A DNA stretch of 64,000 bases from an uncultured delta proteobacterium (GTDB lineage Bacteria > Desulfobacterota > Binatia > Binatales > Binataceae): NCBI GenBank assembly GCA_963794325.1, contig CAWCDG010000005.1:192001-256000 (forward strand), given 5' to 3'. The notes under the pieces are model-generated. The model saw nothing but the letters and a program-made list of their open reading frames with translations. It did not search any database and was not told where the DNA came from. The position numbers and the translations under genes are program-made. Below are positions 1-64,000 of the stretch, piece by piece (positions within the stretch are counted from its first letter, which is position 1; the number at the start of each line of letters is the position of its first letter).

Positions 1-762
1 CTTACTTCCACAACCGATGATCCGGAATTCGCGCCGGAGCCCTACTCGACGCTCTACCAGCGCTCGACTTTTCAATCGATGCAGAATCTCCTCGCGCGAG
101 TGATGCGCCTGCTCAACAGCCGCGCGTCGATCGTTCCGAAAGAGCTGCGCGAGCAGGCGCAACTGATCTCCTCGCATCAGCGCGACATCGTTGCGCGATT
201 CGATGCATTCCTTCGCTGCCGCCTGACGATCGATCGGATGCGTATTCACGGCGACTTGCATTTAGGCCAGCTTCTGTACACCGGGCGCGACTTTGCGATT
301 ATCGATTTCGAGGGCGAGCCGGCGCGTCCGCTGAGCGAGCGCCGTCTCAAGCGCGCCGGATTGAGAGACGTGGCCGGGATGTTGCGATCGTTTCACTACG
401 CCGCGCTCACCTCCACAATCGAAGCCCTGAGAATCGGAGCTCTGGGCAAGTTCGATTTTGCCCACATGAAACCGTGGGCCGACTTTTGGCGGAACTGGTC
501 TTCGTGGGCATTCATGAAAGGCTACCTGGAAGGTGGCGGCCACGCTTCGTTCATGCCGAAAAGCGATAGTGAACTCAGAATCGTGCTCGACGCCTTCGTG
601 ATGGACAAGGCGATTTACGAACTTGGCTACGAACTAAACAACCGCCCCGACTGGCTATTGATCCCATTACTCAGTCTTGGCCAATTGCTTGGCATCGAAA
701 GTACTAATACGCAAAACCTGATCTTCCCCAATCCTGGTATCCATGAAAGTCCGCGAGCATGA
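1..762 (+). CDS. Maltokinase (Mak/Pep2) domain, 5'-truncated by window edge; probably the C-terminus of a TreS-Mak fusion
   Basis: Frame open from base 1 (DDPEFAPEPYSTLYQRS); motifs RIHGDLHLGQ, IIDFEGEP, RDVAGMLRSF, YELGYELNNRPDW; directly upstream of glgB. Confidence 0.85.
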   Translation, partial: LTSTTDDPEFAPEPYSTLYQRSTFQSMQNLLARVMRLLNSRASIVPKELREQAQLISSHQRDIVARFDAFLRCRLTIDRMRIHGDLHLGQLLYTGRDFAIIDFEGEPARPLSERRLKRAGLRDVAGMLRSFHYAALTSTIEALRIGALGKFDFAHMKPWADFWRNWSSWAFMKGYLEGGGHASFMPKSDSELRIVLDAFVMDKAIYELGYELNNRPDWLLIPLLSLGQLLGIESTNTQNLIFPNPGIHESPRA

Positions 763-2983
763 CGAGCAGATCGCGAAATCCGGCGACTCGGCGGTCTCCA
801 ATATTCCAGCCGGCGAACTGAAGCGACTACTGGCCCTCAGGCATCACGACCCGCATTCGATCCTCGGCGCGCATCCGACAGTCCGCGGCGTGACTGTGCG
901 CGCGTATCGTCCCGACGCTCAGAAAATATTCCTGCTGGTTGACGATGAGCCCCCGCGCGAGATGCTCAAGCGGCCGGAACCCGGCCTGTTCGAAATACTG
1001 GTATCCGGCCGGAGCCAGGTGTTCCCGTATCAGCTGAAGGTTCACTACTCCGGCGATCTTGCCGTGACGATCCGCGAGCCCTACCCATTTCCGCCGACGT
1101 TGGGCGAGCTCGATCTGTACTTATGGGCCGAGCAAAAACACGAGAGGATCTGGGAAAAGCTGGGCGCTCACGTTCGCGAGCTCGAAGGCGTACAGGGGAC
1201 ATCGTTCGCAGTGTGGGCGCCTGATGCGGATGGCGTCAGTGTTGTCGGCGATTTCAATGGCTGGGACGGCCGCCTCGACATGATGCGGATGCTCGCCAAC
1301 TCCGGCGTCTGGGAAATATTCGTTCCCGATCTCATGGCCGGCACGAAATACAAATATGAGATCCGTACCAAAGCCGGTGGACTGACTATTAAGGCCGACC
1401 CATTCGCATTCGCAACTGAATGCCCACCCGCGACTGCGTCGAGGGTATATCATTCCGATTACTCATTTGATGACGCCGCCTGGATGACCGAGCGCAACAA
1501 CCGGGATCCGCTGCGCAAACCGGCCGTCGTATATGAGATGCATCTCGGCTCGTGGCGCCGCGTCCCCGAAGAAGGCAACCGACCGCTTACGTATCGCGAA
1601 CTCGCTTCGCAACTCGTCGAGTACCTGGTCGACGTCGGCTTCACTCACGTCGAATTTCTTCCCGTCATGGAGCATCCGTTCACCGGTTCCTGGGGATATG
1701 AGACGACCGGCTACTATGCCCCGACTGCCCGTTACGGATCGCCCGACGACTTCCGTTACCTGATCGATCGCCTGCATCAAAATGGTATCGGCGTGATTCT
1801 CGACTGGACCCCCGCTCATTTTCCCACCGACGCATTCGGGCTCGGGCGCTTCGATGGCAGCGCACTCTACGAGCACATGGATCCGCGCCAGGGATTCCAT
1901 CCGGAATGGAACACTTACATTTTCAATTTTGGCCGCAACGAAGTGCGGAGTTTTCTGCTCGGCAGCGCGAGGTACTGGATCGAAGAATTTCATGCCGATG
2001 GGATTCGCGTCGACGCCGTCTCGTCGATGCTCTACCTCGACTACGGACGCAAAACCGGCGAGTGGGTTCCAAATGTTCACGGCGGCAACGAAAATCTCGA
2101 GGCCATTTCATTTCTCAAAGAGCTGAATCTGCAGGTCTACGCTCGCCATACCGGCGTGATGATGATCGCCGAGGAGTCCACGTCATGGCCCGCGGTCAGC
2201 CGTCCGGTGTATGTCGGCGGTCTTGGTTTCGGTTTCAAGTGGGACATGGGATGGATGCATGACACGCTCGACTATTTCAGTAAGGAGCCGATCTACCGCC
2301 GATTTCATCACCGCGATCTGACGTTCGGATTTGTTTACGCGTGGTCCGAAAATTTCATGCTGCCGCTGTCCCACGACGAGGTCGTTTACGGCAAGCGCTC
2401 GCTGCTCGACAAGATGCCGGGCGATCGATGGCAGAAGTTTGCCAACTTGCGCGCCCTGTTCGGCTACATGTGGGCGCATCCTGGAAAAAAGATTCTCTTC
2501 ATGGGTGGCGAGTTCGGCCAATGGCGAGAATGGAATCATGACACCAGCCTCGATTGGAATCTGCTCGACGAGCCTGACCATCGCGGCTTGCAGAACCTGG
2601 TTCGCGATCTCAATCGCATCTATCGCGCCGAGCCGGCGCTGTGGGAAGCCGATCATCAACCCGCGGGTTTCCAATGGATCGACGCCAACAATTCCGACGA
2701 GGACGTGATCGCCTTCATGCGTATCGCGCCGTCGAGCGGCCGCAGAGTGATTTGCGTATGTAACTTCGCACCGGTCGTGCGCACCGGATATCGCGTCGGC
2801 GTTCCCGCGTCCGGCGTATATCGCGAAATTCTGAACAGCGATTCGACCCTGTACGGTGGAAGCAATCAGGGCAACGCTGGTGCAGTCACCGCGGAACAAT
2901 TTCCGTGGCATGGCCTTCCCCATTCTCTGTCACTCCACCTGCCGCCGCTCGGGACTGTATGGTTCGAGGTCCCCGCGCCGTAA
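743..2983 (+). CDS. glgB: 1,4-alpha-glucan branching enzyme
   Basis: 746 aa; FAVWAP, YEMHLGSW, GIRVDAVSSMLY, AEEST, LSHDEVV GH13 motifs. Confidence 0.97.
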   Translation: MKVREHDEQIAKSGDSAVSNIPAGELKRLLALRHHDPHSILGAHPTVRGVTVRAYRPDAQKIFLLVDDEPPREMLKRPEPGLFEILVSGRSQVFPYQLKVHYSGDLAVTIREPYPFPPTLGELDLYLWAEQKHERIWEKLGAHVRELEGVQGTSFAVWAPDADGVSVVGDFNGWDGRLDMMRMLANSGVWEIFVPDLMAGTKYKYEIRTKAGGLTIKADPFAFATECPPATASRVYHSDYSFDDAAWMTERNNRDPLRKPAVVYEMHLGSWRRVPEEGNRPLTYRELASQLVEYLVDVGFTHVEFLPVMEHPFTGSWGYETTGYYAPTARYGSPDDFRYLIDRLHQNGIGVILDWTPAHFPTDAFGLGRFDGSALYEHMDPRQGFHPEWNTYIFNFGRNEVRSFLLGSARYWIEEFHADGIRVDAVSSMLYLDYGRKTGEWVPNVHGGNENLEAISFLKELNLQVYARHTGVMMIAEESTSWPAVSRPVYVGGLGFGFKWDMGWMHDTLDYFSKEPIYRRFHHRDLTFGFVYAWSENFMLPLSHDEVVYGKRSLLDKMPGDRWQKFANLRALFGYMWAHPGKKILFMGGEFGQWREWNHDTSLDWNLLDEPDHRGLQNLVRDLNRIYRAEPALWEADHQPAGFQWIDANNSDEDVIAFMRIAPSSGRRVICVCNFAPVVRTGYRVGVPASGVYREILNSDSTLYGGSNQGNAGAVTAEQFPWHGLPHSLSLHLPPLGTVWFEVPAP

Positions 2984-3022
2984 CCGGATCTTTCGCGGTT
3001 ACGTCTACACAGCAGTGACTGT

Positions 3023-3535
3023 GTGGGAGGGTGTGTGTTGCGGCTACATCAAATTCGCGAGCGACGAGACTTGCGCACGTTTGTGCTAGCGATGGTTGCA
3101 GTTCTGAGCGTATGGGCGATGCCCACCGCATCCGCCTTCGCCACTTTTTCGCCTTCGTTCGGCTACCACCCCACAAGCACCAAAGTTGATTCGCCGATCC
3201 AATTGGCTCAAGCAGATACTCCGCCGGGCATCGGCAGCCTCAATGACTACATGCATCAGCAGGGTGATGGATCTTCGACCTCAGCGGTTCCGCCGCCGGC
3301 ATACTCTCCGCGGCCCATCCCGCCGCAGAACTACTACCCTCAGGGCGCGCCATCGCAGGAATGGAACTACGGTTACGCTGACCCGAACGCGCAACGCTCG
3401 GCGCTGATCGGCGCCGCGGTCGTCGGTGCTCTAGCCGTTGGACTATGGGCGTGGCAGCAACACGAGATACGGCAGCAGAGTCAGCGATATGTTCCCGCAC
3501 GCAGACGAAATAACCGTCGGCCTGCCATCGAATAG
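3023..3535 (+). CDS. Hypothetical Pro/Gln-rich exported or membrane protein (start uncertain)
   Basis: Signal-like N-terminal hydrophobic stretch, low-complexity middle, C-terminal TM helix; fills the gap between convergent operons. Confidence 0.55.
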   Translation: MGGCVLRLHQIRERRDLRTFVLAMVAVLSVWAMPTASAFATFSPSFGYHPTSTKVDSPIQLAQADTPPGIGSLNDYMHQQGDGSSTSAVPPPAYSPRPIPPQNYYPQGAPSQEWNYGYADPNAQRSALIGAAVVGALAVGLWAWQQHEIRQQSQRYVPARRRNNRRPAIE

Positions 3536-4597
3536 TTAGGCAGCATCGCCGCGCGGCTCGATCCGCCGACCTGTCGACAGATCGAAAAGATGCACGCGCG
3601 CTGGATCAAAATACAGTTTCAGATGCGCACCGACTTCGACCCTTCGCGGCAATTCCGCACGAATCGAACTGTTTCCAAGCTTCGCGTATACGATGTAAGT
3701 CGCGCCTGAGAATTCCACGCTCTCGACGATGACCTCGATCGCAGTGCTGCCCTCGCCTTCTTCCAAACGCAGATCATTCGGCCGAATTCCGACCTTGATT
3801 CGCGCGGGACTGCCTTCCGGCGGCTTGATTTTGAAATCGATGCCGTCGACCGTTAGACTTCCGGTAGCTGCCGTCTCCGCAACAAAGAAGTTCATCGGCG
3901 GATTGCCGACGAACGACGCCACGAACTCGCTCTGCGGACGATCGAAAACCTCCTGAGGTACTCCGACCTGCTCGACTCTTCCTTGGCGCATCACGACCAG
4001 GCGGTCCGCGAGCGCGAGCGCTTCGACCTGATCGTGCGTCACGTAAACGAACGTGCGTCCAGTTCGGCGCTGGAACGTTTTCAGCTCGATCCGCAACGAC
4101 GCACGCAATTGCGCGTCGAGGCTCGCGAGCGCCTCGTCCATCAGGATAATGTTCGGCTCGCGCACCAGCGCTCGAGCAAGCGCGACGCGCTGTCGCTCGC
4201 CACCTGATAGCTCTCGCGGAAAACGCTTGAGATCGACGGTGAGTCCAGCTTTTGCAGCGCTCGTTTTGACGCGCCGTTCCGTTTCGTCGCGCGCGACGTG
4301 CCGGAGCTTCAATGGAAACGCAATGTTCTGAAACACCGTCATGTGCGGATAGAGCGCGAAATTCTGAAACACCATCGCAATCGACTCGCGATGCGTCGTG
4401 TTCGATCCCCCGATTTGAATCTCGCCGCTGTCGGGATATTCAAGGCCCGCAATCATCCGAAGCAAGGTGGTTTTTCCACACCCCGAAGGGCCGAGCAGCA
4501 CCACGAATTCTCCGCTCCGCACCGACAGAGAAACATCAAAAACGCCTCCGCCAGAAGGGAAACTGCGCGTCAGGTTGCGAACCACGAGGTCAGCCAT
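3536..4597 (-). CDS. Carbohydrate ABC transporter ATP-binding subunit (MalK-like)
   Basis: GPSGCGKT, LSGGERQRVALARAL, YVTHDQ, C-terminal TOBE-like region. Confidence 0.95.
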   Translation of the reverse strand: MADLVVRNLTRSFPSGGGVFDVSLSVRSGEFVVLLGPSGCGKTTLLRMIAGLEYPDSGEIQIGGSNTTHRESIAMVFQNFALYPHMTVFQNIAFPLKLRHVARDETERRVKTSAAKAGLTVDLKRFPRELSGGERQRVALARALVREPNIILMDEALASLDAQLRASLRIELKTFQRRTGRTFVYVTHDQVEALALADRLVVMRQGRVEQVGVPQEVFDRPQSEFVASFVGNPPMNFFVAETAATGSLTVDGIDFKIKPPEGSPARIKVGIRPNDLRLEEGEGSTAIEVIVESVEFSGATYIVYAKLGNSSIRAELPRRVEVGAHLKLYFDPARVHLFDLSTGRRIEPRGDAA

Positions 4598-4605
4598 GAC
4601 GCGCC

Positions 4606-5445
4606 TTATCGCGAACTCCCCGCGGTCAAAGCTCCCCGCAACGACGGTCCCAGCGCGACCACCACGCAGATGGCCGGGATCATCATCAAAAGCGCAAGCG
4701 CACTTGCGGGGCCAACGTTACCGAACACGGTGTAGTAATAGAGCAGCGGCGGAAGCGTGCGATTTGTCTGCTGCACGAGCAGCGCAAATCCAAATTCATC
4801 CCAGCTTAAGATGAAGCACAGGATCAGCGCCGTCGCGATCGACGCGCGCGCCATCGGTAGATCGATTGTCAGAAATATTCGCAACGGAGATGCGCCGTCG
4901 ATCCACGCCGCTTCTTCGATCTCCAGCGGAATCGCGACGAACGCCGCGTACATCGTCAGTGCAGCCGTTGGAATCGCAATCGCGGCGTGAACAATGGCCA
5001 GCCCGATTCCAGTTGGCGAATCGTAAATTCCAACTGTCGCCAGAATCATCCCGAGCGGAATCGCCACGGCGATCATCGGCAACAGCCGGATGCCCGATAC
5101 CGTGGAAAAACCGACGCGCTGAGCTATCGAGCTGCGCGCCATCGCGTGCGCGAGCATCGCACCCAGCAGAGTTGCAATTGCGGCCGATATCAGTGCGACG
5201 CTCAGGCTTCTCAACACCGCGCTGCGAAGTTCGTTGACCCCAAACACGCTGATGAAATGCGAGAGCGTCAGATGATGCGGCACCCAATGCGGCGGCCAAG
5301 CAAAGGTCTCGAGCTCCGGAGTCACCGATTGCTTGGCGAGAAGGTAGAGCGGCACCGCGGCGCCCACAATGACGAACGCGTTTAAGGCAAAGCGCGCGGC
5401 CCGCAGACTCCGATCGGCGGTATCGCTTTTCATTCGAGGGTTCAC
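4606..5445 (-). CDS. Carbohydrate ABC transporter permease (MalG-like)
   Basis: Multiple TM helices, EAA loop IEEAAWIDGAS. Confidence 0.93.
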   Translation of the reverse strand: MNPRMKSDTADRSLRAARFALNAFVIVGAAVPLYLLAKQSVTPELETFAWPPHWVPHHLTLSHFISVFGVNELRSAVLRSLSVALISAAIATLLGAMLAHAMARSSIAQRVGFSTVSGIRLLPMIAVAIPLGMILATVGIYDSPTGIGLAIVHAAIAIPTAALTMYAAFVAIPLEIEEAAWIDGASPLRIFLTIDLPMARASIATALILCFILSWDEFGFALLVQQTNRTLPPLLYYYTVFGNVGPASALALLMMIPAICVVVALGPSLRGALTAGSSR

Positions 5446-6329
5446 GTCAGCGCTCCGTCGTCGCGCGAGAATCGGCGCGCCGTAATGAAGCCGCAGATTC
5501 CGATCATGGTGACCATCAATGCCAGGATCATGGACGCCGCCATAGCTTCGTGCGGTTTCTGCGCGTCATCCCACAAGCTGTACGAATAGGTCGACAGCAC
5601 CGGAACACCCTCTGGCCCAGTGAGTACAAGCACCGTCGAGAAAATCCTCAGCGCGTCGATGCCGCGCAGGATCAATGCGCCGACGATTGCCGGCATCAGC
5701 ATCGGAATCGTCACGAACCTGAAAGTGGCGAACGTTCCGGCGCCGTCGAGCCGCGCGGCTTCGTAGAGTTCGGCAGGGATCGTTTGCAGACCCGCCATCA
5801 ACATCAGCATCACGATCGGGGTTACGTGCCACGCGTCAACCACGATCACCGTGAGCATCGCGAGCGGGCTGCGCGGGCTGAGCCATGGCAGCGGATGCAT
5901 CCCCGCCATCGCAATCGCGCCGTTCAAGTATCCGCGCGGGATGAAGATATAGCGCGCGAGTGTGAGGATAACGATCTCGGGAATCGCAAACGGCAGTATC
6001 GCCGCAGTCTCGATTATTGCGGACCGGCTGCGGCGCGCGGTAAGCGTCAATGCCAGCGCGAGTCCGAGCACAAATTCGACGATGACGCTTCCGAACGGTA
6101 CCAGCAGATTGTTCGCGAGCGCTCGCCAGAACATCGAATCGTCGAAGATAATTTTGTAGTTGGCGAGCGAGGGACCATTGTGATCGAAGGAAAGAACGAG
6201 GCCGTTCAACGCGGGCAATACCAGCATCGCGAACATGAAAATGCACGGCAGCACCACAAAGATCGTGCGGAGCCTCTTTGAGGCGGCATTCACAACGGAG
6301 ACCCTGGAGCGGCATTTGCGCAGTCGCAC
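5442..6329 (-). CDS. Carbohydrate ABC transporter permease (MalF-like), start uncertain
   Basis: TM helices, LYEAARLDGAG EAA motif. Confidence 0.92.
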   Translation of the reverse strand: MRLRKCRSRVSVVNAASKRLRTIFVVLPCIFMFAMLVLPALNGLVLSFDHNGPSLANYKIIFDDSMFWRALANNLLVPFGSVIVEFVLGLALALTLTARRSRSAIIETAAILPFAIPEIVILTLARYIFIPRGYLNGAIAMAGMHPLPWLSPRSPLAMLTVIVVDAWHVTPIVMLMLMAGLQTIPAELYEAARLDGAGTFATFRFVTIPMLMPAIVGALILRGIDALRIFSTVLVLTGPEGVPVLSTYSYSLWDDAQKPHEAMAASMILALMVTMIGICGFITARRFSRDDGALT

Positions 6330-7486
6330 CGGTCGTGCACATTGGAGATGCTCGACGCGATCGCGGACGCCGGCTGGACGTCATCGAATAGCACCGCGCG
6401 AATCGTACGCCGCCACTGGTCGCTGAGGTCGGCGTAGCAATCGACCGTCGGACGCGCTCGCACAAAAGGTTGCATCGCGGTGTAGCCCGCATAGAGTTGC
6501 GCGTCTTCACTACCCGGCGCCGGCGGCACACTCCCATACCAGTCGAGCTCGCGGCTCAGCTTCGACTGCGTATCAGCCGTCAGCAGGTACTCAATGAATT
6601 CCGCGGCGAGCTGCGGATGCGGCGCGGAATTCGGAATCGCCAAATAGCCGCCGCCGAGAACAGTTGCTCTGCCGTCGGGCCCTGCCGGAATCGGCGCGCT
6701 GAGATTCACGTTGGGGGCCAGCCCTTTCGCGTGCAGATAGCCCATCGCGAACGGCCAGTTGAAATGAATCCAGACCGCACCGCGAGCCTGCGCTTCGAGT
6801 ACCGACATCTCGCGAAACACCGCGGACTCGTCGTTCAGATCGGGCGCGAGTTGCCGCAGAAAGTCGAGCGCCCGGATCGAACCGGGCGAATCTGGCGCGC
6901 ATTCGTTACCGCCTGCCGTCCACACGAACGGCATCACGTCGCAAATCGCGCCTTCGTAGCGCGCGCCCTTCAGCGCTAGCTTGCCCGGATGCTCGCGCGC
7001 GAAACGCTCGAGTTCGTTCCAGGTCGCAGGCGGATTCGGGACCTCGATTCGATTGTAGATCATCGCCTGCCACATCAACCGATGCGGAACAAAGTAGAGC
7101 TGCCGATCGATCGTCGCCGCATCCCACGCTTCTTTTGAAAACAACGATCGCGCGGTCGGCGACACCAACTTGTCCAGCGGTTGCGCATAGGTATGCGCCT
7201 CGCCCAGCATCGCCAGATCGAGTTCGATAAGGTCGAGCGATCCACGACTCCCCGCCTGCACCCGCATCGCCTGCAGTATGTCGGAGTAAGTCTGTGCCAG
7301 CACTTTCACCCGCACGTGATGCTGCGATTCGAATTCTTTTACGAACTCGCCATATCGTGCGGCTTCATCGGGGAAGACTGCGAGCGCAATATTGAGTTGG
7401 TCAGGCGCCGGCGAGGTGCGGCATCCGCCAAGGAGCATCGCAAGCACCAGGGCCAGAAGTCGCGTCGATGTGCTCACGAGATACAT
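6290..7486 (-). CDS. Sugar ABC transporter substrate-binding lipoprotein
   Basis: Lipobox LGGC; PPATWNEL, FNWPFA, TVLGGGYLAI motifs; operon context. Confidence 0.9.
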   Translation of the reverse strand: MYLVSTSTRLLALVLAMLLGGCRTSPAPDQLNIALAVFPDEAARYGEFVKEFESQHHVRVKVLAQTYSDILQAMRVQAGSRGSLDLIELDLAMLGEAHTYAQPLDKLVSPTARSLFSKEAWDAATIDRQLYFVPHRLMWQAMIYNRIEVPNPPATWNELERFAREHPGKLALKGARYEGAICDVMPFVWTAGGNECAPDSPGSIRALDFLRQLAPDLNDESAVFREMSVLEAQARGAVWIHFNWPFAMGYLHAKGLAPNVNLSAPIPAGPDGRATVLGGGYLAIPNSAPHPQLAAEFIEYLLTADTQSKLSRELDWYGSVPPAPGSEDAQLYAGYTAMQPFVRARPTVDCYADLSDQWRRTIRAVLFDDVQPASAIASSISNVHDRCDCANAAPGSPL

Positions 7487-7504
7487 CAGTTCGCATCGGT
7501 TCGA

Positions 7505-9301
7505 TCAATTCTCCGATCGATGTTCCGCAGGACCCCGGACCGGCATGAGATTGTGCGCCGTGTTGACCAGCGAGACATGGCTAAAAGCTTGCGGAAAATT
7601 TCCGAGCTGGCGGCGAAGAACGGGATCGTATTCTTCGGACAGCAGGCCGACGTCATTGCGCAGATTGAGCAGGCGGATGAATAGCTCGCGCGCCTCCTGA
7701 TTACGTTCGGCCATCGCGTAGTTGTCGGCGAGCCAGAAGCTGCACGGCACGAACGCTCCCTCACCCGGCGGGAGGCCGTCGACGCTGGTCTCAGTCGGGT
7801 ATCTGAGCACCAGGCCTTTGTAGATAAGTTCGCGCTCGATTGCAGCGACTGTCGAAACTACCCGCGGATCATTTGCAGGCAAAAACCCGACCAGCGGGAT
7901 CATCAGTAGCGACGCGTCGAGACCCTTCGATCCGTAGTACTGGACGAACGCATTACGGTCTGCATCAAAACCACGGGTGCAAACGTCGCGATGAATCTCG
8001 TCGCGCAGCGCTCGCCATCGATCGATCGGGCCTTCGGCGAAGCCGTGCTGAATCTCCTTCACCGATCGATCGACTGCCACCCACGACATCACCTTCGAGT
8101 GCGTGAAATCTCGGCGAGGGCCGCGCACCTCCCAGATTCCCTCGTCAGGTTGCTTCCATCCCGATTCGAGAAAATCCATCAGCGCGGTTTGCAGCCGCCA
8201 CGCGTCGTCGTTGCGTTCCAGCTTGTATTTTCGCGCGACGTGCAACGTGTCGATAACTTCACCGTAGACGTCGAGCTGGAACTGCTGATGCGCGGCGTTG
8301 CCAACCCGCACCGGCGTGCTTTTCTCATAGCCAGAGAGCCACGGCAACTCTATTTCAGTGAGCATTCGCTCGCCCGCGACTCCGTACATGATCTGAGTAT
8401 CTTGCGGATGACCTGCTATTGCTCTGAGTAGCCATTCGCGCCACGCGCGCGCCTCATCCATATAGCCAGAAATCAATAGTGCGTAGAGAGTAAAAGTAGA
8501 ATCGCGAAGCCAGCAGAATCGATAATCCCAGTTGCGCGGACCGCCGAGACTTTCGGGAAGCGAAGTGGTCGGCGCCGCAAGGATACCTCCAGTTGGACTA
8601 TACGTGAGAGCCTTTAGCGTGATCAGCGACCGCACTACCGCTTCGCGCCATTCGCCCTGGCAAGTGCAGCGAGATGCCCAATCGCGCCATCGCTGCTCGG
8701 TAGTCGATAGCATGTTGAGCGTATCGGCGTCGCCCGGCTCCTCTTCGTGCGAAGGATAACTGGTCAACCGGAACGTCTCAGTTTGACCTTCGCCAATAGT
8801 GAATTCAGCAAATGTCGTATAGTCTTTGCTCTTCAAAGGTACCGCAGTTCTAAAGGCAATCGCGCTTGGCCCCGATACTGCGCTGATACCATAGTCGCGT
8901 TTTCGCACCCACGGGAGCGTGCGGCCATAGTCGAATCGGAAGATGATTTCCATGCGCATCGGCACCTGCCCCCGGATGCCTTTCACGATTCGAATCACAT
9001 CGACCTGCTCGGGGCGCTCGGCGACCGGCATGAAATCGATCACGGTCGCCACGCCGCTTTCAGTCTCGAATTCTGTTTCGAGCACAAGCGTATCTTTCCG
9101 ATACTTCCGCCGGACCTGCTTGACGCCGCCATCGGGCGCCAGCAGCCAGCGTCCGTTGGACTCGTCTCCGAGAATCGCCGCGAAGCATGCCCCTGAATCA
9201 AATCGCGGCAGACATAACCAGTCGATGGAACCGGAGCGATCGACGAGCGCCGCCGTGCGCAGGTTTCCGATCAGTGTGTAGTTCTCGATCGGGCTGCTCA
9301 C
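7505..9301 (-). CDS. Glycoside hydrolase family 15 (trehalase/glucoamylase-like)
   Basis: SIDWLCLPRFDS, NWDYRFCWLRD, GLLSEEYD, GNFPQAFSH. Confidence 0.95.
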   Translation of the reverse strand: MSSPIENYTLIGNLRTAALVDRSGSIDWLCLPRFDSGACFAAILGDESNGRWLLAPDGGVKQVRRKYRKDTLVLETEFETESGVATVIDFMPVAERPEQVDVIRIVKGIRGQVPMRMEIIFRFDYGRTLPWVRKRDYGISAVSGPSAIAFRTAVPLKSKDYTTFAEFTIGEGQTETFRLTSYPSHEEEPGDADTLNMLSTTEQRWRDWASRCTCQGEWREAVVRSLITLKALTYSPTGGILAAPTTSLPESLGGPRNWDYRFCWLRDSTFTLYALLISGYMDEARAWREWLLRAIAGHPQDTQIMYGVAGERMLTEIELPWLSGYEKSTPVRVGNAAHQQFQLDVYGEVIDTLHVARKYKLERNDDAWRLQTALMDFLESGWKQPDEGIWEVRGPRRDFTHSKVMSWVAVDRSVKEIQHGFAEGPIDRWRALRDEIHRDVCTRGFDADRNAFVQYYGSKGLDASLLMIPLVGFLPANDPRVVSTVAAIERELIYKGLVLRYPTETSVDGLPPGEGAFVPCSFWLADNYAMAERNQEARELFIRLLNLRNDVGLLSEEYDPVLRRQLGNFPQAFSHVSLVNTAHNLMPVRGPAEHRSEN

Positions 9302-11068
9302 TCGACCCCTCCCGTTGATCGATCTGGGTCTCTAGGCGTCAGGATCGCGACGGTGACCGGTGATAGATCGATCATGGAGCCATCTATTCGAGCGCCGGGC
9401 TTCGACGCGAGCGCAATTCGCAGCTTAGTAACATCTTGCGCGAGCGGTATGCGCCCAGGAGTCCGAGCGAAGTTGCAAATCACTATTGCCGCTCCGCGCT
9501 TGACGCGTATCCATTGCGCCGCTTCGTCGAAGCTGACTGCCTCGGGATCGAGCCGGCCGTTCTCAAAATCCGGCACGCATCGGCGAAGAGCCATCAGTTG
9601 CCGATACCATTCGAAAATCTCGCGATGCTCCCCGCGCTCGCGCTCGTCCCAATCCAGCCTGGATCGCTCGAATGTCTGGATTGCCTGCGGATCGGGAACC
9701 TCAGATTCATCGGCGACGAAATGTGCGAATTCCGCTCGGCGGCCTTTGCGTACAGACTCAGCAAGCGCAGGATCCTGATGATCGGTGAAATACTGAAACG
9801 GGCTCGACGCGCTCCACTCTTCGCCTTGGAATAGCAGCGGGATAAACGGCGAGGTCATCAGGATCGCTGCGGAAATCTTGAGTTGATCAATCGTCACCAG
9901 ATGCCCAATACGGTCGCCCTTCGCGCGATTACCGACCTGATCGTGATTCTGCATGAACACAACAAATCGATGGGCCGAAAGCCCGAGCACCGGCCTGCCA
10001 TGCCTGCGCCGCCGGCTCTTCGAATACGTACCGTCGTAAACGAAGCCGCGCGTAAGACACTTCGCGAGCTGCGCGATCGATCCGAAGTCGCCCAGGTAGC
10101 CGGCGGTTTCGCCTGTCAGGATAGTATGCAGCGCGTGATGAAAATCGTCGTTCCATTGCGCGTCCAGGCCGTAGCCACCCGCCTCGCGCGCGCGTGACGA
10201 TGCGCGGCTGGTTGAGATCGCTTTCCGCGATCACAATCAGATGACGCCCCACTTCGGCTTCGAGCTGATCGACCTCCGCGCCGAGTTGCTCGAGAAAATG
10301 AATCGCGGAGGCGTCGAAAATCGCGTGAACCGCATCTATCCGCAGCCCGTCGACACGATAGTCGCGCAGCCACATCAATGCGTTGTCGCAAAGAAATCGC
10401 CGGACCTCGTCGCTGTCCCGGTCGTCGAGATTAACTGCGTCGCCCCACGGCGTGCGATAGCGATCGGTAAAGTAGGAACCGAATTTCGCCAGGTAGTTAC
10501 CCTCCGGACCAAGGTGGTTGTATACGACATCGAGAATGACACCGAGGCCGTGACCATGCGCCGCATCGACGAAGCGCTTCATCGCGTCGGGGCCGCCGTA
10601 CAAATGATGCGGTGCGAAGAGATCGACGCCGTCGTAGCCCCATCCGCGCTCACCTGAGAACTCGGCCACCGGCATCAGCTCGACGTGCGTTACGCCTAGA
10701 TCGCGCAGATAGCCCAACCGCTCGATAGCAGCGTCAAAGGTGCCCGCGGGCGTGAACGTGCCGATGTGGCATTCGTAAATGATCGCAAACGATAGAGGCG
10801 CCGGCTGCCACTTCGTACTGCGCCACTCGAACGCCGAATGATCCACGGGCCGCGAGAATCCATGCACGCCGCTGGGCTGATACGGCGAACGCGGATCAGG
10901 CAACGGCGGGCCGCCATCGATGCTGAAGGCATAATCAGCGCGGGCCAATTCGGGACTCAGTTCAGCATGCCACCATCCGCCGTTTCCGCGACGCAGCGCG
11001 ACGCGCTCATTTGCCGTCACCATCGCGACACTCGCCGCCGACGGCGCCCACACGCTGCGCCGATTCAC
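9298..11068 (-). CDS. treZ: Malto-oligosyltrehalose trehalohydrolase, split by a frameshift in a (CG)5 run at ~10185-10194
   Basis: N-part WGYDGVDL, GLRIDAVHAI, AESDLN; other frame continues EAGGYGLDAQWNDDFHH...QNHDQVGNR...LLFQGEEW. Confidence 0.92.
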
Positions 11069-11070
11069 TG

Positions 11071-13719
11071 CTAGTTCCCTTCACGCGCGAGCAACACAAC
11101 CGGAAATCGGCGCATCAGCTCGGTAAGTTTTATGTGACTAGGGCGCAATCGATCGCCGGTCAGGTGATTCCTCCATTCGCCGCGCGGCAATTCTACTTCA
11201 GTGTCTTGCCAATCGCCGCCGAGCTTCGCCACCAGCCGCGGCGCAATCGCCACGACTGATTCGCCGCGAATGAACGCGACGACGTGATCGCGACGCGCTC
11301 CGCGAACCTCGAGTGGCTCGACTCCAGCTTGCGGGCCGAACCACGCCGGATGTTTCTTGCGCAGCGCCAGACCCTGCCGAATCAGCCACAGCTTGGGCAC
11401 GCCCTCGTCGAAACGCTTCATCACCTGTTCGGGCGTTGCTTTTCTGAGATCGGCCAGCATTCGCCGGCGCAGGTCGAAATCCTGCGGCCGCCGATTGTCG
11501 GGATCCACCAACGCGAGATTCCATAGCTCTGTGCCTTGATAAAAGTCGGGCACGCCGGGCGCGACAATCTTCAACAACGTTTGTGCGAGCGAATTTATCC
11601 GCCCGGGGTGAATCAGCAACCCAACAAAGTTCGTCAGCGATTCAATGAAATCGGAGTCGTCGTAGATGCCGTCGATGAATTTCCGTACCGCCTCCTCGTA
11701 CACCGGCACCGGGTCGGTCCACGACGTATATACTTTGGCTTCGCGCTCCGCCTTTTCCGCGTAAGCGAGCATTCGCGATTTTTCGATCGGCCACGCACCG
11801 ACCATCGACTGGTAGATGTGATATTCAAAGTTTCGATCCGGCATCTCACCGGTGCGATGGCGTTCGTTTATCGCGGCCCATTCAATTACCGCACGGCTCC
11901 ATCGCTCGCGTTCTTCCGAAAGAAGAAAGAGGCGCGCCCGCACGTCTTCGCTGCGCTTGGTGTCGTGCGTCGACGTCGCCAGCATCGTGTGCGGCCAGTG
12001 ACTATGCATCCTCCGGCACCACGCGATGAATTCCGCGGGCGTGACGCCAAAACATTCCGGATCACCGCCGACTTCGTTGAGCGCCAGCATCCGGTTGAAG
12101 GAATAGAAAGCGGTGTCCTCGACACCCTTGGCCATGATGGCGGCGGAAATCTGCTGAAAGCGAAGAGCCAACTCCGCGCCCATCTTTCCGCCGGCCCGGA
12201 GACTCAGGATGTCGCGAAGGAAATCGAATAGGCGCGCGTCCAGATCTGATCGGTATGCCTTGGCGTCATCGATGGCAGCCGAGATTTGACACTCATCTTC
12301 CGTAGCAACTTCGCTCGGCTCGCGAACGTAGGTGCGATATACGGGCAGGGATGCCATTGTCGCGCGAATGACCTCGTGGGCTTCGTGCCGCGTGTAATCG
12401 CGATGCAGGCGGTCAGCCTCGCAAAGGTCCAGCAGCATCGCCGTCAGCGTGTTGATCTCGCTGCCCAGCGTATCGCGCATAGCAAATTGTTTGCGGGCAC
12501 GAACCAGCGCACCGTAGTCGGCCGACTCCCCGGTAAATTCACGGTAGAAGTCCGTCAACGGCTGTGCGCCCTCGGGATCGACGAACAATCGACCTACGAC
12601 GTTCAGAAAATCGTAACCAGTGGTGCCTTCGATTGCCCACGATTCACGAAGACTCTCAGAGCCAAGGAGAATCTTCTCCGCGACGATCCAGGTGTCGGGG
12701 CACGCTGCCCGCAAGCGCTGAAAATATTGAAGCGGATCGCGCAATCCGTCGGGATGATCGACCCTCAGTCCCGACACACGGCGCTCGGCAGCCCATCGCA
12801 TCACCAATTGATGGGTCGCGTAGAACACCCGCTCGTTTTCGATCCGGAGACCGACCAGTGAGTTGATATCGAAGAAACGCCGGTAACCGAGATCGCGCGC
12901 GGCCATTCGCCAATACGCGATGCGGTAGTTCTGCTGCTCGAGAAATTCGTGCAGCCGGTCGGGATCGGCATTCAGTTGTGAGACGACTTCGTCAATCGCG
13001 TTCGCGGCCACCCGGTCCTCGCGCAGCAGCTTTGCGAGCATTTCGGCCAGCAGCTTCTGATCGCGATGCCGCCGCGTGATGCTCACGAGATCAGTCGAGG
13101 CCGGCGACGGTAACGCGTCGAATCCGTCCGCGAGAAATGCGAGCGCTTCGCTTCCGCACTTCAGCGCCGCCGGCGCAAGGATCTGCCACAACGACCGCGG
13201 CGCTACCGGGAACACTCGATGACCGTCGTGTACTTCGAACTTGTCGCTGTCGCGAACGACCTTCAATTTTCCAGCCGCGAGCAGGACCCCGTATTGGTCC
13301 TCGAGCACTGGCATCAGCACTGTATTGTGGATGCGCCGCTCCGGCGGTTCCCAATCGACGTCGAAGAACTCCGCGAACGCGCTCGACGGCCCGTTTTCCA
13401 GAACGTCCCACCACCATGGATTCTCGCGATCGATCGCCATGTGATTCGGCACGATGTCGAGCAGATTGCCCATGCCGGATCTTTCGAGCGCGGCGCACAT
13501 TCTGTCGAAGGCGGGATCGCCGCCCAACTCCCGGCTCACTTTCGAGTGATCGACGACGTCGTAGCCGTGAGTGCTGCCCGGCGCGGCTTGAAACAAAGGC
13601 GAGCAATAGAGATGGTCGATACCCAGTTCTTCCAGGTACGGAATAATCTTCGCCGCATCGTCGAAGCCGAACTGACTATTCAACTGGATGCGGTAAGTGG
13701 ATAGCGGTTCACGCAGCAC
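11071..13719 (-). CDS. treY: Malto-oligosyltrehalose synthase
   Basis: STYRIQ, GSTHGYDVVD, DIVPNHM, GLRVDHPDGL, TSTHDTKRSED, GVPDFYQG, LVDPDNRRP. Confidence 0.96.
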   Translation of the reverse strand: MLREPLSTYRIQLNSQFGFDDAAKIIPYLEELGIDHLYCSPLFQAAPGSTHGYDVVDHSKVSRELGGDPAFDRMCAALERSGMGNLLDIVPNHMAIDRENPWWWDVLENGPSSAFAEFFDVDWEPPERRIHNTVLMPVLEDQYGVLLAAGKLKVVRDSDKFEVHDGHRVFPVAPRSLWQILAPAALKCGSEALAFLADGFDALPSPASTDLVSITRRHRDQKLLAEMLAKLLREDRVAANAIDEVVSQLNADPDRLHEFLEQQNYRIAYWRMAARDLGYRRFFDINSLVGLRIENERVFYATHQLVMRWAAERRVSGLRVDHPDGLRDPLQYFQRLRAACPDTWIVAEKILLGSESLRESWAIEGTTGYDFLNVVGRLFVDPEGAQPLTDFYREFTGESADYGALVRARKQFAMRDTLGSEINTLTAMLLDLCEADRLHRDYTRHEAHEVIRATMASLPVYRTYVREPSEVATEDECQISAAIDDAKAYRSDLDARLFDFLRDILSLRAGGKMGAELALRFQQISAAIMAKGVEDTAFYSFNRMLALNEVGGDPECFGVTPAEFIAWCRRMHSHWPHTMLATSTHDTKRSEDVRARLFLLSEERERWSRAVIEWAAINERHRTGEMPDRNFEYHIYQSMVGAWPIEKSRMLAYAEKAEREAKVYTSWTDPVPVYEEAVRKFIDGIYDDSDFIESLTNFVGLLIHPGRINSLAQTLLKIVAPGVPDFYQGTELWNLALVDPDNRRPQDFDLRRRMLADLRKATPEQVMKRFDEGVPKLWLIRQGLALRKKHPAWFGPQAGVEPLEVRGARRDHVVAFIRGESVVAIAPRLVAKLGGDWQDTEVELPRGEWRNHLTGDRLRPSHIKLTELMRRFPVVLLAREGN

Positions 13720-13971
13720 GGCGCATTACGACCAGCGATCGCGATTCAATATTTATCTTTGTGCCGGCGGATCGCTGCCATTGGTCCTCGGCGGGCGCAT
13801 CCCCGTTCCTCGTGTCCAGCACCCTGGTCCAGCTCTGACCCCGTATTTCAGGAGGTAGCACGAACTCCACAGGTTCCCAATGAGCGTTGAAGAAAAGTTT
13901 ACCCCCGCCCCGTCCCCGTTCGCCCCTTGCGGGTAAGGGTTCCCGGGCATCGTTCTGATCGTGCCGTTCAT
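13709..13971 (-). pseudogene. glgX: Glycogen debranching enzyme remnant: extreme N-terminus joined out of frame to extreme C-terminus
   Basis: PGNPYPQGANGDGAGVNFS (GlgX N-terminal motif) abuts LFFNAHWEPVEFVLP...WTRVLDT...RSLVVMRR (GlgX C-terminal motif) at ~13893-13900; usual position upstream of treY. Confidence 0.8.
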
Positions 13972-14033
13972 CGGGCAATGGACATCTCGTTCAGTTTGGA
14001 AGTTTGAGTCAAAAATTTTTCCCGGCCTGAATC

Positions 14034-14049
14034 AGCAAGAGCAAGGCCA
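14034..14049 (-). promoter_or_regulatory. Putative sigma54 (-24/-12) promoter for the glgX-treY-treZ operon
   Basis: Minus strand TGGCCTTGCTCTTGCT = GG-N10-GC with TTGC, ~60 nt upstream of the glgX remnant ATG; AT-rich tract upstream. Confidence 0.45.
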
Positions 14050-14383
14050 ATAAAAGGTTCCAAACCTCTTAAGTTTTTTCGAGATCGACAAGTAATATTT
14101 ACAAATTTTGAAGCAGCTATGAATAAATTACCTGGCCAGGAAACCTCAATCGGTTGCGCCTCTCACCTACGCCAACTTTTGCGAGACCGTGATGGAATCC
14201 GCGCAGGCTGCGATATGTAACTAATCCTAGTTAAGAAAAAACTACTGATTTCACGGGTGCGGCTGACCGCTGTTCACGTTACGCCTACGCAATTTCGCGG
14301 CACATTGATTGCTTCTTTGCCGTTGAATCGATCGTAAAGAACAGCTTGAACGCCCTGTCGAGCATCGATGGAGAAATGGTCAA

Positions 14384-14680
14384 ATGCCCGGAGCAGGCGC
14401 GGCTGACTTCGTCAAAACCTCGTCTGTTGAGGATTGTAACTACGCCGCGGTGATCCTTGCGGGAGGCGACGGCGTTCGTCTCAGTTCCTTCAGCCGCGAG
14501 GTCTTCGGCTATCACCTCCCGAAAGAATTCTGCCCCGCTGTTCGAGGGCAAGACCTTGCTCGAGCAGACAATGTACCGGGTCTCGCTGCTCGTACCTCCC
14601 TCGCAAACGTTGACGGTGCTGAATCGCGCCCATCGCCAATTCTATTCTCCGTTACTCAACGGAACTGCTACCAGCAACCT
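14384..14680 (+). pseudogene. N-terminal fragment of a sugar-phosphate nucleotidyltransferase (mannose-1-P guanylyltransferase-like), frameshifted and truncated
   Basis: AVILAGGDGVRL...PKEFCP, then in another frame LFEGKTLLEQTMYRV...LTVLNRAH; similarity ends ~14680. Confidence 0.75.
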
Positions 14681-14839
14681 GTATTTTGGGAGGAAACCAA
14701 AGTGTCCGCAGAAGCCAACCCTTCGCAGTTACCGGCGGTCAAGAACAGATCAGTCGAAGCAAAGCGGTTCAGGATCATAAGTGAGAAATACACCGGCCCA
14801 GACTTACGTGAATTTCCGATCGCATCCACCGTCCCGAGC

Positions 14840-15004
14840 ATGCCCCTGGCTATCCGCGACGAAGTCCTCGACCTATACGCGTTTCTCTTCTGCCAGGGCG
14901 GATTTCGGCATCTTGGCATGACCTTCGAACAATTCCTGCTGGTGCTCGCGACTTTCAAGCCGGCCGACTTGACGGCAACTATCAAAGAAACAATTGGGTA
15001 TTGA
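14840..15004 (+). CDS. Small hypothetical protein (start uncertain)
   Basis: Protein-like 54-aa tail of ORF 14384-15004 (LYAFLFCQGGF...MTFEQFLLV). Confidence 0.3.
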   Translation: MPLAIRDEVLDLYAFLFCQGGFRHLGMTFEQFLLVLATFKPADLTATIKETIGY

Positions 15005-15025
15005 ATCTTAAGCGTAGGCGGATAG

Positions 15026-15250
15026 ATGAATAGAAACAGCGTGGCGACAATCGGCCATTTCACTAAAGACGAACCCGGCTTGCTCGACGGCCAGTGGCAC
15101 TATGTCAGCGTAAGCTATGGCGGCAAGCAGATGGGATTACTGGTCGAGACCGACGACGAAGATGAGGCATGGCAGGAAGCAGAAGACCTGCGCCGCGCCT
15201 TCGGCGCCGACGCCAGAATCACCGCCGTCCAGAAAGTCGTCGTCCAATAA
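15026..15250 (+). CDS. Small acidic hypothetical protein
   Basis: 74 aa, ATG with upstream AGGCGGA, codon usage like host genes. Confidence 0.55.
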   Translation: MNRNSVATIGHFTKDEPGLLDGQWHYVSVSYGGKQMGLLVETDDEDEAWQEAEDLRRAFGADARITAVQKVVVQ

Positions 15251-15362
15251 TCTTGTCCGCGCTTCGGACGTCCTGGCCTGCCCACATTTTCTTTTTCGCC
15301 GAATCCAAGGCTTGAAGCATAAGATGTCCTCACCGCTAACGCCGGACGCCGGAGTGTCTGTC

Positions 15363-15450
15363 GAGATTCTTCGCTACAGCAGCTTTCACTCAGAATGACA
15401 CGAATGGCGGGCTCGGCTTCTTGTGTCATCCTGAGCGCAGCGAAGGATTT
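15363..15450. repeat. REP-like imperfect inverted repeat (TGTCATCCTGAG/CTCAGAATGACA type)
   Basis: CTCAGAATGACAC (15389-15401) vs GTGTCATCCTGAG (15423-15435), 1 mismatch; outer arms TTCGCT/AGCGAA; lies between convergent genes. Confidence 0.6.
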
Positions 15451-15544
15451 CGCGCGGCAGCGCGCTTCGCACCGACACCCGTCAAATCGCCCTGGGTTGT
15501 CACAGCATTTTTGCTATGTTTGGAAAAATACCTGAATCGATGAC

Positions 15545-16300
15545 TTACGGGGACGTAGCAACCAAAAACTCCATCACCACTTCCTTGAATCGCGGATCAC
15601 CCGGGGCCGTCATATGGTCGCGGCCTTCGAGCATCACCAGCCGCGCTCCCGGGATCATTGTCGCCAAAGGCTTGGGATCGCCGATCGCGTTGTCGTTGGC
15701 TCCTATGACGATCAGCACCGGCAGCCGCACTGCCGCGAGCCTGGCGGGATCGAACGGCGACCGTTCCGCGTCAATCAGCGCGGCCAGCGCCTTCAGGTCG
15801 TTGGGCATCGACTCTGCAAATCGCCGGTACGCTTTTGCCACCGGACTCTTGATCGTCGCGGGATCGTCGGCGCGATAAGCCTCTGCAATCGCGTCGCGAT
15901 CCGCTTTGTCCTCGAGCCCGTCGTCGTATGCGATTCCACCGAGCACGATCGCGCGGAAGCGCTCCGGACACGACAGCATTAGCTCGATCGCGATGCTCGC
16001 GCCCATCGAGTAGCCGATCAGGATCGCGCGCTCGATTCCAAGATGGTCCATCAGGCGCGTCACGTCGGCACCCATACTCGCGTAACCGTACGCCTCGGGC
16101 GCATGCGGCTGGTCGCTCAGTCCATGCCCGCGAACGTCGGGCGCAATCACCCGATACCTCTCCGACAGCGTGGCCATCCACCCGGTGCCGCCCCAGTTAT
16201 GCGCCGCCGTCGAAGCAAAACCATGCACCAGCACGACGGCCTCGCCCGCGCCAACGTCCTGATAGTGAATCCTGACGCCCACTGAATCGAAATACGGCAT
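15545..16300 (-). CDS. Alpha/beta-fold hydrolase
   Basis: LVHGF, DVRGHGLS, GYSMG nucleophile elbow, C-terminal His (RDHM). Confidence 0.92.
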   Translation of the reverse strand: MPYFDSVGVRIHYQDVGAGEAVVLVHGFASTAAHNWGGTGWMATLSERYRVIAPDVRGHGLSDQPHAPEAYGYASMGADVTRLMDHLGIERAILIGYSMGASIAIELMLSCPERFRAIVLGGIAYDDGLEDKADRDAIAEAYRADDPATIKSPVAKAYRRFAESMPNDLKALAALIDAERSPFDPARLAAVRLPVLIVIGANDNAIGDPKPLATMIPGARLVMLEGRDHMTAPGDPRFKEVVMEFLVATSP

Positions 16301-16351
16301 CGCGAAATCTCCTCGCCTGATACCTTAATCGTTGGCCGTCGTATCTGTATA

Positions 16352-17011
16352 ATGATGCAGACGATGGCGATTGACCTCGAAAGTGCGCGAGAGCGGATGG
16401 TGCTCGAGCAGCTCGAACGCCGCGGCATCAAAGATCCGCGCGTGCTCGAGGCGATGCGCACCGTACCGCGCCATCGATTCCTTCCCGCGGAGCTTCACGA
16501 TCACGCCTACGACGATGGTCCGCTGCCGATTGGCGACTCGCAGACCATCTCGCAGCCCTACATGGTCGCGCTGATGAGCGAAGTCGCCGAGCTCACCGGC
16601 ACCGAGAAAGTTCTCGAAGTCGGCACCGGCTCCGGCTACCAGACCGCGGTGCTCGCGCGCCTCGCGCGCATCGTCGTTTCGGTCGAGCTCAACGCTCATC
16701 TTCACGATCGCGCCCGTGTGATTCTCAATTCGATTGGCGTCGGCAACGTCTATCTTCGATGCGGCGACGGTTCGGACGGATGGCCCGAAGAAGCGCCGTT
16801 CGACGTGGTGATGGTAACGGCGGCGATGCCCGGCATCGCGCTGCCGCTGCTGAATCAACTGACGCCGCAAGGCCGTTTGATAGCGCCGATCGGCGAAGAC
16901 GAACTCCAGACCCTGGTGCGTATCAGCCGCAGGACGGGTCGCTGGAACGAGGAATATTTCGGCGAGTGCCGATTCGTAAAGATGACCGGCAAGCTCGGCT
17001 TCCAGGATTAG
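16352..17011 (+). CDS. pcm: Protein-L-isoaspartate O-methyltransferase
   Basis: VPRHRF, QTISQPYMVA, VLEVGTGSGYQTAVL, GWPEEAPFD. Confidence 0.96.
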   Translation: MMQTMAIDLESARERMVLEQLERRGIKDPRVLEAMRTVPRHRFLPAELHDHAYDDGPLPIGDSQTISQPYMVALMSEVAELTGTEKVLEVGTGSGYQTAVLARLARIVVSVELNAHLHDRARVILNSIGVGNVYLRCGDGSDGWPEEAPFDVVMVTAAMPGIALPLLNQLTPQGRLIAPIGEDELQTLVRISRRTGRWNEEYFGECRFVKMTGKLGFQD

Positions 17012-17049
17012 CGTACTGACATTTCGTATTTCACGGGACCCGCAGGGAT

Positions 17050-17853
17050 GTGGTGCGGGGCGGTGACGGAGCGGCGGATGACGTGATCGAGGCGGGGACT
17101 AGCAGACACACGCGATGGATCTCGCGCGCGAGCGCGGTGGTCGCGATCGCGATTTCAATCGCGCTGGCCGGATGCGGCGATAGCACGCCGCCTTCGAGCA
17201 GACTCCCGATTGGTCCGCAACGCCCAGTCACTCACGTCGTCGCGCCGGGCGAGACTGTCTATCGTATCGCTACCGAATACGGGGTCAGTGTCGGGCGCCT
17301 CATGACGGCGAACGGGATCGGCGATCCGCGCGAGTTGCGCGTAGGCGAGGTGCTGACGATTCCCGGCGCATATCGCGCTGTTTCGATCGGCACAGCGTCC
17401 AGCGGAGTGCATCGATATGCCGGCGAGCGCGCATCGCGGCAATTCTCATGGCCGGTGCAGAATGGAGTGGTATCGTCGGGATTCGGAATCCGCAACGGCG
17501 CGATGCACAGCGGCGTCGACATCGCTGCGCCCGTCGGCACTCCGGTTCTTGCCGCGGACAGTGGCACTGTGATTTTTTCGGGCACCCTCCACGGTTACGG
17601 CAACACTGTGATCATCCGTCACGACGACGAGTACGCTACGGTTTATGGGCATAACTCGCGCAATCTTGTGGTCGAAGGCGCGCGAGTCTCACGCGGACAG
17701 GAGATCGGCGAGATCGGACGCACCGGACACACCACCGGCGCCAATCTCCATTTCGAAGTGCGCCACGACAACCTCGCCCAAGATCCGCTCGCGTATCTGC
17801 CAGAGCCCGCGACCTCCGATGGAATCAGCTTTGCCGCGGCCGGCGGCAGCTAG
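17050..17853 (+). CDS. nlpD: LysM + M23 peptidase lipoprotein (NlpD-like), start uncertain
   Basis: Lipobox LAGC, LysM (HVVAPGETVYRIA), HSGVD, YGHN, LHFEVR; pcm-nlpD synteny. Confidence 0.85.
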   Translation: MVRGGDGAADDVIEAGTSRHTRWISRASAVVAIAISIALAGCGDSTPPSSRLPIGPQRPVTHVVAPGETVYRIATEYGVSVGRLMTANGIGDPRELRVGEVLTIPGAYRAVSIGTASSGVHRYAGERASRQFSWPVQNGVVSSGFGIRNGAMHSGVDIAAPVGTPVLAADSGTVIFSGTLHGYGNTVIIRHDDEYATVYGHNSRNLVVEGARVSRGQEIGEIGRTGHTTGANLHFEVRHDNLAQDPLAYLPEPATSDGISFAAAGGS

Positions 17854-17908
17854 TATCTTTGACCACCGCACGCGCGACGCGCGCGACGCCACTGCGATGG
17901 AATCAAGG

Positions 17909-18430
17909 ATGACTGCCGAAGAAATCAAAAAGCTCATTCGCAACATACCGGACTTTCCGAAGCCCGGAATAATGTTCAGAGACTTCACTCCGCTGATCGC
18001 CGACGCGCGCGGTTTCGCGGCGGTGGTCGATCAGTTGGCCGAGCCTTATCTCGGTAAAGTTGACGCCGTCGTCGGAATCGAATCGCGCGGCTTCATCATC
18101 GGCGCGCCCGTCGCGTATCGATTGGGCGTGGGCCTCGCAATCGCGCGCAAGCCCGGCAAGCTCCCCTTTCATACTTACGATCAGGCGTACGATCTGGAGT
18201 ACGGCAGCGCGTCGTTGCAGATGCATCAGGACGCGCTTGCCGGCAAAGGTCGCGTGCTCCTGGTTGACGACCTGCTGGCGACTGGCGGCACTGCGTCCGC
18301 GGCGATACAACTGATCAATAAAATCGGTGGCAACGTGATCGGATGCGCATTCGTGGTCGAGCTCAACGCGCTCAACGGACGCGCTCGTCTCGCACCAGTA
18401 AACTGCTTCTCGCTGATACACTATGATTAA
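17909..18430 (+). CDS. apt: Adenine phosphoribosyltransferase
   Basis: IPDFPKPGIMFRD, GIESRGF, RKPGKLP, VDDLLATGGT. Confidence 0.96.
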   Translation: MTAEEIKKLIRNIPDFPKPGIMFRDFTPLIADARGFAAVVDQLAEPYLGKVDAVVGIESRGFIIGAPVAYRLGVGLAIARKPGKLPFHTYDQAYDLEYGSASLQMHQDALAGKGRVLLVDDLLATGGTASAAIQLINKIGGNVIGCAFVVELNALNGRARLAPVNCFSLIHYD

Positions 18431-18433
18431 ACA

Positions 18434-19357
18434 ATGCGTACTCCGGCCGACAATCACGCACCGAGCGCGGATGCTCATGCACAATCGGATCAGCGCCGCC
18501 TCCTGATCGTCCTCGGCGTCACGTCGGCATATTTCGCGACCGAACTCATCGGCGGCTACCTGACCGGGAGCCTCGCGCTGCTCTCCGATGCGGTCCACAT
18601 GCTCACCGACATCTGTGCGCTATGCCTCGGCATGCTGACGCTGTGGATTTCGACGCGGCCCGCCTCGTCGGCGAAAACCTACGGCTACCTCCGCGCTGAG
18701 ATCCTCGGCGCACTGCTGAATGGACTCTTCCTTTGGGTGCTCGTTGTCTTCATCTGGATCGAGGCGTTCGGACGGCTCAGAAACCCGCGCCCGGTTTCGG
18801 GGCTGGCCGTGATGGCGATCGCTATCGTCGGCATCTGCGTCAACACCTTCTCCGCGTGGATGACCTCTGCCGACGCGGCCGGCGGTCACCGACACGGAAT
18901 GGCTATGCGATCGGTCTTCGTGCACGTCGCTTCCGATCTCATCGGCTCGATCGGCGTGCTCGCGTCAGGCGCACTGAACTATTTCACCGGATGGATGCAG
19001 GCCGACCCCGCAGTGAGCATATTTATAGGATGCCTGGTGCTGTACGGCTCGTGGGGCCTGGTGCGCGAGGGCGTCGACATCCTGATGGAATCGGTGCCGC
19101 GACATATCGACCTCGACGAAATGCGCACCGACCTGCTGGCGGTCAGCGGCACCGAAGAAGTTCACGACCTTCACGTCTGGTGCCTGACAACGCGGCAAAT
19201 AGCGCTATCGGCGCATGCGGTGGTCGCAGCGGGCGCGGATCGCGATCGAGTGCTCGCCGACATGTGCCATCTGCTGCAGACCAAGTTCGACATCCATCAC
19301 CTGACCTTGCAACTCGAATGCGACAATCGACGCCCTCACGAGCCGGAACATTTCTGA
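18434..19357 (+). CDS. Cation diffusion facilitator (CzcD/ZitB-like Zn/Co/Cd efflux)
   Basis: SLALLSDAVHMLTD, TYGYLRAE, HVASD, VHDLHVW. Confidence 0.93.
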   Translation: MRTPADNHAPSADAHAQSDQRRLLIVLGVTSAYFATELIGGYLTGSLALLSDAVHMLTDICALCLGMLTLWISTRPASSAKTYGYLRAEILGALLNGLFLWVLVVFIWIEAFGRLRNPRPVSGLAVMAIAIVGICVNTFSAWMTSADAAGGHRHGMAMRSVFVHVASDLIGSIGVLASGALNYFTGWMQADPAVSIFIGCLVLYGSWGLVREGVDILMESVPRHIDLDEMRTDLLAVSGTEEVHDLHVWCLTTRQIALSAHAVVAAGADRDRVLADMCHLLQTKFDIHHLTLQLECDNRRPHEPEHF

Positions 19358-19361
19358 TCGT

Positions 19362-19997
19362 ATGAATACTGGAAAAACCATCTTCTACGACCTCAACACG
19401 CAGCGCGATTTCATCCTGCACGACGGCAAATTTCACATCGAAGGCGCCGAAGATCTCATACCGAAGTGGAAAGCGATTACCGATCTCGCACGCGAGGAGC
19501 AGGTCCGCGTCGTATGCTCGGTCGATTGTCATGTCGCCGGTGACCCGCAGCTGAAAAGTTGGGGCGGACCGTATCCCGATCATTGCATGGCGGGCACTCC
19601 CGGCCAGGAAAAAATCGACGAAACCAAACCGCTCAATCCGTTAACGCTGGAAAACCGCGAATACACGGCCGACGAGATTCAGAAAGTTCTCAATCACCCT
19701 GGAGAGATCGTTTTTCGGCGCCAGCAATTCGAAAAGCTTGCGGACAACCCCCACCTGAGCGCGATCCTGCGGCTCGTCCTGCACCCCTACACCGACATCG
19801 TGATGTACGGCGTGTACACCGAGGCATGCGTCGCGCGCGAGATTAGCGGGCTGATGGGCGTCGGCCCGAAACTCCATATCATCACCGACGCCGTCGCCGT
19901 TGCCGGGGAGGAAACCCCAACCTTCCACGAAAAATTGCAGCAGGAAGGCGTCGATCTGCTCTCCTTCGACGAATTGAAACTGCGGATCCTCAACTGA
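19362..19997 (+). CDS. Cysteine hydrolase/isochorismatase family (nicotinamidase-like)
   Basis: TQRDF, VDCH, YPDHCMAGTPG, GVYTEACV. Confidence 0.8.
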   Translation: MNTGKTIFYDLNTQRDFILHDGKFHIEGAEDLIPKWKAITDLAREEQVRVVCSVDCHVAGDPQLKSWGGPYPDHCMAGTPGQEKIDETKPLNPLTLENREYTADEIQKVLNHPGEIVFRRQQFEKLADNPHLSAILRLVLHPYTDIVMYGVYTEACVAREISGLMGVGPKLHIITDAVAVAGEETPTFHEKLQQEGVDLLSFDELKLRILN

Positions 19998-20891
19998 TGG
20001 CCACCTCTGAACCGCTCGAGCATCGTTCCGATGACGATCGCGCGCCTGAGTTCTACGAAGATCCGTGGGTTGCGCCGCCGTTTCAGCCGATCCGGGCGAT
20101 CGGCGCACTCATCCTGATCGCAAGCGGCTTCGGACTCTACGAATACGTGCTGGTGTCGTTCTGGTCGGTGCCTTGGATGGGCATCCACGATCGAATCCCA
20201 TGGCCCGCATTCGCGATCCTCGCAGCCGCGATCGTGTTGTCGATCGCAGGACTCCGACTCGCGCTGGGGCTCCATTCGCCGCACGCCAAACTCGGATTCG
20301 GCCTGTTCGCATTCCTGGCATGCATCGTAGTCGGAGCAGGCGGCGGCCGATTCGTCAGCTACGCGATGCGCGCGACCCTCAATCCGCCCTTCACATTGAA
20401 GCTGGCGGTCGGACAACGATTCCCAGGTTTCGCGCTTACCGATCAAAACGGCTCGATTCACCACGGCCCGGCTTCTTCCGGCGCCGACGCGACGTTGATC
20501 TATGTCTATCGCGGCGACTACGACCCCTTCGCGCGCTTCGAACTCGCAGAACTAACTGCGCACGGCGAGCGACTTTCGCCGCGCCGGCATCGATACGCTC
20601 GCTATCAGCACCGATCAGGTCGAGCGATCGAAGATGCTTGCAGGATTTCTCCGCACGAGAATCCCAATGCTGAGTGACACCAGCGAATCGCTCGTCGCAC
20701 AGCTCGGTCTCGTGCAACACCATCGCAACGGCGAGCCTGACAACGCGATACCGGCATTTTTTATCGTCGATCGAAATGGCGTCGTGAGATGGATCTTCAC
20801 GTCACCGTACTATCGCGAATTGCCGCGCCCCGACGCGCTCCTCGACGCCGCGAAGTCGATCATCGCATCGCCGCCAGCATCGCCGCAGTAG
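19997..20891 (+). CDS. Membrane-anchored peroxiredoxin/redoxin-fold protein, +1 frameshift at ~20564
   Basis: 3 TM helices then VGQRFPGFALTDQNG, YVYRGDYDPFA; shifted frame gives TLAISTD...PMLSD...AIPAFFIVDRNGVVRW. Confidence 0.75.
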
Positions 20892-21523
20892 CAATCGCAG
20901 GCGAGTCGGCGCCGAATATCGCTCCGATCGAAGCAACCCCCGCCGGCCGCGCAGTCGCATCGGGCGACGCAAACAACTCACTCGCGCGCTCGGGCGTAAT
21001 TCCTCCGAGCGCAAAAACCGGAATCGCGCCCGCGCGGCACGCAGCCTCGAGTCCGCTCGCGCCCCATGCAGGACCTGTGGCTGGTTTCGAAATCGGATCG
21101 AAAATCGGCCCGAAGACTGCGAAGTCAGCACCCTCGCGCGCGGCACCAGACACATCAGGCGGCGAATGACTCGACACACCGATGAGTTTTTCGGTCCCCA
21201 GCAACCGGCGCGCCATACTGACGCCAATCGAATTGAACGGAAGATGAACCCCGTCAGCGCCCGCCGCAATCGCCACATCAACCCGCTCGTTCACAATCAG
21301 CGGCGCCCCCGCCCGACGTACATATCTCGCGAAGCCGGAGCGCCAGCTCATAGAGTTCGCGCGCCGGCAAATCCTTCTCGCGAAGCTGCAACGCAACAGT
21401 TCCAGGCGGCGCGGCCGACAGCGCCGCCTCGCACGCGGTGATCAGATCGCCACCCTTTACAACATGCCGATCAGTAATAAGGTAAAGCCGAAACGTCAGC
21501 CGCGGTTGGCGCAAGTCATTCAC
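20860..21523 (-). CDS. thiE: Thiamine-phosphate synthase, +1 frameshift at ~21316
   Basis: LYLITDR, LQLREK in one frame; LIVNERVDVA, ADGVHL, IGVSSHS, PVFALGGI in the other. Confidence 0.9.
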
Positions 21524-21530
21524 ACCTCTT

Positions 21531-21565
21531 GTTCCCCTTCCCGTTCGGGAGTAGGGGTTAGGTTA
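21531..21565 (-). repeat. Degenerate copy of the hairpin/triplex-type repeat in the thiG-thiE gap
   Basis: Minus strand TAACCTAACCCCTACTCCCGAACGGGAAGGGGAAC; similar to copies at 49671, 51944, 54117. Confidence 0.75.
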
Positions 21566-22354
21566 CCCTATCAACCCCGTCAACGGACTTGATGCGGTCG
21601 CATAAAGCTTCCGCTCGATTCTCCCCGCGCGATACGCAATCCTGCCCGCCTCGACTGCGAGCTTCATCGCTCGCGCCATCGCAATCGGATCCTTTGCGCC
21701 CGCGATCGCGGTGTTCATCAGGACGCCGTCGCATCCGAGTTCCATCGCGACCGCCGCGTCCGACGCGGTGCCGACGCCCGCATCGACGATCACCGGCACC
21801 TTCGCCTGTTCGATAATGATCGCGAGGTTGAATGGATTGCGGATTCCCAGCCCCGATCCAATCGGCGCCGCCAGCGGCATCACCGCGACGCATCCAATTT
21901 CCTGAAGGCGCAAACAGCTGACCGGATCGTCGGTGATGTACGGCATCACCTTGAATCCCTCTTTGACGAGCACGCGCGCCGCTTCGAGCGTCGCGGCGAC
22001 ATCCGGAAACAGCGTCTGTTTATCGCCAATCACCTCGAGCTTCACCAACTCGCCGACTCCAACCTCGCGCGCGAGCCGGCAAGTGCGAATCGCCTCCTCG
22101 GCCGTGAAACATCCGGCGGTGTTGGGCAGAATCTGATACCGCTTTGGATCAAGGTAATCGAGCAGATTTTCCTTGCCGCGATCCGTGATATTCACGCGCC
22201 GCACGGCGACCGTCACGATTTCAGCGCCGCTCTCTTCGACCGCCGCCTTGGTCTCGGCAAAATCGCGATACTTGCCAGTCCCGACAATCAGCCGCGACTT
22301 ATATTTCCTGCCACCTAGTTCAAAGTGTGTATCGTTCATTTTCTCAGTGTCCAT
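21563..22354 (-). CDS. thiG: Thiazole synthase
   Basis: [43 protein letters not shown]. Confidence 0.97.
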
Positions 22355-22381
22355 TCCCTGCGGTAGCGGTACTGAAACGAT

Positions 22382-22600
22382 TCAGCCGCCACCGACGAAA
22401 TTTATTATCTCCACCTGATCCCCCACTCTCACAACCGTCGCGTCGTAATTAGCCTTCGGCACAATCTCGCGATTGATCTCGACTGCGACGCGCCCGCGCC
22501 GCATCTTCAGGCGCTCGAGCAACTCGGTCAGTGGCGTATCGCCGCTGACCGGATACGAGTCCCCGTTGAGTATAATTGAACTTGCGATGGAGTCCGGCAT
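22382..22600 (-). CDS. thiS: Sulfur carrier protein
   Basis: 72 aa, VAVEINREIVP, C-terminal FVGGG. Confidence 0.95.
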   Translation of the reverse strand: MPDSIASSIILNGDSYPVSGDTPLTELLERLKMRRGRVAVEINREIVPKANYDATVVRVGDQVEIINFVGGG

Positions 22601-22662
22601 TATTGAGCCGCTTCCCCGGTGTGGAGAAGCGGCCCAGGCGCAGCCGCGAACGTTGCGCCATT

Positions 22663-22749
22663 GGCTTCCCTACGCCGGCATTACCCGGATCAGGTTCGAG
22701 GGGTTCTCCCGAGGGAGCTCTCAGTGCGTGTTATGCACACCCCCAGCCT
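22663..22749 (-). ncRNA. TPP riboswitch (THI element)
   Basis: Minus strand GCTGGGGGTGTGC...GCACTGAGAG...AACCCCTCGAACCTGATCCGGGTAATGCCGGCGTAGGGAAGC, upstream of thiSGE. Confidence 0.95.
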
Positions 22750-22757
22750 GCGATCCG

Positions 22758-22786
22758 ACTATACGACTCCCGCCGCGAACTGTCAA
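22758..22786 (-). promoter_or_regulatory. Sigma70 promoter of the thi operon
   Basis: TTGACA-17 nt-TATAGT immediately upstream of the riboswitch. Confidence 0.85.
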
Positions 22787-22795
22787 AAATCCGCT

Positions 22796-23355
22796 CTTCG
22801 CCTCTCCCGTCGGGAGAGGATTTAAGGAGAGGGACTTTATTCAGCGCGCGGCTTCGCGCGCGATTCAAGATTTTGGTTCCTTGCGTGCCTTGTGTTCTTC
22901 TCCGAAACTGCAAAATTCCCGCAATCATGCCCTCGTCCGAAGCATCTCACGAAACTGCGCGCAGACTACGCCGTGAGCAAACTCCTGGGGAGCAGGTCCT
23001 CTGGCGGCATTTGCGAACTAAACGCATGTGCAACGTGAAATTCCGCCGCCAACATCCTATCGGTCCGTACTTCGTCGACTTCTGCTCGATTCAACGAAAA
23101 TTGATCGTCGAGATCGATGGCGGACAGCACGCCGAACGATCCGCCGAAGATGAGGTTCGCAGCTCCTTTCTCAAATCGTACGGCTACCGCGTGCTGCGAT
23201 TTTGGAATCACCAGGTGTTGGAGAGCATCGACGAAGTGCTGGCTGAGATCGAGAAATTCCTGGGCGCAGATTCTTCAGAATCTTGAATCGCGCGCGATGA
23301 CGCGCGCTGAATAAGGTCCCTCTCCTTAAATCCTCTCCCGTCGGGAGAGGGGAAC
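22796..23355. mobile_element. Putative 560-bp mobile element: DUF559 endonuclease between ~77-bp terminal inverted repeats, flanked by a 10-bp direct repeat
   Basis: 22796-22872 vs reverse complement of 23279-23355: 6 mismatches in 77; AAAATCCGCT at 22786-22795 and 23356-23365 abuts both ends. Confidence 0.7.
22927..23286 (+). CDS. DUF559 (Vsr-like) endonuclease domain protein
   Basis: ARRLRREQTPGEQVLW, KFRRQHPIGPYFVDF, LIVEIDGGQH, GYRVLRFWN; 119 aa. Confidence 0.92.
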   Translation: MPSSEASHETARRLRREQTPGEQVLWRHLRTKRMCNVKFRRQHPIGPYFVDFCSIQRKLIVEIDGGQHAERSAEDEVRSSFLKSYGYRVLRFWNHQVLESIDEVLAEIEKFLGADSSES

Positions 23356-23457
23356 AAAATCCGCTGCTATGCTTGAGGCTTTGTGGGTGTCGGAATGGCG
23401 GACTCGAGTGCCACTATGCTAATCCGAAATCGATCCCAGGACCTGACAGGAGCCGCT

Positions 23458-24225
23458 ATGCCAGCTGCATCGGAGATCCTTGACCAAATAATCGACGGGG
23501 CGGGATTCGTTCTGATCCCGAAACTGATCGATGCGGCCGATGCGGCGCAGGCGCGCTCGCTGGCATTGGAAGTTGCCGCCTCGCCGTCTGCGGCCTATTT
23601 CGGCAAACTCAACGAAAAGATTCGCCAGCAGCACGTTCGCGGCCTGCTCGCGCACGGCGAGATTTTCGAGCGTCTCGTGCAGCATCCTGCACTAATCGAA
23701 ATCGCCGAGGCGATGCTCGGCGACGACATGACGCTCGGTGCCTACTCCGCACGAATTCTGCATCCGGGAGCGATCGAGATGGGCGTGCATATCGACTATC
23801 CGTACTGGGCGATGCGCGGGCCGTTCACATTGCGGCCGCCGCTCATGATGCAAGTCATTTGGCTGCTGCAGGAATTTACTGAAAAGAACGGCGCAACGCT
23901 GGTCGCGCCGCGCAGCCAATTGCGATGCGCCCGGCCGAATCGCGAGGCCTTCGCGCGCGAGGCCATCAAAATAACCGGCGCTGCCGGCGACGCGATCATT
24001 TCGCATGGATTGCTATGGCACGACACTTCGCAAAATCACACCAACGAGCCGCGCGTCGCTCTCTTGATCAACTACGGTATGAAGGTGATTCGGCCGCTCG
24101 ATTCCGAGATCGCAAAAGTTCCGCCCGCCGTCCTGCAACGCGCGACGCCTAAACTCCGCCAGTTGCTCGGACTGGAATTCGGCAATTCACTCGCCCGCGA
24201 TCTGACCAGAGGCGGCCTGTACTGA
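23458..24225 (+). CDS. Phytanoyl-CoA dioxygenase family (Fe/2-oxoglutarate) protein
   Basis: HID facial motif, NGATLVAPRSQ, GDAII...LWH...PR; AGGAG SD before ATG 23458. Confidence 0.85.
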   Translation: MPAASEILDQIIDGAGFVLIPKLIDAADAAQARSLALEVAASPSAAYFGKLNEKIRQQHVRGLLAHGEIFERLVQHPALIEIAEAMLGDDMTLGAYSARILHPGAIEMGVHIDYPYWAMRGPFTLRPPLMMQVIWLLQEFTEKNGATLVAPRSQLRCARPNREAFAREAIKITGAAGDAIISHGLLWHDTSQNHTNEPRVALLINYGMKVIRPLDSEIAKVPPAVLQRATPKLRQLLGLEFGNSLARDLTRGGLY

Positions 24226-24234
24226 GATGCCCTG

Positions 24235-24735
24235 ATGGAAGAGGCAAAGCTTGGACCGTACGTGGTAAAGCGCCGGGACGGTGGATTGGAATTCGTCCCG
24301 TCCTCGATGCTGGCCATCTTCATGCTCGTGGGATTCAGCGCGGGAGCCGCGCTTTTCCTGTGCATCTCGATTCACTTTTTTCGGCATCCGCTGATGTTGT
24401 TTGGACCAACTCTCCTTCTAGCAGGATGTCTGATTGCCGCGATGGCGATACGCGCCTGGCGCACCCGCGGCACTCCGCTAAAAGTTGAAAATGGAGGCCG
24501 AGTCAGCTACGGCCAACGCGAACTATGCGCCGCAGGCACCGTTCGATGCGTCCGGATCGTCCCCTCGGTCGGCGGCGAAGGAGGCGAGTGCGACGTGCAA
24601 CTGGAGCAGGTAGACGGAAAGTTAGTGTCGATACCCTCGCAATACTTCGCCGGCTTCGGGTCGTACGCGCACGCGCGCCCGTTCGCCGCAGAATTCGCAA
24701 AGGCATTAGGAGTCCAAGTCACTGAATCGCACTGA
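24235..24735 (+). CDS. Hypothetical membrane protein (2 TM + soluble domain)
   Basis: 166 aa, tight operon spacing, two hydrophobic helices. Confidence 0.65.
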   Translation: MEEAKLGPYVVKRRDGGLEFVPSSMLAIFMLVGFSAGAALFLCISIHFFRHPLMLFGPTLLLAGCLIAAMAIRAWRTRGTPLKVENGGRVSYGQRELCAAGTVRCVRIVPSVGGEGGECDVQLEQVDGKLVSIPSQYFAGFGSYAHARPFAAEFAKALGVQVTESH

Positions 24736-24764
24736 CGACGCTGAAGCGGGAGGATGCGCATATC

Positions 24765-26016
24765 GTGATCTCAGAAGCGCTTGCGAAGATTGCCAGGGAG
24801 CGCGGATGGTCCGACGAGTTGACCCATCGGATTGCCGCAGCACGCGTGCCGCTTTCGTCCCTCTATTCATGGACCTGGTTTGAACTTTCGCCCGAGCAGA
24901 CTGCGGCGCAGCTTGGATGGTACGAGCGGATGACGACCGGCGACCTGCGCGGGCGCGACGCTACCTATGCCGACAACGAGGAGTTCTCGGCGATGTGGTC
25001 CGACTCCCCCGAGGAAGTCGCCGGATGGGAAATTATCGTCGAGCGCGGGCCTGACGCTTTCGCGCAATTCAGGCTGCAGCAGAATGTTCAAATTCCGATC
25101 CTGTTGCTCGGTCCTGAAATCGTCGCGTGCTGCGCGTTCTCGCGCCGCAAGGTGCTGATCGATGGGCGCCCCTTCTCGGTGCAATACGGACAGGCGCTGC
25201 GTGTGAGGCGCGCCTATCGCCGGCTTGGCTACGGAGACCAGGTCCGCCGGCTCGCGATGCCGCCGGGAATTGCGCGGCCGTCAGTCGGCCAATACGACAT
25301 CATGCGCTCACAAAACTTTCGCGGTGGTAAATTGGTGGCAGAAGTACAGCCCGCAGTTTTTCGAGAATACACCCACTCGCGAAGGCTCGGTGCCGGGTCT
25401 CTCGATTTCCATTGCGCAATTCCCCGCCGACGCGTGCGCCGATGCCGATCGCGCAATCCGCCCAGCGCGGCGCGAGGATCTGGCCGCGTGCGCGACGCTC
25501 ATTAATCGCACTCACGCCGGTATGGATCTGTTCCGGCCTTACAGCGCAGAGTTTCTCGAAGATGTGCTCGACGAAGGCTTCTGGGGCGATCGGCCGAAGA
25601 CGACCGGCAACCCCCAGATAGACTGGTGGAAGAGCGTTTACGGATGGACCGACTACGTTGTGCTCGAAGAGGCGGGACGTATCCGCGCGTGCGGCGGCCT
25701 GTGGGATCGCGGCCGCGATATGCGCGAGCAGTGGCGTCGTATCGGCGGCGATGAGCATCGCTCGATCGCGATCGGCTGCGTGCTCGATTTCGGATACGAC
25801 GACGGCGCCGAGGAGTGCATGGCGCGTCTGCTCCGACGGATGATCGGGCGCACGCATGAGCTGGGTCGCGACTACCTGGCGATTCCGATCGAGCATCTGC
25901 CAAAGCTGGTCGCGATGATGGAGAAGTCGCGTCCCGAACTCGACACGCGCGCCTTGCGCTGGGGTCTCAAGGAGCCGCCGATCACCCGTCCGTACACGGA
26001 CCTCCGCTATTGGTAG
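24765..26016 (+). CDS. Hypothetical protein, possibly tandem GNAT-fold, +1 frameshift at ~25318
   Basis: LRVRRAYRRLGYG resembles GNAT motif A; LRGRDATYAD and IRPARREDLAACATL resemble GNAT starts; halves join on removing one T. Confidence 0.6.
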
Positions 26017-26047
26017 TCGAGCGCGCCTTTTTTCGCCGAGAGCCGTC

Positions 26048-26533
26048 ATGAGTACCACGCATACAATCATCGTCAACGGTCAGCCGCACCGGGTGACCGT
26101 CGATCACTACGAGACTCCCCTGCTCTACGTCCTGCGCGACGACCTGCGGCTCAAAGGGACTCGCTTCGGATGCGGCAACGGGAGCTGCGGTGCATGCACG
26201 GTGCTGATCGAAGGCCATGCGCAGCGCTCGTGCGAGCTGCCGGTGTGGTCCGTCGAAGGCAAATCGATCACGACAGTCGAGGGCCTCGGCACGCTCGACC
26301 GGCCACATCCACTGCAGCGTGCGTTTATCGATTTCCAGGCCGGCCAGTGCGGCTACTGCCTGTCTGGAATCATCATGACGGCGGCGGAGTTGATCGGAAG
26401 CGGTGGTGAGCCTTCGCGCGAGAAAATCGTCGCGGCGCTTGACGCCAATCTCTGCCGATGCGGCGCGCATACGCGAATCGTCAAGGCGATCGAAGCCGCG
26501 TGGAAAGCGTCAGTCACGGAAGGCGCGCGATGA
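26048..26533 (+). CDS. (2Fe-2S) small subunit, xanthine dehydrogenase/IorA/CoxS family
   Basis: GCGNGSCGACTV, QCGYC, NLCRCG. Confidence 0.95.
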   Translation: MSTTHTIIVNGQPHRVTVDHYETPLLYVLRDDLRLKGTRFGCGNGSCGACTVLIEGHAQRSCELPVWSVEGKSITTVEGLGTLDRPHPLQRAFIDFQAGQCGYCLSGIIMTAAELIGSGGEPSREKIVAALDANLCRCGAHTRIVKAIEAAWKASVTEGAR

Positions 26534-28656
26534 CTCCGGCAAAACTACCGTGGAGCATCGAGGAGAATCCGCTGCTCAGCCAGTGGGTCGATTTCAGCGA
26601 ACCCGGAATCGCGCGAGTGTTTTCAGCCAAGGTCGAACTCGGCCAGGGAATCGTCACCGCGATCGCACAAATCGCCGCCGCGGAACTCAGGCTCCCGATG
26701 TCGAAGGTGGTCGTCGTGTCGGGTGATACGCGTAGCTGCCCGAATGAAAGCTACACCGCGGGCAGCATGTCGATCGAAGTCGGCGGCACTTCCATGCGGA
26801 TGGCGTGTGCCGAGGCGCGCCGTGCGATCGTCGAGCGCGCCGCTATCATGCTCAAGGCCGACGAGTCGCGCATTGCTGCTGAGGACGGGCTTATCCTTCT
26901 CGACGGGGCGCCGTCGAAGCTCGATTACTGGAATGTCGCTCGCGAGATCGATTGGCAGATACCGATCACGGGACAGGCGCCATTCGCTGCGCTCGTGGAC
27001 TCAACTTCGCTCGGCAAGAGCATCGCGCGTCTCGACCTTCCCGCGAAAGTCACCGGCGCCTCATTCATCCACGACCTCGAATTGCCGGGAATGCTGCAAG
27101 GACGGGTGTTGCGGCCGCCGTCCTACGGCGCGCGGCTGGAGTCACTCGACACGTCGGCGGTCGAGCAGATGCCCGGAGTTGTCAAAATCTGGCGCAGCGG
27201 CGATTTCGTCGGCGTCTGCTGCGATCACGAATATCAGGCCGTCAAGGCGCTCGAAGCGATCAGCGCAGGCGCACGATGGTCTGAGAGCGAGGTATCAGCC
27301 GACTCGCGGAGCTGGCGCGAGCTGCTGCCGACGCTTCGCTCGATCGATTCGGAGACCGAGGCCGGTGAGCGTCCGGTCGCGGCTTCAAACCTGCGACGCC
27401 TGTCCGCGACCTATTCGCGTCCGCCGATAGCGCACGCGTCGATGGCGCCGTCGTGCGCGGTTGCGGTTTATGACGAGCGCGGTCTGACGGTATGGACACA
27501 TTCGCAGGGCGTCTTCCCGCTCCGCGGCGCGCTCGCGAACGCTCTCGGAATCGACCAGTCGCACGTCGCGGTGATTCACCAGCAGGGCGCCGGAGTCTAC
27601 GGGCACAATGCGGCAGACGATGTCGCGCTCGACGCTGCCTTGCTCGCGCGCCAGGTTCCGTCGCGTCCGGTGCGTATCCAATGGACCCGCGAGGACGAAC
27701 TCGCATGGTCGCCGCTGGGCTCGCCGATGGCGATAAAGATCGAGGGCACGCTAAGTCCAACCGGCGACATCGTCGATTGGTCGAGTCAGATCTGGAGCGG
27801 ACCGCACGGCCAGCGCCCGCGCCCGCACGGACCCGTCAACCTGCTGGCAGCCGCGCATGTCGATCCGCCGATCCCGTTCCCGGAAGCGTACGAGGTTTTG
27901 TCGAGATTTGCCGGCGGTGCTCGAAATTCCGAGCCGGCATACGACCTTGTTCACCGGAAGATCGTTTTGCACAGCCTGCCAGGCCTGCCATTTCGGACCT
28001 CCGCGCTGCGCACGCTGGGCGGCTACGCGAACGTGTTCGCAACCGAGTCGTTCATGGATGAACTGGCCGATGCCGCGGGCGTCGATCCAGTCGAGTTCCG
28101 CCTTCGCTACTTGTCGGATCCGCGTGCGCGCCGGGTAATCGAGACTGTGATGAAGGTTGCGGACTGGCAGTTCAATGGCGAACGCGGCAAAGGACGCGCG
28201 GCGGGAATCGGTTTCGCACGATACAAGAACACCGCGGCATACGTGGCCGTGATCGCTAACGTTGAAGTTGACCGGGACGTGCGCGTGTCGAGGGTTGTCG
28301 CGGCGGTCGATGCGGGCCTAGTGATCAACCCGAACGGAGTAATCAATCAAATCGAAGGCGGCATCGTGCAATCGATCAGTTGGACGCTCAAGGAGCAAGT
28401 CTTGTTCGACGGCCACCGCGTGACCACCCGCACCTGGGATCAATATCCGATTCTGCGCTTCGATGAAGTCCCGGAACTGGAGGTAGAACTGATCGAGCGT
28501 CCCGACTCGCCGCCTCTCGGCGTGGGCGAGGCAGCGCAGGGCCCGGCCGCCGCGGCCGTCGCGAATGCCGTCGCGAGGGCGCTCGACTTCCGGGTGCGAG
28601 ACCTACCGATTACGCGCGAGCGCATTGTCGCTGCCGGTACTTCCTTTTCGGCCTAG
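26530..28656 (+). CDS. Molybdopterin-binding large subunit (IorB/nicotinate dehydrogenase B-like)
   Basis: KVELGQG, YTAGSMS, AHASMAP, WTHSQG, ALRTLG, NQIEGG, LGVGEA; ATGA overlap with the small subunit. Confidence 0.92.
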   Translation: MTPAKLPWSIEENPLLSQWVDFSEPGIARVFSAKVELGQGIVTAIAQIAAAELRLPMSKVVVVSGDTRSCPNESYTAGSMSIEVGGTSMRMACAEARRAIVERAAIMLKADESRIAAEDGLILLDGAPSKLDYWNVAREIDWQIPITGQAPFAALVDSTSLGKSIARLDLPAKVTGASFIHDLELPGMLQGRVLRPPSYGARLESLDTSAVEQMPGVVKIWRSGDFVGVCCDHEYQAVKALEAISAGARWSESEVSADSRSWRELLPTLRSIDSETEAGERPVAASNLRRLSATYSRPPIAHASMAPSCAVAVYDERGLTVWTHSQGVFPLRGALANALGIDQSHVAVIHQQGAGVYGHNAADDVALDAALLARQVPSRPVRIQWTREDELAWSPLGSPMAIKIEGTLSPTGDIVDWSSQIWSGPHGQRPRPHGPVNLLAAAHVDPPIPFPEAYEVLSRFAGGARNSEPAYDLVHRKIVLHSLPGLPFRTSALRTLGGYANVFATESFMDELADAAGVDPVEFRLRYLSDPRARRVIETVMKVADWQFNGERGKGRAAGIGFARYKNTAAYVAVIANVEVDRDVRVSRVVAAVDAGLVINPNGVINQIEGGIVQSISWTLKEQVLFDGHRVTTRTWDQYPILRFDEVPELEVELIERPDSPPLGVGEAAQGPAAAAVANAVARALDFRVRDLPITRERIVAAGTSFSA

Positions 28657-30917
28657 CTGTTCAGTACAGCGGTGGCCTGGTTCAAACGGTCGCTGTAGGC
28701 GTTAAGCGCATCCGCCGTAAGCTTGGCGTAGCGGTTGGCATCGGACCATCGCCGGTCTTCGATTGCCTCGCGCACTCCGGGTAAGGTCTTCGCTTCATAA
28801 CCGGTGTAGCGGCCGGGCGCATAGACCAGGTTCTTGTACCAGCTTCGGCCGGGTAGGCCCACATCGGGAGCTAAGGTCTGATCGATGTTCAGAATCAAAG
28901 CTTGTACTTGCGCTACCTGAGAGGCGGATAGGTGTGACCCATTTTTCGATAATGCCTCGTCATAGGCCTTAGCGCTGCGCTTCAACCGATCGACGGCGTC
29001 TTCGAGAGTTGCGAACTCGATGTGCGGCACACGATCGAAGGCGGTGGGCAGGCCGCTTGGTTTGGTGGGATCCGCGGCTATCTGGAACGCGCGATCATGC
29101 AGCAGCTTGGCCTGCGTCTCAGCCTCGTCGCGCTCGTCGTCGGCTAGCTTCTTCACCTGATCCAGATAGTCGGAGACTGCATTGGCGAAAGCAGTTGCGT
29201 TTTGGACAGGAAGGTCGGAATCGGCAACGCGCAACACAATTCGCCCTACGGTCTTCGCCAACATCGCGTCATACACGAAGCCGGGATCGACGAAGCGGGT
29301 GTGATGCTCGAAAGTGTCGTAGCGAGAGTGATAGACGCCGCCTGAGTGTCCCTCTTCGTAGAACCCTACGTCGAGCACCGGTATGCCCAGGTGATCGATG
29401 AAAGTTGAAAAGTCAGAACCCGACCCAAGCGCCTCGATCGGGAAGTCCTTGTCCGGGTCTGCGGCGATCCTGGCCTCGGCCCTGAGGTGCTCGTTAGCAG
29501 TCGGCGCTAGAGCACCTACGCGCATCTTCGCGCGCAGCCTTTGTCCGACGGAGACACCTGTTTCAGGATCAACTACGTCAGCGGCGACCTGGTTAAGCAG
29601 ATGCTGGAAGTCGTGGCTGCCAGCTACACCTAGAATGCCCCTTTCGTTCGAGTCGGAGTTTATGTATAGGACTGCTTTCCGCTTGAGCTCGCTTGCGTGT
29701 TCCTCCGCCCATTCAGTCGAACCCAGCAACATAGGTTCCTCGGCGTCCCAACTGGTGTAAACGATCGTGCGGCGGGGCTTCCAACCTTGTTTTGCGAGTC
29801 CTCCGAAAGCCTTGGCCTCGGCGAGCAGCGCAACTTGACCGGATAACGGGTCGCTGGCGCCGAAGACCCATCCGTCGTGATGATTGCCGCGGACTATCCA
29901 TTGGTCCGGCCACATCGAGCCCTTCATCATTGCGATGACGTCGTAGATCGGCTGTTGTTGCCAATCGGACTTCACCGCCAGATGGACCAGCGCCGGGCCC
30001 GGTCCTGTTCGATAGGTTATTGGCAGCGCACCGCGCCAGCTTTGCGGAGCGACAGGACCTCCCAACGCTGCAAGAAAGACCTGTGCGTCCGCATAAGATA
30101 TAGGTATCGTCGGAATCTTCATGATGGTCGCCGCGTCCGACATCTGGAGGCGTTTGGCGTCTTTGGTCGCACCGATACCGGGCGTCAAAGGATCGCCTGG
30201 GTAGAGACCCATATCGAGCACCGAGCCGCGTTGGATACCACGCGGCGGACGCATAGGACCGTTAGGATAGGTCCCATCGATCGAGTAGCCGTCCTGGGCG
30301 GGGTCGGAATATATGATGCATCCGATCGCACCGTGATCGTACGCAAGCTTGGGTTTCAATCCGCGCCACCCGCCGCCGTAGCGTGCGATGACGATTTTTC
30401 CTTTGACGCTTACGCCCAACCGCTGGAGCGTCTTGTAGTCGTCGAGCATCCCGTAATTGACGTAAACCAGCCCGCCAGTGACATCGCCGTCGCTCTGGTA
30501 GGCGGCATAAGCAGGGAGCGCAGGATCGGTGGCAGTAGAGCTGGAGTCACCGGGAATTGGCGGCTCCTGCAGTGTAGCGCTGAACTTTTGAGGGCCGACC
30601 AGTTCCAGGGTCTCACTTACAGGCTTGGGATACAGCACCCAGAACGTTTCGATGTGCGCATCCCAGCCCCAGTCATTGAACCATGCAAGGATTTGATCAG
30701 CGTTCGACTTGTCATGAGGAGAGCTGACGTGGTTCGGCTGAGCGGCAAGTAACTTCATCCAGTCGCGCATCTCATCCGGATGAATAAGCGCATCGAAGTT
30801 GCGCTCGAGAGTCGCCTCATCAGATGAAACCGGAGTGGGTGCAGCGAATACCGCGCTAATACAAAGAAGGAGCGCCGCGGCAAACGGGATGGCGAACTTT
30901 GAAGCCAGGCGGCTCAG
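28653..30917 (-). CDS. M28 peptidase (glutamate carboxypeptidase II-like; PA and TfR dimerisation domains); start probably upstream of ATG 30770
   Basis: YVNYG, GNHHDGWVFGASDP, SWDAEE, GSGSDF, YHSRYD; frame stays open to a signal-peptide-like segment up to 30917. Confidence 0.9.
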   Translation of the reverse strand: MSRLASKFAIPFAAALLLCISAVFAAPTPVSSDEATLERNFDALIHPDEMRDWMKLLAAQPNHVSSPHDKSNADQILAWFNDWGWDAHIETFWVLYPKPVSETLELVGPQKFSATLQEPPIPGDSSSTATDPALPAYAAYQSDGDVTGGLVYVNYGMLDDYKTLQRLGVSVKGKIVIARYGGGWRGLKPKLAYDHGAIGCIIYSDPAQDGYSIDGTYPNGPMRPPRGIQRGSVLDMGLYPGDPLTPGIGATKDAKRLQMSDAATIMKIPTIPISYADAQVFLAALGGPVAPQSWRGALPITYRTGPGPALVHLAVKSDWQQQPIYDVIAMMKGSMWPDQWIVRGNHHDGWVFGASDPLSGQVALLAEAKAFGGLAKQGWKPRRTIVYTSWDAEEPMLLGSTEWAEEHASELKRKAVLYINSDSNERGILGVAGSHDFQHLLNQVAADVVDPETGVSVGQRLRAKMRVGALAPTANEHLRAEARIAADPDKDFPIEALGSGSDFSTFIDHLGIPVLDVGFYEEGHSGGVYHSRYDTFEHHTRFVDPGFVYDAMLAKTVGRIVLRVADSDLPVQNATAFANAVSDYLDQVKKLADDERDEAETQAKLLHDRAFQIAADPTKPSGLPTAFDRVPHIEFATLEDAVDRLKRSAKAYDEALSKNGSHLSASQVAQVQALILNIDQTLAPDVGLPGRSWYKNLVYAPGRYTGYEAKTLPGVREAIEDRRWSDANRYAKLTADALNAYSDRLNQATAVLNS

Positions 30918-31912
30918 GCGCGCAACCCCGCCAGACAGCCGGTAGCATCGAGGACTGTATCCAGCGCTCGCTTGTCGCCAACAGCCTTATACTTATCGCG
31001 CAGAGTCACCAGCGATTTGGCGTGATACTTCTGCGGCTTCTGCGTCCAGGTACGGCCGTTTAGTTCCACACTGAATTCTTCCTTACTGTTGGCTATCGCT
31101 GACGCGTTGGCGACGGTCCACGGCATGAAGAGTCGTCCTACCTGCCGCTCGAGTAGAGGGGTCAAGGTCGGGGCCAGGCTTGACCACTGCTCAAAGTCGC
31201 CTTCGGCTCTCGGCCACAGCATTCGGTGGATCCATGCGAGCGTATTCGGCGTGGTCGCGTTGATGATCGCGCCGGGCGTCGGATCGGTCCACGCATTGTA
31301 GAGCTGCCCCCACATCCCAAAGTCTCCAAAACTGGGACGATTACCGAACAGGTATGCCCGCTTGGCGAGATGCGGCTCGAGGATTGTGAGAGTATCGCGG
31401 AAAGATTCCTCGATTTGCGGCGCGGTCTGCGGATTCGATCCGACAAAAGAAACGCGCGGCACCATCCGTTCGCGAACCATCGCGATCCCATTGGCGAGCT
31501 GCGCTTCGTCCACCCCCGGCATCATCGATTGTGCGATTCGCCCGGCGGCCGAGAGAATGTCAGCCTCACGCGCCCATCGATAATGGAACATCCACTTGTT
31601 GCCCCATTCGTCACCGAACTCTTCGAGCAATGCCGAAATGAATTTTGTAGTTGGATCGCTCGGATGGATCGAAGGCTCGGGATGACTCGCCTCGACGAAC
31701 TCGATGATCGGTGTAGAATCCTGAATGCCCTTGTTGTCGGGCGTCACGACCAGCGGCACGAGCGGCAGCTTCTGGTATTTCTGATACTCGCCGTCGGCGT
31801 CGAGACTGCGCGGGATCCATCGGTGCGGGATGTTCTTGTAGCGGAAGTACGAACGGACCTTCACGGAATACGGCGAAAGCTCGATGCCGTGGATATGATA
31901 TTCGCTTGCCAT
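30914..31912 (-). CDS. Glutathione S-transferase family protein
   Basis: SPYSVKVRSYFRYK, VPLV, QDSTPII, YLFGNRPSFGDF. Confidence 0.88.
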   Translation of the reverse strand: MASEYHIHGIELSPYSVKVRSYFRYKNIPHRWIPRSLDADGEYQKYQKLPLVPLVVTPDNKGIQDSTPIIEFVEASHPEPSIHPSDPTTKFISALLEEFGDEWGNKWMFHYRWAREADILSAAGRIAQSMMPGVDEAQLANGIAMVRERMVPRVSFVGSNPQTAPQIEESFRDTLTILEPHLAKRAYLFGNRPSFGDFGMWGQLYNAWTDPTPGAIINATTPNTLAWIHRMLWPRAEGDFEQWSSLAPTLTPLLERQVGRLFMPWTVANASAIANSKEEFSVELNGRTWTQKPQKYHAKSLVTLRDKYKAVGDKRALDTVLDATGCLAGLRA

Positions 31913-31924
31913 CGATGACTCCTT

Positions 31925-32590
31925 TCAATGTCGGGAAACTTTCGTTCTGGCGATCAGTCCTCGTTGCTTCATGCGCCACACGAGGAGGTCGATTCGATCC
32001 TGCCCGAAGAACGGCTCGCCATCGAAGACGAAGGTTGGAACGCCCCAATGGCCCGCCGCCTTATGAGCAGACTGGTTTTGTTCGATCGCGCGCTCGAAGG
32101 CTTCAGGGTCCGCGGCGACCTCGCGATCCATTGTTGCGAGATCGAGCCCTGCGCGCTCGGTCGCTCGAGCGAGATGCTCGCCTTGATCCCAACCCGACAC
32201 TACTCCGCCCCAGATCAATTTCGAAACTTCGCTGATGAAGGGGAGTCCGCGTCCTTTTTTGCTCGCATCGACGCCCAGCCGCGTCAGGCGATGTATGTAA
32301 GGTTGATCAGGAGCGGCTTTCGGAGTGTGATCCACCACGACCGGATCGGGACGCGGCCAGGCAAACGGCAGCTTCAGATACTCGGCAATTCTCGTGGTGT
32401 CGCGAAAAAGATACGGGCCGAACATCGGATCGACGCGCTGGAAAAAAGATGCGTCGCGAACTGCCAGCGGATAGACCGGTCGCACCTGGAACTCCACGTC
32501 ATACTCAGCCTCGATCTCGACCACGCGCGGCACGGCGAGATATGAGTACGGGCTCCTGAACGACCAGAACAAATCAACCTGCAAGCTCAT
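31925..32590 (-). CDS. 2-hydroxychromene-2-carboxylate isomerase / DsbA-like family
   Basis: FWSFRSPYSYL, WGVPTF, FFGQDR. Confidence 0.9.
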   Translation of the reverse strand: MSLQVDLFWSFRSPYSYLAVPRVVEIEAEYDVEFQVRPVYPLAVRDASFFQRVDPMFGPYLFRDTTRIAEYLKLPFAWPRPDPVVVDHTPKAAPDQPYIHRLTRLGVDASKKGRGLPFISEVSKLIWGGVVSGWDQGEHLARATERAGLDLATMDREVAADPEAFERAIEQNQSAHKAAGHWGVPTFVFDGEPFFGQDRIDLLVWRMKQRGLIARTKVSRH

Positions 32591-32635
32591 TCGAAAGCTC
32601 CATTGCGTCGGACTCGTTTTGAAAAGCCAAGCAGA

Positions 32636-33673
32636 CTACCTGCCTGACTTCAGCACCGGCAAAACCTCTTTGGTGAACAATCCGAGGGCTTGCATCTGGT
32701 CGGAGGGCGCTACGTCAGCACCGGGTCCAACGACGATCAAATGATCGAGGCCAAGTTTCAGCAACTCCTCGAAGCGCCTGATGCAATGATCTGGAGCGCC
32801 TGCGATGGCGAACCGATCGACGAATGCGTCGTCGAGGAATTGCGCGTGACCGGCGTCTCCGCGCGCGTGGCGGGACATATCGTAGGTCTCACCAATCTTC
32901 TGCGCGACCGCGCGGTCCGCGGGACGCATCCCCTCCGTGGCACTGCCCGACATCCCGGAGAAGTGGGCGATCGTGCCAACGGTTCCGCGCGACATCGCAC
33001 GCGCACGCGCGACATCGCGATCCACTACCACATTTAGAAAGGCGCCGAGCTTCAGCGTCGAAGGATCCAGTCCAGCCTGCTTCCGCGCCTGCCGCGCGTG
33101 ATCGGCAGCCCAGGCAATGCGTTCCGGATCGGCGCCCACCGCAAAGCTTAGTGAATCGGCGAGCGTAGCGCCGACCTCGATCACGCGAGGCCCGGTAGCG
33201 GCGACATCTACCGGCACCTTGGGCAGACCACCGCGCGCGATCCACTCATTACGGCTCTGGAAGCCGTTGTCGAGCGTGACCTGCTCGCCACGGAGGAAGC
33301 CTTGCACTTGCGAAATGTAGCGCGCGAAATTTTTGCTCGACGGCGCGCGCTCACCAATCTTGGCGACGGCGGAATCACCGCGGCCGATTCCGAGTACCGC
33401 ACGGCCGCCGGACTCCGCCTGCACGGTTGCGATCGCGGAAGCGGTCACCGCTGGATGACGAGTGACCGGATTCGTCACCGCGGTGCGCAGCTTCAGATGC
33501 CTGGTAGCGTGAGCCGCGAGACACAATTCCGAGTATGGATCCGCCGCAAGATTTTGAGTGTCGACAATCCCGATACCATCGAAGCCGCTTTCCTCGACCA
33601 TCCGCGCCATCTGCACAAAAGCTCCGGGAATCGGAAAGGTAATCATCCATATCTCAGGGCTGCTCTTAGTCAT
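32636..33673 (-). CDS. LLM-class flavin (possibly F420)-dependent oxidoreductase
   Basis: VTNPVTRHPAVTASAIATV, GRAVLGIGRGDS, VAATGPR. Confidence 0.88.
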   Translation of the reverse strand: MTKSSPEIWMITFPIPGAFVQMARMVEESGFDGIGIVDTQNLAADPYSELCLAAHATRHLKLRTAVTNPVTRHPAVTASAIATVQAESGGRAVLGIGRGDSAVAKIGERAPSSKNFARYISQVQGFLRGEQVTLDNGFQSRNEWIARGGLPKVPVDVAATGPRVIEVGATLADSLSFAVGADPERIAWAADHARQARKQAGLDPSTLKLGAFLNVVVDRDVARARAMSRGTVGTIAHFSGMSGSATEGMRPADRAVAQKIGETYDMSRHARGDAGHAQFLDDAFVDRFAIAGAPDHCIRRFEELLKLGLDHLIVVGPGADVAPSDQMQALGLFTKEVLPVLKSGR

Positions 33674-33699
33674 CAGAATCAACCCCGCCGAATGGAGAG

Positions 33700-33734
33700 G
33701 AGGAAAGGCTGGCTCAGCCCGTCGCCGAGCCGCC
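33700..33734 (-). terminator. Possible intrinsic terminator after the small lipoprotein gene
   Basis: Minus strand GGCTCGGC-GACGG-GCTGAGCC hairpin with only a weak T-tail (CCTTTCC). Confidence 0.35.
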
Positions 33735-33748
33735 TACGATGTTTCCGC

Positions 33749-34015
33749 TTAGTAACCCTTCTCGGGAACGATCGTGTTTTTGTTGGTGTCGTGCTCCGCA
33801 CTGCCGCCGCAGGCTGCGACTTTGTCCGCCGAGGAATTCAAGTTCGCTGCAATCTGAGCATCGGTCTGTCCAGCCGACCTCTGCGTTTTCACAACATTAC
33901 AATCGACGGGATCGTTCGACGTAGAAAACGTCGAGCATCCGGAAAATCCTACGGCCACGACTAACAGCGCCGATGCGGTTGAGATCCAAAGTCCGTTGCG
34001 TTCTTTTCGCTGCAT
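33749..34015 (-). CDS. Small hypothetical lipoprotein
   Basis: GGGAGG SD before ATG 34015, signal peptide with lipobox FSGC, two further Cys. Confidence 0.75.
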   Translation of the reverse strand: MQRKERNGLWISTASALLVVAVGFSGCSTFSTSNDPVDCNVVKTQRSAGQTDAQIAANLNSSADKVAACGGSAEHDTNKNTIVPEKGY

Positions 34016-34160
34016 TATTTTCCTCCCGGCTAAATCGCGATCCTTGTTCGAGTTCCCCAGATATCCGATCCCCACGTTCAGCATGAGGCATTCTTACCAC
34101 TTGTCGTCAAAATTCGATAGCAATGAAAGGTCCGCGCAACCCGGCGCAGCCGGCGGATAT

Positions 34161-35147
34161 TTATGCGGCGGTGGGGGCTGATTTCAACCGCAGAATCGTG
34201 TCGTCGGGAGTCAGCTTGACCATCGACGCGCTCGACTCCCACAACTCCGTCGCCATCGCAGGATCGTACGAGTCTTTCGAAGACGGGACGTCGCGCAAGC
34301 CCTGGAAGTATTTTCCCGAGATGCGCTCGAATCTGGGATCGGTAACCATGCTAGCGAGCGAGCGGCCCGATCGTCCGACACTGTTCACGTTCGGCACGAA
34401 TGGGCGCAGCGCCGGCAGCACGAAGCGCCATGCGAATCGCGCGAAACTGCCGTAATCTCGCGCGAGCCCGGTCCCCGGCATCAGGCCAGGATCGAACGCA
34501 TTGACGGTAATCGAGCGGCCATTCGAACCGACCCTCTTTTCGGCGCGCAGCCTGCGATCGAGTTCGTAAGTGAACAGGACGTTGCACAACTTCGACGTGG
34601 TGTATGCGCGCCGGCCCGCCGTTCCATTGGGATCATCGAGAGGTTTGGAATCTTGATCGGGACGTGCGATGAGTCGAGCGGATTTGTACACCGGCGGCGG
34701 CATTCCGGTCGTCTGAGCGGGATCGTGAGTACCACTGCTCACGACGACAATCCGTGCCGGCGGCGCCATCTGCGCGAGCATCAGGTTCACCAACAGAAAA
34801 TGCCCGAGATGGTTGACGGCGAACGTCGTCTCGAAGCCGTCGTCAGTATAGGTCCTGCCGCTCACGATTTGCGTCGCTGCATTGCAAACCAGCGCTCGCA
34901 GCGCAGGGCGCGGTTCAGTGGCGTAGTCCCGCGCAAAATTGCGCACCGATTCGAGCGAAGCGAGGTCGAGCGTCATCGCTTCGATCTCCTGCTGCCCCGT
35001 CTGCTCAATCAGATGCTGGACCGCCTCGCGACCTTTTTCGGGGCTGCGGCAAGCGACGATTACGTGCCAGTCGCGCGTCTCGGCGAGCGCTCGCGCGCAT
35101 TCGAAGCCCAAGCCGGTATTGGCACCCGTCACGATGGCGGTGTTCAT
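34161..35147 (-). CDS. Short-chain dehydrogenase/reductase (retinol-DH/POR-like subfamily)
   Basis: TGANTGLG, LDLASLESVR, FAVNHLGHF, YTTSK. Confidence 0.9.
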   Translation of the reverse strand: MNTAIVTGANTGLGFECARALAETRDWHVIVACRSPEKGREAVQHLIEQTGQQEIEAMTLDLASLESVRNFARDYATEPRPALRALVCNAATQIVSGRTYTDDGFETTFAVNHLGHFLLVNLMLAQMAPPARIVVVSSGTHDPAQTTGMPPPVYKSARLIARPDQDSKPLDDPNGTAGRRAYTTSKLCNVLFTYELDRRLRAEKRVGSNGRSITVNAFDPGLMPGTGLARDYGSFARFAWRFVLPALRPFVPNVNSVGRSGRSLASMVTDPRFERISGKYFQGLRDVPSSKDSYDPAMATELWESSASMVKLTPDDTILRLKSAPTAA

Positions 35148-35265
35148 GTGCGGCGATAATTACATTCTCGCAAACCTGATGGGAGTGGGGCCGCGACGGC
35201 CATCAACAAGATGAGAGCCCGACGGGTTGCGTCCGCGCGCGCTAAGATGGGAAATTTATCGTTCG

Positions 35266-36393
35266 ATGAGCATCGAAAGACAACGCCCCACTGTCGCCGA
35301 GATCGACCTCCGCGCGCTGCGCTCCAACTTTCGCGCACTGCGGGCGGTGGCCTCGCACGGCGAGTTGATGGTGGTGGTCAAGGCCGACGCTTACGGGCAT
35401 GGCGCGGTGACGGTCGCCCGCACGCTGCTCGACGAAGGATGCCGTCATTTCGGAGTCGCCACGCTCGACGAGGGGCGCGAGCTGCGCGAGGCGGGAATTC
35501 GGGCGCGGGTGTATTTGCAAGCGGGCTTCTTCGCGGAGCAAGTGGCGGAGATCGTTGCCCTCGATCTGACGCCGTTCGTTTTCGAAGCCGGGATGATCGG
35601 AATGCTCGACCGCGCATCAGCGTCGGCCGGACGCAAAGATTTTCCGATTCATATCAAAGTCGACAGCGGCGCGACACGCCTCGGCGTGCTGCCAGCGGAC
35701 ATTCCGGCTGTGATTGAGGCGATAAGAAGCGCGTCGGCCGCGCGCCTCGAGGGCGTCTGCACGCTGCTCGCCAATGCCGGCGATCCGAAAAGTCCGATCA
35801 CGGATGCGCAGCTCCGCGTATTCAACCAGACCCTCGACACGCTGAACGCGGCCGGCATGAAGCCTCAGATCATTCATGTCGCAAACTCGGCGGCGCTGGT
35901 GCTGCGATTCGACTCGCACTTCAACCTCGCACGGCCCGGGCTGGCCATCTACGGACTGCCGCCGGTAGCTGCGGTCCGCGAGCGCGTCGAGTTGCAGCCG
36001 GTGATGACTTTCAAGACGCGGCTGATGCAAATCAAGCGCGCGCCCGCTGGCAGCGGCGTCGGCTATGGGCATACATTCGTCGCGCCGCGCGAGAGCCTGA
36101 TAGGCGTGCTGCCGGTGGGTTACGCCGACGGTTACCGGAGGGGACTACAGCATGGCGGCGAAGTGATTGTGCGCGGCGCGCGCGCACCGGTGGTCGGCGC
36201 GGTGTCGATGGATCTGACGACGATCGACGTTACCGACATAGCAGGCGCGTCGGTCGGCGATGAGGTAATCTTGTGGGGCGAATCCGGCGGCGAGGTCATT
36301 AGTGTAAACGACGTCGCGCGGCTGGCGCAGACAATTTCATACGAGATGCTATGCACGGTCGGCAAACGAGTGCCGCGTGTGACTCGGAATTAG
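35266..36393 (+). CDS. alr: Alanine racemase
   Basis: VVKADAYGHG, HIKVDSG, ARPGLAIYG, GVGYG, GYADG, SMD, TISYE. Confidence 0.95.
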   Translation: MSIERQRPTVAEIDLRALRSNFRALRAVASHGELMVVVKADAYGHGAVTVARTLLDEGCRHFGVATLDEGRELREAGIRARVYLQAGFFAEQVAEIVALDLTPFVFEAGMIGMLDRASASAGRKDFPIHIKVDSGATRLGVLPADIPAVIEAIRSASAARLEGVCTLLANAGDPKSPITDAQLRVFNQTLDTLNAAGMKPQIIHVANSAALVLRFDSHFNLARPGLAIYGLPPVAAVRERVELQPVMTFKTRLMQIKRAPAGSGVGYGHTFVAPRESLIGVLPVGYADGYRRGLQHGGEVIVRGARAPVVGAVSMDLTTIDVTDIAGASVGDEVILWGESGGEVISVNDVARLAQTISYEMLCTVGKRVPRVTRN

Positions 36394-37968
36394 ATGGCGA
36401 CAATCAACGACAAGATCACGATCAGGCGTGCACTGATAGGCGTCGCCGACAAGGCCGGTGTCGCGGACTTCGCCAAAGCACTGGTGCGCCACGGCGTCGA
36501 AATCGTATCGACGGGCGGTACGATGGCGGCTCTGGAAGCGGCTGGCGTCAAGGTGAGGTCGGTTGAGAATTTCACCGGCTCGCCCGAGATGCTCGATGGC
36601 CGGGTGAAGACGCTGCATCCGAAGATTCACGGCGGCATCCTCGCCCGGCGCGGTGAGGAGAGCCATCAGCGTCAAATGCTTCAACATGAAATCGAGCCGA
36701 TCGACTTGGTGGTCGTGAATTTCTATCCGTTCGAGAAGACGGTCGCGAAGCCCGGCGTGAGTCTCGACGATGCAATCGAAAATATCGACATCGGCGGACC
36801 TACGCTGGTGCGCGCGGCGGCGAAGAATTATGGCGATGTCACAGTCGTCGTTGATGCGGCCGACTACGCCACGATCGTCGCGGAACTCGACGCGAACAAG
36901 GGCGCGATGACGGCGAACACGCGATGGCGGCTGGCGCGCAAGGCATTCGCGCGGGTGACGGCGTACGACGCGGCAATCTCAAATTATCTCGGCACGCATT
37001 CGGGAGACGGCGACAAGACTAGTCTCGGCGAGACGTTCAGCCTCGCGCTCGAGCGCGAACAGGCGCTGCGCTACGGCGAGAATCCGCATCAGTCGGGCGC
37101 ACTCTACGGGCGCTTCCTGGAAATCACGCATCAGCTTCACGGCAAGGAGCTGTCGTTCAACAACGTCGTCGATATCAGCTCGGCGATGAACCTGATGCTC
37201 GAATTCGAGGACGAGCGGCGCGCAGTCGTCGCGATCCTCAAGCACAACACGCCGTGCGGCGTCGGCATCGCGGACACGCTCAAAGGCGCGTGGGACAAGG
37301 CGTTCGCAACCGACCCGGATTCGCCGTTCGGCGGCATCATCATTGCGAACCGCCCGTGGGACATGGAGTTCGCGCGCGCTGTCGATGAGCTGTTCACCGA
37401 AGTGCTGATCGGTCCCGCGTATCCTGAGGATGTGATCGCGTTCCTGCGCAAGAAAAAGAATCGGCGCGTGATGACGTTCGATTTGAAGGCGGTGGATCGC
37501 GGCGAGCTCGACGTCAAGAAGGTGCTCGGCGGATTGCTGGTGCAGACGCCGGACCTGGCGATCGAGGATCCGCGCAAGGGCAAAATCGTGACGCGGCGCG
37601 CGCCCACTGACGCCGAGATGCGCGCGCTCACCTTCGGAGTCAAGGTCTGCAAGCACATCAAGTCTAATGCGATCGCGTTCGTTGCCGAGGATCGCACGCT
37701 GGCGGTTGGCGGCGGCGCGACCTCGCGAATCGATCCGGTGTACGCAGCGCGCGAGAAGGCCGCGCGACTCAAGGTCCGGCTCGAAGGTTCGGTGCTGGTG
37801 TCGGAAGCGCTGTTTCCGTTTCCGGACGGCCCAACCCTCGCGGCCGAGGCGGGCGCGACGGCGATCGCACAGCCCGGTGGCGCCGTACGCGACGACAAAG
37901 TGATCGAAGCCGCCGACAAGTTCGGCCTCGCCATGGTCTTCACCGGCGTGCGTCACTTCAGGCATTAG
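36394..37968 (+). CDS. purH: Bifunctional AICAR transformylase/IMP cyclohydrolase
   Basis: STGGT, GRVKTLHP, IDIGGP, LRYGENPHQ, KHNTPCG, TGVRHFRH. Confidence 0.97.
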   Translation: MATINDKITIRRALIGVADKAGVADFAKALVRHGVEIVSTGGTMAALEAAGVKVRSVENFTGSPEMLDGRVKTLHPKIHGGILARRGEESHQRQMLQHEIEPIDLVVVNFYPFEKTVAKPGVSLDDAIENIDIGGPTLVRAAAKNYGDVTVVVDAADYATIVAELDANKGAMTANTRWRLARKAFARVTAYDAAISNYLGTHSGDGDKTSLGETFSLALEREQALRYGENPHQSGALYGRFLEITHQLHGKELSFNNVVDISSAMNLMLEFEDERRAVVAILKHNTPCGVGIADTLKGAWDKAFATDPDSPFGGIIIANRPWDMEFARAVDELFTEVLIGPAYPEDVIAFLRKKKNRRVMTFDLKAVDRGELDVKKVLGGLLVQTPDLAIEDPRKGKIVTRRAPTDAEMRALTFGVKVCKHIKSNAIAFVAEDRTLAVGGGATSRIDPVYAAREKAARLKVRLEGSVLVSEALFPFPDGPTLAAEAGATAIAQPGGAVRDDKVIEAADKFGLAMVFTGVRHFRH

Positions 37969-37975
37969 CAGCACG

Positions 37976-39289
37976 ATGAAGGTGCTGGTCATAGGAAAAG
38001 GTGGGCGCGAACACGCGCTGGTTTGGCGGCTCCATCAGAGCGAGACGGTCTGGAAGATTTTCTGCGCGAGCGGAAATCCAGGCATCGATCAGATTGCGGA
38101 ACCGGTACCGATCGCGCCGACCGATGTCGCGGCGCTCGTGGAATTTGCAAAATCAAAATCCGTCGACCTGACCATAGTTGGTCCGGAAGATCCGCTCGCC
38201 GCCGGGATCGTCGATCAGTTCACGCGTGCTGGTCTGAAAATATTTGGGCCGACAGCGGCCGCATCGCAGCTCGAAACGAGCAAGTCGTTCGCGAAAGCAA
38301 TCATGCGCGAGGGCGGCGTGCCAACTGCCGACTTCGCCGCTTTCGACGATGCTGAATCCGCGCGGCGCTACGTGAAGGCGCGCACCGGCTCGATGGTGGT
38401 CAAGGCGGACGGACTCGCGCTCGGAAAAGGCGTCACGGTTTGCCACGACACGACCACGGCTCTGGAAGCCATCACAGATGCGATGGAGCGGCGGCGGTTC
38501 GGAGCCGCGGGCAGTCGAGTGATCGTCGAGGAGTTTCTGACCGGCGAGGAAATTTCATTCTTTGCGCTGTGCGACGGCGAGAACGCGATCCCGCTCGGCA
38601 CCTTCCAGGATCACAAGGCGATTTTCGACGGCGATCGCGGCCCCAACACCGGCGGGATGGGCGCATATTCGCCAGTCCCGCAATTCGGGCCCGAGATGGA
38701 AGCGCGCACGATGCGCGAAGTGATCTTGCCAACACTTGGCGCGATGAACGCGCGCGGGACTCCGTTTCGCGGAATGCTGTATGCAGGTTTGATGACCGAC
38801 GGCGAACGAATCAATGTGATCGAATTCAACGTCCGCTTCGGCGATCCGGAATGCGAACCTCAGATGATGCGGTTGGACAGCGACCTGGCGGAGATCCTGC
38901 TCGCTGCTGTTGAAGGCAAAGTGGCGAATGCCGCGGTCCGGCTGTCGCCGCGCAGTGCGGTCGCGGTCGTGCTCGCGTCGGGCGGATATCCGGGCGAATA
39001 CAAAAAGGGCATCGCGATTCACGGGCTGGACCGGCTCGAAGGCAACGTCCCGTCGGACATCAAGATAAAATGGGCGATGAAAAAGATTCGCGTGAAGGTT
39101 TTCCATTCGGGCACTGCGATGCGCGACGGACAGTTGGTGACTGATGGCGGGCGCGTGTTGACGGTGACCGCGATGGCGCCGGAGCTGGCGACGGCAGTCG
39201 ATGCGGCATACGAAGCGGCGGAAATGATCGAGTTCGAGGGACGTCACTTCCGCCGCGACATTGCGCGCCGCGCGCTCGGCCACTCGTGA
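37976..39289 (+). CDS. purD: Phosphoribosylamine-glycine ligase
   Basis: GGREHAL, VKADGLALGKGV, QDHK, GPNTGGMGAYSP, EFNVRFGDPE. Confidence 0.97.
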   Translation: MKVLVIGKGGREHALVWRLHQSETVWKIFCASGNPGIDQIAEPVPIAPTDVAALVEFAKSKSVDLTIVGPEDPLAAGIVDQFTRAGLKIFGPTAAASQLETSKSFAKAIMREGGVPTADFAAFDDAESARRYVKARTGSMVVKADGLALGKGVTVCHDTTTALEAITDAMERRRFGAAGSRVIVEEFLTGEEISFFALCDGENAIPLGTFQDHKAIFDGDRGPNTGGMGAYSPVPQFGPEMEARTMREVILPTLGAMNARGTPFRGMLYAGLMTDGERINVIEFNVRFGDPECEPQMMRLDSDLAEILLAAVEGKVANAAVRLSPRSAVAVVLASGGYPGEYKKGIAIHGLDRLEGNVPSDIKIKWAMKKIRVKVFHSGTAMRDGQLVTDGGRVLTVTAMAPELATAVDAAYEAAEMIEFEGRHFRRDIARRALGHS

Positions 39290-39894
39290 TGTTTCGGCTC
39301 GAAGACGGAATTGCCGCCTTGCAAGCCGGCGAGCTGGTCGTCTATCCAACTGAAACGTTCTATGCGATCGGTGCTGACGCGTTTTCATCGACCGCACTGC
39401 GGCGACTGTTTATGGTGAAGGGACGCGAACCCGGGCGGCCCGTTGGATTGATCGCAGCTGACGCCGCGATGGCATTTTCAGTGGCGCGTGAAATACCGAT
39501 CGATGCGCGGCGGCTCGCCGACGCGTTCTGGCCGGGACCGCTGACTCTCGTGTTGCCGGCTCGCGACGACATCGCGCCGGAGCTGGCTGGAGCAGACGGC
39601 GTCGGCGTGCGGGTATCTCCAAATCCCGTCGCGCGCTCACTCAGCGCGGGAATCGGGAAACCGATCACCGCGACCAGCGCAAACCTGAGCGGAGCACCTC
39701 CGGCGAGCACGCTCGCGGAAGCGCGCGCGGCGTTCGGCGCAAAAGTTAAAGTATACCTTGAAGGTGGGAAATTGATGGCGTCGGCGCCGAGCACGGTCGT
39801 TGCCGTCAGCGGGAGCGGATGGAAAATGGTGAGAGTTGGAGCGATTTCGCTAAGTCAGATCGCAATCGCGCTGGCGGGGGACGCGTTGAAATGA
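39286..39894 (+). CDS. tsaC: L-threonylcarbamoyladenylate synthase
   Basis: YPTETFY, KGR, FWPGPLTL, TATSANLSG. Confidence 0.93.
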   Translation: MMFRLEDGIAALQAGELVVYPTETFYAIGADAFSSTALRRLFMVKGREPGRPVGLIAADAAMAFSVAREIPIDARRLADAFWPGPLTLVLPARDDIAPELAGADGVGVRVSPNPVARSLSAGIGKPITATSANLSGAPPASTLAEARAAFGAKVKVYLEGGKLMASAPSTVVAVSGSGWKMVRVGAISLSQIAIALAGDALK

Positions 39895-41187
39895 GCGGGC
39901 TCGGCAAACGGATCGAGCCCTTGCGCGCGCTGATGTACAACCGTCAAATCGCCGGCGAGCCGGCACTCGTCGTGGCGCCGCCTTACGATCTGATCGGTGC
40001 CGCGCGTCAGAATCAACTATACGAGCGCAGTCCGTACAACGTCGTGCGGCTCGAACTCGCGCGCGAGACGGACCGTTATGGCGCGGCGGAGAAAACGCTC
40101 GCGGATTGGATGGCGACGAGCGTCCTTGAACGGCCGGCGCGGCCTGCCATTTTTCAATACACGCAGACTTTCGACGTCGAGGGGCGGCTGCTGCATCGCA
40201 CCGGATTCATCGCGCGCGTTCGGCTCGAGGAGTTCGATCGCGGACGCATCCTCCCGCACGAGAAAACTTTTCCAGCCGCCAAAGAAGACCGCCTTCGCCT
40301 GCTGACCGCGCTGCAGGTCAACACGAGCTCGATCTTCGGTCTGTACTCAGGCATCCATCCTGAGATCGATCGATTGCGCGATCAGGTCGCTGCGCGCGAG
40401 CCGCTGATCGATCTGGTCGATGACCTTGGAATCCGCAATGAGCTGCGGCCGATCGAGGCGGACGACGAAATCGCGATCATTCAGCGCGAACTCGAATCGC
40501 CGCGCATCCTGATCGCCGACGGACACCATCGCTACGAGACTGCGCTGAACTATCGCCGCGCGCGGCGCCACGAGAATGCTTCCAACGAACCGGCGCCATA
40601 CGACTATACGATGATGACGTTGGTCGCGTGCGACGATCCCGGGCTGGTGATTCTGCCGACGCATCGGGTTGTAAAGTCGCTGCCCGTCTGCCGCGATTAC
40701 GTCGTTTGCGCAACGTGCGCGCGAAGTGTTCGAGGTCGACGAGATCACTCATCGCGATGAGTTTCGCACGCGCCTGAATGATTCGGGCCCCGGCGCGATC
40801 GGCGTATCGCTCAAGGGGAGTCCGCATTACTTTCTTCTGCGACTCCGCGATGCAGCAGCGATGAAGTCCGCGAGGCCTGAGGCGCCGGACGAGGTTCGGC
40901 GCCTCGACGTGTCCGTTCTGCACGCGCTGGTGTTCGACCGAATCTTCGGGCTGCGCGACGACGAAATTCGCAAGGGCGGAAACATCGAATACACGATCGA
41001 GATTGGCGGCGCGCTCGGCGCCGTGGCGCAGGGGCATGCCGACGGCGCGTTCCTGATGAATCCGCCGTCGATTCAGGATGTCGAGCGGGTGAGCGATGCG
41101 GGCGCTACGATGCCCGAGAAGTCGACCTACTTCCATCCCAAGTTGCTGACGGGCCTCGTGATGAATCCGCTGTTCGACGACCAATGA
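39891..41187 (+). CDS. DUF1015 family protein, +1 frameshift at ~40684
   Basis: APPYD, ILPHEKT, IADGHHRYETA, ILPTHR; second frame MPEKSTYFHPKLLTGLV. Confidence 0.88.
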
Positions 41188-41804
41188 TTCGCACTGGGCG
41201 GTTGATCCTCGTGCGCCACGGCGAGACTGAGGGCGAGTCGAGCATCAGGTATCACGGCCGCACCGACGTGGCATTGTCGGAACCCGGACGCGCGCAGATG
41301 CGCCTTGCGCGCCGCGCGATCGAGACGCGTCACGGGGTCAAAACTTACGCCCAGGTTTTTTCGAGTCCGCTGATTCGCGCGTCCGAAGGCGCGCGCATCG
41401 TATCAGGCGATTCGTCCCCGCTGGTCACAATCGATGAGTTCGCCGAAGTGCACTTCGGATTGTTCGAGGGACTCACGGCAGATGAGATTCGCGAGCGCTA
41501 CCCCGACGAGTTCGCGCGATGGAACGCTGATCGACTCGCGCCGACCTACACCTATCCCGAGGGCGAGAGCCGCGCCGACTTTACCAATCGCGTCGAGCGT
41601 GGCCTGGAACGCATGCTGACCATGTGGACGCCGCGCGATCGCGAAGCGCTGTTGGTGGCGCATCGCGGGGTGATTCGGGCAATTGTGCGAAAGCTCACCA
41701 ATCATGAGCCCGTGGTGGAGCTTGGATCGATTCACATTCTGCGCTTCGACGGCGGCTGGCAAGCTTACCTGCTCGATCTGATCGATCATCTCGACAACAC
41801 CTGA
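41184..41804 (+). CDS. Histidine phosphatase family protein
   Basis: LVRHGET, SSPLIRA, EVHFGLFEG, PEGES, VAHRGVI. Confidence 0.92.
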   Translation: MIRTGRLILVRHGETEGESSIRYHGRTDVALSEPGRAQMRLARRAIETRHGVKTYAQVFSSPLIRASEGARIVSGDSSPLVTIDEFAEVHFGLFEGLTADEIRERYPDEFARWNADRLAPTYTYPEGESRADFTNRVERGLERMLTMWTPRDREALLVAHRGVIRAIVRKLTNHEPVVELGSIHILRFDGGWQAYLLDLIDHLDNT

Positions 41805-41807
41805 ATT

Positions 41808-42585
41808 TCACACGCGGCGAAGAACTCCTGTCCATCGGTAGCGGCATCTGTCGAGCGGTTTGGTGAACGACAGGTCGCAATACACGGCGGCCATTTTGAA
41901 CATCCCGGACGCCAGCGCTGCGAGTTCCAGAATCGACGGAGTCGTGTAACGCACTGGAATCAGGTCGCGTGTCATCACCGGCCCGGTGGGAAAATTGATA
42001 GTGCATTCGAGTTCGTAGATCGAGTGAAGCGGCGAATGCCACGCGATCGGTCGATGGAACTCCCTGATACCGAGTGCGACGCCGGCGGCGCTCGCGGTAC
42101 GCTCTCGCCACATCGTGCGCTGCGACACGCGCGCCATCGGATCCTGACGATCGATATCGATGCAGTACAGACCGCCGCGCTTGAGCGCACGGCCGACGGA
42201 TTTGAGATGCGACAGCAGTTCGGCGTTCTCGACGATCACCGGAAATGTTTCGGACATGAAGATTGCGACATCGAATGGGCGCTCGGGCAGCGCTGAACTT
42301 CTCGATCGGCCGCCGGTAAAAGCGAAGGTTCGCGTTCGCCTTGCGGCGCCCTGCCGCGATCATCGTGGGTGAGCGATCGATTCCGACGACCTCGAATCCA
42401 TCTTCAGCCAGCAGGCGGCCGTGAGGCGAGTCGCCGCACGCTATGTCGAGGATGCGGCGCGTCGAACCTTTGCGATGCCGCTTCCAAACCTGCTGTAGAA
42501 AAATGACTTCGGCTGGAATCTCGCCGGGACTTTCCAAATGCGCGCGCCGAAAAATGTCGGGATACAGATAAATGCTCGGTTCCAT
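41808..42585 (-). CDS. Class I SAM-dependent methyltransferase, frameshift at ~42291
   Basis: ILDIACG, VVGIDRSPTM; other frame PFDVAI...RALKRGGLYCID. Confidence 0.8.
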
Positions 42586-42700
42586 CGGCGATGAGCGTAC
42601 AAGCGGCGCGCGCGGGAATCGACGCTTGAGATTTTGCGGCGAACGGCGGGATAATGCGCGCCTCTACAGTTCCTGAACGATCGTTTGGGAGAAAACCGCG

Positions 42701-43912
42701 ATGAGCAAGCCGCTGGAAGGAATCAAGGTCGTCGAGATCGCGCAGGAAATCCAGGGGCCGTTCGCGTCGCTGGTTCTGGCCGACATGGGCGCCGACGTGG
42801 TCAAGGTCGAGAACAAGGAGACGGGCGATCTCAGCCGCTGGATGTTGACTGCGTTGATCGGCGGGCCGGACGTAAAGAACGCGACGGTGTCGCATTACTT
42901 CATCGCGATGAATCGCGGCAAGCGGAGCATCACCGCCGATCTGAAAAAGCCCGACGCGATCGAGATGGTCCGCCGGATGGTGAAATCGTACGACGTGCTG
43001 GTCACCAACTATCGTCCCGGCGTGCTCGACCGGCTCGGACTCGGCTATGACGACGTGCGCAAGATCAATCCGCGCATCGTGTACGCGCAGGGAAGTTCGT
43101 GGGGACCGCGTGGGCCGTGGGTAATGCGGCCGAGTCGCGACACGCTCGCGCAGGCCGCGAGCGGCGTGATGGCCAAGACGGGAATGCCGACCGATCCGCC
43201 GCTGGCGGCCGGGATGTTCATCGCCGATCATTCGGGCGCGCTCAGCCTGGCGAGCGGAGTGCTGGCGGCGCTATTCGCACGCGAGCGCACCGGCAAGGGG
43301 CAGAAGGTTGACGCGTCGATCTACGGCACGATGATCGCGATGCAAGGAATGGAGATCAATTATACGTCGATCACCGGGGTCGAGCCTGAGCGGGCCGGCA
43401 GGGGCCATCAGTTTTTGCGCGGCGTGTGGGGCGCGTTCCCGACCAGCGACGGGTTCATCTGTATTGCGGGCGTGGACGAGAAACGCTGGCCGTCGTTCTG
43501 CAAGATCGTCGGGATTCAACATCTCGAGAAAGATCCCGAGTACTCGGACAACGTGGTTCGCAATTTTCATGGCGAGAAGATTCAGAAAGTGCTCGACGAG
43601 ATCTTTCCGAACAAGACGAGCAAGCAATGGCTCAAGGAACTTACCGACGCCGACATCCTGGCGACCGAGGTCGTCGATTACCGCACGATGCTGAAAAGCG
43701 AACAGGCGCGCGTCAACGGATACCTGCTCGAACTCGACCATCCGGTGGCGGGCAAGGTGCTCGTGTCGGGCACGCCGATCACGATCAACGGCGAAGTTAC
43801 GACGGCGGCAGAGGCCGCGCCCGAACACGGGCAGCATACTGAGGAAGTGCTGATCGAACTCGGCTACACGTGGGAAGAGATCGGCGGGCTGCGCGAAAGC
43901 GGCGCGATCTAA
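42701..43912 (+). CDS. CoA transferase family III (CaiB/BaiF)
   Basis: PLEGIKVVE, LADMGADVVKVE, NRGKRSI, NYRPGV, APEHGQHT. Confidence 0.94.
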   Translation: MSKPLEGIKVVEIAQEIQGPFASLVLADMGADVVKVENKETGDLSRWMLTALIGGPDVKNATVSHYFIAMNRGKRSITADLKKPDAIEMVRRMVKSYDVLVTNYRPGVLDRLGLGYDDVRKINPRIVYAQGSSWGPRGPWVMRPSRDTLAQAASGVMAKTGMPTDPPLAAGMFIADHSGALSLASGVLAALFARERTGKGQKVDASIYGTMIAMQGMEINYTSITGVEPERAGRGHQFLRGVWGAFPTSDGFICIAGVDEKRWPSFCKIVGIQHLEKDPEYSDNVVRNFHGEKIQKVLDEIFPNKTSKQWLKELTDADILATEVVDYRTMLKSEQARVNGYLLELDHPVAGKVLVSGTPITINGEVTTAAEAAPEHGQHTEEVLIELGYTWEEIGGLRESGAI

Positions 43913-43918
43913 ACGCGG

Positions 43919-44842
43919 TCACGGACGGGTGACTCGATAGATCTCGAAGGTGCCGTTCACCTGCAGGTGAAAATAGAGCGACTTCTCGTCGGGGGACAGC
44001 GCGGGCGCCTCGGCGAATCCGGTGATCGCTGCGATCTTGCGAGGTTTGCCGAACGGCTTCGTAACCTTCGAGCGTGTCGCCGTATAAATCACCGGCGGCG
44101 GCTTGGGCTGCGAACCCACTTTCGGAATCCGAGTAAAGAAGAACTCGAGTCCCGACTTCGACACATCGGGCGCGTAGTTGAGGTCGTGGGTGTTGATCTT
44201 GCGCATGATCTCGGCGCTGTTCTTGAGTCGAGTGAACTGATCGCCGTTGCGCTTCGCAATCGCGATGCGCGCGGCAGCCGGGACGCTGCCACCGTTGAAG
44301 ACGCCGTCCACGAAATACAACGTGCTGCCGTCGGGGCTGATGCATTGATCGAAATTGACGTCGCCCATTTTGTCCTTCGAAACGCCAGGCACCAACGCGA
44401 CGTTCGAGAGGCTGCCGCTGGAAAAGGTCCCCGAATAGATGGTCGAGAGGGTCTGCGCGTAGCTCCTGTTCGAGATGAAATAGAAAATATCGTTCATGTC
44501 GATCGAGGGGACTGCGGTAAGCGTCATCCCGCCAGAATTCGCACCAGCAATCTCACTCTGAAATTGGAACGTCACGTCGTCGATACGTGTCGCGTAGTAA
44601 AGGTTGGTGGTCTGCGCGCTGTTCGAATTGTTGAAGAAGAGATAGTTGCCGTCGGGGCTGATGAACGGCTCCATCGCGTCCTGGGTGTAGCCCTCAATCG
44701 TCACGTGCTCCGGGTTGGTGAAGACCCCGAAGGACGGCGTGGCATCCGGCGCGTCCGCGATCTCGGCGTTCGAGTTGAACGACGTGCAGAAGAGCAACAG
44801 CGAAAGAATCGAAAGAGTGACGGTGCGATTTGTCGAGCGCAT
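43919..44842 (-). CDS. Secreted PD40/TolB-like beta-propeller protein
   Basis: Signal peptide; repeats ISPDGNYLFF, ISPDGSTLYF, LSPDEKSLYF. Confidence 0.8.
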   Translation of the reverse strand: MRSTNRTVTLSILSLLLFCTSFNSNAEIADAPDATPSFGVFTNPEHVTIEGYTQDAMEPFISPDGNYLFFNNSNSAQTTNLYYATRIDDVTFQFQSEIAGANSGGMTLTAVPSIDMNDIFYFISNRSYAQTLSTIYSGTFSSGSLSNVALVPGVSKDKMGDVNFDQCISPDGSTLYFVDGVFNGGSVPAAARIAIAKRNGDQFTRLKNSAEIMRKINTHDLNYAPDVSKSGLEFFFTRIPKVGSQPKPPPVIYTATRSKVTKPFGKPRKIAAITGFAEAPALSPDEKSLYFHLQVNGTFEIYRVTRP

Positions 44843-44926
44843 TGTAACTTCTCAGCCTAACTCCCTTGTTGCATATTAGTTCAACTCGCGTTCAATGACA
44901 GTAAGCGAAATCGTGGAGGACCCGCT

Positions 44927-45358
44927 ATGGCGTTACCAGCTCGAATCAGCATCGCGACCCTCGGCGTGAGCGACCTCGCGCGTTCGACCAGGTTTTATCT
45001 GGCGCTCGGCTGGAAACTGGCAGAAGGCTCTTCGCCCGAGATCAGCTTCTTTCGCACCGCGGGAGGAGTGCTGGCGCTCTACCCTTTCGATCTGCTCGCC
45101 AAGGACGCGATGCTGCCAGCGTCGCGAGCGAGCGGATTCGGCGGAGTCACGCTCGCGATCAACCTCGAGCGGCCCGAAGACGTGCAACCGGGACTCGACG
45201 CCGCGAAACAGGCGGGCGCAACGATTCTCAAGGCCGCGACCAAGGCTGAGTGGGGAGGAGTGTCGGGATATTTCGCCGACCCCGACGGCTATCCGTGGGA
45301 AGTAGTTTGGGCGCCCAGGTCTAAGTTCAAGCCCGACGGCTCGCTTGATGTGAGCTAG
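44927..45358 (+). CDS. VOC/glyoxalase family protein
   Basis: TLGVSDL, WGGVSGYFADPDGYPWE. Confidence 0.92.
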   Translation: MALPARISIATLGVSDLARSTRFYLALGWKLAEGSSPEISFFRTAGGVLALYPFDLLAKDAMLPASRASGFGGVTLAINLERPEDVQPGLDAAKQAGATILKAATKAEWGGVSGYFADPDGYPWEVVWAPRSKFKPDGSLDVS

Positions 45359-45367
45359 GCGACGAAC

Positions 45368-46081
45368 ATGGCGGAGCGGCACATCGTTGCGATGGGTGGT
45401 GGCGGATTCTCGATGGAGCCGCGCAATCCGAGGCTCGACGATTTTGTATTGAGCCTGGCGCGACGCAGGCGGCGTCCGCAGGTATGCTTCGTCGCCACCG
45501 CGACTGGCGATAGTGATTCGTACATCAGACGGTTCCACGAAGCGTTTCCACCGTCGCGCGCCGCCGCGACTCACCTCACTTTCTTCGAGCGCACGGTTCC
45601 CGACCTCAAAGCGTTCGTGATGGAGCAGGACGTTATCTACGTCGGCGGCGGCAGCAGTGCGAACATGCTCGCAGTATGGCGCTTGCATGGATTCGACAAA
45701 GTGCTGCGCGCGGCGTGGAACGCAGGCGTCGTGATGGCGGGAATCAGCGCGGGCGCTATTTGCTGGTTCGAAGACGGCCTGACGGATTCGTTCGGCATGC
45801 CGTATCGCCCACTCAAGGACGGGCTTGGATTGGTGCGTGGCGCTTGCTGTCCGCATTATGATGGGGAGAAGGAGCGGCGGTCGGTGTTGATGCGATTGAT
45901 CAAGCGTGGATTCCCATCGACGCTCGCGCTCGACGACGGAGCGGCGGCGCATTTCGTCGGAACGCGGCTTAAGGAAGTCGTTTCGTCGCGACCCAAGGCG
46001 CGAGCTTTCCGAGTCACGCTGAGACGCGGTGTCGCAGTCGAGATCGCGATTCCAGTACGATACCTGGGCGCGGGCAGATAG
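45368..46081 (+). CDS. Peptidase E (S51) family
   Basis: MGGGGFSME, IYVGGG, GISAGA, CPHYD. Confidence 0.9.
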   Translation: MAERHIVAMGGGGFSMEPRNPRLDDFVLSLARRRRRPQVCFVATATGDSDSYIRRFHEAFPPSRAAATHLTFFERTVPDLKAFVMEQDVIYVGGGSSANMLAVWRLHGFDKVLRAAWNAGVVMAGISAGAICWFEDGLTDSFGMPYRPLKDGLGLVRGACCPHYDGEKERRSVLMRLIKRGFPSTLALDDGAAAHFVGTRLKEVVSSRPKARAFRVTLRRGVAVEIAIPVRYLGAGR

Positions 46082-46092
46082 AGGAGAGACGG

Positions 46093-46761
46093 ATGGCGAC
46101 AACCGGAACAATGGACGAGGCCAAGCGAAGTTACATCCCCGCCTTCGGGAAGCGCTGGCTGTTGCCGCTTTACGATCCATTCCTGTGGCTGTTGGGAGCG
46201 GACAAGGCGAAACGGCCGCTGATCGAGCAGGCAAAAATCAAACCAGGATTTCGTGTGCTCGATATCGGATGCGGTACCGGATCGATGGCAGTAGAGATCA
46301 AGCGAATGCATCCTGAGGCCGAGGTTGTGGGAATCGATCCGGACCCATCGGCTTTATCGACCGCAGAGCGCAAGGCGAAGCGTGCGGGACTCTCGATCGA
46401 ATTCGATCGCGGCTTCGCGGACCACATGCCTTATGCGGATGCGTCGTTTGACCGGGTGTTCTCGTCGTTCATGTTTCACCATCTGGCTGCGGACGAAAAG
46501 ACGGCGACGCTCGGCGAGATTCGGCGCGTGCTGAAGGCCGGCGGATCGCTTCATCTGCTGGACTTCGTCCGGGAGCACGGCGCGCACTCTGGAACTGCGG
46601 AGCATGGAAATTGGATCCATCGCCATGGCGCGGTGGCTGAGCGGATCGAAGGTCGGATGACGTCGCTCATGGACGAGGCGGGGTTGGCCGATTCGAGGGA
46701 AGTGTCGCGGGGGAAGAACTTCTTCGGGCCGATCGCTTACTACCGTGCCGCCAATCCCTGA
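46093..46761 (+). CDS. Class I SAM-dependent methyltransferase
   Basis: VLDIGCGTG, MPYADASFD, RRVLKAGG. Confidence 0.9.
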   Translation: MATTGTMDEAKRSYIPAFGKRWLLPLYDPFLWLLGADKAKRPLIEQAKIKPGFRVLDIGCGTGSMAVEIKRMHPEAEVVGIDPDPSALSTAERKAKRAGLSIEFDRGFADHMPYADASFDRVFSSFMFHHLAADEKTATLGEIRRVLKAGGSLHLLDFVREHGAHSGTAEHGNWIHRHGAVAERIEGRMTSLMDEAGLADSREVSRGKNFFGPIAYYRAANP

Positions 46762-46803
46762 ATCGAGCTGACTCGCGTGACAAGGTGGGCTGGCCTGCTC
46801 TAG

Positions 46804-48131
<1,328 letters not shown>

Positions 48132-48132
<1 letters not shown>

Positions 48133-49677
48133 TGCCCGCGAGGCCGCCGGTCGCAGCGCTGATAATTTTCGACGGATGGGGAATCAGCAAAGGCCGCGCT
48201 TCGAATGCGATCGCGGCGGCGAAGACGCCGGTCATGGATCGCCTCTACGCGACGAGTGCGCATACTGAACTCGACGCGTCGGGCGAAGCGGTCGGATTGC
48301 CGCCGGGGGTGATGGGCAATTCCGAAGTCGGGCATCTTACGATCGGATCGGGCCGCGTTATCTACCAGGATTTGATGCGGATCACGAAAGCGATCGAGAG
48401 CGGGGCTTTCGCTCGAAACCCGACGATTCTCGCGGCGATCAAAAAGGCCGTCGCGTCCGGCACGACGCTGCATATCTGGGGGCTGCTTTCCGACGGCAGC
48501 GTGCACAGTCATATCGATCATTTGATCGCTTTGCTCGACGTCGCCAGCGCAAACGGAGCGACCCGGATTGCGGTTCATGCGGTGCTCGACGGTCGCGACA
48601 AGCCGCCGCGATCGGCGCTGGAGTTTATCGACCAAGTCGAAGCGAAGCTGAAGCAGCTGGGGTGCGGGCGGATCGCGACGGTCATTGGGCGTTATTATGC
48701 GATGGATCGCGACAAGCGATGGGACCGAGTCGAGCAGGCTTGGCGCGCGATGGTCGAGGCAGAAGGAATCGCCGCGGCCAGCGCACGCGAGGCGGTCGAG
48801 AAATCGTACGCCGCGGGCAAGAGCGATGAATTCGTCGAGCCGCACGTGATCGGTGAGCGAGCGCCGATGGCGGATGGCGATCAGATCATCTGCTTCAACT
48901 TCCGGGCGGACCGGGCGCGCGAGCTGACGGCGGCGATCGCGCTCGAAGGATTCTCGGAGTTCCGGCGTCTCGCGGATTCCGAAAGTCGGGTACGTGTGTA
49001 TGACCGAGTACGATCGATCGTTCGGGCTTCCGCTCGCGTTCGGTCCCGAAGATGTGCGCAACACGCTGGCCGAGGTGATGGCGCATGCGGGAATCAGGAA
49101 CCTGCGGGTCGCGGAGACCGAGAAATATGCGCACGTGACCTACTTCCTGAACGGTGGCGTCGAGAAGGCGTTTCCACTCGAGGAGCGCGCGCTGATTCCG
49201 TCGTCGAAGGTCGCGACCTATGACCTCGAGCCACGGATGAAGGCGGCGGCGATCGCGACGCGCGTCGAAGAAGAAGTGGCGAGCGGCAAGTTCGACGTGA
49301 TTGTGATGAACTTCGCAAATCCCGACATGGTGGGGCATACCGGCAAGTTCGATGCGACGGTGGCGGCGGTCGAGGCGACGGACGCGGCGCTCGGCGTTGT
49401 GATCGGGGCGCTCGAGAAGCGCGGGGGCGTCGCGCTGATCACGGCGGATCACGGCAATGCGGAATTCATGGCAGATCCGGCGACCGGGCAGGCGCATACG
49501 GCGCACACGACGAATCCGGTGCCGCTGATTCTGTACGATCCGAAATTCAAAGGACGGTTGAAAGATGGCGGCACGCTCGCGGACGTGGCGCCGACGATTC
49601 TCGGGATGCTCGGGGTGAAGGCGCCGAAAGAGATGACTGGGCGCGATTTGCGGGTCGACGCGGTGCCAGGAACCTAA
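48132..49677 (+). CDS. gpmI: 2,3-bisphosphoglycerate-independent phosphoglycerate mutase, +1 frameshift at ~48970
   Basis: DGWG, MGNSEVGH, RYYAMDRD, NFRADR; second frame AETEKYAHVTYF, NPDMVGH, TADHGN. Confidence 0.95.
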
Positions 49678-49793
49678 CCCCTAACCCCTTCCCGAGCGGG
49701 AAGGGGAACCGAATTAAAAGAAACAGCGCTTCGCGCGCGGGAAGGGGAACCGGATTAAAGGAAACACCCGCTTCGCGCGCGCGAAGGGGAGCG
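49671..49793 (+). repeat. Hairpin/triplex-type repeat followed by ~2.3 tandem 41-44-bp units
   Basis: 49671-49711 identical to 54117-54157 (41 bp); units start at 49696, 49737, 49781. Confidence 0.85.
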
Positions 49794-49799
49794 AGTGAG

Positions 49800-51881
49800 C
49801 TACCAGCGGATTACTTGCTCGTAGATTTTTGGGAGCTGGCGCGGCAACGATGCGATGTCCTCGATTACCAGGTAGCGCGAGGATTGGCACATCTGGCGGA
49901 GGTAGTCGTGGCCGGTTTTGTCCACTGTGATGCAGAAGGGGAGGACGCCGGCGAGTTCGAGTTCCTTCAGCGCGACCATCGTGTCCTGGATGCCGTAGGC
50001 GTTTGAGCGGCGGTCGTGGCCGTAGTCGAAATCCTGGGGGAAGCCGTCGCTCAGCAGGATCATGTGCTTGGCGCGCGACGACACGTCCTTGAATTTTTCG
50101 CGGACGTGGCGAATCGCCGCGCCCATCCGGGTTGAGCGCTTGGGCTCGACCGCGCCGACCCGCGCCTTCACCTCATCGCTGAGTTCCTGATCGAATTCCT
50201 TGATCACGTAGAACTCGACGTTGTCGCGGCCGTGGCCGGAGAAGCCCATGATCGCGTACGCGTCGCCGATTTCCTCGAGCGCCTGCGCCATGATGACGAG
50301 CGCTTCCTTGTTGACGTCAATGATGCGGCGCGGGCGATTTGCGGTTTGCGGGCGTCGCTGCCATGCCTTCATCCAGTCGTCGGTGTCGTCATCGTCGGTA
50401 TGCTTGCGCGGCTCGCGATGCACGGGCTCGTCGGTCGAGGCCGACATGTCGAGCAGGAACAGCGTGGCGACGTCGCGCGCCTCTTTCTTGCGAGCCTTGT
50501 AGAAGCGGCCGTCGGGCGTCTCGCCCATCAGGCGCGCCACGCGAGCTTCGATGGTGCGGTCGATGTCGATTTCCTCACCGTCTTCGAGTCCGCGGACCAT
50601 CCGGTACGAGGCGGGGCGGATGCGCTGGAAGTTGCGGCGCACACCGGGGAGCATCTCAGCATAGCGCACGAGCGTGTTCTCGAAAAAATCGCCCTCGTCG
50701 CCGGTCAGCGGAATTTCGCGCAATCGGCACCAGTTGCGGCGGTAGTCGTTCAGCACGTAGTCCCATTCGTCGTACGCGTAGTACGAATCCTGGCGGCCGC
50801 GGCCGATCATCAGGCGTCCTTGCCCGGTGACGGTGCCGACTTCGCCGAGCTGCTCGCGCATCTGCTCGAGCTCGCTGAGCTGCTTGCCGGTGAGTTGCGT
50901 CAGGTACATGCCGTCGCCGTCGGCGCTGCCGTCGCCTTGCGAGGGTTTGATCTCGGCGCCCTGCTCGATCAGCTTGCGCAATTCTTCGGGCGAGAGCGCC
51001 CTGCCCTGTCCGCCCTTGGACTGCTTGCCCGAGACGTCCATCTGGACGTTCTGATCGGGCTCGCCGCCGCCGTCGCCCTGTTCGCCGTCTTCGCCTTCGC
51101 CGGCGGTCTGCGATTCGGAGCCCTTCATTCCTTTGATCAGGTCGTTGCGCATCCGCTCCGCTTCTTCTTCGGTGAGCGGATCGCCCTCGCCGCGCTCGCG
51201 CGCCTGCCGAATCAGCTCCTGGAGCCAATTGTAGAGCGCGCTGACCTGGCGAACGCTGGTCATCACGTCGGCGCCGCGGGCGCGCACGGGCGCGAAGTGA
51301 CGCGAGGCCATCATCACCAGCGGTGATTCGATCGCTTCGCCGGTGGCATCGAGGTCGAGCGCCGCGCGCACCAGCATCGTGCTGAGCGACTCGGGATGGA
51401 GCCGTTCGAGCAGCGAGTGGTTAAGGGTCGCGATGCGCGGTGCGAGTCCGCGATAACGTCGCGCGAGCTCGGCGTCAATTCGCGCCGACTCGGCGAGCCG
51501 CATTAGGGCACCGGCGAGGCCGGGGTCGTCGAATGAGGCGACAAAGCTGTCGATCGCCTCGACGCCGGTCTCGCCGCGCTCTTCGAAGCCCGCGATATCC
51601 GCGAGCTTCAGCTTGAAGGTGCCGAAGTCGTGCCGCGCGGCGAGATGCGCGGTCGTGACGAAATAATAAATGTAGGCGTCGCCGCGAGTGCCGAACGGCT
51701 CGAGCTTTTCCGGCAGGTAGATCATTTCGCCCGGCAGGAGCGGGTAATGGAACGGCAGCATCGGGGCGCTGTTGGCGATCGAGTCGATGCGGAATTCAAG
51801 CGGAAACAGCATCCGCATGAATTTTGTCAGCACACCCTTTATTTCGAAGAGGTTCTGAGGTTTCTCGGGAACTTCGGGCAT
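49800..51881 (-). CDS. VWA-domain protein, NorD/CbbO family (alternative TTG start 51917)
   Basis: YDEWDY, EDGEEIDID, MIDAS LLDMSAST, TRMGAAIRH, LLSDGFP. Confidence 0.85.
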   Translation of the reverse strand: MPEVPEKPQNLFEIKGVLTKFMRMLFPLEFRIDSIANSAPMLPFHYPLLPGEMIYLPEKLEPFGTRGDAYIYYFVTTAHLAARHDFGTFKLKLADIAGFEERGETGVEAIDSFVASFDDPGLAGALMRLAESARIDAELARRYRGLAPRIATLNHSLLERLHPESLSTMLVRAALDLDATGEAIESPLVMMASRHFAPVRARGADVMTSVRQVSALYNWLQELIRQARERGEGDPLTEEEAERMRNDLIKGMKGSESQTAGEGEDGEQGDGGGEPDQNVQMDVSGKQSKGGQGRALSPEELRKLIEQGAEIKPSQGDGSADGDGMYLTQLTGKQLSELEQMREQLGEVGTVTGQGRLMIGRGRQDSYYAYDEWDYVLNDYRRNWCRLREIPLTGDEGDFFENTLVRYAEMLPGVRRNFQRIRPASYRMVRGLEDGEEIDIDRTIEARVARLMGETPDGRFYKARKKEARDVATLFLLDMSASTDEPVHREPRKHTDDDDTDDWMKAWQRRPQTANRPRRIIDVNKEALVIMAQALEEIGDAYAIMGFSGHGRDNVEFYVIKEFDQELSDEVKARVGAVEPKRSTRMGAAIRHVREKFKDVSSRAKHMILLSDGFPQDFDYGHDRRSNAYGIQDTMVALKELELAGVLPFCITVDKTGHDYLRQMCQSSRYLVIEDIASLPRQLPKIYEQVIRW

Positions 51882-51913
51882 CGTCGTAATTGATTCTTGC
51901 AAGAACGGCTGTA

Positions 51914-51931
51914 GCAATCAAATTTGATTGC
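51914..51931. promoter_or_regulatory. Perfect 18-bp palindrome, candidate regulator site
   Basis: GCAATCAAATTTGATTGC is self-complementary; just upstream of the VWA gene. Confidence 0.45.
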
Positions 51932-51943
51932 AGTGATACCAAG

Positions 51944-51987
51944 AACCTAACCCCTAGCCCCTTCCCATAGTGGGAAGGGGGACCGGA
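51944..51987 (+). repeat. Hairpin/triplex-type repeat copy
   Basis: AACCTAACCCCTAGCCCCTTCCCATAGTGGGAAGGGGGACCGGA. Confidence 0.8.
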
Positions 51988-52023
51988 GGTGAAAAATATT
52001 TGATTCGGCTTCTGAGAGATCGC

Positions 52024-52052
52024 TTGACACAAAAAATACGGACGTACATATT
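52024..52052 (+). promoter_or_regulatory. Sigma70 promoter with overlapping putative TetR operator
   Basis: TTGACA-17-CATATT; contains AATACGGACGTACATATT (52035-52052). Confidence 0.7.
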
Positions 52053-52104
52053 TGATTGGTCAACCGCGACTGACCCATAAATTTCCCCTCCCAAGGAGTT
52101 CACT

Positions 52105-52851
52105 ATGAATACCCCCGTTGTTTTGATCACAGGCGCCCTCACAGGAATTGGTCGCGCCACCGCGATTGCTTTCGCGCGCAAAGGCGCGCGCATCGCCATC
52201 TCAGGCCGCCGCGACGAAGCCGGCCAGAAATTAGTCGCTGAACTCCGCGAGATTGGCGCCGAGGCCGAATTTTGGCGTACCGACGTGCGGCACGATGAAG
52301 ATGTCCGCGACCTGGTTGATAAGACCGTCGCGCGCTTCGGCCGCCTCGATGCTGCCGTGAACAACGCCGGCACCGAAGGCAAGCAAGGTCCGGTAACTGA
52401 GCAGACCGCGGAGAGCTACGCGGCGACCTTCGACACTAACGTGCTGGGCACGCTGCTGAGCATGAAGCACGAGCTGCGCGCGATGCTTCCGCAAGGCAGT
52501 GGGAGCATTGTCAACGTTTCATCGGCCTATGGCAGCGTAGGCGCTCCGGGAGCATCGGTGTACGTCGCGAGTAAGCATGCGGTGGAAGGAATGACCAAGT
52601 CCGCTGCACTGGAAGTCGCGGGAACCGGCGTTCGCGTAAACGTAGTAGCTCCGGGCACTACGGACACGGGGATGCTCACACGCTTCACCAGTACAGATGA
52701 AAATAAGGCGGCACTGGTCTCGACCGTGCCGGTCAAACGCCTCGCAACACCGGAAGAGATCGCTAATGTGATCGTCTTTGTAGCCTCCGCAGAGGCCTCG
52801 TACATGACCGGTGCGTCCATTCCAGTGGATGGAGGAATGCTAGCTGACTAA
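52105..52851 (+). CDS. Short-chain dehydrogenase/reductase
   Basis: TGALTGIG, NNAG, YVASK, PVDGG. Confidence 0.95.
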   Translation: MNTPVVLITGALTGIGRATAIAFARKGARIAISGRRDEAGQKLVAELREIGAEAEFWRTDVRHDEDVRDLVDKTVARFGRLDAAVNNAGTEGKQGPVTEQTAESYAATFDTNVLGTLLSMKHELRAMLPQGSGSIVNVSSAYGSVGAPGASVYVASKHAVEGMTKSAALEVAGTGVRVNVVAPGTTDTGMLTRFTSTDENKAALVSTVPVKRLATPEEIANVIVFVASAEASYMTGASIPVDGGMLAD

Positions 52852-52872
52852 CACTATTGGGAGAGTGGCAAC

Positions 52873-53439
52873 ATGGTCACTGGCAACGGTTATCGCCGGG
52901 TTGTAACGGGACATCGGGGCGGAAAATCCGTGGTGCTGAGCGATCAGCGTCGCGAGCCTTATAAATTCAAGACCGTCGCCGGCTTCGAACACACCTACAT
53001 GTGGTCGACGGACGGGTCGCTTGAATCCGATCTCGATCAGGTTGATCAGAAACTGCCGAAATCGGCGCTGCCTTCCGCCAACGGCTCCCTTCTCCAGATC
53101 GTGACGTTTCCGCCCGCGACGGTAGCTTCACCTACGTCGGACCCTTCGCAGGCAGCCCAGGAACTTCTCACACGCCTGCCGGGACTGGCCGATACTTTCG
53201 AGCGCGACGGGTCGCGGATGCACGTAACGCAAACTGTGGACTACGCGATCCTGCTCGACGGCGAGTTGTGGCTGGAACTCGACGACGGCGAGACGGTGCA
53301 TCTTGTTGCGGGCGACATCGTCGTGCAGCAGGCGACGCGCCATGGATGGCGCAACAAGGGTGAGCGCCCGGCGACGATCGCTTTCGTGATGCTCGGTTCC
53401 AGCTCGGCGCGCTCGAAGCAGAGATCAAACCATGACTGA
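52873..53439 (+). CDS. Cupin domain protein
   Basis: RRVVTGH, MHVTQTVDY, GDIVVQQATRHGWRN. Confidence 0.9.
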   Translation: MVTGNGYRRVVTGHRGGKSVVLSDQRREPYKFKTVAGFEHTYMWSTDGSLESDLDQVDQKLPKSALPSANGSLLQIVTFPPATVASPTSDPSQAAQELLTRLPGLADTFERDGSRMHVTQTVDYAILLDGELWLELDDGETVHLVAGDIVVQQATRHGWRNKGERPATIAFVMLGSSSARSKQRSNHD

Positions 53440-53459
53440 GGACGCGAGGTCTTCAGCCG

Positions 53460-53488
53460 TTGACCTTCTCAATACGAGCGTACATATT
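53460..53488 (+). promoter_or_regulatory. Sigma70 promoter with overlapping putative TetR operator
   Basis: TTGACC-17-CATATT; contains AATACGAGCGTACATATT (53471-53488), 16/18 identical to the 52035 site. Confidence 0.7.
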
Positions 53489-53495
53489 GCGGCTA

Positions 53496-54077
53496 GTGGC
53501 CAAACCGTCGAATCGGGAGAAAATCCTGACTGAAGGCCTTCGCGTTGTGCACGAACGCGGGTTTGGAGGCGCGAGCGTTCGCGATATCGTCGAGGCCGCA
53601 GGAGTGCCGCAGGGGTCGTTCACCAATCACTTCACTTCGAAAGAAGCCTTCTGCCTTGAAATACTCGACCTCTATTTCAAAGACGTCCGGGCGACGATTG
53701 ACAGAACTCTTCGCAATGACTCGCTTCCGCCGCTTAAGCGCTTGCGCGCCTACGTCGATGCACAGATCAAGTATCTCAATCGGATCGGTTGGCAGAACGG
53801 ATGTCTGGTCGGTAATTTCAGCGCCGAAGCGAGCGAGCACAGCGAAGTGATCAGGAAGCGGCTGGTCGAAATATATGAAGAGATGCGCCAGGCGGCCGCG
53901 TATTGCTTGAAAGCCGCGGTGAAGCTTGGCGAGTTGCCGCGGAAGACGGAATGCGATGAGCTCGCGGGCTTTTTGATTGCGTCATTGCAGGGCGCGATAC
54001 TTCAGTCGAAGACAGAGCGCAGCGCGGTTCCCGTCGAGCGGTTCAAGCATTTGATTTTTTCCACCATCCTGGGTTGA
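53496..54077 (+). CDS. TetR-family regulator (NemR-like)
   Basis: HTH ASVRDIVEAAGVPQGSFTNHFTSKE, GCLVGN. Confidence 0.92.
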   Translation: MAKPSNREKILTEGLRVVHERGFGGASVRDIVEAAGVPQGSFTNHFTSKEAFCLEILDLYFKDVRATIDRTLRNDSLPPLKRLRAYVDAQIKYLNRIGWQNGCLVGNFSAEASEHSEVIRKRLVEIYEEMRQAAAYCLKAAVKLGELPRKTECDELAGFLIASLQGAILQSKTERSAVPVERFKHLIFSTILG

Positions 54078-54116
54078 ATTAGCGCTTCACGATGCAGAGG
54101 CCTGGGACCTGCCTAC

Positions 54117-54186
54117 AACCTAACCCCTAACCCCTTCCCGAGCGGGAAGGGGAACCGGATTTGAGAAGGGAGACCGGATTTGGGAA
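54117..54186 (+). repeat. Hairpin/triplex-type repeat copy with short tandem tail
   Basis: 41 bp identical to the 49671 copy, then GAAGGG(GA/AG)ACCGGATTTG twice. Confidence 0.85.
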
Positions 54187-54250
54187 AGATGCGGTCCGAA
54201 CTTCTTTCTTGACTTGCCGGGCAGCGGCAGACTTAGATTGATCCATACCT

Positions 54251-55636
54251 ATGCGCATCACGATTTTTGGCAATCATCGCCGTCTCGTTTCGATGACGGC
54301 GTTCGGTACCCTTCTATGCCTGATCGCTTCGACGCCTGCGCGCGCGGGAATGGCGGACGCGGTTAAGGCTCAAACGCTGCCCAACGGGCTTCGAGTGCTG
54401 GTGCTGGAGAATCACAAGGCACCACTGGCGACATTCAACGTCTTCTACAAAGTTGGATCGCGCAACGAGCAATTCGGCAAGACCGGAATCTCGCATCTGT
54501 GCGAGCATCTGATGTTCAAGGGCACCAAGAAGCTCGGCCCCGAAGAGTTTTCGCAAATAATCCAGCAGAACGGCGGCGAGGATAACGCGTTCACCGAGTC
54601 GGACTTCACCGATTACTTCGAGACGATAAACAAGGATCATCTCGACGTGCCGATCTCGCTCGAAGCCGATCGGATGGCCAACTTCGAGCCCAAGGAATTC
54701 GACAAGGAAAAGCACGTCGTGCTCGAGGAGCGGCGGATGCGCACCGAAGACAATCCGGAGGATGCACTCGACGAGATGGTGCGCGCGCAAGCCTACGTGG
54801 CGCATCCGTACCACTGGCCGGTGATCGGGTGGTTCCACGATGTTGACGGGCTGACGCTCGCGGACGCGATGGCGTATCACAAAATCTATTACTCACCGCA
54901 GAACGCGCTGATCGTGGCGGTCGGCGATTTTGACAGCGACCAGGTGCTGAAGCTAATCAGCGAGGCCTTCGCGGGAATCAAGAACGGACCCAAGCCGCCG
55001 CCATTGACGGACCTCGAGCCGCCGCAAACCGGAACCCGGCGTGTCGAGTTGCAGCATGCCGCGAATTTGCCGGCGTTCGAAGAGGCGTATCACGTGCCGA
55101 ATATTTCGAGCCCGGACAGTTACGCGCTCGAAGTGGCGTCGGAAATTCTGAGCGATGGGCAAAGCTCGCGGCTGTACAAGAAGCTGGTGGTTGAAAAGCA
55201 GATGGTGGTGGATGTCGGCGCCGGCTACGACATGACCTCGTTCGATCCCGGATTGTTCGTTGTGTCGGCGCAGATGCGGCCGGGAGTGACCGCCGCAAAC
55301 ACGCAAACGGAAGTCGAGAAGGAAATTGCCGCGATGCGTGAAACGCCTGTCGGAGCGGAGGAATTGCAGAAGGCCAAGAATCTCGAAGCGGCGCAATTCG
55401 TGTACGGGCAGGACTCGGTGATGCGCGAGGCTGAGATGCTCGGGGTTTACGAAATGCTCGGCGACTATCACATGGTCGATAAATATCTCGACGGAATCGA
55501 CAAGGTGACCGCGGCTGACGTGCAGCGCGTCGCCAAGACTTACCTGATCGCGTCCAACATGACCGAGGGCGTGCTGGTGCCAACGGGAGTTCTGCCGCAC
55601 GGAAGCGCGGGACTGAGCAGCGGAGAATTGCGATGA
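54251..55636 (+). CDS. M16 (pitrilysin) zinc peptidase, catalytic subunit
   Basis: Signal peptide, HLCEHLMFKG (HxxEH), NAFT, EERRMR. Confidence 0.94.
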   Translation: MRITIFGNHRRLVSMTAFGTLLCLIASTPARAGMADAVKAQTLPNGLRVLVLENHKAPLATFNVFYKVGSRNEQFGKTGISHLCEHLMFKGTKKLGPEEFSQIIQQNGGEDNAFTESDFTDYFETINKDHLDVPISLEADRMANFEPKEFDKEKHVVLEERRMRTEDNPEDALDEMVRAQAYVAHPYHWPVIGWFHDVDGLTLADAMAYHKIYYSPQNALIVAVGDFDSDQVLKLISEAFAGIKNGPKPPPLTDLEPPQTGTRRVELQHAANLPAFEEAYHVPNISSPDSYALEVASEILSDGQSSRLYKKLVVEKQMVVDVGAGYDMTSFDPGLFVVSAQMRPGVTAANTQTEVEKEIAAMRETPVGAEELQKAKNLEAAQFVYGQDSVMREAEMLGVYEMLGDYHMVDKYLDGIDKVTAADVQRVAKTYLIASNMTEGVLVPTGVLPHGSAGLSSGELR

Positions 55637-57015
55637 GCGGCGCGACAACGATGAAGAAGATGTTGGCGAGCGTCGCGGCGATCGCGGCGTTGGCATTCGT
55701 CGCGACGCCGTCGCATGCGCTCGACATCAAGAAGATGACTCTCAGCAACGGCGCGACCCTGCTCGTCTCGGAGCAGCATCAACTGCCGATGGTGACAGTG
55801 ATGATCGAGTTCGACGCGGGCACGCGTCGCGATCCGAAGGGCAAGGAAGGTTTGGCCGAGCTGACGGCGCGATGTATTTCGCAGGGCACCAAGACTCTCA
55901 CTGCGCCGGAGTTCGATGAGAAAACCGATTTCATGGGCAGCTCGGTTAGCGTGTCGGCGGGGCGAGACTATTCGACCGCCGGGATGACGTCGCTCAAGAA
56001 ATATCAGGGCGAGACGCTCCAACTGTTGTCGGGAATTTTGACGGAACCGGGACTGCGCGATGCCGATATCGAACGCAAGCGCGCCGAGCAGGTCGCGGAA
56101 ATCAAGGCGGCGGAAGAACAGCCAGGCTACACTGCGAGCGTCGAATTCACCAAGGACCTGTTCAGCGACTCGCCGTACGGGCATCCGGGCGCGGGTTCAG
56201 CGGATTCGGTGGCGAAGCTCACGAACGACGACGTGCGCAACTTCTACCGCGATTACTACAAGCCCGGCAGCGCGATCATCGCGGTGGCCGGCGACGTGAG
56301 CGCCGACGAAATTAAAGTATCACTTGAGAAAGCGCTGGCGGGTCTGGCGGGCTCAGTCGCGGCTCAAGCTGCGCCGCCGCCAATCATGGTTCCGCCGGGC
56401 CTGCACGTAAAACTGATCGATCGGAACGTGATGCAGGCCAACATCATAATGGGTTCCGGCGGCGTGGAGCGCTCGAATCCTGATTTTTACCGGCTCAAGG
56501 TGATGAACTACATCCTGGGTGGCGGCGGATTTTCGTCGCGGCTGGTGAAGGTCGTTCGCAGCGCGCACGGGCTCGCCTACTCGGTCAACAGCGGCTTCGA
56601 GCCCGGGAAATTCCAGGGCTCATTCGAGATCGGCGTTCAGACCAAGAACCAGAGCTCGAACGAGGCAATCGATCTGATCTTGCAGCAGCTTCGCGAGATC
56701 CAGGAAAAACCTGTCAGCGACGCCGAGCTGGATGGGGCGAAGAAATTCCTGATCGGCAGTTTCCCGCTGAACCTCGAGCGGCAGAGTGCGATCGCGTCCT
56801 ACATGATCCAATTTGAGTTCTACGGCCTTGGGCTCGACTACGCGGATCAGTATCCGAAGCTGATCGGATCGGTGACCAAGGATGACGTGCTGGCGGTCGC
56901 GAAGAAATATCTGCATCCCGATTCGATGATCGTCGTCGCAGTCGCGAACCAGGCAGAGGCGAAGATCAAAACCTCGCAGACGGAGAAGGGAACCGACGCC
57001 CCCGGCGCGCAATAG
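55633..57015 (+). CDS. M16 peptidase family, non-catalytic partner subunit
   Basis: Lacks HxxEH; ILGGGGFSSRL...VR...GLAY motif; ATGA overlap. Confidence 0.92.
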   Translation: MSGATTMKKMLASVAAIAALAFVATPSHALDIKKMTLSNGATLLVSEQHQLPMVTVMIEFDAGTRRDPKGKEGLAELTARCISQGTKTLTAPEFDEKTDFMGSSVSVSAGRDYSTAGMTSLKKYQGETLQLLSGILTEPGLRDADIERKRAEQVAEIKAAEEQPGYTASVEFTKDLFSDSPYGHPGAGSADSVAKLTNDDVRNFYRDYYKPGSAIIAVAGDVSADEIKVSLEKALAGLAGSVAAQAAPPPIMVPPGLHVKLIDRNVMQANIIMGSGGVERSNPDFYRLKVMNYILGGGGFSSRLVKVVRSAHGLAYSVNSGFEPGKFQGSFEIGVQTKNQSSNEAIDLILQQLREIQEKPVSDAELDGAKKFLIGSFPLNLERQSAIASYMIQFEFYGLGLDYADQYPKLIGSVTKDDVLAVAKKYLHPDSMIVVAVANQAEAKIKTSQTEKGTDAPGAQ

Positions 57016-57017
57016 AG

Positions 57018-57556
57018 ATGCGCTGATCTTCACGATCGGACACTCGACGCATCCGATCGAGCGCTTCCTCGGATTGCTCGGCGAGCATCGCATCGCGATC
57101 GTCGCCGATGTGAGATCGTTCCCCAGCTCGAAGCGATGGCCACAGTTCAATCAGGCGGAGCTGTCAGCGTCGCTCGAGCGAGCGAATATCGAATACCGCT
57201 GGATCAAGAAGCTCGGCGGCAGGCGCAGCTCGAAGCGCGACGAGTCGCCGCATACTGCATGGCAGGTTCCCGCATTCCGATCGTACGCGGACTACACGGA
57301 GAGCGCGGATTTTGAAGATGGCTTGGGCGAATTGATACAGGCTGCCGAGGCCTCGCGGACTGCGTACATGTGTTCGGAGGGATTGTGGTGGCGATGCCAT
57401 CGGCGAATCATCTCGGACAATCTCCTGGTGCGCGACTGGACGGTCGAGCACATCATGCCGACCGGGAAATTATCGCCGCACGTACTCGCGCCCTTCGCGA
57501 GGATCGTCGAGGGACGAATTGTTTACGACGGCGCCGCTCAGAAGGAATCGAACTGA
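57018..57556 (+). CDS. DUF488 family protein; ATG at 57018 is one base out of frame (probable indel)
   Basis: IFTIGHST, ADVRSFPSS, LGGRR, MCSEGLWWRCHRRII. Confidence 0.85.
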
Positions 57557-57583
57557 TCGCGCAGAAGAAAAATCAGGTTTGAC

Positions 57584-57961
57584 TCAAATTGCGATCCGGA
57601 GGGCAATCTCCTCGAAGAGGACTTGCGGCACTTTGACTTTTCGTTTGCCGCGCGGCTTCCTTGCGATCCGCACGAGACCGTGCCGTTCCAAAATCTTGAT
57701 GTCCTCCTGAACGTTCTTGAAATCGCGGCCGAGCATTTTCGCCAGTTCATAGAGCGAGCCGGGATGGCGCGTTCGAATCGTATGCATCAGGGCGAGCCGT
57801 TCGCGCGTCATGAAGTTGCGGGCAGCTTCAATACTGGTGAAACCGACCTCGTCGCGCGGTTTCTTCGAAACGTGCCGGCGTGACCGAATTGCGTCGAAGG
57901 TCTTCGCGAAATCGTCTGCGACTTCACTCAAGGGCTTGATCGAAAACGTCACTGTCTTCAT
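57584..57961 (-). CDS. HTH DNA-binding protein, putative antitoxin (HVO_A0114-like)
   Basis: PGSLYELAKMLGRDFKNVQEDIKILERHGLV winged HTH; ATGA overlap with the upstream gene. Confidence 0.8.
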   Translation of the reverse strand: MKTVTFSIKPLSEVADDFAKTFDAIRSRRHVSKKPRDEVGFTSIEAARNFMTRERLALMHTIRTRHPGSLYELAKMLGRDFKNVQEDIKILERHGLVRIARKPRGKRKVKVPQVLFEEIALRIAI

Positions 57962-58254
57962 TTCACGTCTCCTGCCGATGCGTGCGCCTCAGCGAGGAAA
58001 TCGGCCACGAGCTTCCTGGCTGTCACAAAAGTGTACGGCGCTTCTCTGCCGCGAATGTGCCGATGGTGGCCCTTCGGGTGATGATTGTCATAAAGAATCG
58101 CGGGAACCTCCTCGCCTGCGCGAATGAAAGCGAGCCGGTACCGAACACCTTCGGGATGGCGAGCGTTGCGCTCGACCCTCCACAGCACCATCTCGTAGAG
58201 ATTCCCTTGTTCGTCGGTCCACTTTCGCCGTGCGATCAGTTTGGCCGGCGCCAC
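57958..58254 (-). CDS. DUF6516/TumE-like putative toxin
   Basis: EMVLWRV...HPEGVRYRLA...LYDNHHPKGHHRH...YTF...LVADF. Confidence 0.78.
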   Translation of the reverse strand: MAPAKLIARRKWTDEQGNLYEMVLWRVERNARHPEGVRYRLAFIRAGEEVPAILYDNHHPKGHHRHIRGREAPYTFVTARKLVADFLAEAHASAGDVK

Positions 58255-58267
58255 TCCTGAACCCTTC

Positions 58268-58304
58268 TACGTGGCATCATACACCACGTACTTTTGTCCA
58301 TCAA
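58268..58304 (-). promoter_or_regulatory. Promoter and operator of the TA-like pair
   Basis: Minus strand TTGATG-17-TATGAT; -10 box lies inside inverted repeat TACGTGG-N9-CCACGTA (58268-58290). Confidence 0.65.
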
Positions 58305-58321
58305 CAGGAAATGGTTCGGTC

Positions 58322-61156
58322 CTAAGCGGCGGCGCGATGGTTCAGGGCTTGGCGCAGGAAGCTTGCGGTGTACGAGGCCTTCACGCCTGCGACTTCTTCG
58401 GGAGTGCCTTTCGCGACGACCTGGCCGCCGCGGTCGCCGCCCTCGGGGCCAAGATCGATCAGGTAGTCGGCAGTCTTGATGACGTCGAGGTTGTGCTCGA
58501 TTACGACGATCGTGTTGCCTGCGTCAGCGAGGCGGCCGAGTACGCCGAGCAGGCGCTTGATGTCGTCGAAGTGCAGGCCGGTGGTCGGTTCGTCGAGGAT
58601 ATAAAACGTGCGGCCGGTCGCGCGCCGCGCGAGTTCCTTGGCGAGCTTGATGCGCTGCGCCTCACCGCCGGATAGCGTCGTCGCTGACTGGCCGAGATGA
58701 ATGTAATCGAGGCCGACGTCGCGCAACGTTTCGAGCTTCTGGCGGATCGGCGGAACTGACCCAAGGAATTCGACCGCGTCGAGCACGGTCATGTTGAGCA
58801 GCTCGGCGATATTTTTGCCCTTGTACTGAATCTCGAGCGTGTCGCGATTGTAGCGTTTGCCGCCGCAGACCTCGCAGGTGACGTAAACGTCGGGCAGAAA
58901 GTGCATCTCGATTCGGATGATGCCGTCGCCCTCGCACGCCTCGCACCGCCCGCCCTTGACGTTGAACGAAAATCGCCCCGGCCCGTAACCGCGCATGCGC
59001 GCCTCGGGCAATTGCGCAAACAGCTCGCGGATATGGGTGAACAGGCCGGTGTAAGTCGCGGGATTCGAGCGCGGCGTGCGTCCGATCGGGCTTTGATCGA
59101 CGTGAATGACCTTGTCGAGATGTTCGACGCCCTCGAGCGTCTTGTACGCGCCCGCACGTTCGCGGCTGTGATTCAGTTTCTGCGAGAGTGCGCGATACAT
59201 CGTGTCGAGCACCAGCGTCGATTTGCCGGAACCCGAAACGCCGGTGATGCAGGTGAAGACGCCGAGCGGAATCGCGACCGTGAGATCGCGCAGATTGTTT
59301 TCGCGCGCGCCCTTGACGGTCAACCATCGGCCCGAGAGCTGGCGGCGGCGCGACGGCACCGGAATCTCGACTTGCCCCGAAAGATATTTGCCGGTGAGCG
59401 AGTTCTCGTCGCGCATCACATCGTCGGGAGTCCCCTGCGAGACGATGTAGCCGCCGTGAATTCCGGCGCCGGGACCCATGTCGATCAGATGATCGGCTTC
59501 GAGCATCGTCTCGCGATCGTGCTCGACGACCAGCACGGTGTTACCGAGTTCCTTGAGGCGCTTGAGCGTTGCGAGCAAGCGCTGATTGTCGCGCTGATGA
59601 AGTCCAATCGACGGCTCGTCGAGGATGTAGAGCACGCCTACCAGGCTCGATCCGATTTGCGTGGCGAGACGAATGCGCTGGCCCTCGCCGCCGGAGAGAC
59701 TGCCCGAAGGGCGATCGAGCGTGAGGTACTCGAGGCCGACGTCGGCGAGAAAATTCAGCCGTTCGCGAATCTCCTTGAGGATTAGTTTGCCGATTTCCGC
59801 TTCCTGCGCACTCAGCTTGGGCGCGGCGAAAAACGCGAGCGCCAGCTTGATCGACATCGCAGTCACTTCGGAAATCGACTTGCCGTTGAAGCGCACGAAC
59901 AGGCTTTCCTTCTTGAGCCGCGCGCCGTCGCAAGTCGGACACGGGCGCATGTTCATATACGCCTCGAGGAATTCGCGCACGCCCTCAGACTCGGTTTCCT
60001 TGTAGCGGCGATCGAGCCACTGGACCACGCCCTCGAACGGCTTCGAGTACTCGGCGCGATGGTGCCCGCGCTCGTAGGCGAACTCGATGTCCTCGCTGCC
60101 GGAGCCGTTCATGATTGCTTTGCGCGTCTTGGCTGGAATGTCCTTCCACGGCTGATCGAGGCTGAACTTGTAGTGCTTCGCAAGCGCGTCGAGCACCGGC
60201 TGCAGATAGTTCATCGTCGCCCACGGAGCGATCGCGCCATCCGCAATGCTCAAGTCCTCGTTCTGCACAACCAGCTCGGGATCGAAGTACATGATCGATC
60301 CGATCCCGGAGCATTCCGTGCAGGCGCCGTGCGGGCTGTTGAAGGAGAACATTCGCGGCTCGATCTCCGGATACGAGATCCCGCAATCGACGCACGCGAA
60401 GCGCTGGCTGAAATAAATTGCGCTCTCGTTTTTGGGACCGTCCAGGCGCTCGACCTTGAGCAGGTCCTGCCCGTACTTGAAGGCGACTTCGAGCGAATCC
60501 GACAGGCGCTTTTCGATTCCTTTGCGGATCGCGAGCCGATCGACCATCACCTCGATAGTGTGGCGCTGATTCTTGTTCAGCACCGGCTCCTCGCCCAGTT
60601 CGTGGAGTTTGCCGTCGATCTTCACGCGCACAAAGCCCGCGCGCTTCATCTCGGACAGCTCCTTGCGATACTCGCCCTTGCGATCGCGGACGATCGGCGC
60701 GAGGACGTGAATCCTCGAGCCCTCGGGCCATCCCATGATTCGATCGACGATCTGCTGGACGCTCTGCTGGGTGATTTCGCGGCCGCAGTTGTAGCAGAAC
60801 GCATGGCCGACGCGCGCGAAGAGCAGGCGCAGGTAGTCGTAGATTTCGGTGATAGTGCCGACGGTCGAGCGCGGATTGCGCGAGGTGGTCTTCTGCTCGA
60901 TCGAGATAGCGGGCGAGAGCCCCTCGATCGAATCGACGTCCGGCTTTTCCATCTGCTCGAGGAACTGGCGCGCGTACGCCGACAGCGATTCGACGTAGCG
61001 GCGCTGGCCCTCGGCGTAAATCGTGTCGAAGGCGAGCGACGACTTGCCGGAGCCGGAGAGGCCGGTGATTACGACGAGGCGGTCGCGCGGAATCTCGAGA
61101 TCAATGTTCTTGAGATTGTGCTCGCGCGCACCTTTGATGACGATTCGATCGGCCAT
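58322..61156 (-). CDS. uvrA: Excinuclease ABC subunit A
   Basis: [23 protein letters not shown], two LSGGE ABC signatures, zinc fingers. Confidence 0.98.
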
Positions 61157-61161
61157 CGTTC

Positions 61162-62211
61162 CTATGCCGCCGCCCGCCTGGCGATCTTTTCGCGGCTAAG
61201 CGCGGCTCGCCATGCATATTCAATCGCGGCAATCATGCTTGATGGATTTGCGATTCCCTTCCCGGCGATGTCGAAGGCGGTGCCGTGATCCGGAGAGGTC
61301 CGGACGAACGGCAATCCAATCGTGATATTCACCGCGCGATCGAACTCCAGTGTTTTGAGCGCTATCAACCCCTGATCGTGATACATCGCGACTGCCGCGT
61401 CGAAATTGAACGCGCCTAGTTTGCGGATGAACGCGGTGTCGGGCGCGAGCGGACCGTAGGCGTCGATGCCGTCGCGATTTGCGCGGCGAATCGCCGGCGC
61501 GATCACGCGAATTTCTTCGTCGCCGAACATCCCGCTTTCACCCGCATGAGGATTCAATCCGAGCACTGCGATTCGCGGCCGTGCCACGTCGAGCGCGCCG
61601 CGCAGATGCGTCGCGAGCAGGCGGATGGTATCGAACACGTTTCGCTGCGTAAGTGCATTCGCCACTTTTGCAAATCCGATATGCGCAGTCACCAGCGCGA
61701 CCGTCAGCTCGCCGCCCGCGAACATCATGCGCCACAGCCGGGTCCGCGAAAGCTGCGCAAGCAGTTCGGAATGCCCGGGAAAATGATGGCCCGCGCGGTT
61801 CATCCAGTCCTTGCTGATGGGCGCGGTCACGAGCGCATCGACCTCGCCGCTAATCGCCATTCGCGCTCCAGTTACAATGTAATCATAAGCGGCGCCGCCG
61901 CCTTCGACGCTGGGATGCGCCGGGCGGATTGCGCGCGCCGATAAATTCGAAATCGAAAGTACGCCGAGTCCCTTGGTGAGGCGAATGGGCGGCTCGCCCG
62001 GATGCCATTCGGATAGAGCCGGCACGTCGCGCAGGCGGGACGCCGCCGCGCGCATCGCGGACAAATCGCCGACTACCACGATCGACGGCGCGCCACGGCG
62101 GCTGGCGAGCGCGGCTGCGGCTTTGAGGATACACTCGGGGCCTACGCCCGCCGGATCGCCCATGCTGACAGCCAACAGCGGCGGCGTCTTTCGTCTGATC
62201 GCCGTCATCAT
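61162..62211 (-). CDS. pdxA: 4-hydroxythreonine-4-phosphate dehydrogenase
   Basis: [40 protein letters not shown]. Confidence 0.96.
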
Positions 62212-63573
62212 CTAGTACATGGTCTCGACGTAATGTTGTTTCACGAGATCGGACTCGACCCATTTCTCGAGCTGCACACTGGCTTGCTGATCGACGAGTT
62301 GAGAGCGGATTTCCGTTTTGACTTCGCTGAGCGGCACCACGCCAGGGACTTCATGTTCCTCGAGCTTGACGATATGGAAGCCGTGGCTGGTGCGAATCGG
62401 CGCCGAAACTTCGCCGGGCTTGAGCGGCTTTACGCCAGCCAGGATCGCATCATTGATATCGGCCGGCGCGAACCATCCGAGCTCGCCGCCGTTGGACTTT
62501 GAATCGTCGTCGGAATACACGCGCGCCAGATCGCCGAAGTCGTCGCCCTTGAGGGCGCGCGCTCGAACCATCTCGGCTTTCTTCTGCGCAGCGGACACTT
62601 GCGCGGGAGTCGGGTTGGCGGGCAGCGAAATCAGAACCTGTGAGAGCCGGAGGCGTTCCTTGGCGATTGTGAAATCGGCCTGATGGGCGTCGTAGTACGC
62701 CTTGATATCGGCGTCAGGCACGTTGATTTTCGCGCGGACTTCCTGCTCGATCATCATCGCTTTTTCAAGATCGAGCCGCGCGCGCTTGCGCAATTCATCG
62801 TAACTCATCCCGCTCGCTTGAAGCTGCGCGCGGAATTCCGCGTCGCTCAGGTGCCTGTCCAACCGCAATTGCGTGATGTACTTGTCGATTTGAGCGTCGT
62901 CGACCTTGTCATCGTACTTCTTCACTTCCTGTTCGAGCAATTTCTCGCCGATCAACGCCTTCACCGCGGTCTTGGCGACTTCCGAATTAGAGAAGTCGTC
63001 GGTGTCGATCGGCTGGCCATGCTGTGATGCGAAGTCCTTGACCTCACGCATCGTGATCGGATCGCCGTCAACGCTCGCGACGACGCGATCGACCGCTGGC
63101 GTGCTTGCCTCTGCTTCCTCGTCGGCAGTTTCGGGCGGTTCTACTGGAGCGGGAGGCGCCGGCTGCGGCTCTTCTTTCTTCTCAAAGAGGCTGGAGAGCG
63201 GGAGCCCGCCGCCGGGAGCGTCTGACGCCGGCACCATCCGCGCCTCGCGTGACGGGTTTACCGCGCCCGCGGGTGGAGGAGGCAGAGGTACCGGCTGCCA
63301 CGCTTGCGTCGGTTGCCCCGATGGAGACGATGCCGATGCCACCAGTGTCTGCGGTGTCGGTCTGGACGAGGGCGTGCCTACCACAGCGGGCGATTCTCCC
63401 GGGACCGGTGTGGCCGACAACGCTTCTTTGATGAAGGAGTAGGACTCAGGTTTGAAGAAGTCGATCGAGCAACCCGAGAAGGCGATCGCAATCGCAACGC
63501 CCATCGACACCGCCGAAGCTGCCGTTACTATGCATCGCGCGGCGGCTCGCGGAAACGATCTTATGTTCTGCAT
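62212..63573 (-). CDS. surA: SurA-like chaperone/parvulin PPIase with lipoprotein signal and Pro-rich linker
   Basis: DRVVASVDGDPIT, FGDLARVYSDD...GGELGW, SAPIRTSHGFHI; mfd-surA-pdxA synteny. Confidence 0.85.
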   Translation of the reverse strand: MQNIRSFPRAAARCIVTAASAVSMGVAIAIAFSGCSIDFFKPESYSFIKEALSATPVPGESPAVVGTPSSRPTPQTLVASASSPSGQPTQAWQPVPLPPPPAGAVNPSREARMVPASDAPGGGLPLSSLFEKKEEPQPAPPAPVEPPETADEEAEASTPAVDRVVASVDGDPITMREVKDFASQHGQPIDTDDFSNSEVAKTAVKALIGEKLLEQEVKKYDDKVDDAQIDKYITQLRLDRHLSDAEFRAQLQASGMSYDELRKRARLDLEKAMMIEQEVRAKINVPDADIKAYYDAHQADFTIAKERLRLSQVLISLPANPTPAQVSAAQKKAEMVRARALKGDDFGDLARVYSDDDSKSNGGELGWFAPADINDAILAGVKPLKPGEVSAPIRTSHGFHIVKLEEHEVPGVVPLSEVKTEIRSQLVDQQASVQLEKWVESDLVKQHYVETMY

Positions 63574-64000
63574 CAGTTGACGACCTGCCCGACTTTCGCG
63601 GCTGGCCAGTTTTCCAACTTTTCACAGCCTGCCAGAGCCTGCAAGATGGCGTCGAGTTGCGCGAATAGTTGCTCGTATTCACCGGGCTCGATTCGCGCAA
63701 TCACCTGGAAGGACGGCGTCAGCCGCATCGTGCGGCGATTCTGATCCGCGAGCTTCGCGAGCAGCGTGGTGTCCACCGGAGCATCGGGATGAAAGCGAAT
63801 TTCGAGCTGCGAGCCCTTCAGAATCGCGCTCACGATCATCAACTGCTTCATCTGGCGGCGAACATTCATCGCAGCGATCAGATTTTCGATCAGCGTCGGG
63901 ACCGGACCGAACCGATCGCGCATCTCGTCGCGAATCTCGCCGAGGTCGTTCTCGGTTTGCGCTCGCGCGAGGCGCCTGTACAGCACCAGCCGTTCATTCT
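63573..64000 (-). CDS. mfd: Transcription-repair coupling factor, C-terminal TRCF domain (truncated by window edge)
   Basis: RLVLYRRLA...EMRDRFGPVP. Confidence 0.85.
   Translation of the reverse strand, partial: NERLVLYRRLARAQTENDLGEIRDEMRDRFGPVPTLIENLIAAMNVRRQMKQLMIVSAILKGSQLEIRFHPDAPVDTTLLAKLADQNRRTMRLTPSFQVIARIEPGEYEQLFAQLDAILQALAGCEKLENWPAAKVGQVVN

Follow-up and report, generated by a model that had tools for sequence, protein, structure and literature searches.

The window, by which we mean the entire 64,000-nt stretch of DNA analysed here, carries on one side of the element under study a TPP riboswitch and, downstream of it, open reading frames that Pfam assigns to ThiS and ThiG, and on the other side a PhyH-family gene. 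A small cassette, which spans 22795 to 23355 and continues in a tail as far as about 23409, has been inserted here in a lineage-specific manner. The same 4.45-Mb genome (G000) holds a second full cassette at C6:9127-9700, which is 88% identical to the window cassette in DNA and 86% in protein; the two copies are called C5 (window) and C6 below. The features of the locus are as follows, with positions counted along the window.

22650..22754, minus strand: TPP riboswitch of the vitamin B1 operon thiS-thiG, listed for context only (RF00059, 78.2 bits; gathering score 54.3)
22758..22786, minus strand: promoter-like TTGACA-17-TATAGT of the thi operon (11 of 12 consensus positions)
22786..22795, plus strand: left 10-mer AAAATCCGCT, native to the site except for its last base, which reads as the first base of the repeat unit
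22795..22875, plus strand: left arm, a single ~80-nt copy of a dispersed repeat unit with its pyrimidine arm on the outside (inverted repeat, unit alignments)
22801..22833, plus strand: putative triplex-type core of the left arm (pattern search, sequence architecture)
22844..22862, plus strand: GC-only second hairpin of the left-arm unit (DNA fold, 16-unit alignment)
22876..22926, plus strand: 51-nt leader from the left arm to the ATG (80.4% identical between C5 and C6, below the arms)
22927..23286, plus strand: DUF559 nuclease gene, 119 aa (PF04480), stop codon inside the right arm
23276..23355, minus strand: right arm, inverted copy of the left-arm repeat unit (inverted repeat, genome matches, unit alignment)
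23318..23350, minus strand: putative triplex-type core of the right arm (pattern search, sequence architecture)
23356..23409, plus strand: tail, opening with the right copy of the 10-mer (C5/C6 alignment)

A sequence-only reading of this DNA had described a transposon-like element with long terminal inverted repeats, each of which holds a structured motif and a second GC hairpin, set flush against the -35 hexamer of the thi promoter-like site. Our analysis bears out this anatomy. The arms at 22797-22875 and 23276-23354 form an inverted pair of 79 nt, as against the 77 nt given in that reading, with 92% complementarity and 400 nt between them. Within the 64-kb window the motif CCTCTCCC-N3-GGGAGAGG-ATTTAA-GGAGAGGG has two occurrences, one per arm, and 0 of 100 shuffled sequences contain it; its core is ordered as a pyrimidine arm, a 3-nt loop, a purine arm, a 6-nt spacer and a mirrored purine run. 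When folded as single-stranded DNA, the left arm is predicted to form the motif hairpin and the GC hairpin at -19.8 kcal/mol (z -3.66), an energy equalled in 0 of 200 shuffles; these two hairpins are all that the fold predicts, and the putative triplex is read from sequence architecture. None of this anatomy is chance. An Rfam match to the hairpin of the right arm stayed below threshold (17.3 bits, with 38.3 required) and was taken as chance, and no promoter-like site was called in the leader. The element had no DNA match among 72,556 plasmid records. Among the matches listed from public sequencing runs there was no RNA run and the best were soil metagenome runs, and joints that would mark excision or inversion were not seen in the contigs of four such runs.

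The sole gene in the element that can be assigned to a family encodes, as first read, a 119-residue DUF559 protein (PF04480; E 5.1e-42, 142.6 bits against a cut-off of 20.6, profile positions 4-108 of 109) with an intact D...ExDGxxH motif. DUF559 is a very widespread domain to which no function is assigned. Besides this match, the element gave only a sub-threshold match to REase_MTES_1575, and a search with Pfam profiles revealed no known transposase domain within it. The nearest solved relative is the DUF559 protein PDB 3HRL (E 1.2e-29, residues 20-112), with which the D...ExDGxxH motif aligns. Six paralogues all keep residues D51, E62, D64, G65 and H68, and the catalytic residues among these are presumed by analogy with Vsr. 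PADLOC returned only two weak matches (17 and 18.8 bits), the latter to a 'homing endonuclease'. The gene is under purifying selection, with dN/dS values of 0.07 to 0.23 across nine gene pairs. In a PD-(D/E)xK survey, DUF559 falls into one clade with Vsr and Vsr-like homing endonucleases (PMC3424549). The sole functional study that we found on a DUF559 protein concerns VsrA of Caulobacter; that paper reports that VsrA damages DNA in vivo and interprets it as a mismatch-repair enzyme of the very-short-patch type, in connection with a cytosine methylase (PMC12907096).

Comparison of the two full cassettes revealed that their arms are 94% identical, their leaders 80.4% identical and their genes different at 40% of synonymous sites. 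That the arms have stayed so similar despite the synonymous divergence suggests either that selection constrains them or that conversion between units keeps them alike. A recent origin of C5 as a copy of C6 is ruled out by a dS of 0.56, and the C6 gene is nearer to a copy at another locus in genome G003 (dS 0.27).

The 10-mer AAAATCCGCT abuts the element exactly at both ends (22786-22795 and 23356-23365), as the sequence-only reading had stated, and its interpretation there as a 10-bp target-site duplication did not survive comparison with relatives. On the left, the flank at the thi promoter is conserved in relatives as far as 22789-22794, the consensus of the repeat unit begins TCTTCC, and element-free relatives carry AAAAATCCGC (G011), AAAATCCGCC (G003) and AAAAATCCGA (G021) at the position of the 10-mer. 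On the right, the 10-mer is the start of the ~54-nt tail that is common to C6 (~75% identity by eye). This tail is absent from the thi-PhyH spacer in 7/7 relatives examined, as is the whole stretch from 22795 to ~23409, and homology to the relatives picks up again at about 23410-23455. At the C6 locus the tail belongs to the inserted DNA, and the orthologous copy in G049 is without it; the tail occurs only at C5 and C6, which rules it out as a separate dispersed repeat. Among nine two-armed copies, an abutting direct repeat was present only at the window copy. No target duplication was found at C6 or at the solo-unit loci when filled and empty sites were compared, and the junctions there carry non-arm bases of variable length. 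Because the left copy is native, the right copy is borne on the tail and the flanking repeat occurs in 1/9 copies, the 10-mer is not a regular target-site duplication. It is not the footprint of a transposase, and microhomology or carry-over of donor flank are possibilities for its origin. A classical transposon that moves by cut-and-paste and duplicates 10 bp of its target would account for the exact 10-mer at both arms, given that an abutting repeat of 8 nt is unlikely by chance. However, the single flanked copy, the sharing of its right 10-mer with C6, the lack of a duplication at C6 and the solo-unit sites, and the lack of a known transposase domain largely refute this explanation, which we find scarcely credible.

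We also examined how the insertion is distributed within the genus, using a set of 47 genomes of which 44 matched, G000 included (the tally contains the unpublished G019 and G024). By BLAST and direct reading, the thi-PhyH spacer was free of the element in 7/7 relatives examined, and in 0/43 of the other matching genomes did the thi flank run on into the element. Across the genus the spacer itself is between 65 bp and about 2.3 kb long, with short element-free versions in G013, G007 and G053. The C6 site carries the insertion in G000 and G049 and lacks it in 10 genomes examined; its insert comprises a 30-39-nt head, the arm-gene-arm unit and 8-63 further bases, and a duplication is absent. A third site, C3:74064-74160, lies between convergent genes that are 0-15 bp apart in the nine genomes examined in which it is empty. 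In G000, G055, G003 and G049 a solo unit occupies the site, and in G013 a full cassette does. The gene of this cassette shares just 68% identity with the second copy in G013, which indicates that there was no recent donor within the G013 genome. The layout of arm, gene and inverted arm is kept in 10/15 copies in the genus, the number of full cassettes per genome ranges from none among the matches listed to at least six (G053), and internal-deletion copies of the window cassette family occur in G052 and G045. Some copies are syntenic, in three genomes at one locus and in seven at another, and at one syntenic locus G000 carries a doublet of a different family instead. The occurrence of many copies in synteny across several species indicates a mostly vertical history. 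Taken together, these data support the view that the element is a discrete, insertion-polymorphic unit whose sole gene encodes a Vsr-like nuclease.

The arms are not private termini of this element but copies of a genome-wide repeat with an already described core motif. Of the 33 matches to the left arm in the 4.45-Mb genome, four correspond to the arms of the two full cassettes, and the 29 others are mostly single units. In an alignment of 16 units, the stems are nearly invariant and the loops vary. The genome contains nine DUF559 matches, and inverted arms were present at 4/5 of the other DUF559 loci tested (136, 42+31, 48 and 47 nt); the fifth, which is in frame with a tilS-like ORF, has no arms. 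The arms of those four loci belong to separate dispersed families. One of these families includes 21 MITE-like doublets of ~230 bp that are without target duplications; because they have only the arms in common with their gene-carrying relative, we rejected them as its internal-deletion derivatives. Another family occupies about 245 sites, with 37 exact 39-nt cores. Elsewhere in the genome, two RAYT-like genes (PF01797, Y1) are each flanked by their own unrelated repeats, and at C2:612861-615677 two units in inverted orientation, separated by 2.8 kb, have the genes for an IS110-family transposase and for an AlbA_2 protein between them; this IS110 gene is single-copy in the genome.

To place these loci in a broader context, we surveyed 80 DUF559 loci from Proteobacteria, Chloroflexi, Planctomycetes, Rokubacteria, Binataceae and other groups, of which 76 were evaluated and four were left out for short flanks. 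A flanking inverted repeat scored at least 18 at 53/76 loci, at least 22 at 45/76 and below 18 at 23/76. In the controls there were none, in shifted windows of the same loci (0/142), random windows of this genome (0/600) or shuffles (0/76). Matching in direct orientation proved unsuitable as a null (30/76 scored at least 22), because hairpin units match both ways. Pyrimidine/purine hairpins lie on both sides of the gene at 60/76 loci, and the full motif, in a loose pattern and facing outward, does so at 45/76. The core common to the arms across loci is CCCTCTCCC-loop-GGGAGAGGG-N-GGGTGAGGG, and typically the right arm extends over the stop codon. In the distant genomes G063 and G064 the arms are likewise dispersed, with several further sites each. 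In many phyla, short DUF559 genes as a rule lie between inverted motifs.

By its order of parts, the shared core is of the type known as the "intrastrand triplex motif", also called TMECO or the BoxC repeat. Both arms follow the TMECO order of C-rich stem, loop, G-rich stem, loop and mirrored G-rich stem; they depart from the strict published pattern CCCTCNCCC N3-6 GGGNGAGGG N3 GGGNGAGGG in having 8-nt stems and a 6-nt second loop. The strict pattern is present beside E. coli ycjD, and the arms of many other loci look alike by eye. Holder et al. (2015) reported 3610 copies of the motif in 262 proteobacterial genomes, triplex formation in vitro and local instability, described "no specific function" and never found transposases or integrases near the motifs (PMC4666352). 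Our literature search, which covered sources other than subscription journals, returned no paper that links the motif to DUF559 or YcjD. The nearest published hint, in a study of predicted programmed inversions, is a table row for 'DUF559 domain-containing protein', which is 14-fold enriched among the inversion targets (PMC9881135).

We next asked how motif counts relate to DUF559 in a set of 121 genomes of the family around G063, defining a strong match as E 1e-30 or better. Each DUF559 gene contributes its own two motifs to the genome counts. The 66 genomes with a strong match had a median of 24 motif hairpins, and 51 of them had at least 10. The 41 genomes with a weak match had a median of 2 (at least 10 in 7/41), as did the 14 without a match (at least 10 in 2/14). 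Across all 121 genomes the Spearman correlation was 0.65, with kinship ignored; one exception, G122, has 81 hairpins and no DUF559 match. Five E. coli chromosomes, again compared with kinship ignored, gave 23 motifs in K-12 and 29 in 55989, both with ycjD, and 1 in IHE3034, 2 in CFT073 and 11 in Sakai, all without ycjD, Sakai having no DUF559 at all. We conclude that motif counts track the presence of DUF559 in the 121 genomes and the five E. coli chromosomes. A strict link of presence and absence in E. coli is contradicted by the occurrence of a 36-nt variant of the motif in 5137/5426 genomes and of ycjD in 3378/5426.

Several explanations could account for a nuclease gene between copies of a dispersed repeat. 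One is spread of the homing type only, in which the nuclease cuts gene-less units and repair writes in the gene and a second, inverted unit, such that the gene hops among pre-existing repeats that something else has scattered. Vsr-like homing endonucleases are known (PMC3424549), the 18.8-bit PADLOC match points the same way, and one orthologous site holds a solo unit in the left-arm orientation in G000 and others and the full cassette in G013. In addition, the donor-side tail in C5, C6 and partly at locus L061 fits one-sided copying past the arm. However, such homing does not account for solo units and doublets that are new to spacers once empty, the thi and C6 sites hold no unit in the relatives examined, and the direction of change at the solo-unit site is ambiguous, from solo to full or from full to solo, with the G013 cassette lacking a recent donor (68% identity). 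We regard homing alone as unlikely.

The alternative that the sequence-only reading itself had named, mobilisation in trans, would make the arms MITE- or REP-like ends that an unrelated transposase moves, with DUF559 as cargo that has a role in repair or defence. The unit pair around the IS110-family transposase speaks for it, as do the two Y1 transposase genes of the genome, and IS110 elements are not known to make a target duplication. Yet the IS110 gene is single-copy here, which weakens the alternative, and the Y1 genes have their own repeats. Moreover, five arm families in this genome and 53/76 loci elsewhere enclose DUF559 and not a transposase, motif counts track DUF559, and the published motif survey never found transposases or integrases near the motifs (PMC4666352). 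We consider this explanation quite improbable. Still less probable, in our estimation, is that the locus is host housekeeping, with DUF559 as a Vsr-type enzyme of mismatch or structure repair and the motifs as terminators or an inversion switch. The overlap of the right arm with the stop codon and the synteny of many copies would suit such a role, as would two published points, the repair interpretation of VsrA with its methylase link (PMC12907096) and the enrichment of DUF559 among predicted inversion targets (PMC9881135). Housekeeping nevertheless leaves unexplained the hundreds of dispersed arm copies, the swings in copy number between sister species and the insertions into empty spacers, and the inversion joint was not seen in the contigs searched.

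On balance, we think it somewhat more likely than not that the nuclease and the repeat form a partnership that works like that of RAYT and REPIN, built around an unrelated, Vsr-like nuclease. In its favour count the dispersal of the arms, the arm-gene-arm layout here and across phyla, the insertion polymorphism, the purifying selection on the gene, the co-occurrence of gene and motif, the separate repeats around the two RAYT-like genes and the DNA damage caused by VsrA in vivo. We infer that the nuclease acts on the motif, and each chemical step is proposed on that footing. The motif at both ends, either folded or as duplex, would serve the nuclease as recognition site and as the place of its nick; the motif-bounded DNA would next be copied into new intergenic sites by the replication or repair machinery of the host. 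Copying of this kind could deliver solo units, doublets or gene-carrying cassettes as its cargo, with no fixed target duplication. A hydrolytic nuclease cannot join DNA by itself, and since the enzyme is hydrolytic, joining would have to fall to host repair or replication. The untidy, duplication-free junctions and the carried-over tail are compatible with repair-mediated copying. The earlier idea of a nuclease that acts on structured ends gains strong comparative support, now tied to a known but unexplained class of repeats, but loses its frame of a transposon with a target duplication. Some observations count against the partnership. The untidy junctions also fit plain recombination, many copies are syntenic, 23/76 loci score below 18, VsrA has been interpreted as a mismatch-repair enzyme, motifs persist without the gene (11 motifs in Sakai, 81 hairpins in G122), the 21 doublets have only the arms in common with the gene-carrying relative, and the conservation of the arms could stem from gene conversion among units.

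The comparison with REPIN-RAYT systems rests on several likenesses. In both, the gene for a single small enzyme lies between two inverted copies of an intergenic, dispersed repeat that carries a hairpin, target duplications are missing, loci are often vertically inherited, and repeat abundance goes with the presence of the gene (here with kinship ignored, and with G122 and Sakai as exceptions). The differences lie in the parts. The enzyme is a PD-(D/E)xK Vsr-like nuclease instead of an HUH/Y1 (PF01797) transposase, it is hydrolytic and lacks the covalent cut-and-join chemistry of RAYTs, and the repeat is a pyrimidine/purine triplex-type motif instead of a GTAG-headed REP. The best-supported reading is a partnership that works like RAYT-REPIN but falls outside the RAYT family. 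Relative to TMECO/BoxC repeats, the core architecture of the arms is the same, as is the sequence in many related loci, and both lie between genes in multiple copies, frequently as inverted pairs, and go together with local rearrangement; the motif here brackets a DUF559 gene, whereas no associated protein or mobility function was given there (PMC4666352). E. coli Vsr and I-Bth0305I (PDB 3R3P) belong to the same nuclease clade (PMC3424549), and Vsr-like homing endonucleases set a precedent for a selfish, site-targeted nuclease. Unlike these enzymes, the element has no intron, intein, host-gene target or adjacent methylase, and unlike a homing endonuclease gene it is intergenic, with 8-63 extra bases at its junctions (C6 locus). 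It resembles insertion sequences with MITE derivatives in its terminal inverted repeats and in the gene-less copies with the same ends (the 21 doublets), but it differs from them in having no known transposase and no target duplication, in the frequency of single, solo ends and in doublets that have only the arms in common with the gene-carrying copy.

A broader version of the partnership is possible, though we advance it tentatively: short DUF559/YcjD proteins may be the missing mobilising enzymes of BoxC/intrastrand-triplex repeats, a second and independent instance of the RAYT-REPIN lifestyle in which a hydrolytic nuclease reads a triplex-forming structure and host repair does the copying. 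If so, they would represent a class of mobile element without a known transposase fold, and the pairing of DUF559 with the repeat may account for the spread of a bacterial repeat class that has long been puzzling. The link between motif and DUF559 gives both the repeat class and the domain a testable role. Were the nuclease to drive the repeats, bacterial DNA would have a new route of spread, and the instability that has been reported locally in genomes at the motifs would find its explanation. For annotators, pairs of inverted repeats around DUF559 genes are not necessarily programmed inversion switches. In E. coli K-12, a degenerate motif overlaps the stop codon of ycjD and is followed by a duplicated fragment of the ycjD 3' end, and a full motif, one of the 23 in that chromosome, lies 168 bp downstream of the gene.

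The spacer between thi and PhyH that holds the window's element (window 22795-23409; loci L052-L058 in relatives) is a hot spot for insertions within the genus: its length varies between 65 bp and about 2.3 kb, and its contents are unrelated between species. A different, short spacer, located at C3:96584-96817 in the source genome of the window (G000), contains a cassette of the window's family in seven relatives, while in G000 it holds a doublet of ~234 bp from a different DUF559-associated family. Cassettes also occur in tandem in the genus relative G053, for which at least six copies of the window's family are listed, and the two head-to-tail copies are separated by about 85 bp:

G053:C20:32370-32931, window's-family cassette
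G053:C20:33016-33545, window's-family cassette

We also examined other DUF559 loci in G000:

C3:232648-232959, DUF559 domain (L031)
C4:950517-951006, frameshift-split DUF559 gene (L037)

At L031, a single open frame of 694 codons joins the DUF559 domain to tilS-like (lysidine synthetase-like) sequence, and no flanking inverted repeat was found at this locus. Its C-terminal extension looks like a motif hairpin in translation. The L037 gene is broken by a frameshift into two fragments, with one TGA, and lies between 47-nt arms of 100% complementarity. The genome contains 37 exact occurrences of the 39-nt core of this arm, a sign that the core either spread recently or has been strongly homogenised.

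G000 also encodes two Y1 transposases of RAYT-like type. A dispersed repeat family of its own flanks each of the two genes, which indicates that classical REPIN-RAYT systems exist alongside the DUF559 families:

C4:286943-287218, RAYT-like gene
C4:486520-486717, RAYT-like gene

The two repeat families gave 71 and 111 BLAST matches, and one has a GTAG head.

Elsewhere in G000, repeats of different families are found clustered within shared spacers. A second short repeat (TGTGTCATTCAGAGCGAAGCGAAGAATCCCGGATCCT and variants) lies flush against the outer end of several units, for example:

C4:1248083
C3:111074
C2:612861
C4:204261

An inverted unit pair at C2:612861-615677 (L156) has 2.8 kb spacing. 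Between its units are a Schlafen AlbA_2 protein and an IS110-family transposase (domains DEDD_Tnp_IS110 and Transposase_20), the latter present as one copy in the genome. This arrangement may represent an IS110 inserted into a repeat doublet.

In E. coli K-12, a duplicated piece of the 3' end of the DUF559 gene ycjD separates ycjD from the nearest TMECO motif, which is a sign of an earlier rearrangement at this locus:

NC_000913.3 1351205-1351407, ycjD and TMECO motif region (L153)

According to PMC12817139, the site is taken by eefRABCD in other phylogroups.
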